From assembly GCA_034780895.1 (NCBI GenBank), contig JAUZTB010015204.1:1-64000 (forward strand): a stretch of 64,000 bases of DNA, read 5' to 3'. The translations under genes were made by a program, and so were the position numbers. A model generated the notes under the pieces. It saw only the letters and a program-made list of their open reading frames with translations, did no database searches and had not been told where the DNA came from. The stretch is from Rhynchobatus australiae (lineage: Eukaryota). Positions 1-64,000 of this stretch are shown piece after piece (position 1 is the first letter of the stretch; the number at the start of each line of letters is the position of its first letter).

Positions 1-1
1 A

Positions 2-76
2 AATGATGTTAGAGCTCAAGAGATAAACTTAGAAAATTTTAAAGAACTTTTTAATAAATACATTAAAGATAATTAA
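2..76 (+). CDS. rsmA: 3' end of a gene, probably 16S rRNA dimethyladenosine transferase (partial)
   Basis: Reads NDVRAQEINLENFKELFNKYIKDN*, similar to the RAEELSxxxFxxL C-terminal motif of KsgA/RsmA. Only 24 codons are visible. Confidence 0.5.
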   Translation, partial: NDVRAQEINLENFKELFNKYIKDN

Positions 77-82
77 TTTATG

Positions 83-748
83 TTATTCATCAAGTTCAAA
101 GTTATTATTAAGACAAATTTCATACTCTCTTAAAATTGGTAAATTTTGCCCTTCATAAGTTTTATAAAAAAACTCAAAAGAAACATTAGGGAACCAACAA
201 CTTTGATTCTTTTTTCAAGGTCAGTCTAAAACGAAAAAACCTTCATGATTTTCTGAATAAAGCGAATTAACGATTTCTTTATAATTACGAGGTGGGAAAA
301 GTTTATGTGTAAAAAAGTAAACACTTTTTAAAAGATAAAATTTTCAATTTTTATTTTTTTGGTAGTTAAAAAAATATCCATTTCAATACGGTAAACGGTT
401 ATAAATTTTTTGATATTGACGTAATCTTTTTAATGTACTAGGAATTAATAATGAAATTTCTACATAATCCATACTATTTTCCGTATTATTTTGGTAAACA
501 CTGAAGCGCGCTTTAGTCGCTTTATAATTGTCTTGCAAGCAAGAATCTTGCAAAAAAGAAGGAGCAATTTGGCTTAATTGAAGATAAGAATTAAGATCCA
601 TAAAAATTTCTACTTTTCCGTTAAAATTTGTCTGTTTCTTCGATAATATTTTATTTAAGGTTTTATTTGCCAAAGAAAATCATAAGTTATAATTTTGGGA
701 TATATTAATGAAACGTGCAAAAGAGCTACTATTTAAAACTTTGTTCAT
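83..748 (-). CDS. Hypothetical protein, possibly a degenerate LicD-family nucleotidyltransferase-fold protein (221 aa)
   Basis: Open under code 4 from ATG 748 to TAA 83. WFSLANKTL..VEIFMDLNSY, YVEISLLIP and YEGQNLPILREYEICL echo LicD motifs (GTLLG..DIDIxM, IDIFPLD, FEG..P..YD.YL). Confidence 0.45.
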
Positions 749-820
749 ACCTTAATGATATATGAATAAAAACCAAAAAAGAGCTAGAGTTGTATAAAGT
801 CAACCATTATTGGGGGTTAG

Positions 821-2986
821 ATGCGCAAACCTAATTTCAAAAACTTTTTTAAAAAAGTAGATAAAAAAGATGAAAAAAAACGAGCAGTAAAAACCGGAAT
901 TGTTATTGCCTTAATAATCGGATTTATTTCTGTCGGAGTTGGTATTCCTTTAGGAATTGTTAACAACACAACTGTTTTCACTCCTGCTCTTGGTAATGAT
1001 AAAACAATTATTACTTTTCAAGGGCCTGATGGGCAACTGAAAATGACAATTGAAGAATTACTAAAAAGAGCATCAAAAGTTAACGAAAACAACGACAACG
1101 CCTTTAAACAAGCAGACAGCGCTTTAGTTCGTTTTCTTTATGAAGAAGAAAGAGTAGCTTCAGAAAATTTCCGCGCCGCTTTACAACAAGCTAGTGTTTC
1201 TAATTTTGAAGCTCCGAAAGATTTTCAAGTTTTAAATCCACTTTCTGAAGTTATTAAACAACAACAAGGTGTGATTGACGATTTAAAATTAAATTTACAA
1301 CAACAATTTGGTTTTAGCAACTGAACAAAAGAATTTCAAAGGCTCTTGCGCGAGGATGATAAATACGGTAAAACAGGTACTGAAACAGGTGCTTTAGATT
1401 TTTTAGTAATTTCACAAATTCGTAAAGACGCTTTTCGTCGTTTTCAAGCACAAATGGTTTCTTCCTTTACAAAAACACAACTCGAAGCAACGGTTCGTAA
1501 CGAAATTAAAAGTGTGGGTGACATTCCAAGTTTAAATATCAAAAAAGGCGATCTTATTTATGCTCCAAACGATCGCATTTTTAAATTTTTAGTGCCAAAA
1601 AATAAAAATGAAAAGTTACAAAACTATGTTACTTTAAATGAACGAACACGTTATTTTGGTACGACTTCTTTTATCGATAAATATCGTGATGCTTCTCATT
1701 TAGTTACAGAATATTTAAATAATCATAAAAACGCTTATTTAATTTCAAAACTTGATTTAGATATTAAAGCTGATTTAAAAAATTTAAATAAAAATTGGAC
1801 AATAAGCCGCAAAACTATAAAACAATTAATGTACTTTTCACGTTTTGGACTGAGAGATAGTGAAGCTACTTTTCGTCCTATTGATAAATTAACTTCATTT
1901 ATTGGTTCACAACTTGAAGCCCTTCCAGAAGATTTAAATCAAGAAATTAGTGAAGAGCGAAAAGCGCAAATACGTTTAGACAATTTTCTATTAAAAAACG
2001 TTTCCAATAATAGTGATAAACAAAAAAGTGGTTTTCTAATATTTGGCGATATTATTAATTTTGCACAAACTTTAAACCCCCCAAAAGACAATCAACAAAA
2101 ATACGAAAAAATCCATCTTTTTTATAGCCTTTTAGAAGATCCAAAGAACGCAAATACTTTAGTTGTAGATCCTAAGATTACACAAACTACTGCTACTGAT
2201 GAAAGTCAAAGTTTATGAATAAAACTAAGAGACGAACTAATTAAACAATTTAATGAAGACGGAACCAAAAAGGTTTTTAACGCTGTCGATATTAACGCTG
2301 TCGATAATAGTAATATCGAAAAAAGTAATATTGAGATAGGGAAAAAAATCGACGAATTATCTGATGATCGCTTTAACTTTCTAGTAACTAAAGCTTTTAA
2401 TAATGTATTTACACGTAGTATTAATAATTCCGATAAAAAAAGCTTATCGTTTAGCTTTTTAAATCAAGTAAAAAATATTTTTACGATTGTTAATGAAGAT
2501 GGCATTAGCTTAGTAAAGCGCCATTTGATATCATCAGCTTCTGATTATTATCAATACATCATAAACGATTTAGTAAATGATCTAAAACGTGATCGTAACA
2601 ATTTCAATGCTATTGAAATAATAAATAAAAGTCGTAATAATAATATTAATTTAATAAATTTTTGAAATACAAAAAATTCAAAAGCCGAAACAAAATACAA
2701 AGAATTATTTACTCAATTATTTTCTCAAGAAGCGAATTTTAATGTCGATGATGAGATCGAAAAAGCCTTACAATTCGCTAAATTAGAACTTTCCCGCGCT
2801 AATATTGAAGCGCAAATTGGAATTGCTTCAGGAGTTCAAAACTTTGTGCAAAAAATTATTGATAATGAAACATTTGAACAGTTCCCTAATAATGATCAAG
2901 CCATTCAACAAATTAAAGGTGCTTTTGAAGTTATCATTAATTCTTTTCGTGCTAAAGTAAATAAAGAAAAGGTTAATAATGCCTAA
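821..2986 (+). CDS. HinT-interacting membrane complex protein P80-like
   Basis: One code-4 ORF with a Lys-rich N-terminus and TM helix (GVGIPLGIV) and FLYEEE and FGFSNW motifs. It overlaps a downstream lipoprotein, as in mycoplasma P80-P60 loci. Confidence 0.7.
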
Positions 2987-4334
2987 AATAAAATGATATT
3001 TAAAGAATTTAACTTTATCTTTAGCTCCAATATTAACTTCAACTTCATTAGTAGCTTGCGGAAACTTAGAAGATAGCAATGAAAAAATTAAACAAGATAA
3101 TTTATTAGCTTCAGATGATACTAAAAATGCAGCAAAAGAATTAAATAACGAATTTATAATTGCTAATGTATATAATTTAGCTTCACATCAGATTGATGAT
3201 AGCTCCTTAAATGATCCAAATAGTCAATTTTATAAAGATGCATATGGAGCTTATCAATTTTATATTGAAGCCAATACTTTAAGTAATTTAAATTTCTTTG
3301 TAACTCAAAGAACAACATGAGTTGCTCAAGGTTACGATCATTATATTTTAGACAATAAAACCGAATTAACTTTAGATTCATCACCCAAATCAGAAAACAA
3401 TTTTAAAGTCCTATTTCTTAATCCTCGTTCCCCTGTTCGTAAAGAAATTGTTGAATTATTATTAGTACAAAATTATCTTTTGAACCAAAACGTAGAAAAC
3501 GTTAAACTGGCGACTAATTATGAATCTATTGTTGCTCCAGGAGCCGCAGTTAATGACACCAAAACAATTTTTCAAGCTATTAATCTAAATGAAGGTTATG
3601 AAAACGATTTTTTCTTATATCGTTATTTACTTAACGGTAATCATAAACTAGTTTGAGAGTGAAAAATCGATGGTTCATTAACTACTGAACAAGCCATTGG
3701 TGGACAAAAATTAGAAGTTCGTGACGTTAGTTCTTTTAACCAATTATCAAGTTCTAAAAGCGATACTTTAAGAAAAGTTAATAATACATTAAATGTTAAT
3801 TTGAATCTTGGTCTTCCTGAATCTGAAGCGGGAAATTTAATTGCTTTTAATGGTATAAAAGTTACTTCATTAGATGGTGATGATCTTCAATATAACGTTA
3901 AAGATTTAAAATTAAATACAGATTATTTACACGGATTTTTTGATATTGAAGAGAAACGTTTGTTTAGTATAAAAACTTTAAAAGAAAACGCTACTAATTC
4001 AAGTCCTAAAACTTCTGTGATTGTTGTAAGCAGTAACAAAGATGGAATATTATCTTTAAACGCTAATTATTTAATGAAAATTAGTCCCAAATTTATTAAA
4101 GCTTCTGAGACTGAAATTGAAGCTGCCAAAGGCAAAGATTCAACAACAACTTTTAGCGGTTATTTTTCTTTTGATGGTGCACCTTGAAATGATGCTAAGA
4201 AAAAACAAATTTTGGCTTTTTGATTAACGCAAAATGATCGTAACACACTATTAAGTGACGCTTTAAATTACTTTCGTGCTATTGGTTTTAGTGCTTCTAG
4301 TGATCGTGATGAAATTAATGGAGTTTTTTCTTAA
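2979..4334 (+). CDS. P60-like lipoprotein
   Basis: MPKIKWYLKNLTLSLAPILTSTSLVAC lipobox. The start overlaps the P80-like stop. Confidence 0.7.
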
Positions 4335-4365
4335 AAAATTAAGTAATATTTATTAATTATTAACA

Positions 4366-5733
4366 ATGAATTTAATTGAAACGCTTTTACCGCCATCACT
4401 TTATCAAGAACTTGAAGAAATTAAATTTTATTATGAAGGGTTTCATAATATTACTTTTTGTGCTTTTTTGAAATCACAAAAAGTACAAATAAGACTTAAG
4501 AAAAATAACTTAACTTCACATCTTAACGAGTGCCATTATGCACAAAATAATGATGATTATTTTTATTGTTCAGAAGAAATCATGGTTCGTAAATGAAGTG
4601 AAGGCAATACTTATTTAACTAATAAAAGAAATGATTATTTACTTTTAGATACACTTCAAAAATTTTGAAAACAAGATAGTTCGCAATTAACTAAATTCAA
4701 TTGAAATTATTATCCAATTAGTGATCCTCATTTTCAATTTTTAGTAAAGAAATACGAAAACGAGGAAAGTGATTTTATTCATGGTGATTTAGCTTTTAAA
4801 AACATTATTTTAAAGAATAGTAATGAAATTAAATTGATTGATTTAGAGTGGATTAGTAAAGGTAGTAAATATTTTGATATAGCTTATATTTTTAAACATA
4901 TTTCTTTAAATAAAAAACAAATTATTTCATATTTGAATTTGGACCAAGAAAAGTTTGAAGATTATCATTATATGCAAACCAAATTTTCTGAAGCAGCTTA
5001 TTTAAATACTTATAATAAAATTATTACTGAACAAAAAAGAATTCATTTTGATTTCCTTACTTTAGTTAAAAAAGAACTACCTTTTGAAATTTTAAGCTCC
5101 TTAAAAGACCTTCGTTTTTATTATGATGGTTATCATAATTATTGTTATAAAGCTAGTTATCAGAACAAAGATGTGTTAATTAAATTAACAAAAAAAACTT
5201 ATAGCACTTTAAAAGAAGAAATTATGGTATTGAGACTAATGGGTATCTTAATTTATAATAACGATAATCTTTTAATTAAAGAGTTTTTTCCAGGAAAAAT
5301 TTATCAAAGTACTAAAAAAAACGATTATTTTGCTTTAGATGAGTTAGATAAATTATGGTCTTATAAAATCGATGCACCAAAATTTTACTGATTTACAAAA
5401 GAAATAAAAGATTCTCGGTATCGAAAATTAGTGGCTCAATACGAACAAAAAGATCAAGTTTTAATGCACGGCGATATCGCGCCTTATAATCTTATTTTAA
5501 GTGGAAAAAAAGTCAAAATTATAGATTTTGACTTTGTACGTTACGGTAATAAATATTTTGATATAGTTCATTTTATGAAATTTACTTCTTTAAACGTTTC
5601 AGAAGTAGTTTCTTATTTAGGTTTAGATCTACAAACACTAAAAGATTTTGAATATTTAGTTGAAAAGTTTGACGCATACATAATTAATACTAGATATCCA
5701 AATTTCGACTGAAGAAAAGGTAAAAAAAAATAA
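4366..5733 (+). CDS. Tandem double-domain choline/aminoglycoside phosphotransferase (LicA-like)
   Basis: Two repeated kinase units: YYEGFHN..HGDLAFKN..IDLEW..KYFDIA and YYDGYHN..HGDIAPYN..IDFDF..KYFDIV. Confidence 0.8.
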
Positions 5734-5783
5734 ATAGATTTTTCATTTCATTTTAACTTTTAAAAGTGCGTTAAAATAGAAAA

Positions 5784-7421
5784 ATGAGATGAAAAATTAA
5801 ATACAAAAGATCTTGTTTGATCACTTTAACAGCCTTATTGCCTTTGGCATTGGTAAGTTGTCATTCTCCTTTTGATATTAATTATATTTATCGTGATGCT
5901 TCTGGACATTTAATTTATTCTTATTCTATTAATAGTAATTCACCTAATTATCGTAGCGCTATTCCTAATCCTGATCTTAATAGTGAAGATGAAATTATTT
6001 GAGATTACAGTATAGGTACAGTTGTTGATGGTCCAGACATTCCAATTCCTAATCTTAATTTAGCCCCCAAATTAAAATTTAGTGCTCCTAACAAAAAATA
6101 TCGTAATGCTTTTTCTAATACTTTTGAAATTAAATTTTTAAATGAAAATTTAGAAACAAAAAAACGTAGTGCCATTCAAGCTACTAGTTGAATTTTAGAT
6201 TATCGAGAAACAAATGATGGATCTTATCCAACAACTTTTTATTTAGGAACTAATTTACACGTAGCAAACGCTTTAATTGGTGATGAAAATGACACTAGAA
6301 ACAAAACTATAAGGACCGATGCAGTTGTTTTAACTAAATATGTTCATCTTCAAAATAAAGATGAAAATATAAATAAGATTACACAAATAGACGGTAATGA
6401 TAAAAACGCTGAATATAAAATGTATTCATATACAAGCGAAAATGTAGACACCGAAGATCAATTTTATAAAAAATTCGTTAAATATTATGATACTGATAAA
6501 ATGCGTCAAGATGATCAATACATTGATCGTGGTTTCTTAGCAAAAAAACCAAGAGTAGTTTATGTTGGAACTGATTATTTAGATTCTTCGCCACAAATTT
6601 ATAATCGACGTTTTGCTGAAGAAGAAGCAATCGATTTTGCAGTTATTGAAGTCGTTTTTAAAGATTCTGAAACCGCAAAACGAGCCACTAGCGATTATGC
6701 AAATGAAAAACGTTTTTTTAAAGCAGATAATGAACGCCAATTTAGAAGACCCAAACAATCTTTATTAAAATTGGCTGATCAAGAATTACCAGAATTAGCA
6801 AAGCGAGAAGCCAATTATTATATTGCAGGTTTTCCTAAAGGCGTTCCATCAATCAATCGTGGAGTACGCTCCAATAAATCAAGAAAACTTTATAATCATT
6901 TACCTTTAATTAAAGAGAAAGACAGTGATTATCTTAATGATGAATGGCACAGAATAATTAGTGGAGCTCCTTTAGCAAACTTTCAACCTTATAGTACAAC
7001 AGGACGTATTAGTGCCAACGGAATTGGGGATGCTTTATTAATATTGCCTTATTTTCGCTTGTCCTATCATGACAAAAATTATACTTTACAAGGTCTTACT
7101 TATGCCTTTGAAAATTCTGGCTTAGAAGGTGGGTCTTCTGGGTCTGCCGTTTATGATCAAAACGGCGCTACGATTGCTGTACATTCAATTGGAAACTCAA
7201 TTAATGATGTTAATTTGGCTTTTTCACTTTTTAGCGAAGGATTGGTACACCCTGAATATAAGACTTATCAAACCCCTGCTTATGATTTAATTTATGGAGG
7301 CGTAAAAGGACAAAAAACTTGGTACTTACAAAGCCTTAAAAATCTTTATAAAAAGATTCCCAACTTCAGTACACATTTAATGAAATCTAAAGATTTCTTC
7401 AATCAAAGTGAAGATTTTTAG
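5784..7421 (+). CDS. DUF31 / MIP-like putative serine protease lipoprotein
   Basis: Lipobox LALVSC and motifs ATSWILDY, YLGTNLHVA (His), DFAVIEV (Asp) and GGSSGS (Ser). Confidence 0.8.
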
Positions 7422-7540
7422 ATGTATGTATAAACTGAAAAATAAATGAAAAAAGTTTCTTTTCGGCATTGCAAAATATTTTTCAAAGTCTAAGAAAATA
7501 AAAGACTTATAATTTGCGCATTGAATTCGAAAGGAAATAA

Positions 7541-8929
7541 ATGAGTACAGACAAGAAAACAAAAGTAGTTCTTATTGGCGGTAATCACGCTGGAACTTCT
7601 TTTGCAAGAACCTTTAGACAATTAGATCAAAACGCTGAACTAGTTATCTATGAAAAAAATAATAACACCTCTTTTTTAGGCTGCGGAATCGCCCTTTGAG
7701 TAGGTGGAGAATTTCAAAATCCGGATGGTCTTTTTTATTCTAATCCTAAAGAGCTTAAAAAGGCTGGATGTTCGGTTAATATTATGCATGAAATTACTGA
7801 TGTTGATACCGTTAAAAAAGTTTTACGAGTGCGTAATTTAGTTACTAATGAAGTCTTTAAAGACACTTATGATAAATTAGTTTTTGCGGGTGGAACTTGA
7901 CCGATTGTTCCTCTCTTTCGCGGTGTAAATTATGAAAATATTTTAATCTCTAAAATCTTTCAACACGCTAAAAATATTAAGGCAAAAGCCGATAATCCAG
8001 ACATCAAAAAAGTTGCGGTTATTGGCGCTGGATACATCGGAATTGAATTAGCAGAAGCTTTTGCAAAACACGGAAAAGAAGTCACTTTAATTGACTTAGA
8101 TAAACGTGTTGTACCACGTTATTTTGATGAAGAATTTACTAATATTATGGAAGAAAATATTAAAGATCACGGACTTCATTTAAGACTTGGAGAAAGGGTC
8201 CAATCTTTTGGTTCAAAAGATGGAAAAAAAGTTTCTTCTGTAACTACTAACAAAGGCACTTATGAAACCGATTTAGTAATATTATCAGTCGGTTTCAGAC
8301 CTAATACGGAACTCATAAAAGACGTTGATAAACTGCCTAATGGTGCCATTAAAGTAGATCAGTTTCAACGCGCTTTAACAAAAGGTAAAGCTAATCAAGA
8401 TCTTTATATAATTGGTGATTCAGCAGCCATGATTCACAATTCAAGCAACACCCACCAACACGTTGCTTTAGCTACTAATGCGGTTAAAACAGGTCTAGTT
8501 GCAGCCTTTAATGTAGCTAATAAGAAAATTGCATTTCCAGGTGTAACTGGTACTAATGCTATTTCTGTTTTTGGGTGTCATTACGCTTCGACTGGACTTA
8601 CTAAAACAAGTGCTCAAAAACTAGGAATGAAAGTTACAACAACCCCTTATTTTGAGGACAATGATCGTCCTGAATTTATGAAAAAAATGGGACGTATTGG
8701 TATTAAAATTACTTATGATCCAAAGACTTTACGTTTAATTGGAGCACAAGTTGGTTCATGAAACGAACACATTCATACCGAAGTAATTTATATGTTTGCT
8801 TTAGCAATTCAAAAAGGCTTAACGATTTTAGAATTAGCTTTAATGGATTATTACTTTTTACCACATTTAAATAAACCTTTTAATTTTATCATTAGTCCTA
8901 TTCTTAGTGCTTTAGGATTAAATTATTAG
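7541..8929 (+). CDS. nox: NADH oxidase
   Basis: GGNHAG, SFLGCGIALW (redox Cys), GAGYIG and FLPHLNKPFNF motifs. An AAGGA RBS lies upstream. Confidence 0.93.
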
Positions 8930-8932
8930 TTT

Positions 8933-8960
8933 TATAAAACTCTTTTTAAAGAGTTTTATA
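8933..8960 (+). terminator. Intrinsic terminator after nox
   Basis: tataaaactc-N8-gagttttata hairpin followed by Ts. Confidence 0.6.
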
Positions 8961-9456
8961 TTTTCCTAAAATTTTAAATTTAATTAATTTAAATAAATAA
9001 AATTTAAATATTTGCTTCTTAATAAGGAAGCAAATTTTTTGTCTTTTTTTCTTATTAAACAATTGTTTTGGCTTGTTTTTTTTCAAAACCTTTTAGTTGC
9101 TTATATTTTTTTTAAGCACATATTTTTAATTTTTAAATTAATAAAAAAAAGGTTAAATTATTACCTTTAATGACTAAGAAATTAGGACTAATATATTTTT
9201 TTATAATTTAAAAATAATAATAGTTTTTTAATAGTCAATAAAGAAACTTTTGATTTTAAAAAATTTTTATTTTGAAATTTAGTAAAACTTAATTAAGACT
9301 TTTTATAAGTAAAACATACAGCATTTTGTATTATTAAAGATTATTTATATTATTAAAATAAAATTGAAAATTAAAAAAAGACTTTTTAATTGAAATTATC
9401 GATGAAGATAACTTAAAATATAATTATTAAAGATAAGATACGGAGGTCTATTTACT

Positions 9457-9870
9457 ATGAATACTAATCAATTAGAAGTCTTACATAGTTCGTTCATTTT
9501 CTGAAGATTAAAATTACAAAATTTTCATTGAAATGTCAGAGGAATTATGTTTTTTGAACTACATGAAGAACTTGAAAAAACTTTTGATAAACTTAGTGAA
9601 GTAGACGATGCAGTGGCAGAAAAAATTGTCATGCAAGATCGCCCTGCTTTAGGTAATTTCCAAGAAATGCTCAGTAAGACATTAATAAAAGAAGTTCCCT
9701 CTTCTTGAAGAAAACAAGAAGAAATTTGTCAATCAGTTTATAAAGATGCACAATTAATTATTGATTATATTAGTCAACAAGAATGAGACATTCTTGAACA
9801 ACCTGTAGTCGATGAAGTATTGTTGTTTCTGGATAAAACTCAGTGGCAGTATAAAGCTAATTTTGAATAA
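9457..9870 (+). CDS. dps: Dps / ferritin-like DNA protection protein (missed by the ORF track)
   Basis: KLQNFHWNVRGIMFFELHEELE..DAVAEKI ferroxidase motif. GGAGG RBS upstream. Confidence 0.9.
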
Positions 9871-9883
9871 CAAATTCGATTCG

Positions 9884-10693
9884 ATGAAAACGAAACGATA
9901 CTTATTTACTCTAGATCCTCAATACTTGCTCGAAAATAATAAAATCAACAAAAACTACTTAAACTTATTTCAAAAAATTAAAGAAAAAAATCACAAAATT
10001 GCTTTTGTTTCTTCTGAAAGTTATTATTGAATGAAGCAATATCTTGATAAAAATAATTTAGTCGATTTTTTTATCGGCAATAACGGTAATCTTTTGGCCG
10101 ATTTACAACAACGTTACATTACCGTCTTTGAAAGAATTAATTGAGAAGTTTTTGAATTTTTAAAATTATTTTCTTTACAACATGGCCTTAATTATTATGT
10201 TGATACTCACGATAAAACTTATCATATTAATGTAAATAAATACGTAGTAAATTTAAACAAAAAAAGCCGTTATGGAATTGAAATTGATGCTATTAATATT
10301 GATAAACACATTACTCGCAACACACAAATTTTGAGAATCTTTTTTGAAAAGAATTCTAAAATTGAAACTAGTTTACCAATATGTTTAAAAGATGCTTTAG
10401 GCCCAACTTATAAAGTTGAACTTAATAGTTATGGGCAATACGAAATTTATCATTCCAACATTAACAAATTTAGAGGTATAAGATATTTAAGTAGTTCAAT
10501 GGGACTAAATTCTTATTTACACGTAGCTTTTGTTAATAATCAATCTGATATTAATATTGTAAATAATGCTCATCGTTCCGCTGCTTTTGAAAATGCTAAC
10601 CCTTTAATCAAACAGTCAGTTACTGATGTATTTAGTTCTTCCAATCCTGAAGAAGTAGCAAAAGAAATAGAACAAATTTTTCTTTTGAACTAA
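9884..10693 (+). CDS. Cof-type HAD hydrolase-like protein (degenerate motifs)
   Basis: FIGNNG, EIYHSNINKFRGI and AFENANPLIK match the Cof fold. Motif I (DxD) and motif IV (GDGxND) are degenerate. Confidence 0.65.
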
Positions 10694-10763
10694 TTTCAAT
10701 ATTAATTTTCTCAATTTATTAATTTAAGTTTTAAAGTAACAAAAATGCTTTAAAGTATTATTG

Positions 10764-11150
10764 TTATTTCTGGTGTATTTTTTGAGCTTGGGTTGCTATT
10801 GAAAGAAAATCTTGGCCAGACTTTAAAGCTACATAAGCAGCAAAACTGTTTTCTAAAAAAGCTCCTTTAGAAATGATTATTTCTTTTTTTTGATACATCA
10901 TTTTAAAGACTTCTAAATTAGTCATTGCAGAACCTAAATCTCCAAAGATGAGATAATGACTAGCTTCATCTTTTTCAATGAAATCTTTAAGGCTTTCTAT
11001 ACTAGTTCCTAGCACTTTGCCATTTTCAATACCGCCTAGTGCTACTAATTTTTTATCTTCGTGATTCTCATTAACCATTGCTTCTAAATATTTTTTCGTG
11101 GCTTGAGCTAAGTCTAAACTATGAGAAAATAAAATAATTTTAATCGTCAT
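10764..11150 (-). CDS. dhaM: PTS-dependent dihydroxyacetone kinase phosphotransferase subunit
   Basis: IILFSHS (phospho-His), GG..LGTS and DLGSA motifs. Follows dhaKL. Confidence 0.9.
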   Translation of the reverse strand: MTIKIILFSHSLDLAQATKKYLEAMVNENHEDKKLVALGGIENGKVLGTSIESLKDFIEKDEASHYLIFGDLGSAMTNLEVFKMMYQKKEIIISKGAFLENSFAAYVALKSGQDFLSIATQAQKIHQK

Positions 11151-11152
11151 AA

Positions 11153-11764
11153 TTATCTTTCCAATAAATTACTAAAAGCATTAATGAAAAGCACGCTTGA
11201 AACAGCTCCTGGATCTTGGAATCCTTGGCTTCTTTCTTGTAAGAAAGAAGCGCGTCCTTTTTTTGCTATTAAAGGGATTATTTTTTGCAATTGCGTTTCT
11301 AAAAATAAGGCTTGCTCTTTTTTGGAAAAGTAATTTTTTTGTAATCACAAACTATAAGGTTCCCAAATATCAACCATAGTTTTTTCGCCACAAGATGCTT
11401 TTCCCAAAGCTTTAATAGTATTTTGTGCTTGTTCGACAAATTCTTTTCAAGCTTCTAAATTAAACTCTTCATGTTTTTTTAAAATTTGCGATCCTTTAAT
11501 AAAGGCCATGCCGTATAAAGGACCTGAAGCGCCACCAACTTTTGCTAATAATTTTTGTCCTAATAATGAAAAATATTCACTAAAATGATTAACTTTTTGC
11601 TCTTTTAAAGCTTCATAAAAAGCGCTATAACCACGGCGCATATTAATGCCATGATCGCCATCACCAATTTTGCGATCAAGATCGTTTAATGAATTAGCTT
11701 GATCTTCAATTTCTTGATGTAGCAAATGAAAAAAATGTAATCATTGCTTTTCTTCTATTTTCAC
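11153..11764 (-). CDS. dhaL: Dihydroxyacetone kinase ADP-binding subunit
   Basis: LDRKIGDGDHGINM, GGASGPLYG and DPGA motifs. Probable GTG start overlapping the dhaK end. Confidence 0.9.
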
Positions 11765-12738
11765 AGTGTACCTACTACTGGGGCTTTTAATAAAGCGAGC
11801 ATTGGTGCATCAAGTTTCAACAAAGTTAAACTAAATCCAGGCATTTCCAGAGAAGTCATATACGAACCTAAATGCAGCGAAGCAATTTCATAGTTTTTAG
11901 TTTTTAAAATTTCTAAAGTAATTTTTAAAGCAATATTCAATTCTAAAAGTGTTGTTCCTCCGAGCCCATTTACTAAAAGCGCTAAAGGAGCATTTTGAAA
12001 ATCGTAATCATTTAAAATTTTGTCTAACATTTTGCTGATTAATTGGCGAATAGGCAACATTTTTATTTTTTCAATTCCCGGTTCACCGTGAATTCCTAAA
12101 CCAAATTCAATTTCATCTTCTGCTAAAGAAAAAGATTTTAAAGCAGTGCTTGGATTAATAACACCACCAAAAGAGACACCAATACTACGAAGATTATTAA
12201 TTACTTTTTGAGCCATTTCAAAGACTTCATCTAAAGAAGCTTTGCTTTGCGCTAAAGCACCAGCAATTTTATGGACAAACAAAGTTCCGGCAATACCACG
12301 ACGGCCAATTGTGTAACTCGAGTTTTGAACGGCAACATCGTCATTAACCACAACAGTTTTAGTTACAAAGCCTTCTTCAGCTAATAAAGAAGCAGCAATT
12401 TCAAAATTGAGAATGTCGCCAGTGTAGTTTTTGACTATTAATAAAGTTCCTTTTTGAGGGTTTAATTCTTTAACGGCGGCGATAATTTGATCTGGACTAG
12501 GTGAAGTAAAAATTTCACCATTTACGGCGGCACTAAGCATTCCAGATCCTACAAAACCGCTATGTGCAGGTTCGTGTCCTGATCCACCACCACTAATTAT
12601 TGCTACCAAGTTTGGATCATAATTTTTATTAATAATTACTTTTGTATCGACAAGTAGCTTTAAATCATGATTGTAAGCTACTAATCCTTGTAAACTATCA
12701 ATTACGAGATTGTTTTGATTTTCAATTATTTTCTTCAT
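11755..12738 (-). CDS. dhaK: Dihydroxyacetone kinase DHA-binding subunit
   Basis: SGGGSGHEPAH, KNYTGD and GIHGEPG motifs. Confidence 0.95.
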
Positions 12739-12954
12739 TTTTCCTTCTTAATTTTATTTTTTTTAATTATGCTTGAAACTTAAGAGCTTCACTAAAATGA
12801 AATAAAAAAGTTCAAAAGGACACTTTTGGTTTTAAAATATTTATGACTAAACTAACAATAATGACTTGGTTTATGGGAAAAATGTTAAAAAGTTTTAAAA
12901 TTTAGTAGGAAGTCTTTTTTTATAAATTTTAAGATAAATTTATGTAAGGATTTT

Positions 12955-14094
12955 ATGAAAAATAATTACGATATTGTCATAATTGGCGGCGGCATTATTG
13001 GCACCATGATTGCTTATGAAGTGTCAAAATATCAACTAAAAGTTGCCCTTTTAGAAAAAAATTTATTACTAGCTGATGAAACAAGTAGGGGAAATTCTGG
13101 ATTAATTCACGGTGGATTTGATCCAGAACCTCATAAACTTGAAGCCAAATTAAACTTAGAAGGTAACATTTTGTGACACCAAGAAATTTTTCCAAAAATT
13201 TCTTTTCCTCACGCAGCTATCACTTCTTTAGTAGTTGCTTTTAGCAAAAAAGAAGAAGAACATTTAGATATGCTTTATCAAAGAGGTTTAACTAATAAGT
13301 TAAGACCTGAAGATTTAGAGATTATTGACCAAGCTAAATTGCGTCAAATCGAGCCATACATTAGCGAAAAAGCAACAGCTGCTTTAGCTTGTTATTCTTC
13401 TTCAGTAATTGATCCGCGACTAGCTACATTAGCAATCGCTGAAGTTGCTAAAAAAAATGGCGTTGATTTTTTATTAGGACAAAAAGTTATCGCTATTGAG
13501 ACCAAAAACAAAGGCTTTTTAGTTACTACTTCTAAGGAACAATTTTTAAGTAAAGTAGTAATTAATGTGGCTGGTCATTACGCTGATGAAATTGCTCAAA
13601 AAGCTGGTTATGGTGATTTTCAATTAAAAGCGCGCCGCGGCGAATACCGCATTTTACACCAAGATGAAAACTATAAAGTTAAAAACGTACTCTTTAAGGT
13701 GCCTACTATTTTTGGTAAAGGCGTAATTGTAGCGCCGACTTTAGAAGGTAAAGTTTTAGTTGGGCCTTCAGCTGAAGAAAATATTCCAAAAAACGCAACT
13801 AAGTTTGTAACACCAAAAATGTGGAAACGCATTGGTGAAATCGGACACGATCTGATTCCTTCTTTAGATCTTGATAAAACGATTATGACATTAGCTGGCT
13901 CACGCCCTATTGATATTGCTAGTGATGATTTTGTGATTCGCGCCGCAAAAGGAAATGCAGCTTTTATTAATGTTGCCGGAACACAATCACCAGCTCTTAG
14001 TTCAGCGCCAGCAATTAGTAAAATGGTCATGCGACTTTTAGAAAAAACAGATTTAAAAATTGTTCCTAAAGAACAATTCATAAATCATAATTAA
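12955..14094 (+). CDS. glpO: Glycerol-3-phosphate oxidase (H2O2-producing type)
   Basis: GGGIIG FAD motif, TSRGNSGLIHGG and GKGVIV. First gene of glpO-glpK-glpF. Confidence 0.9.
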
Positions 14095-14102
14095 GGATTT
14101 TG

Positions 14103-15628
<1,526 letters not shown>

Positions 15629-15629
<1 letters not shown>

Positions 15630-16477
15630 TGATAATAGCTGATTATCAATTCGCCATTGTTAGCAACTTATTTGCAGCGATTTTTCTTGGTGAATTTTTC
15701 GGAACAGCGATGTTGATATTATTAGGTAACGGTGTTGGTTCTGCTGTTAATTTAAAAAAGATGTTTGCTGCCAATACACGAGCTAATTGGGTATTAATTA
15801 CTTTTGGCTGAGGTTTTGGTGTTCTTTTTGGAGTCATTATTGCTCAAGCTTTTTGATCAGGTGCTTATTTAAATCCTGCCGTCGCCATTTTTGATTGATT
15901 TTCGCGCTTAGGTAAATCGCAAATAATAACTCAATTTCTAGATAAAGATTTAGATTTTGACATTATTTCTAAAGGAATGTTAACTGGCGCTTTCTTTTTA
16001 GCAATTTTTGCTGAATTCACTGGCGCTTTTTTCGGACAAGCAATTTTAAATTTAATTAATTGAAAACACTATCAAGATCCTGAAAATAGTGCTGCCACAG
16101 TGAGAAATTTCCACTGCACAGCACCAGCTTATCGAGAAAAAGCTGGAGTTTACAATTACTTGTATGAATTTATTGGAACTTTAGTTTTAGTAGGAGTAAT
16201 TGCAGCTTTAGGAAAAGGCTTAAATAGCAAAGCTTATTCAGCTTTAGGAGCTATTCCAGTTACTTTTTTAGTGGTAAGTATTGGTATGTCTTTAGGCTCA
16301 AGTACAGGTTATGCTATAAATCCAGCGCGTGATTTAGCGCCAAGAATAATGTATTATTTATTACCTTTAAAAAATAAAGCGAGTGCTGATTTCAAATACG
16401 GAATTATTCCTGTCTTAGGACCTTTAAGTGCTGGCGCATTAGTTGGCATTATTGCCTTATTAGCCTCTACTGCTTAA
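15629..16477 (+). CDS. glpF: Glycerol uptake facilitator (aquaglyceroporin)
   Basis: GEFFGT and two NPA motifs (YLNPAV, AINPARD). Confidence 0.95.
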
Positions 16478-16494
16478 AAAAAGTTTTTATTAGC

Positions 16495-16528
16495 AAAAAT
16501 TACAACATTTTCGGTGTTGTAATTTTTT
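16495..16528 (+). terminator. Intrinsic terminator after glpF
   Basis: aaaaattacaaca-ttttcgg-tgttgtaattttt hairpin. Confidence 0.7.
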
Positions 16529-17072
16529 AATGTTTAATAAAAGCTGCTTGTTAATATTTTATAAAATACAAAAAATAAAAATTTATGCTGACATTATTTT
16601 CATATTTAATTTTTAAAAAAATAAAAAGTGAATAACTAAAGAACTCTAAAAAAACGACTAAAAAATATTGATAATAAATTTTACTTTTTGTTGAAAAAAA
16701 TCATTAATAAAATTTTGCATTGAGTTTTTAATCAAAAATTAAATATTGAGATTTAATTTTTGATTAGTGAATTTTTTTTACTTTTGAAATTAAAAACAAA
16801 ATCAAAAATAAATAAATCAATTATTATTTTCTAATTCTTTTAAGTTTAATTTTTTAGAAATTATTTTTTAAATTTTAACTTTAGTTGTATGAAACAAAAA
16901 AATTTCATATTTTATTATTTATATATATAAATATACAGTTATCATAGCATTATTTTTGTATAAATGGGCTTATCAAGACTAAAACAGTGCTAATCAGCTC
17001 GATCCGTAGTATACTAATTTATAAACGTATATATATTTGTATATGTTTATCTTATCTTCATTAAGGAGAAGA

Positions 17073-18497
17073 ATGAAATATTTAAAAAATATTTATAATA
17101 AGTTAGGCAAAAAAGCATTAATAGCGCTCTTTATTTTAGCTGCTGTTGATGTTTTTGTAATCTCTGCACCTTATTATATTCGTTTGATTATTCCGAATGT
17201 GCATTTATATTTGCACGTTACAGAATCAGACCTTGCCAATTTTCTAGCAACAATTGGTTGAGTAACTTTAATTACACAATTACCTGGAGGTTGGCTCGCG
17301 GATAAAATTAGTTCCAAAAAATTAACATCTTTGGCCTCGATTTCAACAGGTCTATTAACGATTTGGTGAGCTTCTTTAATTTTAAGAGGAACTGATCCAC
17401 AACCCGATAGTGATGGACAATTAGTATCACAAAACAGCGTATTAATACAGTATTATTTAATTTACATTGGTTGAGGAGTTAGTACAACGTTAATCTTCTG
17501 AACACCATTATGGAAATTAGTCTCACAACAAGCAAAAAAAGAAGATCAAGGAATTGCTTATGGAGTGCAGGGCGCTTTCAATGGCATAATTGGTGTTCTT
17601 TTAATTTTTTTAGTAGGACTTTTAGCAGCTTATTTAACACAAAATATCTTTAATGAAGCTTTTGCTGTTTATGCCTTTTTAGTTGCTTTTTATTTAATAA
17701 CTACTGGAATTGCAATTTTGCTTTGAGTTCCAGAATACACTACAAAGCAAAAATTTGCTTTAGATTTTAAAACTTCCATAGAAGTAATTAAAAACCCGCG
17801 ACTTTGGCTTAATTCATTTTTTGTAATGGGTATGTATATGTTCCAAAGCGTTTTCGCTTATTATTTATTACAATACATTACAAATGTATCAAACGCACAA
17901 ATTCAAGTTCCTGTTATTGTCTTTTCTGTAATTGGGGGATTACGAACTTATGCCTTTCGTTTTGTACTTTCGGCACCAATTGGTCGCTGAGCCGATAAAA
18001 CGCGAAGCTATATTTTGTTTTTATTAATTACTTTAGGGCTTGGTTTTGTTTTGGCATCAGTCTTTTTATTGTTACCAGGTTTCCAACCTTTTGCGACTTT
18101 AAATAGTAGCTATCAAAGTTTTGTTGGTGTCTTTTTAATAATTCTTTATTTACTTACGGGAATTTTATCTTGGGTAATGGTAACTTTACGTTATGCCACA
18201 ATTGGTGAGCTGCCAGCTCCCAAAAGTTCTTATGCTTCAGTAAACGCTTTGATTTCCTTTGTCGCCTTTTCTCCTGATGCTTGATTTTATACAGCTTCAG
18301 GAAAAATTGGCAAAATCTATACCGAAGCTGGAAAATCAAATACGAGTCAATTAGGATATTCAATTATTCTTATTTTCGCTATTTCGGTCGCTATTTTTGG
18401 CTGAATTTGTGGACTTGTTGTTTATTTTTGAAACACTAAAGAACTTAAAAAACTCGGAAAAACTGATTATCGCTGAAGAACTTTAGAAAATGTCTAA
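17073..18497 (+). CDS. MFS transporter, probable glycerophosphodiester importer (GlpU-like)
   Basis: Many TM segments, GGWLADK MFS motif A and an AAGGAG RBS. Translationally coupled to glpQ. Confidence 0.8.
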
Positions 18498-19215
18498 GCA
18501 ATATTTAATAGCGCATCGCGGCTATTCTGCAATTGCCCCTGAAAATACTAAATTAGCTTTTGAAGCTGCTTACTTATTCGCCTTTGATGGCGTAGAATTT
18601 GATTTACACAAAACAAAAGACGATAAATTAGTAATTATTCACGATGAAACAACTGCACGTACTGCTGATAAAAATTTAAAAATAGAAACGAGCACTTTAA
18701 AAGAATTACGCGAATGTAATTTAGCTCATTATTGAAAAAGTAAATTACCCGAACAAAAAATTTTAACTTTAAGTGAATTTCTTAATTTGTTTATTGATAA
18801 ATTCGAAAAAATTAATATTGAGATTAAAACTGACATTCTTCCTTATCCTGGAATCGAAAAATTAATTTATGAAGCCATCATTCCTTTTAAAAAATATTGA
18901 AAGAAATTAATTTTTAGTTCATTTAATTTTGCTTCATTAGAAAAATTACACGAACTTGATTTTGATGAAAGTTTGCAATTAGCTTTTTTATGATGAAAAA
19001 AAACACAATTTAGAGCTATCGATACAGCAAAATTTAAATATATAAAATATTTTAATCCTTGAGTTGAAGAATATTATAGCGAACAAGAAAGATACGATTC
19101 ATTTCAAAAAAAATATTATTTTTGAACGTTTAAAAGTTGGCAAAAATACGAACAATTTAGTGATAACCCTTTAACTGAAGGCTTAATCTCTAATTATCAT
19201 TATCGTAAATATTAG
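18490..19215 (+). CDS. glpQ: Glycerophosphodiester phosphodiesterase
   Basis: IAHRGYS..PENT, VEFD, IHD, NIEIK and FSSFN motifs. Confidence 0.93.
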
Positions 19216-19228
19216 TTTTTAAATTTAA

Positions 19229-19264
19229 TAAAAACCAAGTCTTTTTTTAAAAACTTGGTTTTTT
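19229..19264. terminator. Bidirectional terminator between glpQ and the ABC ATPase
   Basis: aaaaccaagt...acttggtttttt inverted repeat between convergent genes. Confidence 0.6.
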
Positions 19265-19295
19265 TATTTTTTAGACTTTTAAATAACAACTAAAA

Positions 19296-20159
19296 CTAAT
19301 CGATGTATCTATTAATAAATTTAGTAATTGTTCCGTGCGTTGCAATAATTTCGTCCTTGTAAGCGGAAACAACGATTTTGCCTTTATTTAAAAGTATGAT
19401 TCTTTCCGTTAAGTATTCCACTTCTTCCATATCGTGGCTAATTAAAATTAAAGTGGATTTGGTTTCTTTTAAATAGTCTTTAATAAAAGCTTTAATGCGG
19501 GATTTAATAGCAATATCTAAGCCAGTAGAAATTTCGTCTAAAAAAATAATTTTAGGATTATGAACAATTGCTAATAAAGCGTTTAGGCGTTGTTGCTCAC
19601 CACCAGAAAGGGATTTAGCTTTTTTATTGTAATACTCATCAATACCAAAAACTTTTATTAAATTTTTGAGTCTTTGTTTACTAATATTAGTTTTAAAAAT
19701 TTCAATTATAAAATTTACGATATGGCGCACTTTAATACCATTAGGATATGAAGATTCTTGAAATTGAATGCCAATTTTCTCTAAAAAGGATTTATTATAT
19801 TGATAAAGATAATTAATTTTTCCAGAACTTTGTTTATTAAGGCCGCACAAAATTTCAACTGTTGTAGTTTTTCCGGCGCCATTAGCGCCGAGTAGAGCAA
19901 TGTGTTCGCCTTCACGAATTTGAAAATTGATTCCTTTTAAAACTTCTTTTTTACCGAAGTGTTTTCTTAAGTTTTGAACTTGTACTAACACTTTTTTATT
20001 GCCGCGCAAAGAAGTAATTAATTCAGGAAAATGGCGATTTTGCTTAGCATCCATTTTTTCAATGTATTTACTTAAAAAAGCTGTATTGCTATGTTGGAGC
20101 TTAGTTTTTTTGTTTTTATTATCTTTTTCTTTAGGAGTCATTTTCTTTGCTTTTAACAT
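19296..20159 (-). CDS. ABC transporter ATP-binding protein (multidrug/ABC-2 type)
   Basis: GANGAGKT, LSGGEQQR, FLDE and SH motifs. Confidence 0.9.
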   Translation of the reverse strand: MLKAKKMTPKEKDNKNKKTKLQHSNTAFLSKYIEKMDAKQNRHFPELITSLRGNKKVLVQVQNLRKHFGKKEVLKGINFQIREGEHIALLGANGAGKTTTVEILCGLNKQSSGKINYLYQYNKSFLEKIGIQFQESSYPNGIKVRHIVNFIIEIFKTNISKQRLKNLIKVFGIDEYYNKKAKSLSGGEQQRLNALLAIVHNPKIIFLDEISTGLDIAIKSRIKAFIKDYLKETKSTLILISHDMEEVEYLTERIILLNKGKIVVSAYKDEIIATHGTITKFINRYID

Positions 20160-21098
20160 TTAACGAATTCCTCATTTAAAATACTTAACACTTAAAATCG
20201 AAAAGATGATAATGCAAACAAAAGGCATTACTAAATTTAAAATTTTATTAGTTTGATCGAAAACACTAATCAGATTAGTGTCTTTATCGTAAATCAAAAA
20301 CATGTCTTTAATATCAAAAACATTAGAAGAAGGTCCTAGTTGCAAAGTCAAAGTTTTATTAAATAAATCAGGATCGCCTACACCAATAGCGCTGCCGCTT
20401 CAGGACTCTAAAGTTAAGCCAATCGTGTATTTATAAGGAGTAATATAAGAAAAGTACCAAACGGCATCAACAGAACGAATGATTGCCAAGGGCAAAACTT
20501 GTGCTGATAAAAATTGTGAAAGAATTAAAAGCGGAATGCCAATGCCCTGAATGGCAACCGCTGATTTTAAAACACTAACTAAAAAAAGCCCGATTGAAAT
20601 AGAGAGCATGCAATTAGCTAAAATAGCTCAGAGAAAACCTCCTCAAGCTACATTATTAAAAAAAGTTTTTAAAGAAACAGCAAGAATATCGAATTCGACA
20701 ACTTCTGTACCTAAAGGAAGGGTGCGCGTGGCTTCCACGCGACCGGAATTATAATTTGATGAAAAAATTAAAAAAGCAATTAAAACTGTTCAGAATGTGC
20801 TGATGATCATTATTTTAAAATAATAAAAAGCAATGACAAAAAGAATTTTTCAAGGTCTTAAAGGTGAAGCTGCAATTCTTTTTAAAAGTACAGAACGTTT
20901 AAATTCATAGATCGTTTGTGGCAAAGCAATAATTCCAATTGACATCGGCCCAATTGCTAAAATGCCACCAAAAATATTGTTATAACCTAATAGTGAACCT
21001 AAGATTCCAACAAAAATAATTGGGAATGCAAATGCAAAGAAAGGCGCTATGATTGATTTTCAAAAATTTATATTAATTAGTTTATACAAACTCAACAT
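20160..21098 (-). CDS. ABC-2 type permease
   Basis: Hydrophobic code-4 ORF with an EFKRSVLLKRI motif. It abuts the ATPase gene. Confidence 0.85.
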
Positions 21099-21520
21099 AT
21101 AGGGAATTATATTCTCTTTTTCATCAATTTAAAGAAGATGTTAGTTATAAAGCAATTTTTAAAAGCAAAATTTTAAAAATATCGATTTTTTTATAGCTTA
21201 TTTAGTTTTTTTAATTACGATTTTTATGATCATTTTTTGCTTTAAATTAAAGTTAAAAACGGAAAACAAACTAATAAAATAATTTGAAAAAAATTTTTTT
21301 ACTGAAGAGCAGTTTATGTTTACTAAATACTCTTCAGATTTGAATATCTTTATAAATTCAAAAATTAAGAAAATTTTATTTTTGCATGAAGAAATAATGT
21401 AATTAAATTTATAATAACAAAGACAAGATATAATTTACTTTTATAAAAAACAATAAAGTAAATGCTAGTTTAGATAAATTAAAACGATGCAATGAAACCT
21501 ATTTTAAGAAAGGAATTTTT

Positions 21521-21667
21521 ATGTCTAAAAGAACTTATCAACCTAAAAAAGGCATTTATATTAAAACCCACGGTTTTCGTGCCCGCATGGCAACTGCGAG
21601 CGGGCGCGCCGTCATTGCAAGGCGCCGTCTTAAAGGGAGAAAACGACTTACAGTTTCTGATCAATAA
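21521..21667 (+). CDS. rpmH: 50S ribosomal protein L34
   Basis: [29 protein letters not shown], with an AAGGA RBS. Confidence 0.97.
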
Positions 21668-21668
21668 T

Positions 21669-22001
21669 ATGAAGCGTAAGTACATGCTGCGTAAAAACCA
21701 TGAATTTCAAAGAGTAATTAACAATCGCGAACAAAAGATTTCTAAATCTTTAATTATTTATTATCGCAAAAATGATGTTACTAAAATTGGAATTAGTGTT
21801 CCTAAAAAATTTGCCAAAGCAGTCATTAGAAATTACAATAAACGCCAAGTCAAAGCCATTTTTACTTCTTCACAAAAATTTTTAAAACTTAACTATGAAT
21901 TAGTAATTATTTTGCGTAAAAATTTTCTCAGTTATGATTATCAAACAAAGAAAAAAGAATTAACCAAACTTTTAGAAAGGATCGCTCATGAATCAAAATA
22001 G
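21669..22001 (+). CDS. rnpA: Ribonuclease P protein component
   Basis: LRKNHEFQ, GISVPKK and AVIRNYNKRQ (RNR motif). Confidence 0.93.
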   Translation: MKRKYMLRKNHEFQRVINNREQKISKSLIIYYRKNDVTKIGISVPKKFAKAVIRNYNKRQVKAIFTSSQKFLKLNYELVIILRKNFLSYDYQTKKKELTKLLERIAHESK

Positions 22002-24000
22002 ACATTCAAAGCATTTTGATTTTTTTAGTGGTTCTAAAGTTGAAGAAAATAAGGACAATAACAAATTTATTAGACGTGCTTTTTTTATTTTTAAAGTCGT
22101 TTTTTTAATCTTATTAGCAGGTTTAACTTTAACTGGCTGTGTACAAACTTTTGTAGTTCGTTCCGATTCCCAAGTGGGGCGCGGTTTGGAGTTTTACGGT
22201 AATAAAAACAATGTAGCTCCTTTAGCTCCGCTTTATACGACTAATAGTCCTGAAAGTAGTGAAGGAAAAATTGCAGAAAATGCTACTAGTCCACAAATTT
22301 CTGATGTTGCGGTGCAGTTTTTAAGCGGCAGCAATGTGCTCACTTCCGAGGAGACTACGATTAAAAAACTACGGGCTACTGCTGGCGCTACTTATGGCAA
22401 AAACGGTACCTTTACGAACTCTTTAGCTTTAGCTTATAATAGTGATCTTTCTGGAAATAAATCTAAAAAATATTTACAATTAAAAATTAATGAAAAAGGC
22501 GAAGGCACTTTTTCTAATAATAATACAGACACTGTTTTTAAAATTATTAATAGTAATAATGAAGAAAAATTTTTAGTTTATAATTCTGAGTCTACACTTT
22601 ATCAACCTATCTTTAACTCTTATAACAATATTTTTGGCATTAGTAGAAGCGCTAATAGTTATATTGTCGATCAAAGTTTCGATGTTGAGGCTTTAAATCA
22701 AGCCGCTAACAAGAATGAAAACAAATCGACAATTCGTAAGTTTTTTATTTTTAGGCCTCATTTTTACCAACTAAAAATGAATGTAAAGCCTAATCGGGCC
22801 GCTTTATTTAATCGTGATGTTGTGGAAACTTTGTATCGTCTTTTAATTTCTAAAAAACTTTTTAGAAATATTAAAGACTTGCGTGGCAATAGTCAATCTT
22901 TAGATCAGTTCAGGGCTTGATTACAAACTCAAAGTAATTACACTTCGCGGCAAATTGCTGAAGCTAGCGCCAGTACTCCAGCATTAAATGCTGAAGTAGC
23001 AGAGTTAAGTGAATCGCAAAAAGCAGCTTTTGATAGCTTAGTTAGTTTCAATTTAATTTTAAGTGGAAGCTATTTTAATCAAGCTAATAGTACAACTTCG
23101 GTTTTAGAAGCCGATCCTAATGCTTTTCCCTTTTTTGTTAGTGCAGATTCTTATAATCAACAAGCTGTTACTAGTTTTGCTGAATCTTGAGTTTATGGAC
23201 CTTTCTTTGCTTTAGTAGTTTATCCGATTCAAGCTTTTACTAATTTAATTTTTACTACTGCTTTAGGAAACACCGCTTTTGGAGTTATTGTTGTTATCTT
23301 TTTAGTCGTTTTTCTTTCTCGTTTAGTAATTTTTATTCTTAGCTTTAGGACCATTTTTACGCAGCAAAAAATTCAAGAACTGAATGTGCGTAAAGCTCAA
23401 ATCGAAGCTAAATACGCCCAGTACGATAAAGACAATAAAATTATGAAACAGCGCAAAGCGCGTGATATGCAACAGATGTATCGTAAAAACGGAATTAATC
23501 AAGCTGATACTTTATTGCAAATTTTTTACACAACACCAATTTTTTTAGCGACTTGGCGCATTATTTCGGCTTCACCAATTATTAAAAGTAACACCTTTGC
23601 CGGCGTCAATTTTGCTTCTACTTCCTGACAGCAGCTGCTCAATCAACAGCAATGACAATATTTACCATTAATGATTTTAGCGCTCTTTTTACAAATCATT
23701 TCGCAATTTTTACCACGTTTATTATTACGTAAAAGGATGCGTGAACGGACTAATGTTTTTGAAAGGGAAAGTCTTAAAAAAGCTAATAAAACACAAAATA
23801 TAATTATTGTTGTCTTTGCCATTTCAACTTTATTATTCCAAGCTGGAATTCAGATTTATTGAATTATAGGCGCCATTTTTACAATTAGTCAAAACTTATT
23901 TGCCCATTATTTCCAAAAATCAAAACTTTTTAAAGCAAAAGTAAAGCCCTGATTAGACAAACCAAAATTAATCACTTGAAACCAACGCTTGAAAACTTAA
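21988..24000 (+). CDS. yidC: Membrane protein insertase YidC
   Basis: Follows rnpA. LTGCVQTF, YGPFF and KAQIEAKY motifs with C-terminal TM helices. Confidence 0.9.
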
Positions 24001-24021
24001 AAAGGTTTGAAAACTTAAAAT

Positions 24022-24053
24022 AAAAAAAGCCTCATTTTGATGAGGATTTTTTT
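24022..24053 (+). terminator. Intrinsic terminator after yidC
   Basis: cctcat-tttg-atgagg hairpin followed by a T-tract. Confidence 0.65.
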
Positions 24054-24157
24054 AAAGTTTATAAAGTTAAGTGATGATTAAATGAGCAGTTTGCATGCTA
24101 AAATCTAAATTTAGAAATAAAAAGTTTAAGAATAATAAGATAACATATAATATTTTT

Positions 24158-24529
24158 ATGATTCATAGAAAGTCGTGATTAGTATCGTTTCTTAATTTCA
24201 TTACTTTTGGATTCTTTTTAAAACACCTTGCTAAAAAGCAAGAGCAACAAAAAGTTAAGCGAGAATCTTATAAAGTACAAATGAGTTTTCAAACTGAAGA
24301 GTTGCTTGCACATTTAGGTGGCATTGATAATATTATTAATTCGCAAGCAACTTTAAGTAAAATTAAAATTTTTTATAAAGATAAAGAAAAATTAGCAATT
24401 GCTGAAATTTCAAAATTAAAAGAAGTTAGTGGCATTATGCTTAGTCAAGGAGCAATTAACATTATCCTTGGCGATGCAGCAAAACAAATTGATTTATATT
24501 TAAAAGCAAAGAGTAATAATGAGCAATAA
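24158..24529 (+). CDS. PTS glucose EIIB-like protein with N-terminal membrane anchor
   Basis: LGGIDNI..SKIKIFYKD..IILG EIIB-like pattern. The conserved Cys is absent. Confidence 0.7.
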
Positions 24530-27500
24530 TTTGTTACGTGAACAAACAAAAAAACTTTTAGAAGACAAAAACCTTGATAAACAATTATTAGATCGTTACC
24601 GTAATATTTTGGACAATCTTTTAGACATTAACCCTCAAGATTCTTCAATTAATACCAAAATTAATCAAAAATATTTTTTTGATGTTTATCAAAAATTTGG
24701 ACATCAATTTTGTGAGCTTTTATGAACAAAACGTGATTTTTATGCGCCTTTATACGAAATTGAATTTCGCATTTTAATTGATAAAATCAAAACCGCACAA
24801 AATTTTAGTGAAATTTTAGAGATTTGTAAAAATAACAATTTAGAACTTCCTTACAAAAAAGAAAAAATGCTTAAAAAAGATTTTTTTCGAGGGCAAGCCA
24901 TTTTAATTAACACAATTGAAGCAAAAGCGCAAAAAAACGCTTCGCTTTGAAAATTACTTTTAAATAAAGCCCAAGAAATTAATAGTCAAGAAAACATTTG
25001 ACCTTTACATTTAGGCTTTGGTTTTGTTTCGATTAATATCGAAGATAAAGAAATCTTTGCACCTTTATTTTTAAAAGAAGTGACCCTTGAAATTAAAAAT
25101 TCTCTACCTATTTTAATTAGTAATGGTGAAATTAAACTAAACGAAAAGCTTTTTTGGTTTTTAAACAATTCAGGTTTTTCCTTAAGTTTAGATTTTAATT
25201 TTTCTGAAGATTCAATTGCTAAATTTTGTGAAAAAGTGCACAACGTTTGAAAAGAAACGTTTAATTTTCAAGCCCATATTTTATCACCTTTAAGAAAGCC
25301 AAACTTTTTCAGTGAAAAACTTACTTTTCATAATGGCATAGTTTTAGGACTTTTTCAACCACTAGGTGGTTATGTTCGTAAGCGCATGATTGAAATTATT
25401 AATAACAACGATATGGAAAAGATTTTCAAAGTTGAGTTTAATAAACAAAAAATTAGTAACAAAATTAATGAAACTATTTTTAAAAAGAATTTTGGTTTTT
25501 ATAAATTAGTTGCCTCAAATTATTCACAAGACAAAGCGATTGTCTCTGCGCTTAATCAAGACACTATTATTTGAGGCCCTCCAGGAACTGGTAAGAGTCA
25601 AACTTTAGTAAACATTTTAATTAACATTTTAGCTTTTGAAAAAACTGCAATCGTTTGTTCCCAAAAAAAAGCTGCACTTATTGTTTTAAAAAAGCGTTTA
25701 AAATCGTTACAACGTTTTTGTCTTTTTTTACTTAATGATAAAAAAGTTAGTCGTAAAGCTTTTTATAAACCAATCGTTGATTATTTAGATAAATTAGAAA
25801 ACTTTCAAAACCGTGATAATACTGATTTAGTACCCATTTTAAGTTTGGAATCAAAAGAATACATTAATACTGTTCGTGAATTATTAAAATATCGCGATCA
25901 TCAATCTTTATTTAAAATCTTTGCTGATTTAATTAATTTAAATCCTAGTTTAGATAAAGAAACTTTCCAAACGCTTTATCAACTTGATGCATCAATTGAG
26001 TATCCTTTTCCTTTTAATAAAGCTCTTTCCACATTTCATGATTTAGCCTTAGTTAATAAGATTCCAAAAATTAAACAGTTTTTGAACATGGGTTCAAAAA
26101 CTAAATTAGTTGCTCAAATTGCTGAAATCATTGATTTACACCTTAAAAATTTTAATGGTAATTTAAATCGTTTTGCTCATGAGTTAAAAAAACATAGTAT
26201 TGAATTATTTGAAACTCTCTTTTTAATTAAAGGTTTTAATAATCTCGATCATAAAAATGAAAATGTCGAAAAACATTTAAACGGAATTGTCTCTGAAATG
26301 ATTTTTAAACGCATTGATTCTTTAGAAAGAGATAGTGATTTGTATCGAGAATACATCAATTTTGCAGCAGCAGCAAGATTAGGAACTTTAAGTCCGCATA
26401 AATTTTTAAATCGTTTTGCCAAAATAATTAAAATGCTTTTCCCTATTATTATTACAACTCCTGATACTGATTTATCAGCTTGATCAAAAGAAGAATTTGA
26501 TTATGCACTCTTGGATGAGTCAAGCCAAATTTTTCTTGAAAAAGGGATCCCAATTTTGTATTTAGCGAAAATAAAAATTTTAGCTGGAGACAATCAGCAA
26601 ATGAAACCTACACGTTGATTTACAACTCGAAGTTTTGATGATTCATTATTAAGTTCTGTGAATTCTTTATTGGATTATGGAATGTCAATGGGAGTACATA
26701 CAATCTTATTAGATAAAAACTATCGTTCTAATTCTGCATCGTTAATGACTTTTTCAAGCAAGCATTTTTATAAGTCCAAACTTGATGTGGTGACAAACTT
26801 TAGCGCTTTAGGTAATAATGCTTTAGAAGCAATTGAAGTTAATGGCATTTGAGAAAACGGTTTGAACTTCGAAGAAATTACTGAAGCCATTAAATTAGTC
26901 AAAGAATATCAAAAACAATATTCAAAAATTGTCATTTTGGCTTTTAATAGCAAGCAACAAGACGCTTTAGAAAAAGAGATTTTTACGAATCAAAGCGAAC
27001 TTGAAGAACTAATTTCTCAAGAAAAATTAATTCTTAGAAACATTGAAAACATTCAAGGCGATGAAGCTGATTTAGTAATTGCGACTTTAGGTTATGATAA
27101 AAACAGCAAGATTCACTCAACATACATAGGACGTGATGGCGGTATGAATGCTCTTAATGTTGCCATTTCGCGGGCTAAAGATAAAATGATCGTTTTGAAA
27201 TCAATTCATGCCTCAGATCTTGGTCAAGTTGATAATAATGAGAACTTAGCAACTTTTAAAAAATGATTACAATTTTTAGAATTGAATTCTCAAGATCAGC
27301 AAAATTATTTAGCAACTACAAATGAAGCAACTCAAGAACAAAGTTTACAACCCATTAGTAATTTTAAACAAGAAGTAATTGATCACTTTCAACAAACTAT
27401 TCACCCTAACAAAGAATATCAACTTAATTATAATTTAGGCACTATGAGTGCCGATATTGCAATTTTCTCTGAGCACAAATTAATTAATTTAATTATCATT

Positions 27501-27689
27501 GATGATTTTAGTTATGGATTTGAAAATAGTACTTATGAAGATTTTATCTTCTTTAAAGATAAATTAAATTTCTTCAAAGCTAAGGGATACAATTTACAAT
27601 TAATTGATCCTTTAACTAATTATTCTTGGGAAAAAGAGGTGATTGATAATGGACATTCTCAAAAACCTCAACACCTTGAAAATGAATAA
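24519..27689 (+). CDS. Superfamily 1 (DNA2/NAM7/Upf1-like) helicase, 1056 aa
   Basis: WGPPGTGKS, DESSQ, AGDNQQM, NYRS, IQGDEAD and LNVAISRAK motifs. Confidence 0.9.
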
Positions 27690-28179
27690 AAGAAAAATGC
27701 TTAAAATAGAAATTAAAGACGGTAAAACTTGTTTTTTACGTTTACCTTTTTATCGAATCTTTAATGTCCTAAAAGCACCTTTTCAATGTCATGATTTAGT
27801 TAGTTCTAAAATGATGTTTAGTGATTTAAAGGAGCAATTTTCTTATTGTCAAATTAAGCTTTACGGGCAAAACCAATATTACTTTTTCAATGCCTTACAG
27901 AGCCTCAATAATTATCATTTTCGTATTAGTCGGCAAACTTTAGTTGAACTTAAAAATAAAAAATTTATTGTAGATAAAATAAGTACTAAAATTCATATTT
28001 ATTGGACTTTAAAAGCTGTTAATATTTTGAAAGCAGGGTATTTACCTAATTATAATAAAGAGCAATTAAATAAACTTTTTTTAAATCAAAATAATGAAAT
28101 AATTAATTTACAATGAAGTATTAGAGGTTTTAAAGTTTTATCAGAAGAACGTTTAGCATTCATTAAAAATTATTATTAA
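27649..28179 (+). CDS. Hypothetical protein
   Basis: 176-codon code-4 ORF overlapping the helicase end, with a GAGG RBS. Confidence 0.65.
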
Positions 28180-28207
28180 TTTATTAATATCCTTATGTAT
28201 TCTCTTG

Positions 28208-29635
28208 CTATGTTGAAAGCTTTATCAATTCGACTTTCACGCTCATCTCATTATCATCTAAGGAGACAAAAATAGTCGCTTCTATTTTGCTTTTGCCTTT
28301 TTCTTGGTAACGAATTGTAACAATTTTAAAAGCAGATGCAGTCTCTTTTAGAGGAATAGTTTTAGTAAGTAAACGATTAAGTTTTGCTAAGCTATTAGCT
28401 TTTTTAACTAATTCAAAATCATCAGTATTAAGACGATAAGGCATTTTACTTTTGACAGTCTTGAAATAATCATTAAGAAGTCTTTCATTTTCTGAAAGAA
28501 AACCATTGATATTAATCGTTTTTCCTTTGTAATTTTCTTCAAAAGTTCCACTATTATTAATTACTTTATTTTGAAAATCGCTATTGTCTTCTTTGGTCTT
28601 AAGTAACAACTTTATTTCTACGTATTTATCCTGAGCAGAAACGCTACTTAATTCTAAATTAAAGAGATCTTGATCATAATTAAATAACGGTGTCTCTTTT
28701 CCTGCTTCTTGCAATTTAGCAAGGTTATTATCAGCTAATGAATCAGCAAATTGTTTAGCACTTAATTCTTTGTTTTCGATTTTCAAATCTTCAATTTTTT
28801 TATTCACTAATATGTTTTTATATTGATTAAAAGCTTTGAGTTTAATTTGGCTTTCTGAATCAATAATTAGATTTTGAATTTGAATCGTTTTACCAATTTT
28901 GTTGTTGTCAATTTTTCCTTCTTCATTAAAATAGTTTTTACCTTTTTTAAGTTTGAAAGTTAAAAGTACTGTATTTTCTTGAGTCGTATCAATAGCGATA
29001 TTTTGGTTACTTAATTCAACACTAAAACCAGTCGGTGGATGAATTTTAGTTTGTAATAAAGTATTATATTTTGCTAAATTATGAACATCTTTTTTAAGCG
29101 CTTGGGAACTATAAAGTTTTCCAGTAGAGTTAAAATAATTTGCATTTTCTTTAAGGTTAATGCCTTTTAGTGAAGCGTAAAAGGCTTTGACATTTAAGAT
29201 TTCGTTTTTACTCAGAATTTTAAAATTATTAATTGTATATTTTTTTATTTTAGTTATTTTATTAAGCCTTAAAACGAAATCAAAACTAACGCTTTGATTG
29301 TTAATTTTAAAATTTTGTAAATTATAAATAATTCCTTTTTCAACTGCTTCTGTAAAAGGAATGCCTTCATTAACTCTTAACAATAAAAAAGGTATTTGAT
29401 TGTTTTGAGTAGCGTTTTTTATTACATTAACAAATTCTGTTGCACTCTCTTTAGTTTGATCTGAATTATTATTTTTCAGAGTAAATGTATCTGGAAAAGC
29501 TTTTAAATTTTCAGTGATTTTTTCTTGATCAGTTAATTCTCTAGTCGAAACACAAGCTGATAGCATTAAAGGTATTGAACTTAAACTTATTAACAGACTT
29601 AAAATATTTAAAAACTTTTTCAACTTTATTTTCAT
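28208..29635 (-). CDS. Lipoprotein of unknown function
   Basis: Signal peptide with lipobox LMLSAC; 475 aa. Confidence 0.85.
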   Translation of the reverse strand: MKIKLKKFLNILSLLISLSSIPLMLSACVSTRELTDQEKITENLKAFPDTFTLKNNNSDQTKESATEFVNVIKNATQNNQIPFLLLRVNEGIPFTEAVEKGIIYNLQNFKINNQSVSFDFVLRLNKITKIKKYTINNFKILSKNEILNVKAFYASLKGINLKENANYFNSTGKLYSSQALKKDVHNLAKYNTLLQTKIHPPTGFSVELSNQNIAIDTTQENTVLLTFKLKKGKNYFNEEGKIDNNKIGKTIQIQNLIIDSESQIKLKAFNQYKNILVNKKIEDLKIENKELSAKQFADSLADNNLAKLQEAGKETPLFNYDQDLFNLELSSVSAQDKYVEIKLLLKTKEDNSDFQNKVINNSGTFEENYKGKTININGFLSENERLLNDYFKTVKSKMPYRLNTDDFELVKKANSLAKLNRLLTKTIPLKETASAFKIVTIRYQEKGKSKIEATIFVSLDDNEMSVKVELIKLST

Positions 29636-29651
29636 TTTTGTATTTTACTAA

Positions 29652-30608
29652 TTAATTAGTGCCTTTTTTGTGATTATTTTGGATTTACTTTTTTTCTTTT
29701 TGGCTTTCAATTTTAATTCATGCAGCCGCTGCAATCATTGCCGCATTATCGGTAGCTAAATATAAAGGCGGAATAATAACATTAGTAAACTTTTTACTTA
29801 TTTGTTCACGCAAGTATTGATTGGCACTAACGCCTCCTCCAATAACTACACTTTTGAACTGATAATCAGCATAAAGCTTATCAACTTTTTCTAAAAGTAA
29901 ATTAATTAAATGTTTTTGTAAAGAACACGCTAAATCTTTAGCTGTATATTTTTGTGAATTTCAAAGGTTTACAACTTGTGATTTAATTCCGCTAAATGAT
30001 AAATCATACTGCTTAGTTTTAACTTGATTAAGTTTAATTGGTCGATAATTTTCGTCTTTACACAACTTTTCAATTGCTGGTCCACCAGGAAAACCTATGC
30101 CTAAGCGATTTGCAATTTTGTCTAAGACTTCACCTAGAGCATCATCTAAAGTGTTACCCATAATAGTAAAATCATTTTTAAATTCACTTTTTATTAATAA
30201 ACTATGTCCTCCTGAAACGACAATTCCTAAAACTGGATACTGATATTCCTTTTCAAAAAGTCCTGAATAAAAATGACCTTCTAAGTGATTAATGGCTATC
30301 AAAGGTAGATTAAAAGTGAGTGCTAAAGCTTGTGCAGCCAAATATCCTATGTGTAAAGTGCCTAATAATCCAGGTTCTTTAGTGTAAGCAATACAATCTA
30401 AATTGTTAATTAAATTTTTTTTTTTAACTTCATCAATTAGTGATAATAAATTATGAACGTGCTGTCTTGATGCTAATTCAGGAATGGTGCCACCAAATTT
30501 TGCAAAAAAATCAGCTTGAGATAAAGTTTTTAAATAAACTATTTTTTTGTTCTCAACTATACTTAAAGAGGAATCATCATGACTCGTTTCAATTGCTAAG
30601 ATTTTCAT
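29652..30608 (-). CDS. tsaD: tRNA N6-threonylcarbamoyltransferase
   Basis: ILAIETSHDD, PELASRQH, NHLEGH, SGGH, GGGVSAN and DNAAMIA motifs. Confidence 0.96.
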
Positions 30609-31129
30609 TTTGGAACTCCAATATTTGGTTTTTTCAAATAATAAGGCTCAACATCTAAAGCGTTTTTTTCTTCTTTAAATTGATTTTTAAGTTCGTGAAA
30701 ATTATTAATTAAAAATTGATAATCATAATTTTGAAAGCAATAATTTTGTGGTTTGGCAACTAAACTTAATTGTCCTGATTTTTTTTGATAAGCAAAATTG
30801 CCACGTGCATCAATAAGCTTATTTTGATTTTTAAAAAAGGTAAAACTATCAGTTGTAAATAAAGGAATTTTATTTAAATAACTAAGTGTTTGAAAAAAAA
30901 CTAAAGTGGCTCTAATGCCTGTAAAATAACCAGGACCTTTTGAACAAAAAAGACCTTTCAGATCGTTTATTTTTAAGTTTTGAGTTTCTAAAATTTTTTG
31001 AAAGGCAGAAATTAAAAGTTCAACTTTTTGTTTAATTTTAGGTTCAATTATGACACTAATTTTTTGAAAATTTTGATCAAATAAAACTAAATAAAAATCA
31101 TAATAAGTAGTATCAGCAAATAAATACAT
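30605..31129 (-). CDS. tsaB: tRNA threonylcarbamoyladenosine biosynthesis protein TsaB
   Basis: GPGYFTGIR, IDARG and EPYYLKKP motifs. Overlaps tsaD. Confidence 0.9.
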   Translation of the reverse strand: MYLFADTTYYDFYLVLFDQNFQKISVIIEPKIKQKVELLISAFQKILETQNLKINDLKGLFCSKGPGYFTGIRATLVFFQTLSYLNKIPLFTTDSFTFFKNQNKLIDARGNFAYQKKSGQLSLVAKPQNYCFQNYDYQFLINNFHELKNQFKEEKNALDVEPYYLKKPNIGVPK

Positions 31130-31163
31130 TTTTTTCCTATTTATTTATAGTACATTTGATTTT

Positions 31164-31193
31164 AAAAAAGTAGCAAAGAATTGCTACTTTTTT
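31164..31193 (-). terminator. Intrinsic terminator between the tsaE fusion gene and tsaB
   Basis: Perfect inverted repeat aaaaaagtagcaa-agaa-ttgctactttttt. Confidence 0.7.
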
Positions 31194-31206
31194 GCTGGAA
31201 GACGTT

Positions 31207-31998
31207 TTAATAAATACTTTTTATTTGTTTGTTTTTTAAAAAACCTTTTAAAATTAATATTTCTATTGCATCTTTTAAAAACGCTGAAGTTTCTGCGAAT
31301 AAGGTTTCAACAAACTCAACACCTCGTGCTTCCAAGTCTTTAAAAATTTTATTTCAATAATTAACCGTATCTTTACGCCAAACTCATAAGCTTAAAATTT
31401 CTCTTTGACGAATTTTATTAAAAGCACTTAAAACGTTTAATATTAATTCTTGTTTTAAACCTTTTCGAATAGTGCGAAAGGAAAGCTTATTAATAAAAAT
31501 AGCATCGTATCTTTTTTCTAATAAACGACTGTTCCAAGTTTTTAAATTATGTTGAATTTTGCTTTGCATTGATAAAAGTCATTGATCATTATTAGCAAGA
31601 TTATAAATTCAAGCGAGTTGCTGATTGATAGCGTTTTGTGATAAGTTTTTAGCGAATAAGACCGGAACCTTACTTTCAATGATAGTAACATCACTTTGGT
31701 ATTTTTTTATTAATTTAGTAGTAAATGTTCTGTTTTTGTCGCGCGGAATTTTGGTGTTTATTTTTCCTGTTGAAAACCTAAAAATGCGTTTACTATAACC
31801 GTTTCGGTAATTGTCGCTTTTGTGTCTAGATTCTTGGTCTCATTTTGAGTAACCTAAGTAAGTTGAAAGTTCCGCTTCTAAAGTTGTTCTAATAAATTCT
31901 GCAACAATAACATTTATTAGTTTTTTAATTTCAAGATTAGTTTTTAAAATTTTACTGATGACTTTTTCATTTTCGTTTTCAGTATTTTGATTTTTCAT
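31207..31998 (-). mobile_element. IS256-family transposase-derived domain (truncated, catalytic Asp residues lost)
   Basis: LEAEL..LGY, RNGY, IPRD, KYQ, WNSRLL, ILSLW and DLEARGV motifs. FINK and FAET replace the two catalytic Asp motifs, and there is no CxxH/Glu region. No terminal inverted repeats seen. Confidence 0.8.
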
Positions 31999-32394
31999 CT
32001 TATTTTCCTCAATGAATTCAATTTGGTAAATGTAGTTATTGGAACTTTTGTTAATATTAATAATTACATCTGCTTGGAGTTGATAATCGAGACGATTGGC
32101 TCATTCGATAAAAACAGTTTTATCTTCAAAATAATCTTCAAAAAAACTTAGATCACCGTGGTGATTGTATAAATCTAAATGAACAATATTTTGATAACTA
32201 TGCATAACGTTAAACGACGGACTTTTAATAGAAATGCCAGCTTCTAAAAAAGGAGCTAAAGTTTTTACAAAAGTAGTTTTTCCGCTTCCCAATTCACCAT
32301 TTAAAAAAATTACTTTTTTTTGAAAACGCTTTCAATTATTTGCTAAATATTGTTTTAGACTTGTTAAACAATTAATTACTAAAATATCATTCAT
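31207..32394 (-). CDS. tsaE: TsaE ATPase fused in frame to an IS256-transposase-derived domain (395 aa)
   Basis: The N-terminal 132 aa carry GELGSGKT, SPSF, HLDLY and FIEW. The frame continues without a stop (..QIEFIEENK-MKNQ..) into LEAELSTYLGY..YRNGYSKR..IPRDK. Confidence 0.85.
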
Positions 32395-32441
32395 TTTACT
32401 ATTATAATTAGAATATTTTTTTAATATTTATAATTAAAAAC

Positions 32442-33497
32442 ATGATAAGGAAAGTTTTGGAAAAAATAAATAAAAACTCTCATTTTTTATTAATTATCAT
32501 TAATTATGTCATTTCAAATAACGAACAAAAATTGTATATAGCAGATTCACAAAAAAAACATCTTTTTTATGAAACTTTGAGAAAAATTTATTTCATAGCA
32601 ATATTTTTTTTCATTATAGTTTCTTTTGGTTTAGTAGTTATTGATCGTGCTAATGCAGTGAAATTTAGAAATTCAATTACACTTAGCGAAACCTTCATTT
32701 TCTTTGTACTTTTAGTTGATTATATGTTGTGAGCACTAACCCATCGTGTGCGTCATAACGGTAAGCAACTTTCCGCCTTTTTATACCCTTTTACTTTTGG
32801 CGGCATCATTGCTTTATTATCACTTTTTCCTTCATTTTGGGTAATTAACAATTTTTTACCAAAAAGAATTGTTGGTTTAGACGTTTTAAAATCACTAGTA
32901 TTTTTAAGATTAGGAAGGATTTTACAAATTCTTTCCGTTTTTAAGCCTTTCGAGATTTTAATTAACGCCTTAAGAAAACAAAGGCGCATTTTATTCAATG
33001 TTTTTTTGTTTGCTATCATTTTAATTTTGCTCTTTGCGGCAATTATTTATAATGCAGAAAGCAATGAGCAGCCTGATAATTTAAAAAATTATTGAGATGC
33101 TATTTACTTCACAACAATTACACTAACAACGATTGGTTTTGGTGATATTTATCCAGTTACAGAATTTGGAAGAATTATTATTATAATTTTATCTTTAAGT
33201 GGCATTGCCTTAATTGCTATTCCTTCAGGTATTATTGCGGGAGCTTTTCTAGAAGAAATTCAATTACATAAAAAAAATCAAAAAGAAAATTTCAAAGAAG
33301 TTATGACTAAAAATAAATACAGTCTCAAAGTGCGTAATTATTTTTATTATCAAAATGATCATGATTTTTTTAACATTAATAAATATAAGCAAAAATATTT
33401 ATTAATAAATTCTCAAAAGAAAAAAACTTCTTTAGAAAAAAACGCTAAAGAAGAAAGTAATAGCAAAAAAAGTTTTGAAAATGAAAAAGAAAAATAA
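32442..33497 (+). CDS. Potassium channel (ion transport) protein
   Basis: S4-like FLRLGRILQIL and pore motif WDAIYFTTITLTTIGFGDIYP. Confidence 0.9.
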
Positions 33498-33519
33498 CGA
33501 AATAATTCGTTATTTTTTT
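33490..33519. terminator. Bidirectional terminator between the K+ channel and msrB
   Basis: aaaaataacgaa-ataa-ttcgttattttt hairpin. Confidence 0.65.
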
Positions 33520-33536
33520 GATCTCGATTGAAAGTT

Positions 33537-33965
33537 TTAATCAAAGATTTTTAAATAATCTTGATACCCTTCTTGAGCCATTTTATGATAAGGAATGAAG
33601 CGTAAAGAAGCTGAGTTGATACAATAACGAAGTCCACCTTTTTCAATTGGGCCATCGTTAAATACGTGTCCTAAATGTGAATCAGCATTGGCTGAGCGCA
33701 CTTCCGTCCGTCTCATTCCGAAAGTGTTATCAACTATTTCAGTAACGATTTTTTCATTAACTGGTTTAGTAAATGCTGGTCAACCACAACCTGAGTCGTA
33801 TTTATCTAAAGAAGAAAATAACACTTTACCATCAACTATATCAACGTAAATACCTTTTTCAAAGTGATCATCATATTCATTAACGAAAGGTCTTTCGGTA
33901 GCATTTTCTTGAGTAACTTGATATTGAATATCAGTAAGTCGTTTTTTTAAATTATTTTTATTCAT
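33537..33965 (-). CDS. msrB: Peptide-methionine (R)-S-oxide reductase
   Basis: [25 protein letters not shown] and RYCINS motifs. Confidence 0.96.
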
Positions 33966-34268
33966 TGTTTACCTCATTTCTTTGTGTCTTAATTATCTTA
34001 CTTTTTTTCCAAAATAAGAAAAAGTTCTTTAAATTATCATTTTTTTTATGTAAATTACTTTTTTTTATAATTACATTAATTTTTTGAGTTAATCTTTAAT
34101 GCGCTTTAATTGAAGTTTTTGAAAGCTAGTGTTAACTATTAAAAAAAAGCCTTTTTTAAAAATTGCTTAATTTTAAGGATATATATTTCAAGAAAAGGTT
34201 TGTTTTTTATTGTAAAATTGTAAAATATCAATTTATAGACTTTGTTAATTTTATGGAAAGGAACTTCA

Positions 34269-34463
34269 ATGCCCGGAAAAGACCAATTAACTGGACAAAA
34301 AGCTTTGTTTGGTAATAATCGCTCACACGCTCTTAATAGTACGCGAAGACGTTTTGATTTAAATTTACGTAAAATTACGATTAAACAAGAAAACGGGCGT
34401 AAAGTTCGACTTCGAGTTACTGCCAAAACTGCACGAACGTTACGCAAACACGGTAAAATCTAA
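34269..34463 (+). CDS. rpmB: 50S ribosomal protein L28
   Basis: GNNRSHALNSTRRRFDLNL motif. Confidence 0.96.
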   Translation: MPGKDQLTGQKALFGNNRSHALNSTRRRFDLNLRKITIKQENGRKVRLRVTAKTARTLRKHGKI

Positions 34464-34518
34464 ATCTATAATTTTAAAAGGCTTTGCCTTTTTTTATTTA
34501 TTTTAATAAATTCACTCT

Positions 34519-34551
34519 AAAAATGCAACTCCCAAAGGAGCTGCATTTTTA
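34519..34551 (-). terminator. Terminator downstream of the NCS2 permease
   Basis: aaaaatgca-actcccaaaggagc-tgcattttt hairpin. A second small hairpin (aaaaggctttgcctttt) follows rpmB. Confidence 0.55.
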
Positions 34552-34592
34552 GTCTAAATTAATTAGTTAAACTTTTTTATTCATTACTAAAC

Positions 34593-36176
34593 TTAAGATC
34601 AAAAAGGAATAGAAACGAAATAAGCTAAAGAAATACAAAAGATGGCAATATATCCAATGTTAAAAACAATTTTTTTGTAATCAATCGCTATTATTTCCTT
34701 AGCTTCAACTTGTGAACTAGCCTGCACTAAATCACTTTGAGAAGTGCCTTTAGCGATATTAAGTTTTTTGCGTGTTGCAGTTTTGAAACGATCAAAATTA
34801 ATGTTTTTGTTGTTTAATCAAACTTTAATAAAACCAATTACGTGTAATAAATAGAAAACAAGAACTCCGGATGCAATTCCATCAGCAACTGAATAACTTA
34901 AAGTTCCAATCATTACGGTTACGATTAAAACAGGAATATCAATGTATTTTTTTCATTCGAAATGTTTTAATTGACTAGCCATTAAAATACCTACAAGGAA
35001 TAATGAAGGGCCAGTAACTGGTGAGCGTTTTGCTATTGTTGGTAGAAGTGGACCCATAATCGGCCAGGCAGCCGCGGAAATAGCAAAAAGAAAAGCTATC
35101 AAAAGAGACGAAATCCCCGTTCTGGCTCCAGCAGCAACTCCCACCGAAGATTCAATAAATGATGTTGTTGTGGAAGTGAGAAAAAGAGCACCGACAATCG
35201 TTGAAGTTCCATCAACAATATTAGCTTTTTTTAATCATTTATCTGATTCTGGACCTTCAATTGGTAAATCAGCTAAGAGCCCAATCGCTACTAAAGCACC
35301 GGTAGTATCAAAAAAGTCAATGTATAGACAAACAAAGATGACAATTAGAATTTTTGGACTTAAGTCCTTAAATGATTCTCAAACGCTTGTGCTAAGTTGA
35401 CTAAATTTTGAAAGTTCACCATATTTTTTCAAAACGAAAACTGAACCTGCTTCTGTATTACCAGCTCCATAAGCTATTGCTAACATAATCACGCCCAAAA
35501 TCACGGAAATAACAATTGCGCCTTTAACTTTAAAGAAGAAGAGTAATATTAAGATTACAGTTGTGACTAAACCAATAAGAACAATTGGATTAGTAAGATC
35601 TCCAATCTTAGTATTTGTACTTACAGCAATAGTAGTCGCTCCAGTTTCATCAGTAATTGGGAATGCACCAGTTGAAATAATGCCCATATTTGAAAGACCG
35701 ACGTAAGCTATGAAAAACCCAATCATAACCGCAATTGCAAGTTTCAAGTTTTTAGGCACAGCTTTAATTATGCGTTTACGTAAAGGTGTGACGGCAATGA
35801 CAACGTATAAAACACCTGAAAGTAAAGTGCCTAATAAAGCCGTTTGGATGTTTAGTCCAAGTCCAAAGGGACTAGCTACGGTATAGGCTATAAAGGCGTT
35901 TAAACCTAAACCGGGAGCTAAAGCGACAGGAACATTGGCGACAATCCCCATCAAAAAAGTTCCAATTACAGCTGAAATTACGGTCCCTAAAAAGAAAACG
36001 CCGGTAAAATCAACACCGGCACCAGCAGCATCACTGAGAATACTTGGGTTGACTGCCAAAATGTAAGCCATTGCTAAAAAAGTTGACAAGCCACCATAAA
36101 GTTCTTTTTTGAAAGTCGTACTTCTATCGCGAATTCCAAAAAATTTCTCAATTTTTTTAAATGTTGTTACAAACAT
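34593..36176 (-). CDS. NCS2/AzgA-family guanine/hypoxanthine permease (PbuG-like)
   Basis: GLSTFLAMAYILAVNP, APGLGLNAF, DFFDTTG, FIESSVGVAAGARTG and SYSVADGI motifs. Confidence 0.9.
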
Positions 36177-36288
36177 AATTTGATAATTATATATTTTTTA
36201 TATTTAATTTCCTTTCTTGAAATATTCAAAACTAAAAACCACTTCCTGTTTTTATGATTATTAGTATTTTTTTAGTAGTAATAAGCCA

Positions 36289-36354
36289 AATAAGTTGTCG
36301 ACATTTAAGGTGTCTTGTAGAAACGCCTCACCGTATTAGAGACATAAACTTATT
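36289..36354 (-). ncRNA. Purine (guanine-type) riboswitch aptamer, variant
   Basis: Minus strand folds as P1 AAUAAGUU/AACUUAUU, P2 GUCUC/GAGGC with loop UAAUACGGU, J2/3 GUUUCUAC, P3 GACA/UGUC with loop CCUUAAA, then GAC into P1. It lies in the leader of a purine permease. Confidence 0.85.
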
Positions 36355-36363
36355 ACTGATTTT

Positions 36364-36372
36364 ATTTTATCA
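36364..36372 (-). promoter_or_regulatory. Extended -10 promoter for the riboswitch/permease transcript
   Basis: TGnTAAAAT about 10 nt upstream of P1. Confidence 0.55.
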
Positions 36373-36620
36373 CAAGCTTTAAGAAATGTTTTTGGCATTT
36401 TTAATTGAAATTTTTTTTGAAAATTTTTCTTATTTTCTTTATATTTTTATAAACAAATATTTATCATTGCACACCTTTATTAAAATTATTTTTTGCTTAA
36501 AACCAGATTGCTTACATTTGAAAATGTTTAATTCAAAAGATAATTTTTTTGTTTAATAAAAAGCTTTTAATTTATATATTACTTTTAAGTAATGTGAAAT
36601 TTATTAGTATAATTTTAATT

Positions 36621-37475
36621 ATGTTTGGTCACCAAAAGATCTTAGATAATAAGAAAATTATCATTAAAAATTTAACTTTTCAATATCATGAAAATTTTAA
36701 AGCAGCTCTTAATAATATTAGTTTTGAAATCGAGCGTGGTGAATACGTCGTTTTTGTTGGTCATAATGGTTGCGGAAAATCTACTTTAGCAAAAATTTTA
36801 GCTGGCGTTTTACCTTTACAAAAAGGCAGTGTTTCGATTTTTGGAAATCAAATTAATGAAAAGAACAAACGCCAACTAAAACAAAAAGTCGGCATCATTT
36901 TTGATAATCCAGATTATCAACTGATTGGTTCAACAGTTAAAGAAGATATCATTTTTGGCTTAGAGAATTTCAATGTTGAAGTTTCCAAAATGGATCAAAT
37001 TGTTGATGATGTTTTAACTAAAGTTAATATGCAAGAACATAAAAATAGTTCACCAATCCATCTTTCCGGAGGACAAAAACAAAAAGCAGCACTAGCTACA
37101 ATTTTGGCAAATCAACCCGAATTAGTAATTTTTGATGAAGCTCTTTCGATGTTAGATAGTCAAGGAAAAAAACAAATTTCAGAAATTATTCATGTTCTCA
37201 GAAAACGTCTTCAACAAACCATCATATCCATAACTCATGATATGGAAGAGATCAAATTAGCTGATCGTGTTATTGTTTTTAATGATGCTCAAATTGTTTC
37301 AATTACTAATTATGAGGAACTAATTGAAAAACCTCTTTTTTTAAAAGAAAACCATCTATCTTTACCTTTTAGTTGTGAATTAAGCCACGCTTTGATTCAA
37401 GCCCAAATACCTTTAAAATCGTGCAATCATAACCATCAATCTTTAATCGAGGAATTATGTTCAATTATGAAATAG
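36621..37475 (+). CDS. ecfA1: ECF transporter ATPase A1
   Basis: GHNGCGKST, NPDYQ, LSGGQKQ and ITHD motifs. Confidence 0.9.
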   Translation: MFGHQKILDNKKIIIKNLTFQYHENFKAALNNISFEIERGEYVVFVGHNGCGKSTLAKILAGVLPLQKGSVSIFGNQINEKNKRQLKQKVGIIFDNPDYQLIGSTVKEDIIFGLENFNVEVSKMDQIVDDVLTKVNMQEHKNSSPIHLSGGQKQKAALATILANQPELVIFDEALSMLDSQGKKQISEIIHVLRKRLQQTIISITHDMEEIKLADRVIVFNDAQIVSITNYEELIEKPLFLKENHLSLPFSCELSHALIQAQIPLKSCNHNHQSLIEELCSIMK

Positions 37476-38639
37476 ATATTAATGATTTTCATCCTCTTTT
37501 AAAAAAAGAATTTCAAAAATTTGAACCTAAATTAATAAAATTAGAAAAACAATTTACTAAGCGTCATAATTATTTAACTAAAAAATTAAACAATGCCACT
37601 AACAGTCAAGAAAAGTTAAGTCGCATTTCTAATTGGGAGGCCAAAGTAGCTACGAATAAATATCGCTATTATTTAAAGATCAATAAGTATTTACAATTTT
37701 TTGCCAAAAATAACGCTTATGCAAAAGAAGAACAACCTAATAATATTCCTTCAAAATGGCACAATCAAGACCTTAATTTACACGGTGTTAATTTTTTTTA
37801 TACTCATGATGCACACCACCCTAAACACGTTTTAAAAAATCTTAATTTTGCTTTTAGTGCTTCTCAAATTAGTGTCATAATGGGAACTACTGGATCCAGG
37901 AAAATCTACTTTAATTCAACTTTTAAACGCTTTAAATACACCTACAACTGGATTTATTCATAGTGGTAATTACTATTTATTTTCGAGCAAAAAGAGTTTA
38001 AATATTTCACAAATTAGAACAGAATTTGGCTTAGTATTTCAGTTTCCAGAATACCAATTATTTGCTAATACGATCCAAAAAGAAATCTTAAGTGGATTAG
38101 TAAATTTAAACAAAAAATATAAAAACAACCGCGCCCTTGCAAAGAAATATTTAGAGCTCGTTGGCTTGCCTTTAGATTATTTAAATCGCAGTCCTTTTCA
38201 GCTCTCTTCCGGACAAAAAAGAAGAGTTGCACTAGCAAGCATATTAGCACTTGAAAGTGGAACTTTAATTTTAGATGAACCTACTGTTGGTTTAGATCCT
38301 GAAGGTATTCAATGATTAGTTCAACTATTAGTAAAATACAGAAATGATAAGCAAAAGCGTATAATAGTAGTTACTCATGATGTTAATTTTCTCTATGCTA
38401 TTGCGGATCAAGTTTTATTATTAGACCAAGGTACTTTAATAATTAAAGACACTCCTTTTAATTTTTTCAGTAATGAAAAAATTGTGCAAAGATACCAAAT
38501 AGAAAAGCCCCATGTTTTTAGTTTTGTAGAAGCTTTAAAAAAGAAAAATTTGATTTTAGAAAACGAACAAGTTCGTACTATCAATGATTTAGTTAAGGAA
38601 TTAAACAATCTTTATAAGCAAGGAAAAGATTATGCATAA
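37457..38639 (+). pseudogene. ecfA2: ECF transporter ATPase A2, interrupted by a one-base frameshift in Walker A
   Basis: The first frame reads MGTTGSR then stops at 37963. The shifted frame from 37899 reads GKSTLIQLLN..FQFPEYQLF..LSSGQKRR..DEPTVGLDP. Confidence 0.8.
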
Positions 38640-39630
38640 TCATTCTTCATTAGGACAATATATTATGCGTCATACTTTTTGACATCATATCGATGTTAGA
38701 ATAAAATTATTATTAATTTTATTTTTTATTATTGGTGTTTTTTTGCCTACAGGAATTTTTGGTTTGTTAATTTATATTTTAATCATTTTAAGCATTTTAG
38801 TGCAAGCTAAAATTCCTTGAAGAAACTTTAAAACGATTTTTAAATTTATCTTCTTTTTTTATATTTTTATAACTTTATTAAACGGTTTTTTCTTTTTACC
38901 AAACGCTTTAACTTCAAGTTTAAATCGTGCTTTGTATGGTGATTTTATTTATTCTGGAGGGCTCAACTCTTCTATTTATGGAGGCGTCAGTTGATACAGT
39001 TTTAATTCCAAAGTTTTTTTAAAAGCAGCTTTTGTTTGTGGTCGTATTTTTGTCATTTTTGGTTTAATGATTATGCTAACTTCTACTACTAAACCGCTTG
39101 ATTTAACTTTAGGAATTGAAAAACTTTTCAAACCCTTAACTTATCTTAAAGTACCAGTACAAACTTTAAGTTTAATTATTTCTTTAGCTTTGCAAAGTTT
39201 GCCGATATTAGCTACAGAATTTAAAAAAGTTGTTCAGGCTCAAGCTTCACGTGGAATTGATATTAAAACTAAAAATCCGATTAAAAAGGTTCGTGCCATT
39301 AGCGCCTTATTAATTCCTATGTTCACAAGCGCGCTAAGAAAAGCTGATGATTTATCTTTAGCTTTAGACGCTAAAGGTTATGATCCTGTATTAGTGCGCA
39401 GTCAGTATCGACATTTTCATTTACATTTTTCAGAAATTATAAATTTATGTATTATTGTTCTTCTGATTACACTAATTTCTTATAATGCATGAAACTTAAT
39501 TTATGGAAATAATAGTGATATAATACAGTTTATAAATCGGCCTAATTATAATTTTTTCCCGGCCCATAACTTTAGTAGGACTGATCTTTATTTCAATATT
39601 TGAAGAATCGATGTCATTGCATCAAGATAG
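38632..39630 (+). CDS. ecfT: ECF transporter transmembrane T component
   Basis: LTSTTKP, AQASRG and LDAKGY motifs. Confidence 0.9.
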
Positions 39631-39638
39631 GAGTAACA

Positions 39639-40814
39639 ATGATTTTGATAAAAAGTTTACAATTTAAATTCAAAACTCGTAAGTTTTCAGCTTATTTTTT
39701 AATTTCTAGCATTTTCCTTTTTATTTCCTTTGCTACTTTAATTTATGGACTCTCAACTTATTTTACAACTGGGATTATCTCTCATGGTGATCATGCCCAT
39801 ATTAGACAAGCTTATGTGCTTTCTGAGGAAGACTTAATTACTTTGACTGTAGGTGGAATATTTAGCACCTTTTTCTTAATTAGCACTTTTATTTTTGCTT
39901 TACTTTTTTTTGATCGTGAATTAGTCTTTATTAATAAATTTAAAAATACTAAATTTGGTTCAAAAATTTTTAGAATTTCACAAATTTCTAAAAATTCTTT
40001 AGTGCATCAAAATTATTTAAAAAACCACAATTTTAAAATTAAAAACACTTATTCTAAAGAAGCGTTAGTTTATTTAGAAAAAAAGAAATTAAGTTTTAAA
40101 GAATCTTTAAAAGCTGATTTTTTTGGAACTAGTAAATTTTCAACCAAGAGCGAAACTTATAAAATCGCCTTATCAGCGATTTTATTAGCAATGACTGTAG
40201 CTTTAAGTTTCATCGAAGTTCCAGGCATTGTTTTACCTTGAGGATCTGCCTTAAAATTTCGCTTTTTCGAAACGATAACACTATTTTTTGCTTTAAGAAT
40301 GGTTGGGGTCGTTTACACACTTATGATTGCTTTAATTGCACCTTGATTACACTTTGCGGCGCACGCCATTCATTTACCTTTGGATGTCGCTTTTTATATG
40401 ATTAATAACGTTTTAGTGACTTTTGCATTTTATTTAATTTATTATAAATTCTTTAAAGCTGAACCAATTTTTGCTCTAGAAAATGCTAATTCTTCAAATT
40501 TAGTAATAGTTAATACTAAAAAAATAATGGCTCGCAAAATAATGGCCTTATCTTTAATTGCGATTGTCGGTGCCTTATTAGAATCTTTAGGAGTTTTTGG
40601 TACTTATTTTTTAATTGTTGGTGATATTAGTTCTTTACAACATAAACTTTATTATGATTCATTGAATAATCGCGACTTAGTTAACTCATACAACGCTTTT
40701 CTTTTTATTGTTACTTCATTTGCCATCTTTGCTTTCAAATACATTACAGAAGTAGTTTTTTTCAGTTTTGTTGAAAAACAAATTCTCTTCATCAACAAAC
40801 AATTTGGTATTTAA
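39639..40814 (+). CDS. Membrane protein with a C-terminal ECF S-component-like domain and His motifs
   Basis: KIALSAILLAMTVALSFIEVP resembles an S-component helix 1. His motifs SHGDHAH and HFAAHAIH. AGGAG RBS directly after ecfT. Confidence 0.6.
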
Positions 40815-40881
40815 AAATCTCAAACTAAATTTCATATATTACTATATAGTGATATAATTTTTGCATTAGATCGGAGATAAA

Positions 40882-41676
40882 ATGAAATTAAAAAAAGTTT
40901 GATTTTTAAGTATGATTTCAATGTTAACTTTCACTACAACTTTCGCATTTAGCGCTTGTTCAGTAAATCAACCTGACGTTACCGATAAAAGCTTAATAAG
41001 TTTTAATAATTTAATAAACACATTAGAAGGAACCGAAGGTACTAATCTTAAAAATGAAATTGAAACTAATTCTAAAAAGAGTTTAAGCGAAGTTAAAAGT
41101 GCTTATTTAAAAGCAGACACTGATAATAAAAAAGATGCATTTTTTAGTGCTTATTCTTTGTGGATTTTAAAAAACTTAGATAAAGTCAAACTTCGTGAAG
41201 TAACCTTAAATTCTCAAAACGAAGACGTAGTTTCTGAAGTTATTACGGCAATTGATTTAAAAAATTCAAAGATTATCGATACAAATACTGTTAGTTCTCA
41301 TGAAGGAACGAATTGAAACCCAAAAAATGAATTCAATAATCGTTACAACTTTTTAGCACCTTTGAAAAATCATGATGAAGAAGAAAACGAACACGAAGAT
41401 GAAGAAGATCTTAATGTTGGCTTAAAGCCAATTGCTAATTTTATGGCTTTTGATAATGGATATTTTATTCGTCTCGACCGTACTGTTAATAAAGAAAAAC
41501 TACAAAAAGTTAGTATCAATCGTTATTTATTAAAATTTAATAAAAATTTTCCAATTCAAGAGCTTACCAATATTATCCATCAACGCACCGAAAATGAAGA
41601 CGGTAAAAATGTCGCTTTTGATGCTTTTAATAAAAAACATGGAAAACCAAAAGTCTTTGAAATCACTTTTGAATAA
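40882..41676 (+). CDS. Lipoprotein with His/acidic tract
   Basis: Lipobox FAFSAC, GGAG RBS and NHDEEENEHEDEED tract. Confidence 0.8.
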
Positions 41677-41684
41677 TTATTATT

Positions 41685-41715
41685 AAAAAATTCTGTTCTT
41701 AGTAACAGAATTTTT
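41685..41715 (+). terminator. Intrinsic terminator closing the ECF-lipoprotein cluster
   Basis: aaaaattctgtt-cttagt-aacagaattttt hairpin. Confidence 0.7.
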
Positions 41716-41836
41716 ATTTTTTTCAGATAAATAAAAATTATTAACAATTAAACAAAAATTTTTATGAATAAAAATAAAATTTGAAAATATCACGCTTAGT
41801 TACTCAGGCATAGAGACAATTTAATATAATAAATGT

Positions 41837-42826
41837 ATGTTAAAAGGCCACTTTAAAAAGATTTGAGAGGAGATTGTTGAAGCACAATCAATCGTTATTT
41901 TTCATCATATTCGTCCTGATGGTGATTGCTTAGGAGCGCAGGAAGGTTTGTATCAACTTATTAAGGCTAATTTTATTAATAAAGCAGTTCATAAAATTGG
42001 TAACCCTTTAAATACTTTAAAATTCATGAACTGAGAAATTAAAAGTGAATTAGATGCTAATTTAAATTATGATTGCGCAATTATTGTTGATGCTAATAAA
42101 ACTGAAAGAATTGAAAATCGCGATTTTTTGAAAAATCATTTTCAAAAAATATTACGTATCGATCATCATCCAACAGAGGATGATCTTGATGAATTTGCTC
42201 CAAAAGTAATTCGTTGGGTTGATAGTTCCTTTGCGGCCAGCTCTGAGCAAATTGCTTTTATGGCTAAAGAACTAAATTTAAAAATGACAAAGCGCGGCGC
42301 AGAAGCTTTATATTTGGGAATTTTAACTGATGGCGGTCATTATAAATACGCAGCTGCAGGAGCTAACACTCTTGAAGCGGGAGCGTATTTATTAAAAAAT
42401 GGTGCGGACAAAACTTTTTTAATCAATAATCTTGAAAAACGCAATTTACAAGACTTACTTTTACAAAAATTGATTATTAAAAATACTAGAATTTCTGAAA
42501 AAATAATTTATTACACAATTACTCGTGAAGAAGCACAAAATCTAAATTTAGAACCGCAGCAAGTAGTTCGTGTTAATACTCTAGCAAATATTGATGATTT
42601 TTTTGTTTGAATGTCATTTACTGAAGAAGCGAATCAAAAAATTCGTGTTGAGTATCGTTCAAAAGGTCCAAATGTTTCTTTAGTAGCACAAAAATTTGGT
42701 GGTGGCGGGCATCTTCATGCCAGCGGTTCGATAATTGAAGGTAATTTAAGAAATTCACAACAAAAAATTAATGAAATACTCGCTTTTGCGAACCAAACTA
42801 TTAAGGAGTGAGAAAATGGCTCATAA
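41837..42826 (+). CDS. DHH/DHHA1 phosphoesterase (NrnA-like nanoRNase/pAp phosphatase), copy 1
   Basis: HIRPDGDCLG, IDHH, GILTD and GGGGHLHASG motifs. Confidence 0.9.
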
Positions 42827-43832
42827 AGTAACAATAGGTAATAGTTCGCAAATTTTGCACGCAATTAATCAAGCTGATAATATTATTATTTTTCATCACA
42901 TCAGACCTGATGGCGATTGTTTAGGTTCGCAAGCAGCCTTAGCCGAATTAATTAGAATTAACTACCCGCAAAAACAAGTTTTTATTATTGGTAATAATTA
43001 CAAACAATTTCCTTATTTAAATTGAAAATACGATGAAAATGAAGATTTAATAAAACAGACTCACGGCACTTTTTTGGCTATCGTTGTCGACACTTCCAGT
43101 TTAGACAGAATCGAAAATAGCGAATTGTTTAATTCTTCGTTTATTCAATATCGCGCTCGTATTGATCATCATGAAGTAAGCGAAAATGCACTTTATAATT
43201 ATTCATGAGTTAATCCTGAAGCAGCTGCAGCTGCTGAAATGGTGATTGAACTCGCTAAAAAACACAATTTAAAAATTAGTTATGAATTTTTAGAAAAAAG
43301 TTATTTAGGACTAATGACAGATTCGGTTCGTTATCTTTATTCTAATCAACGCCACCAAACTTTGGAATTAGGAGCTTGAGTAATTTCACAAGGGTTTAAC
43401 CCTAAAGATTTATATCGTAATTTGTATAAAAAAACGATGAAAGACCTTTCTTATCAGGCCCATGTATTATCTAATTTTACTCAAGAAGGAAAAGTTCTGT
43501 ATTTTATAGTTCGTAGAGAAGAATCTTCAGAATTTGGTTTTATGCAAAACGAAGCCGCCATGTTTGTTAATTTATTAGCAAATATTGAAGATAATCGTAT
43601 TTGACTTTTTGTTGTTGAAAATGAAGATCATACTTTTCGCTTAAGAATTCGCTCTAATGGTCCTTCCTTAATTGCTTTAGCACAAGAATATAATGGTGGC
43701 GGGCATGCCTTAGCTTCTGGTGCTTCGATTCCATCTTTAAGTGAATTACCACTTTTTTTGAAAAAGTGTAACGATTTAATTCGTTCTTTTCACAAACAAA
43801 ACAATTTAAAATTAAAGCGAAATTTAAATTAA
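42816..43832 (+). CDS. DHH/DHHA1 phosphoesterase (NrnA-like), copy 2
   Basis: HIRPDGDCLG, IDHH, GLMTDSG and GGGHALASG motifs. Confidence 0.9.
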
Positions 43833-43899
43833 AAAACACTTTTTTTATTTAAAAGAGTTTAAAAAATTAATTTTATTTAAAAACAATTAAAATTTTTAA

Positions 43900-45279
43900 A
43901 TGAAATTTGAATATCACACACTTATTTTAGGAGCTGGAGCCGCCGGCTTAACCGTAGCACGTTTATTAGCTCAATTCAACATTAAAATTTTATTAGTCGA
44001 AAAAAATAAATTTGGCGGCGATTGTTTGAACACAGGTTGTGTTCCTTCAAAAAAATTTATTAATATTAGCAAGCTTTATTCCAACTATCATGAAGATATT
44101 GATTTGGAAGTGCAAAAAACGATTGCTAAAATTGCTATCAAAGACCAACCAGAAGCTTTACAAGCTCTTGGTGTTAAAACCATGCTTGCTAATTTTAAAT
44201 TGAAAACGGCTCACTCAGGTGTTGTTAATCAACAATTAATCACTTTTAAAAATTTAATTATAGCAACTGGCTCGAAACCTAAAATTATTAATTTTAACGG
44301 TTTAGAAAATGATATGTATTTGTCTAGTGAAAATTTTTGATCTGCTAAGAAGAAATATCGAAAAGTGGCAGTTATTGGAACAGGAGCTATCGGACTTGAA
44401 TTAGGTCAATCATTAGCTCGCTTGGGAACTGAAGTAACTTTTATAGACGAAGCTAAGACGATTTTAAAGAATTTTGATAATGATGTTGATCAATTTATAA
44501 GACAAGCTTTCACTAACAAATTGTCTATTAGTTTTCAACTTTCAACAAAAATAAAAAACTTTAAAAGATTAAGTGATGACCAAATAAAAATTACTTTAGA
44601 AACAAAATCAGGAATTGAAGAGTTGTTGGTCAATAAAATAATAATGGCTACTGGTAGAGAGAGTAATGCTGATCAGCTTGAAAGTGCTATTCCTTTACCA
44701 ATTTTAAAAAACAGCTTTTACGATATTAATGAACTTACTTTAAGACTTAAAGGATATCGTAATATTTTTGTTATTGGTGATGCTAATGGTAAAGAAATGT
44801 TTACTCATCAAGCCGGCCGCCAAGCCGGCTATATAGTTGAACGTTATTTTAGTCCGTTTTTAAAATACAATGCTACAAATATTACTTGAACTATTTACAC
44901 TAGTCCCAATATTGCTTTTTTTGGACAAAGTCAAAAAGATTTGAAAGAAAAAAAGATTTGACATCGCATCTTTAAATACGATTTTGCTGATAATGATCGT
45001 GCGCAAATAGAAAATAAACAAGGTTTTTTGAAATTTTTTATTTCTTCCAATCATAAAATTTTAGGAGCTATTCTTGTTGGCCATAATGTCTCAGAATTAT
45101 TAGCACAAATCGCAATTTTTACGCGTTATAACATTTCTTTTCAAGAATTTCGACGCGTTAATTTTGCCTATCCTTCTTTATCTGAAGTGTTTCGTGATGC
45201 TTCATTAGCATATTATTTTAAACACGTTTTACCACTTGGTTTGCGTCATTTACTAGGTAAAATCGCTTGCCGGCACTAA
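43900..45279 (+). CDS. Class I pyridine nucleotide-disulfide oxidoreductase (Lpd/MerA-like)
   Basis: GAGAAG, GGDCLNTGCVPSK redox disulfide, GTGAIG, IGDANG, FTHQA and AYPSLSE motifs. Confidence 0.88.
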
Positions 45280-45379
45280 TTTAGCTAACAATTAACAACT
45301 TATTTTTAAAGTTTTTGCAAGCATTTTCTTTAAGGGTACTTTTTAATTTTTTATAATACATTATATATAATTTCAAATA

Positions 45380-47191
45380 ATGGAAAACTTTAAAGAAAGT
45401 GCTCAAAAGCAAAGCGAGCACAAACTCGTTTCTCATCAAAGTCTAACTTTTCATAGAAAAGAAAAAATTTTAAACGAAGAAATACCTGAAATTGAAGTTC
45501 AAAATTTGAGCATCGATTTTGGAGATACGCTAGCAGTTGATGATGTTTCTTTTAAAATTAAAAAAGGTGAATTAATTACATTGTTAGGTCCTTCTGGATC
45601 AGGAAAAACTACCGTTTTAAACGCCATTGCTGGTTTAATTACTGCTACTTCGGGGAGAATTTATTTTCGCGGCAGAAACGTTACTAAAGATTCTCCGCAA
45701 GCGCGCAAATTAGGTTTTGTGTTTCAAAATTATGCGCTTTATCCGCACATGTCTACTTATAACAACATTCAATTTCCTTTGAAAAATGATCATGAGTGGC
45801 AGAACAAAAAGCGCCTTGAGCAAAAACGTTTTCAATTTCAAAAAAATTCTTTAATTTTTTCTGAAAATGGAGCTACTAGCCACGAACTTAATGAATATGA
45901 AAAAAAACTTGAAGCCTTATTATTAAAGCCTCAAGAAATCAAAAATTCAATTTTACAAAAAATCAATAAATTAAATTTTAAGCTTGATAATTTGCAAGGA
46001 ATTTTAAATAATACCAAAAGTTTAAAAAATAAAAAATTACAAAAATTGAATAAAGAAGCAGCTCATGCCTTATCGGTTTTAAAAAAGAGTAATGATCCCA
46101 AAAGATCCGAAAAACTACAAAAAAATTATCGACTTTATAAAGAAAAAATTTTAAAAATTAAAACTTTTTATAGTAAAGAAATGAAGCTTATAAAAGACAA
46201 AATTGCTAATGAAAAAAAAGCAATACAAAATAGTAATTTAAAAAAAGAAATTAAATCTTTAGCTAAAAGATTAAATAGTGAAACTAAAAAGCTAAAAAGT
46301 GAATATAAAAATTTTGAAAAATCATTAGTTACTAAATATTCACATTCTTTAAAAAAAGCTTTAAGCCCACAAATTAAAAAAGAGCTCGATTTTCTCAATA
46401 GCAAAATTTTACCTTTAAAAAAAATTATGCATAATGCCATTATGGAAGTGGCACAAAGAGTTGATATTGTCAAAAATCTGCCTAAAAAGCCCACCAAATT
46501 ATCGGGCGGTCAACAACAAAGAGTTGCTATTGCGCGAGCCATAGTCAAACAAGCTCGCCTTCTTTTAATGGATGAACCTTTAAGTAATCTTGATGCCAAA
46601 TTAAGAGTACAAACGCGACAGTGAATTAAAGAGATCCAAGAAGAGTTGAAAATTACAATGGTTTTTGTGACTCATGATCAAGAAGAAGCGATGGCTATTT
46701 CTGATCGTATTATTTGTATGTCAACTTCGAAGATTCAACAAATAGGAACGCCTTTAGAACTTTATCGAAAACCTGCTAATTTATTTGTTGCGCGTTTTTT
46801 AGGAGTTCCAGAAATGAATATTTTTACGCTAGATTTTGATTTGCTTCAAGAAAAATGGAGTTTAGACAATAATATTTTCTTAAAAGCTAACTATCGCTTT
46901 ACAAATAATAGAAAAAAACTTCATTTAGGAATTCGTGCTGAAGATTTTTACGAAGTGGATCAATCTCAAGCGTTTATAAGTGTCAAAATTAAGCAAATTG
47001 AATATCTTGGTAAAGACATTAAGGCCTTAACTTTGATTAATTTGCACAATCAAGAAAAAGAAGTTTTTGTTTTATTACGCCGGCGCAGTGATTATCAAGT
47101 TAATCAACTAATTCATTTAGATTATGATGATTCTCGTTTACATTTTTTTGATTTTAAAACTAAGGAGCGTCTTTATTATGAAAACTATTAA
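45380..47191 (+). CDS. Sugar/G3P ABC transporter ATP-binding protein (MalK/UgpC-like) with a long helical insertion
   Basis: [35 protein letters not shown] and VTHDQEEAM motifs. Confidence 0.9.
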
Positions 47192-48242
47192 TGCTTTTTA
47201 TCGTGATTGTAAATGAAAAATACAAACTTTTATAATTAATTTTAAAATTCAAAAAAATCATCAAGCAATTAAAGGAACTTCGAAACTAATTTTGGATCAA
47301 AGAATTTCTTTTTGAAAACCTTTTTTATTAATTGCACCTGCTTTATTTGTAATTTTTTTATTTACTATTGCCCCTCTTTTTTACACAATTAATAATGCTT
47401 TTTATGCAAGTGCAGATCCACGTGATCCGATTGGGACAGAAACTTTTAGTAGTTTCTTTTTTGATAATTTAATTAAAAACGAGAATTTTGCAGTCTCGGT
47501 TCGCAATTCAATTTTTTATGCCTTTTTGGCTTTACCAATTACAATTAGCATTTCTGTATTAATTTCAGCATCGGTTGTTTTTGTAATTAATAAAATCGCT
47601 CGCGGTTTTTGGCAAACAATTTTCTTTTTACCTTATGTAACAAATTCTATTGCTATTTCTTTATCGTTTGTTTATCTTTTTCAACAAAACGGCATTATTA
47701 ATGATATTTTTGGCTCTTCAACGAGTTGACTAAATAGCAATCAATTCGATTCTTATAACCCTTTGATCGTTATTTTGAGTCAAGGCATATGAAACGGTTT
47801 AGCTTTTAATGTTTTACTTTTTACTACAGCCATGCTTGGAGTTAATCCAAATTTATATAAAGCTGCATCCATTGATGCAGCTTCTTCAAGTAAGCAATTT
47901 TTTACAATTACCTTACCTTCAATTTCAAAAACTACTAATTTATTAATTACTTTAGGAATTATTGGAGGCATTAAAGTTTTTCCTATCGCCATTTTCAATA
48001 ATAATCCCGTTTTGGCACAAAATAATGGCGGAGGAACGATTATGACTTATATTTTTGGACAAGTTAATAACGGAAATTTAGGTCCTGCAGCAGCAGCATC
48101 GATAGTAATGTTTGCTTTAGGGCTTTCGTTTTCAATTTTATTAAGAGGTTTTTACACTAAATTATTAAAAATGATTGCCAATCGAAAGGAGAAAAATGTT
48201 TTCCATAAAGTTGAAATTTGAAAAACAATGAGAAAAATATAA
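47178..48242 (+). CDS. Sugar ABC transporter permease 1
   Basis: FFLPYVT and [10 protein letters not shown] (EAA-like loop) followed by ITLP. Confidence 0.85.
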
Positions 48243-49209
48243 TATTCGCCGCTATTCTCGTCTTTCCGCAAGACAAGTTAGTGAAAAATCTTTATTTTTA
48301 ATTATAAATTCATTTTTTTTCAAAAGTTTAATTTTAATGTTTTTTGGAATATTAATTCTTTTTCCATTTTTATTAATGATCTTAGTAGCAATTGGCCCAG
48401 AAATTCAATTTCAAGATTTAAACCATGAATCTGGAATAATGTCGATTTTTAGTGGTGCATCAAATTTTGAAAATTTTAAAATCGCTTTTGAAAGCGGCTT
48501 TTGAAGAGCAGCTTTTTACTCATCCATTATGGTTGTTTTATCAATTTTTCTTAAATTAATTGTCACTTCTTTATTAGGTTATGCTTTTTCTTTAAATAAT
48601 TGAAGATTTAAAAAACTTTTTTGATGATTTTTTCTGTCATTATTAATTTTGCCTGAAATTGCCCTTTTAACAGGACAGCTGCGCGTCGTTAATGAACTGC
48701 GTTTAACAACTAATGTAGCTCGTATTGTCATTACTTTAGTTTTACCTTTTATTGCTTCTACTTTTAATGCTTTTATGTTTCGTGCTTCTTTTGAGTTGAT
48801 TCCGCAATCTGTCAAATTAGTTTCTAAAATTGATGGTGCTTCTGGACTAAAATATTTTTTAAAAGTAGCCTTACCAATGGTGCGACCAACGATTTGAACT
48901 GTCATTATTCTCACCGCTTTAGCTTCTTGAAGTAGTTTTTTGTGACCTTCAGTAATTTTAACCGGATCTCCTTTTAGCTCAACAAGTACAAGAAATTTTT
49001 CTGATTTAAATTTTATTGAAGTAATTTCACAATGAGTTTTATCAACTGGGTTAATCACAGATGATACAGGCGAAAGTTCGCGTGTGCTTTTCAATTTGAG
49101 AATTGCCGCTGCCCTTTTAGCAATTTTTCCAGTTTTCTTATTTTATTTTAGTTTTCGCAGAAAAATTATGAATTCAGTTTCGCGTCAAGGTTCTGCAATT
49201 AAAGGTTAA
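48196..49209 (+). CDS. Sugar ABC transporter permease 2
   Basis: GYAFS, IDGAS..VALP and WSSFLWP motifs. Confidence 0.85.
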
Positions 49210-49360
49210 TAATTTTGAAATCTTTTTCTTAAAACGATTATTAGATAAACTTAAGGGAGCAAATTTTTTTAAAATCTAAAATTAGTTTATATTTAATAAA
49301 GCTAATTAAGTTAATACTCATTTAAAATAAATTGTATAAACGCTTTAAAAAGGAAAAATT

Positions 49361-50014
49361 ATGGAATACAATCGACTTATTGATCAAACAATGCTCAAAC
49401 CTCAAGCTACTAGTAAAGATATTTTAAAATTAATAGCACAAGCAGAAAAGTACCACTTCAAAACTGTTTGCGTTAACTCTTCATGAGTAAAATTTTGTAA
49501 AGAAAAAATAAAAGATCCTAATTTAGGAATTACAACTGTTGTTGGTTTTCCTTTAGGAGCTTCGATTACGCAAGTGAAAGTTAAAGAAGCGAAATTAGCG
49601 ATCGAACACGGCGCTGATGAAATCGACATGGTTTTTAATATCGGTCGTTTTAAAGAACGCGATCGTGAATTTGTTTTAAACGATATTAAAAGAGTTAAAA
49701 AAGCGATAGGCTCAAAAATTTTAAAAGTTATTGTTGAAACTGCGCTTTTAACTGATCGAGAAATTATTGAAGCTACTGAGATAGTCGTTCTTAGCGGAGC
49801 TGATTTTATTAAAACTTCGACTGGTTTTTCATTTCGCGGAGCCATGCCAAAGGACATCAAACTTATGCACCAAAGTGCTCAAGGTAAAATTAAAATTAAA
49901 GCCGCAGGTGGAGTAGCGAATATTGAAGATTTAAAAACCATGGTTGAGCTTGGCGCTGAACGCATCGGTACCTCAAGTGGACACAAATTAATGGAAGCAC
50001 TAGGAAAAGAATAA
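49361..50014 (+). CDS. deoC: Deoxyribose-phosphate aldolase
   Basis: [27 protein letters not shown] and RIGTS motifs. Confidence 0.96.
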
Positions 50015-50161
50015 ATGATTTTAACGTTCTTTTCATCCTTCAAAATTATTATTAGGACATCTAAATAAGTTTTTAATAATAATTAATAAATTGCATAATG
50101 CACAAATTAAAATTTTCTCAGCGCAAATACAAAGTTAACTAGTAGACAAACAAATCTCATT

Positions 50162-50704
50162 TTAACCGTTCAATTGGTTAATTTTTTTCTGAAATTTTAC
50201 TAATCTTTGTTTCATTGAGACATCAGAAAGCATCAAATTAAAAGTTCCTGCTAAAAAATGAGAAAGATGTTCACCTGTACAAGTTGGGTAGCTCATACAG
50301 CTAATAATAACTCTTTCGTAAATTTCCTCTTTTAGTTCAAAAATTTGTTTTGTTAAGCTACGTTGTTTACCGAAACGGTATTCTGGAATCGGATAAAAAA
50401 AGCGAAAGCCATCGGCTGTTTTTAAAGTATTGTAATGTCAACCGTTACGTATTACATTTGACGGGTTTTTTTCTAAATAAATTAAATGTTTTTCAATTAA
50501 AGAAACGATATTTTCAATAAAATTTTGAAAAATAGTATTTTTATAATTTTCAAAATATTCTTTCATTGGAACAGTTTTGTATATTTCTTGGTTTTCACCA
50601 ATTTTCAAAAAGAAGCAAATATCACGTAAATTCGTTTTATTCAACGTTCTAAATTTATATTTTTTGTGTAAGTATTGTTTTATTTGGTATGTTTTCATAT
50701 TCAT
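50162..50704 (-). CDS. Hypothetical protein resembling the N-terminal (DNA-binding) part of IS256 transposases
   Basis: 180-aa code-4 ORF containing RNGWHYNTLKTADG..PIPEYRFG..EEIYERVIIS..HLSHFLAGTFNLMLS. Confidence 0.55.
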
Positions 50705-50984
50705 CTTTCAAATTTATTTTATCTTTTTTATGAAAAAAATAAAAAACTTCATTTAATGATGTTTTTGTCACCTTTTTTTATTTTGCATCCCTTTTTTCTA
50801 GAAGCACAATTAATTATATCTATAAAATCGCACATTTTTTAATGTAATAAAAAATTTTATTTAGCTATTAGGACAAATTTATCACAATCTTAAAAAAAGC
50901 TTAAAAACTATTAAGACACGTGATTAGATTAAGAGACAAAAAATAAAAAGAACTTCTTTTTTTATTTTTTAGCAACTAATCAAA

Positions 50985-52025
50985 TTATTGATTTTTATTT
51001 TTGTTCATAATTTTTAAAGACGGAGCTTTAACACGGCGTCTTTTTTCAGTAGTTTTTTGTTCTTGTTTAGGAGGTCGAGGTTTGAAAGGACCTAGTCAGT
51101 TCATTGAAGATCGATAAACTAAAACGTAATTAAAGTAATATTTTTCTTTTTGTAGCATGTATCTTTTGGTTGAAATAATTTGGAAATAAATAAAAGTCAA
51201 AACCCCAACACTCAAATAAAGATAACTCATAACTACATAATAATCATAAGACTCTTCTCGCAGTGGTTCCATGACGGCACGCGTAATACCATATCAAATT
51301 AAATACATACCGCCTGCAGCTCCAGGACGTAATAGGCCAAACAAATTAACAATTCAGACTAAAATTAAATAACCAATAAAATTAAGAATTGATTCGTATA
51401 AAAAGAGAGGAATGCGTAATTGTGCACTAGAAATTGGATCGCCGCGGTTGTAAATATACAAATGTTGGGCGATTGTATCTCCTCAAATGAGAGTGTATTG
51501 ACCAGTTGTATCGACAGCACCATAAACTTCATGATTAGCAAAATTGCCTCAACGTCCAATTGCTTGACCGATTAAAACAGCAGGTAAAACGAAACTAAAA
51601 CCAAAACGATAGTCAATGATGTGACGTTTACGAATAATATAAAGTAAATTAAGAATTGTGGGCACGGCAACGCCGCCTTGGATTGCTAATCCGCCTTCCC
51701 AAATAGCGTATCAGTGCGAACCAGGAAATGGATTATCTGCATTATAAATTAATCTTTCAAAAATGTATCAAAGCCTTGCTCCTAAAATTGAAGAAGGAAT
51801 GGTAATTAATGTTAAAGTTAAAAAAATATCCATAGGATATTTTTCTCTTCTTCAAAAGAAGAGAACTGTTAAAATAGAAGCGATAATGCCCACCATAATG
51901 GTGAAAGTATAAACCGGAAAATTAAAAGTACCAATCGTGAACAAATTAGTCGGTGTGCCTTCACGAATTGGTGCAAAATCTTTAGTAATATCGCTAATTT
52001 GCTTTAATACTGTTTCGCTGATCAT
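50985..52025 (-). CDS. lgt: Prolipoprotein diacylglyceryl transferase
   Basis: LGARLWY, WEGGLAIQGG, GQAIGRWGNFANHE and PLFLYES motifs. Confidence 0.95.
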
Positions 52026-52027
52026 AA

Positions 52028-52942
52028 TTACTTTTTTCTCCTTTGAGAAATAATGTCCAAAGCATTTAGTCCTTTTTGTCTTAAAATGAAATCATTAGTA
52101 CTAGCTTCAATTAATGAAGAGACGCTACGACCAGTTTTAATAGGAATTTTTTTTAATGGTAAAAATCATTTACCAATTCAAAATTTGAGATCACCATTAC
52201 CTAAACGATCGTAACTATGACCTTTGTTGAACTCAATTAATTGTACTACAAAATCAATATCAGAGCGATTTAATATTGATTTAAAACCATAAGTAGCTTG
52301 AATATCAATAATGCCGATGCCGCGCACTTCTAAAAAATTTTGTGTTATTTCTGGACTTCTGCCAATATAACGATTTCCTAAATGAGTTACTAAAACAGCG
52401 TCATCACTAATCAAAGTATGTCCTTGCTGAATCAGCTCTAAAGCTGATTCAGATTTTCCTGAACCAGACTCACCAACGATTAAAACACCAACGTTATGAA
52501 TGCGCACTAAAGTTCCGTGAATTTGTATTTCAGGGGATAACAATTCGGCTAAAAAAACGCCCACCGAATTCATAATTGAAGCGCTCGATAAATTAGTGTG
52601 AATAATAGGAATGTTGTGTTTATTTGCTTCAATAACGATTATTTTTACCCAAGCTGATTCCATTCCTTTTGCTAAAATGAGTCCACTAATGTTCGTGTTT
52701 AAAATGGCGGCAATTTTTATTTTACTTTTTTCAGCGCCGATGAAATTAAAATATGAACTTTCTTGACTAGATCAGAGTAGTAAGGCGCCACTAAGATGTG
52801 CAAAACTGGGCGTTAAAGCTAAATCAAGACCAGCTCTTTTGAGAGCAGGAACAGTAATATCTCGATATTTACGTTGGGGCTGATGATTAATTATTTCTAA
52901 ATTGAAATGTTGTAAAAGAGTTGCAATTTTGACCGATTTCAT
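52028..52942 (-). CDS. hprK: HPr kinase/phosphorylase
   Basis: IHGTLV, GESGSGKSE, ISDD, EVRGIGII and DRLG motifs. Confidence 0.95.
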
Positions 52943-52946
52943 GTTT

Positions 52947-55772
52947 TTATAATAGCCTTTTTAAAAATTGTCCGGTAAAACTTTTAGCATTTTTGGCAAC
53001 TTCTTCAGGCGTTCCTTGCGCGACAATTTTACCACCATGAACTCCACCGCCAGGACCTAAATCAATGATGTGATCTACACTTTTAATAACGTCCAAATTG
53101 TGTTCAATAACAATTACTGTATCTCCTTCAATTACAATTCTTTGTAAAATTTTGAGTAATTTGGCAATATCATAAGCGTGTAAGCCGGTAGTTGGTTCAT
53201 CAAGAACATAAACAGTTTTGCCTGTCGCTTTTTTTAATAAATGCGAGGCGAGCTTAACTCTTTGTGCCTCGCCGCCACTTAAAGTTGTTGATGACTGACC
53301 GAGCTTTATATAGCCTAAGCCAACATCATAAAGAGTTTGTAATTTTTTTTCTATTTTGGGTCGATTACTGAAAAAATTCAAACCATCCTCAACAGTCATA
53401 TCAAGTACGTCAAAAACACTTTTATTACGATATTTAATTTCTAAAGTTTCTGGGTTGTATCTTTTGCCTTCGCAATAGTCGCAACTGACATAAACATCAG
53501 GCAAAAAGTGCATTTCGATTTTGATGCTGCCATCACCTTGGCACTTATCACAACGTCCACCATTAACGTTGAAAGAAAAACGTCCTTTTGTATAACCGCG
53601 GGCTCGTGCTTCTTCAGAGCTGGCAAAGACTTCGCGAATGTCATCAAAAACTCCTGTGTAAGTGGCCGGGTTACTGCGCGGTGTTCTTCCGATTGGTGAT
53701 TGCGAAATCTCAACGATCTTATCAATTGCACGCAAACCTTCAATATTTTTGTATTTTTGATTTATTAAATGTGAATTGCGAAACGCCTCTTTAACTCCTT
53801 GCACTAAAACTTCATTTACTAAAGTTGATTTTCCTGAACCAGAAACTCCAGTTACAGCTATGAATTTTTTTAAAGGAAATTCAACCGTTAAATTTTGTAG
53901 ATTATTTTTTTTAGCGCCTTTAACTAATAAAGTAGGAGTTTTAGCTACTCTTCTTTTCTTTGGCACTTCGATTTTTAAAGCGCCACTCAAATATTGACCG
54001 GTAATTGATTCTTTAACTTTAATGATTTCTTCAATTGTGCCTTGAGCAACTACTTTGCCACCGTGTTTGCCTGCTAAAGGGCCAATGTCGATGAGATAAT
54101 CAGCTTTTCGCATTGTGTCTTCATCATGCTCAACAACAATTAAAGTGTTACCTAGAGACACCATTTCTTTTAAAGTATCAATTAATTTATTATTGTCCTT
54201 TTGGTGTAAACCGATGCTTGGCTCATCAAGCACATACAAAACACCAGTTAATTTTGAACCTATTTGTGTGGCTAAGCGAATTCTTTGCGCTTCGCCTCCA
54301 GAAAGTGTTTCTGATTTTCTGTGTAAGGAAATGTAATCTAAGCCAACGTCTATTAAAAAAGAAAGGCGATTAATTAACTCTTCCAAAACTAATTTAACAA
54401 TTTCTTTTTCATGATCAGTAAATTTTAATTTGAGAATAATATTGAATAAATCTTCAATGGCAACAACGGTTAAATCATGTATGTTGTATTTATCAATTTT
54501 GACTGCAAGCGCAAAATTATTTAATCTTTTTCCTTGGCACAACTCACAAGCGGCTTCACCCATATATTTGCGATAATATTTACGAACATTTTCGCTAACA
54601 GTGTCTAAATATCTTCTTTCAACACGAGGCAAAACTCCTTCGATGTGACGAAATCTTGGATAACTGACGCCACCATCACTTTTAACTACAAAATTAATTT
54701 CTTCTAATGATCCATATTTAACAATGTCGAGTTCAAATTCACTAAATTGATTTATCGGTTTATTAATATCGATTTTATAATAATTTAATAAAGCTCTAAA
54801 TTCTTGCCACTCTAAGTTAGTCGAATTTACAGTTCTTTGGAAAATGCGAATAGCTCCTTGTAAAATGCTTAAACTAGGATCAGGAACTAAGGCGTCTCAA
54901 GAACCTTTAAGTTCTAAGCCTAAACCTTTACAACGGGTACACATCCCATAAGGCGCATTAAAAGAAAAAAGTCGTGGTTCAATTTTGGGCATATCAAAAT
55001 CACCATGGGGACAAGAATAAAGTTTAGAATAAAGTTCTTCACTTTGATTATCGAAATTAACAATTTTAACGATTCCATTACCGTAAATTAGTGCATTCTC
55101 AATATCTTCAGTAATTCTTTGTCTTGATTCTTCATTAATCACGATGCGATCAACCACGATATCAATAGTGTGCTTGCGATTCCTTTCTAATTTAATTTTT
55201 TCATCTAAAGTATAAATTTGCTTATCAATTCGCACTCTAAAAAAAGATTCACGCTTAATTCTTTCAAGAAGATTTTGGTGGGTTCCTTTAGCGTTTTCGA
55301 CCTGAGGAGCTAAAATTAAAATTTTAGTTCCTGTTTTTAAATTAAAGACACTATTAATGATGTCTTTAATTTTTTGGGCCGTAATTTCGATTTTATGGTA
55401 AGGACAAAACGGTTTACCTACGCTAGCGAATAATAAGCGTAAATAATCGAGAATTTCTGTAACTGTGCCCACTGTTGAACGTGGATTATTGTGAGTTGTT
55501 TTTTGTTCAATTGAAATTGAAGGCGAAAGTCCTTCTATTTGATCAACATCAGGTTTTTTAGTTCCACCTAAAAATTGTCGAGCATAAGAAGAGAGCGAAT
55601 CAACATAACGCCTTCTTCCTTCTTCATAAATAGTATTAAAAGCTAATGATGATTTTCCTGAGCCAGAAACTCCAGTTAATACTACTAATTTGTTTTTAGG
55701 AATAACAAGATTAATATTTCGTAAATTGTTTTCTCTAGCTCCCTTGATTCGTAATTCATCAATTTTAGTCAT
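52947..55772 (-). CDS. uvrA: Excinuclease ABC subunit A
   Basis: Two ABC modules (GVSGSGKS twice, LSGGEAQR twice) and zinc-binding Cys motifs. Open across TGA codons. Confidence 0.98.
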
Positions 55773-55861
55773 TGTAGAATTATATATAAATTAGCCTTCA
55801 CAGCAGGAAACTTGCTAAAGAAAATTAATAATTTCAGCATCCAAAAAATTATTTTATGCCT

Positions 55862-56317
55862 TTAATTTAGCGGTAAAAGCGCTCTTTTGATAATTGGCAC
55901 GTTTTTGATGTTAAATAACTCTTCTGTAAGTGCTTCAAAGAGAATTTCACTTTTATTGTGTTTTTTGATATTTTTTTCAACTTTTTGATTGATCAGAAGT
56001 TGCGTTTTAGCTAAATCAGCATGTGAATGGTTCAATAATTTTAATGATTTGTTTGTTCTGTCTAGAAGTTCAACAATATTTTCAATTGAATTTAAAATTT
56101 TTAAAATTTGATCCGCGGTTTTAAAAATATTATCATTGGCAATATTAATTTTATTGATAAAAAACTTAATCGTTTCTGCGATTATCTCTCAAAGAGTTTC
56201 TTGCTCTTGATTCATTTGTTTGTTAATTAAACGTTTTTCTAAAAGTTCTAAAATCTTTTCTTTGGAAGTTTTAGTGTGATTTTCAAGTTTTACTGAAGAA
56301 AAAATTTTCTTCTCCAT
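55862..56317 (-). CDS. Hypothetical helical protein (151 aa, missed by the ORF track)
   Basis: Open code-4 frame with a strong AAGGAGG RBS before ATG 56317. Confidence 0.7.
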
Positions 56318-56480
56318 TTTTACCTCCTTTGCTTAACTAAAAAAATAATTACACAAAACTTCAAAAGTATTTAAAAACTCGGAAAAAGAAAGGAAAAAGT
56401 GGCTTAGTTATTACTAAGAAGTAATATGTTAAACAAAACTTGCTTTCAAAACAGTTTATTAATAAGAGTTTTCAAAATTG

Positions 56481-57335
56481 TTAAGAATTTTTTTGAAAAC
56501 GTTCACGGTATTTATAATTAAGAGCAGAACTAAGTGCCTGATGGTATTGATCATAATTTTCAACTCAAGGGCGATGTCCGCTTTTGGGAATTTCATAGAT
56601 TTGCAAAGGTACATTTAAATTTTGAAAGTAATTAATCGTTTTTTGCGTGTTTACTAAACGGTCACTAGAACCAACAATTAAGTGCACTTGTCTACTTTTT
56701 TGATAACCTTGATCAACTTCGTCTAAATTTTTTAAAGATTTTAAAATTGGTAAAAATGCTAAATAGTCTTGGTTTTGATAACGAGTTTTTTGTAAATTAT
56801 TAAAAACTTTTCGTAGTTGCTTTTCTTTTGCTAAGGAATCATACATTTTGCTAGCATCGTGTAAAGTTAAATTTAAAGAAAATATAAAGTCTTCAAAAGT
56901 TTCTGGTTTAAAAATTTTATTAAATGTTTTAGCATCTTCAAAAGTGGCTTCTCGATTAGAAGGAGCGACTAAAACAATTTGCTCAATTAAGTTGGGAACT
57001 TTTGCTTGTACCATAGCAGCAAAAGCGGCGCCCATTGAATGCGCTAATAAAGTAATTTTGGTTAATTTAAATTTTTTAATTAAATCAAGATAAATACCAA
57101 GCAAATTTTCAACAGTAAGTTCATCAGGGTAACTATAAATTCCCATAATAGCTGGCAGTAAAGGAGCATAAACGTTGTATTTTTGTGTATAAGTTTTTTT
57201 ATTTCAGTCAAAAATGTTGGCAATTTTTGATCCTAGCCCATGAAAAACAATTAAGTTGAAAGGTGCGTTTTTATTAATAAATTGTAATTCAACAGTTGAA
57301 TTAGCTAAAACTATTTCTTTTTTTTCAAAATTCAT
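56481..57335 (-). CDS. Alpha/beta hydrolase (lipase/esterase)
   Basis: FHGLG oxyanion motif, AHSMG nucleophile elbow, GSSD and SGHRPW motifs. Confidence 0.88.
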
Positions 57336-57391
57336 AGTTTTATTATAAATATTAATTAATAATGATTTACAAATGTAAGTAAAATAATGAT

Positions 57392-60247
57392 GTGAAAAAA
57401 ACTCCATATCCAAAAATAATCATAAATAAAGAACCTTATTTAAATACGAATTTAAATTTTGGATTAAATAAAGAAGAAATCCAAAAAAGACACAGTCTTT
57501 TTGGAATGAATTTAATTAGCAGCGCTAAAAAGATTTCTCTTTTGAAAATTTTTTTAAGTCGTTTTAAGGATTTATTAATTATTCTACTTTTAATAGCAAC
57601 TGTGGCTTCCTTAGTAATTGCCCTCCAAAGTGGCTTTGAAAAAAACTTTGATTTTGCTAATAATCAAGATTTAATTATTGAATTTGTGCAACCCTTTATC
57701 ATTTTCGCTGTAGTCATTGCCAATGCCTCTTTAGGCACTTGACAAGAGTTAAAATCTATCGCCGCGGTAGCCGCTTTAAGAAGCAATGAAAACGAAAAAG
57801 CTAAAGTTATCCGCGAAGGCAAATTACTTACCATTAAGGCAAGCCATATTACAATTGGCGATTTATTGTTTATTGAAGCTGGTGATAAAATCCATGCTGA
57901 TGGTATTATCAAAAAAAGTAATAATCTTTTTTGTATTGAAGCACCTTTAACTGGTGAGTCTTTACCTGTAGAAAAAGGATTGCATTTAGAACAAAGAAAG
58001 AATGCTGCTTTAGGCGATTTAAAACATCATGTTTTTAAAGGATGTAGTGTGAGCAGAGGTAATGCTCTGATTTTAGTTACTAAAATTAGTTATGAGACCG
58101 AAATTGGTAAAATTGCTAATTTATTAGCAAAGCAAGAAAATCTTTTAACACCTTTACAACTGAAATTAAATCGTCTTTCTCGTTTTTTAGGTTATTGTGG
58201 AATCGCGCTTTTTTTAATTGTTTTTGTAGCACAAGTAGCTTTATTAGGTTTTGAAAATATTAAAGATAGCTGATCGGTTGCTTTAGTAGCCGGAATTGCT
58301 CTTGCTGTAGCTGTTATTCCTGAAGGACTTTCAGCTTTTACAACTATTGTTTTAGCCATTGGTGTTTCGCAAATGGCCAAACAAAAAGCGATTATTAAAC
58401 ACCTTGCTGCTGTTGAAACTTTAGGTAGTGCAAGCGTTATCTCTTCTGATAAAACAGGGACCATCACACAAAATAAAATGAGTGTTTCTGGGATTTGGAC
58501 TTTAAGAGCTGAAGAAGGGCTTGATAACTGATCTAGAGAACATCAAAAGCTTCTTCAAGAAGCGCTTTTGTGCACCGAAGCTGAAATTGAAAGCCACCAA
58601 GATGAAGATCATTATACTGGTGATCCAACAGAATTAGCAATAGTTCAATTTGCGCTTTTGCACGATCTTAGAAAGTCAAAACTAAAGCTTAGCTATCCAA
58701 GAGTTAACCAAATTCCTTTTGATTCTCAACGTAAAATGATGAGTGTTTTAAATGAACACAAAGACGATCTCATTTTAATTACCAAAGGGGCTCCTGAAAA
58801 GATTATGGCTCAGTGTCATAATTTAAACGACGAAGACAAAAGTTTAATAGAAGCGCAACTGTTAATTTATGGTAAGCAAGCTTTTCGCACTTTGGCAGTT
58901 GCGAAAAAAACTTTTTCGCAAAATGATGAAGCTCTTATTAATAAAAACAACTGAGAAAAAGATTTAACTTTTTTAGGTCTTATTGCTATGGAAGATCCGG
59001 CTCGGCCTGAAAGTAAAGAAGCGATCAAATTAATTTGAGAAGCTGGGATTAAACCGATCATGATCACTGGTGATCATCCTTTAACTGCAGCTGCAATAGC
59101 GCAAAAAGTAGGTATTATTCGCTCTTCTAAAGACAAAGTTATTAGTTCCCAAGAGTTAAAAAAACTAAGTGATCAAGAACTTTCAGAAAAAATAGAAAAC
59201 TATGCCGTTTATGCACGTGTTTCCCCTGAAGACAAAATTAGAGTCGTTAAAGCTTGACAAGCTAAAGATCAAGTTATTGCTATGACTGGTGATGGTGTTA
59301 ATGATGCACCAGCTCTTAAAGCTGCTGATTTAGGCTGCGCTATGGGCATTAGTGGAACCGATGTTTCTAAAGATTCAGCTGATATTATTTTAGTCGATGA
59401 TAATTATTATACTATCGTCAAAGCGGTGGAAACAGGACGTCATATTTACGAAAAATTACGTAAGGTAATTTTGAACTTATTAGTGATGTCAACTTCGGCG
59501 ACTTTAAGCGTTGTCATTGGGCTCTTAGTTTTTAATTTAGTTTATCACAATGAAATTGAAATGTATTTAACTAAAAATCATGAAACTTTTAATTTATTTA
59601 GTGCTATTCAAATTTTATGATTAAACTTAATTGTTCATGGTCTGCCCGCAATTGCGCTCGGTTTGGAAGAGGACAAAAATAACTTAATGCAGCAGCGGCC
59701 TTTTAGTAAACATGAATCTATTTTTTCTAGAGGCATTGGTTGAAAACTAATTTGACAAGGAATGTTAATCACGATTTTAACTTTAGGCGCTTATGCTTAT
59801 GGCATGCAATTAGCTTTACAAACGCAAAATTTTAAAGAGCTTAATCATTTTGGAGCTACTGCTGGATTTTTAACTTTAAGTTTATCGACAGCCATTAATG
59901 CTTTTAATTTATTCAGTGATAAAAGTGTTATTTTTGTTTTTAATGGAAAACGTAAATACTTATATTTAGCTGTCGGTTCGAGCGTTGTTGCTATTCTTTT
60001 AGTTGTTTTGATTCCACCAATTGCTGATGTTTTTTCATTAGTTCACGATCTTACTAACGGTAACAAAATTAATTTATTTTGAGTCCCTTTACTTTTAGCT
60101 TTAGTGCCTACTTTAGTTTGAGAAATTTTTAAGTTATGAAAATGACGCTTTAAAATGATGCATTTTGAACCGATTCGTGATTTTCAATTAATTAAGAAAC
60201 CGCAAACTTGAATTAGTAAATTAAAAAGACCGAAAAAGACCTCTTAA
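57392..60247 (+). CDS. Cation-transporting P-type ATPase (Ca2+/type II-like)
   Basis: LTGES, PEGL, DKTGT, KGAPE, TGD and GDGVNDAP motifs. GTG start. Confidence 0.93.
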
Positions 60248-60388
60248 GTTTTTTGAAAATAAGTGTTTGTTTTAGCTAAAAAGTTTAATTCACTAATTAA
60301 TTCATTAATTGATTCCCACATTTTTTTATTTTATATTGAAGTTTTTTAAAAGCATTTTGTATTTTAAAAAATCATAATTTTTAATTTT

Positions 60389-60422
60389 TAAACGATTTAA
60401 TAGTTAGTTAAATCGTTTTTTT
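60389..60422 (+). terminator. Hairpin, probable terminator downstream of the P-type ATPase
   Basis: aaacgatttaa-tagttag-ttaaatcgttt followed by Ts. Confidence 0.5.
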
Positions 60423-60667
60423 AATGAATTTAAACGCTGAAAATGAATTTTTTATCAAAATTAAGCGTAAAATTTAGTATTTGCAACAAATTTCAGAAAA
60501 AAATTTTTTTATAAAAATATTTAAAATGTATAAACTACTTTTTGAGTAAAAAGGGAAAGAAGTCAATTTATTAGTATTAATACTATTTATTTTTGACATT
60601 AAAAATTTATTTTTTGAGCAATCCCTTACTGACAATAAATAACTTTTTATTTATAAAGGATACTTTT

Positions 60668-63600
60668 ATGAAAATAAAAAAGCCACAACGTACAATATTA
60701 TGAGCTGCAATTTTAACTACTTCAGCTTTAACCTTATCACTTAGCGCTTGTGCCTCTAAAATAGATTATAAAAAAGACGCTAGTTCTAATATCAATTCTT
60801 TAAAAACAAAAATTGAAAAGCAATTGCAAAATTTACATTTTCTTGAAGAACCAAAATCTTTTGAAAAAACCAATTGAGACGAAATCAAAAAAAGTCTTAA
60901 AGAAACGATTGATTTACCTCCAGAAACTAAAGTTAATGTACAATCAAGTGAAGTTAGTACTGATCATAAATATCTTACAGTTAGCTTATCAATTACAAAT
61001 AATGACTCACTTAAAGAAAATCCTTATTTATTAAAAATTAAAATTGCGATGCCACTTTCGGTAAATCAAGAAAGCGAAGTTGAGCAAAAAGAAGATGGTG
61101 CTGATGAGACTAATCTTAATATTTTGCAAGATTTTTTAAAAACTGTTAAAGAGACTTGAGAAGTGCTTAATAAAACTGATCAATTAGTAAATTTAGAAAG
61201 ACTAGATTCAATAAGTGAATTGCAGAAATGATTTGATATTTCTGAACTTAATTTTCCTCAAAATTCTTCTTTTGTTTTAGCAATAGGAAATGTTGATGAT
61301 ACTAATCATGCAGCAGCGCAATTAACAATTCATTTAGGAAATGTCTCAGCATCAAAAAAAATCAGCATTAGTGGACTTTCTAGCCCCCAACAAGTTAGCT
61401 TAAATCAACTAGCTCAGAAACTTAATGCTTTAAGTTCACAAAGTGAACGCTTAGTAACGAAACTAACTAATATCGAAATGCAAACTTTATTAAAATCAGA
61501 AAGCCCTAGTCTTGATCTAATTAGCTCGAATTTAGATATTGATAAAGAATTTAATAACGGCATTACTTTTAATTTTGAAGGACCTAATCAAATTGATAGT
61601 AACGGCAATTTAGATCTTCAATTAGCTATTAATTTAGAATCAGTTAATTCTAAAAAAGTTAGCTTATATTTTAGTGGATTCAGCCCTGTAATTCCTATTT
61701 CTGAAGATCAAAAAGCCGTTGAAGAAAATTACCAAATTTTAAACAATAAAGTTTTTTCAATAAACAATCAAAATACTACTTTAACAAATCAGGAAATTGT
61801 TAATTTAACTAATTTAGCAGCAATTAATTCATTATTAAATAGTGATGATCAAATTAGCCCCCTTCAAGAGATTACTATTGAAATTAAAAGCGGAGCAAGT
61901 CCTGTTGCAAATGATACTAATGGGACAATTATTGTTACTTTAACTTTAGCTAAAGGGACCTTTTCAAAAGATCTTACAATTACTTTATCAGGTTTCCAAA
62001 CTAAGCTTCAAGCTGATCAAAAAGCCGTTGATAAAAACGTTAAAAATATATCTAAAAATATTAATTTAACTAATCAATCTGCACTTGCAACGGAAGCATT
62101 AAAAGAAATCGGTAAAACACTTGAAACTTTAAATAGTTACCTTCCTGAAGAGAAGCAAATCAAAGCTACTGAAGGCGTAAGTATTTTAGTCAAAAAAGCT
62201 ACTGAAGGCAGCTTTAATCCTTTAGCTGATAATGTTAATGGAACCATAAGCGTTATTTTTGTGGTGTCTAAAAATGAAGCAACTTCTCGTGAAGTTACTG
62301 TTACTATAAATGGGTTTAAAACTAGTGTAGAAGCAGATACAGAAGCAATTGAATCACGCTTTCAAGAGCTTCCTAAGACAATTACCATTGCAGATAAAGA
62401 AAATGTTTTGCCAAGTTCAGAAATAACTAATTTAAACACTTTAGATAAAATAAAAGAATTATCAGGAGTTGGCACTAAATTAGATCAAACTAATGGGGTT
62501 TTAATAAATCTTAAAGATGCGACAAATGCTAGCATCACAGCTGATAATATTAATGGAACCATAAGCGTTACTTTAGTACTTTCTAAAGGAGAAACGACTA
62601 AAGAGATCACGATTACTTTAAATGGTTTTTTAACGATTTCGCAAGCTAATCAAAATGATGTTAATGCTCGCGCCATTGAACTTAATAATGCAATTACTAT
62701 TAGTGGTAAAGAAGAAGTCTTAGCTAGTTCAGAAATAACTAATTTAAACACTTTAGATAAAATAAAAGAATTATCAGGAGTTGGCACTAAATTAAATGAA
62801 ATTAATGGCGTTTCGATAAGACTAAAAGATGCAACTAATGCTAATTTAAATTTTACCGCTAATGATAATAACGGAACTATAAGTGTTACTTTAGTACTTT
62901 CTAAAGGTGAAACCACTAAAGAGATCATGATTACTTTAAGTGGTTTTCAAACGAGTCTTCAAGCTGATCAAAAAGCTGTTGATAAAAACGCAGATAACAT
63001 TAATAAAACAGTTCAATTAGAAAATCAAACTACCCTTGCAACTGAGGCTCAAAGCGCTTTAGGAACAAACCTTAGCTCTCTCAACACTTTTCTTGGTAAA
63101 GGTAAGCAAATTGTAGCGACTGATGGCGTTACTATTAGTATTAAAGAAGCTCTTTCAGGAAATACTAATCCTTCTTTTAATGATACTAATGGCACTATAA
63201 GTGTTGTTTTAGTTGTGTCTAAAAACGAAGCAATTTCTCGCGAAGTTACTGTTACTATAACTGGGTTTAAAACTAGAGATGAAGTAGATAAAGAAGCTAT
63301 TAATGCACGCGCTCAAGAACTCGCTAAGACAATTATAATTACGGGTAAAGAAAGTGTTTTACCAACTTCAGAAATAACTAATTTAAACACTTTAGATAAA
63401 ATTAAAGAACTGTCAGGAATTGGCAATAAATTAGCTGAAACTAATGGCCTTAGAATCACTTTTAAGGAAACAACTAATGTTAATTCCAATCTCAGAGCCA
63501 ATGATACTAACGGGACAATTAGTGTAACTTTAACGCTCTCTAAAGGTAGTGTTAGTAAAGATCTTACGATAATTTTATCAGGATTTCAAACCACGCAAGC

Positions 63601-64000
63601 AGCAGAGCAAGCAGCAGTTGATAAAAACGCTGTTAATATTGACAAAAGTATCGAATTAACTAATAAAACGACTCTTGCAAGCGAAGCTTTGAGTGATTTA
63701 GGAACGACCCTTAGTTCTTTGAATACTTTTCTTGGTGATGATAAGCAAATTGTAGCGACTGATGGAGTTACTGTTAGTCTTAAGCTAGATGCAAATCAAG
63801 CTCCGATGATAGTTGCTAATGATAATGATAGAACTATTATTGTTACCTTAATCTTATCTAAAGGAAGTGCGAATAAAGAAATTAATGTAACTATAAGTGG
63901 ATTTTTTACTACTGATCAATTTGTAAAAACAAATCTTGCTACAAAATTAAAAGAATATCTTGATAAAGATAGTAATAGTGATTTCTTTTCTTTAACTGAA
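60668..64000 (+). CDS. Large repeat-containing surface lipoprotein (lipoprotein-associated-domain type), partial
   Basis: AAAGGA RBS, lipobox LSLSAC and an open frame to the window end. Repeated ~105-aa units ending in DxxNGTISV..ITxxGF. Confidence 0.88.
62006..63910 (+). repeat. Two interleaved ~310-330 bp repeat unit types inside the lipoprotein gene
   Basis: A 69-bp exact match at 62414 and 62726, with a near copy at 63367. cttcaagctgatcaaaaagc occurs at 62006 and 62957, with a diverged copy near 63600. Confidence 0.85.

Follow-up and report, generated by a model that had tools for sequence, protein, structure and literature searches.

A putatively domesticated, catalytically dead IS256 half-transposase joined in frame to tsaE in a mycoplasma contig

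The window analyzed in the present study (64 kb, the first part of a contig of 69,206 bases in a eukaryote assembly of 2.2 Gb in 81,522 contigs) contains an open frame in which tsaE runs into the N-terminal half of an IS256 transposase without its catalytic residues. On balance, we favor the explanation that this half is a domesticated, dead transposase encoded by a separate gene, which would act as a blocker of IS256 ends and was likely joined to tsaE late. In this scenario, an ancient insertion likely placed an IS256 element between tsaE and tsaB, and its ends, last third, and catalytic residues would have disappeared. Selection likely retained the remaining half as a DNA-binding protein in its own right, with only its position coupling it to tsaE, and a one-base slip likely joined it to tsaE only late.

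Results

Origin of the contig

The contig is that of a mycoplasma, with TGA read as tryptophan and a G+C content of 29%. The best named protein matches of the TsaD encoded in the window were from Mycoplasmopsis agassizii (57%) and Mycoplasma testudineum (55%), and, thus, no close relative is on record; among the related tsaD loci, the nearest TsaD was only 58% identical. Bacterial-type ABC genes were present on at least five other contigs of the assembly, and 269 kb in total, including 160 kb of one further contig and 40 kb of another, was examined as mycoplasma sequence. On the mycoplasma contigs of this fragmentary assembly, the half-transposase was present as a single copy and no other IS256-like match was found. 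A contig of 1.5 kb (L002; G000:C18766 1-1501) carried an IS256 fragment together with an intact-looking gene of the IS6 type, without the use of TGA for tryptophan, and likely derives from a second bacterium in the assembly. Two genes that we take to be NrnA-like (DHH) were arranged in tandem at window positions 41837-43832, and a single relative protein matched both.

The tsaE region

The features of the region are as follows.

32442-33497, plus strand: potassium-channel gene, divergent from tsaE, used as a synteny marker (Ion_trans_2, E 3e-19)
32401-32406, minus strand: TATAAT box, 6 nt 5' of the tsaE ATG, read from the sequence and not listed by the consensus scan
32002-32394, minus strand: coding part of tsaE, amino acids 1-131 (PF02367)
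31996-32010, minus strand: junction, read from the sequence, with GAGGA at 32010-32006, four A at 32006-32003, an out-of-frame TAA at 32002-32000, and ATG at 31998
31207-31998, minus strand: IS256-derived half-transposase, 263 codons (PF00872, E 1.1e-30)
31164-31193, minus strand: hairpin resembling an intrinsic terminator between the half-transposase and tsaB, from folding
30596-31129, minus strand: tsaB (PF00814, E 6e-08), 39-41% identical to its nearest relatives
29685-30608, minus strand: tsaD (PF00814, E 4e-75)

The initial annotation had described tsaE as open into an IS256 region when TGA encodes tryptophan, and the assembly indeed contains one open frame of 395 aa from 32394 to 31207 (minus strand, table 4), in which seven TGA codons are read as tryptophan. 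The profile check proposed with it also gave matches for both parts of the 395-aa protein, with PF02367 at aa 16-117 (Pfam, E 6.7e-22) and PF00872 (Transposase_mut) at aa 151-378 (E 3.8e-30, profile positions 17-242 of 379). The TsaE part exceeded the cut-off of TIGR00150 (NCBIfam), while the IS256 model NF033543 (NCBIfam) scored 106 of 150 bits, below its cut-off. All features of TsaE were present, namely, an intact Walker A motif (GELGSGKTT), the SPS/TF loop (an intact SPSF motif), the EW motif, the full length, and the tsaB-tsaD neighborhood. This TsaE was the sole match in the assembly, and was 43-52% identical to its nearest relatives.

The tsaE ATG was not preceded by a Shine-Dalgarno sequence and the TATAAT box lies only 6 nt before it, which suggests a leaderless message with the box as its likely promoter. 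The hairpin behind the half-transposase comprised 13 pairs, including A6/U6, and a 4-nt loop (-16.8 kcal/mol, z -4.3), and none of 200 shuffled sequences was as stable; it was absent from the list of a simple terminator scan. The tsaB gene carries its own AGGA ribosome site. Judging from the sequence, the region is likely organized into two transcription units, one of tsaE and the half-transposase and then one of tsaB-tsaD. The earlier idea that the transposase-derived domain regulates the t6A operon was not supported, as the terminator-like hairpin separates the half-transposase from tsaB. A search of Rfam returned two sub-threshold matches only, which we took as chance.

The potassium-channel neighbor of tsaE was also found in three related loci (L155, L156, and L157). 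In the two nearest genomes (G535 and G536), tsaB lies between tsaE and tsaD in inverted orientation (L155 7565-8098 and L156 2319-2852), and the clade has therefore seen more than one rearrangement of this junction.

A one-base difference at the junction

At the junction, the sequence is GAG GAA AAT AAG ATG in the window, whereas three relatives have GAG GAA AAA TAA; one A is missing, which shifts the TAA by one base relative to the frame and leaves it one base ahead of ATG 31998. The exact ending GAG GAA AAA TAA occurred in three of 30 related tsaE genes, a Shine-Dalgarno-like tetramer within the last seven codons in 24, and an ATG within -4 to +6 of the stop in 26. The related TsaE proteins ended at window residue 128-129 in 26 of 30 cases, with the other four being misplaced by the aligner. 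The last tsaE codons in relatives hold the ribosome site of the next gene. Since the junction is the usual tsaE ending shifted in frame, a single base separates the fusion from two ordinary genes, and since the terminal ribosome site of tsaE and the ATG are kept, the IS-derived gene occupies the former coupled position of tsaB. An out-of-frame TAA by itself is commonplace in AT-rich DNA; it is the joint match of position, length, and ending that carries weight.

The proposal that the GAGGA upstream of ATG 31998 (32010-32006) allows separate translation is, accordingly, well founded. We consider it probable that the half-transposase took over the ribosome site that tsaE carried for tsaB, that it is translated from ATG 31998, and that the transcript led by tsaE ends at the hairpin. 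A linker is absent from the junction, even though the divergence of the tail exceeds two changes per site; because no remodeling was seen anywhere at the junction, the join is likely late and young in comparison with the divergence of the tail, regardless of whether it is real. Programmed frameshifting is unlikely here, as no slippery heptamer was seen by eye and only four A are present.

The fusion is present in the assembly only, and the contigs of the single sequencing run that contains this stretch leave the junction uncovered. Frameshifts were searched for by homology (131 homologous loci, 158 kb) and with a codon model (approximately 230 kb of coding sequence). At least two true frameshifts were found in approximately 230 kb of coding sequence (269 kb examined), and two represents a floor because each method caught just one of the two true breaks. 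They were located in ecfA2 at approximately 37896 (window 37880-37910) and in an ABC ATPase gene on G000:C3499 at approximately 110942. In both, the Walker A codons contain one surplus base, and the surrounding context, CCAGGAAAA, is shared, whereas 13 other Walker A motifs recovered with a motif pattern were intact; the surplus bases may reflect either an assembly error of a systematic kind or a recoding site without an explanation. The ecfA2 gene also has an N-terminal extension of approximately 100 residues ahead of the ABC domain (window 37457-37750), which was unmatched in the two relatives searched. Two of the three frameshift calls of the codon model were overlapping gene ends and were discarded. 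There was no sign of a general homopolymer error, with no homopolymer loss in 269 kb, and an error linked to CCWGG was rejected, as 24 of 83 sites were located outside long open frames in comparison with 162 of 600 random places. Errors are thus apparently present at a low rate, and the reading of the join as an assembly error is weakened because the assembly is mostly clean. We lean toward a real recent mutation and give an assembly error a substantial, though lesser, chance. If the join is real, the cell would contain a read-through product of 46 kDa in addition to a free protein of 31 kDa, and TsaE would likely tolerate the tail.

The fusion in relatives

A search for the same fusion in related mycoplasmas had been proposed, and the fusion was not found in the relatives searched. 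In 38 related tsaD loci, tsaE adjoined in 31 and tsaD stood alone in seven; 30 of the 31 adjoining tsaE were separate genes (126-164 aa, abutting tsaB) and one was fused to tsaB, and none of the 38 loci contained a transposase. Among 7322 candidates of 217-692 aa, two matched, neither of which was a fusion. IS256 was not seen beside tsaE or tsaD among the copies listed for 19 of the 26 IS256-bearing family genomes, the positions of which were compared by eye, and scans with back-translated patterns returned no relatives, or distant bacteria only. We found no report of a TsaE-transposase fusion in the literature covered, which included few subscription journals.

The loss of the tsaE stop has a precedent because TsaE-TsaB fusions occur in the family. 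At least nine of 150 matches listed had TsaE in frames of 323-350 aa, which is an undercount because these frames stop at TGA; the genomes concerned, besides G204, were G379, G432, G436, G446, G225, G434, G440, and G046. A TsaE-TsaB fusion was confirmed in G204 (L096 545-1501), and supplement 8 of PMC4014445 lists a fused TsaE for both M. auris and M. alkalescens. As in the window, tsaE in these mycoplasmas reads into the gene coupled behind it. However, the partner in TsaE-TsaB fusions is a subunit of the same complex and the junction has been remodeled, whereas the partner in the window is foreign and the junction is one base from the unfused layout.

Anatomy of the half-transposase

Domain boundaries and residue numbers were transferred from the ISCth4 transposase TnpA (6xg8), as given in PMC7780238. 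All four domains lie on the minus strand.

31852-31998, minus strand: DD, dimerization helices, mapped from ISCth4; 4/4 strongly conserved columns kept
31693-31851, minus strand: NDB, the N-terminal DNA-binding domain, mapped from ISCth4; 18/23 shared columns kept
31522-31692, minus strand: helix-turn-helix (HTH), eroded; 6/17 shared columns kept
31210-31521, minus strand: catalytic part (CD); 17/54 shared columns kept

The loss of the catalytic aspartates reported in the initial annotation was borne out: D175 of ISCth4 corresponds to N302 (FINK) and D241 to E368 (FAET) in the window protein, while, among 93 aligned homologues, D occupies the first site in 91 and the second in 84. The protein had also been described as stopping before the CxxH and Glu region. 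The Glu (E348) region is absent; however, the frame does reach the CxxH position, which reads K..K (poorly aligned), and stops there, where the insertion domain would start. Terminal inverted repeats were not evident around the half-transposase, in agreement with the earlier description; only AT-rich chance pairs were found, and the ends of five related elements matched the region no better than shuffled arms. A check for a target duplication (8-9 bp) yielded only AGGAAAA before both ATGs, which is explained by the ribosome sites.

The suggestion that the N-terminal region binds DNA was sustained at best for the NDB subdomain, as the end-contact residues of the HTH are mostly changed. The NDB contacts K58, Y59, R70, R104, Y105, and R107 of ISCth4 read K, W, R, K, Y, and S, and five of these six residues named as DNA contacts are, thus, the same or similar. 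The NDB is also more basic than in intact relatives (15 K+R and 4 D+E versus 11-12 and 8-9, respectively). In the HTH, Y120, G123, T126, and R127 read F, N, Q, and N; the mutation of these four residues reduced DNA binding in IS256 (PMC7780238). That all four are changed argues against our preferred explanation. Relatives that appear to be intact share the changes from Y to F and from G to N, and the other two are absent from L243, L245, and L097. One of these closest IS256 matches, L097, comes from G409, an entry of 17.8 Mb versus 0.4-1.3 Mb for family genomes, which is likely mixed with other DNA. It is reasonably likely that the half-transposase binds DNA through the NDB as a dimer.

A model of the half generated by AlphaFold2 with 70 homologues (pLDDT 87, pTM 0.81) contained the expected helices and a five-strand sheet; it leans on intact homologues and indicates compatibility with the fold rather than function. 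The fold of the 395-aa protein from the single sequence was uninformative (pLDDT 37.6).

Selection versus decay

Against the near intact transposase L245, 229 aa of the half-transposase aligned with 31% identity, 59% similarity, no gaps, and no stop. No protein among 1.84 billion representatives exceeded 33% identity over most of its length. In 179 family genomes and 398 scored order genomes, the best matches were intact IS256 transposases (29-36%) and there was no orthologue; the true donor of the half-transposase is unsampled, with a best full-length identity of approximately 36%.

Conservation differed between domains. Identities to three near intact transposases were 55-56% in the NDB, 21-25% in the HTH, and 20-25% in the CD, versus 56-60%, 46-51%, and 61-69%, respectively, among these transposases themselves. 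The shared columns kept were 21/28 in DD+NDB versus 23/71 in HTH+CD (Fisher p 2.4e-4), and, in a wider set, 15/17 versus 11/24 (p 0.008); three held-out copies with intact catalytic aspartates kept 52-65 of the 71 HTH+CD columns. Hydrophobic columns of HTH+CD were still hydrophobic in 49 of 59 cases, against a background of 48%. In simulations of random decay, in which indels were not counted, 263 codons remained free of stops in 2-5 of 1000 runs when 30% of the residues were changed and in 59-78 of 1000 at 15%, and 161 HTH+CD codons remained open in none of 2000 runs at 60%. The probability of at least 18 of 23 NDB columns being kept under decay was 0.001 or less. The codon usage of the half-transposase was host-like (0.68 versus a host median of 0.67). 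In a quick tree that omitted L243-L246 and placed the half-transposase without support, its end branch was 2.38 versus a median of 0.42.

The initial annotation had proposed selection on the catalytically dead frame, and the frame without gaps or stops, the domain-selective conservation, and the decay simulations indirectly strengthen this view, making it highly probable that selection has acted at the protein level. A folded protein that has lost catalysis but has a working NDB would be predicted to show this pattern under selection. A passively decaying relic of an unsampled, divergent IS256 lineage, the frame of which is open by chance or as part of a translated operon, would be consistent with the lack of an orthologue in these genomes, with the 6-8% of random runs that keep the frame at 15% residue change, and with the existence of very divergent IS256 lineages (L122 and L159, branches >2.6), but is very improbable because it leaves the domain contrast, the NDB columns, the absence of gaps, and the hydrophobic columns unexplained, and because L122 and L159 keep their catalytic aspartates.

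Parallel half-transposases

Open halves that end near the same boundary were present in two other mycoplasma lineages, and these parallel halves were not beside tsaE. In G441, L118 (1180-1959) is a single-copy open IS256 half of 259 aa with no aspartate at the first catalytic position and a similar gradient of identity (NDB 35%, HTH 9%, CD 15%). It is likely independent of the half in the window because the two are only 19% identical (43 of 232 aligned positions), and no orthologue of it was found in 179 family genomes. The other lineage is represented by a syntenic, immobile IS256 copy in G419, G417, and G418 (L100, L101, and L104; approximately 1000-2300) with approximately 90% DNA identity. 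Each copy has approximately 264 open 5' codons and 5-7 stops or frameshifts from codon 275 of 427, and the chance of this split into an open 5' and a decayed 3' part is approximately 1e-4 for approximately 10 distinct lesions with the first discounted. The dN/dS of the trio (0.39-0.52) was not clearly lower than that of full-length paralogues (0.40-0.84); both catalytic aspartates are kept, and the three genomes also hold full-length IS256. A single-copy, open, and strongly diverged IS256 half of 181 aa was also observed in G485 (L119 1447-1992).

A broader reading is that the domestication of the N-terminal 260 residues of IS256 transposases has recurred in mycoplasmas, with the window, G441, and G417-G419 as independent cases, and that the half in the window is now a real C-terminal domain of TsaE, the reset ATPase of t6A synthesis. 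The transposase would be cut at the boundary of the insertion domain, and the halves would be host-encoded DNA-binding proteins serving as anti-transposon blockers or regulators. We regard this as possible, but unlikely.

Discussion

In our preferred explanation, the half-transposase is a separate domesticated protein, and we tentatively suggest that its job is that of a dead competitor, which would either cover the subterminal site in IS256 ends or poison dimers by pairing with incoming transposase, and thereby block transposition. The lack of a partner counts against such a blocker: no intact mycoplasma IS256 was found in the fragmentary assembly or in G441. The IS256 end motif TTTTGTG[TG]AAA initially appeared to be enriched (p 1e-4 at order 4); this was rejected at orders 5-6 (0.08-0.1), which also counts against a blocker, and 33 of its 38 sites were coding. 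A job as a DNA-bending regulator of the host ranks behind the IS256 competitor and is rather doubtful.

The corresponding explanation as a whole, in which a domesticated half bends DNA as a host regulator, or serves as a nucleoid protein, without any relation to IS256, and its position behind tsaE is incidental, appears to be improbable. It would account for the long persistence without a detectable partner element and for the more basic NDB, and the NDB bends DNA by approximately 30 degrees in ISCth4, as described in PMC7780238. However, the NDB is as near to intact transposases as these are to each other, which is expected if the old target has been kept; no enriched host site was found, and full-length IS256 is still present in all three genomes of the trio.

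Less probable again is that the fusion is real and selected, with the transposase half tying TsaE to nucleic acid or dimerizing it and thereby tuning t6A synthesis. The frame is open in an assembly with few errors, TsaE tolerates a C-terminal partner in the family, the DD helices could dimerize TsaE, and TsaB2D2E2 dimers exist (PMC6009658). Nevertheless, the view of the fusion as the selected unit was not supported: no linker is present at the junction, which keeps the ribosome site, the ATG, and the tsaE stop shifted by one base, none of the relatives searched provides a second example, and similar halves elsewhere are not beside tsaE. Furthermore, the kept NDB binds DNA grooves in ISCth4 (PMC7780238). 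The tethering of TsaE to tRNA, which was also suggested, was not supported, as TsaE and tRNA exclude each other on TsaBD (PMC6009658). As TsaE blocks the access of tRNA to TsaBD, and some mycoplasmas have lost TsaE (PMC4615747 and PMC4014445), a role in t6A synthesis is unsupported. The TsaE fusion alone matters little unless confirmed by reads and found to be recurrent.

Regarding the separate half-transposase, which we favor, the retention of a dead half by a genome-reduced bacterium implies a benefit, and the syntenic trio in genomes with full-length copies makes the idea of a blocker testable. The ISCth4 paper describes the NDB as having no other structural homologue (PMC7780238), and, thus, its reuse, if true, would represent a new source of bacterial DNA-binding proteins. 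We found no report of a bacterial domesticated IS256 in the literature covered, in which most subscription journals were not included.

In comparisons with IS256 transposases (ISCth4 TnpA, PDB 6XG8, and those of the intact Mycoplasmatales elements L243, L245, and L097), the half-transposase retains the order DD-NDB-HTH-RNase H, is collinear and free of gaps, and has the signature LGYxKWDQxSRxK[ST]DNYRNG in common with L243 and L245. Unlike these transposases, two of its aspartates are changed, it has no CxxH, insertion domain, or E348 helix, its HTH is eroded, and it is a single copy without terminal repeats.

The domestication of transposases is well described in eukaryotes, and the plant proteins FHY3/FAR1 are of Mutator origin. 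Truncated-transposase inhibitors encoded by mobile elements are represented by IS911 OrfA, IS1 InsA, and Tn5 Inh. In each of these, as would be the case for the half-transposase, an inert part of a transposase competes for ends or subunits; however, OrfA, InsA, and Inh are made by the mobile element itself, whereas the gene of the half-transposase is fixed in the chromosome and is not surrounded by an element. IS256 and MULE belong to one superfamily (PMC7780238), and FRF proteins have been described as truncated and as competing for DNA sites (PMC10847358). Plant FHY3/FAR1 and FRF are of the same superfamily as the half-transposase, but are eukaryotic and use a different DNA-binding module, whereas the half-transposase is bacterial and built on the NDB.
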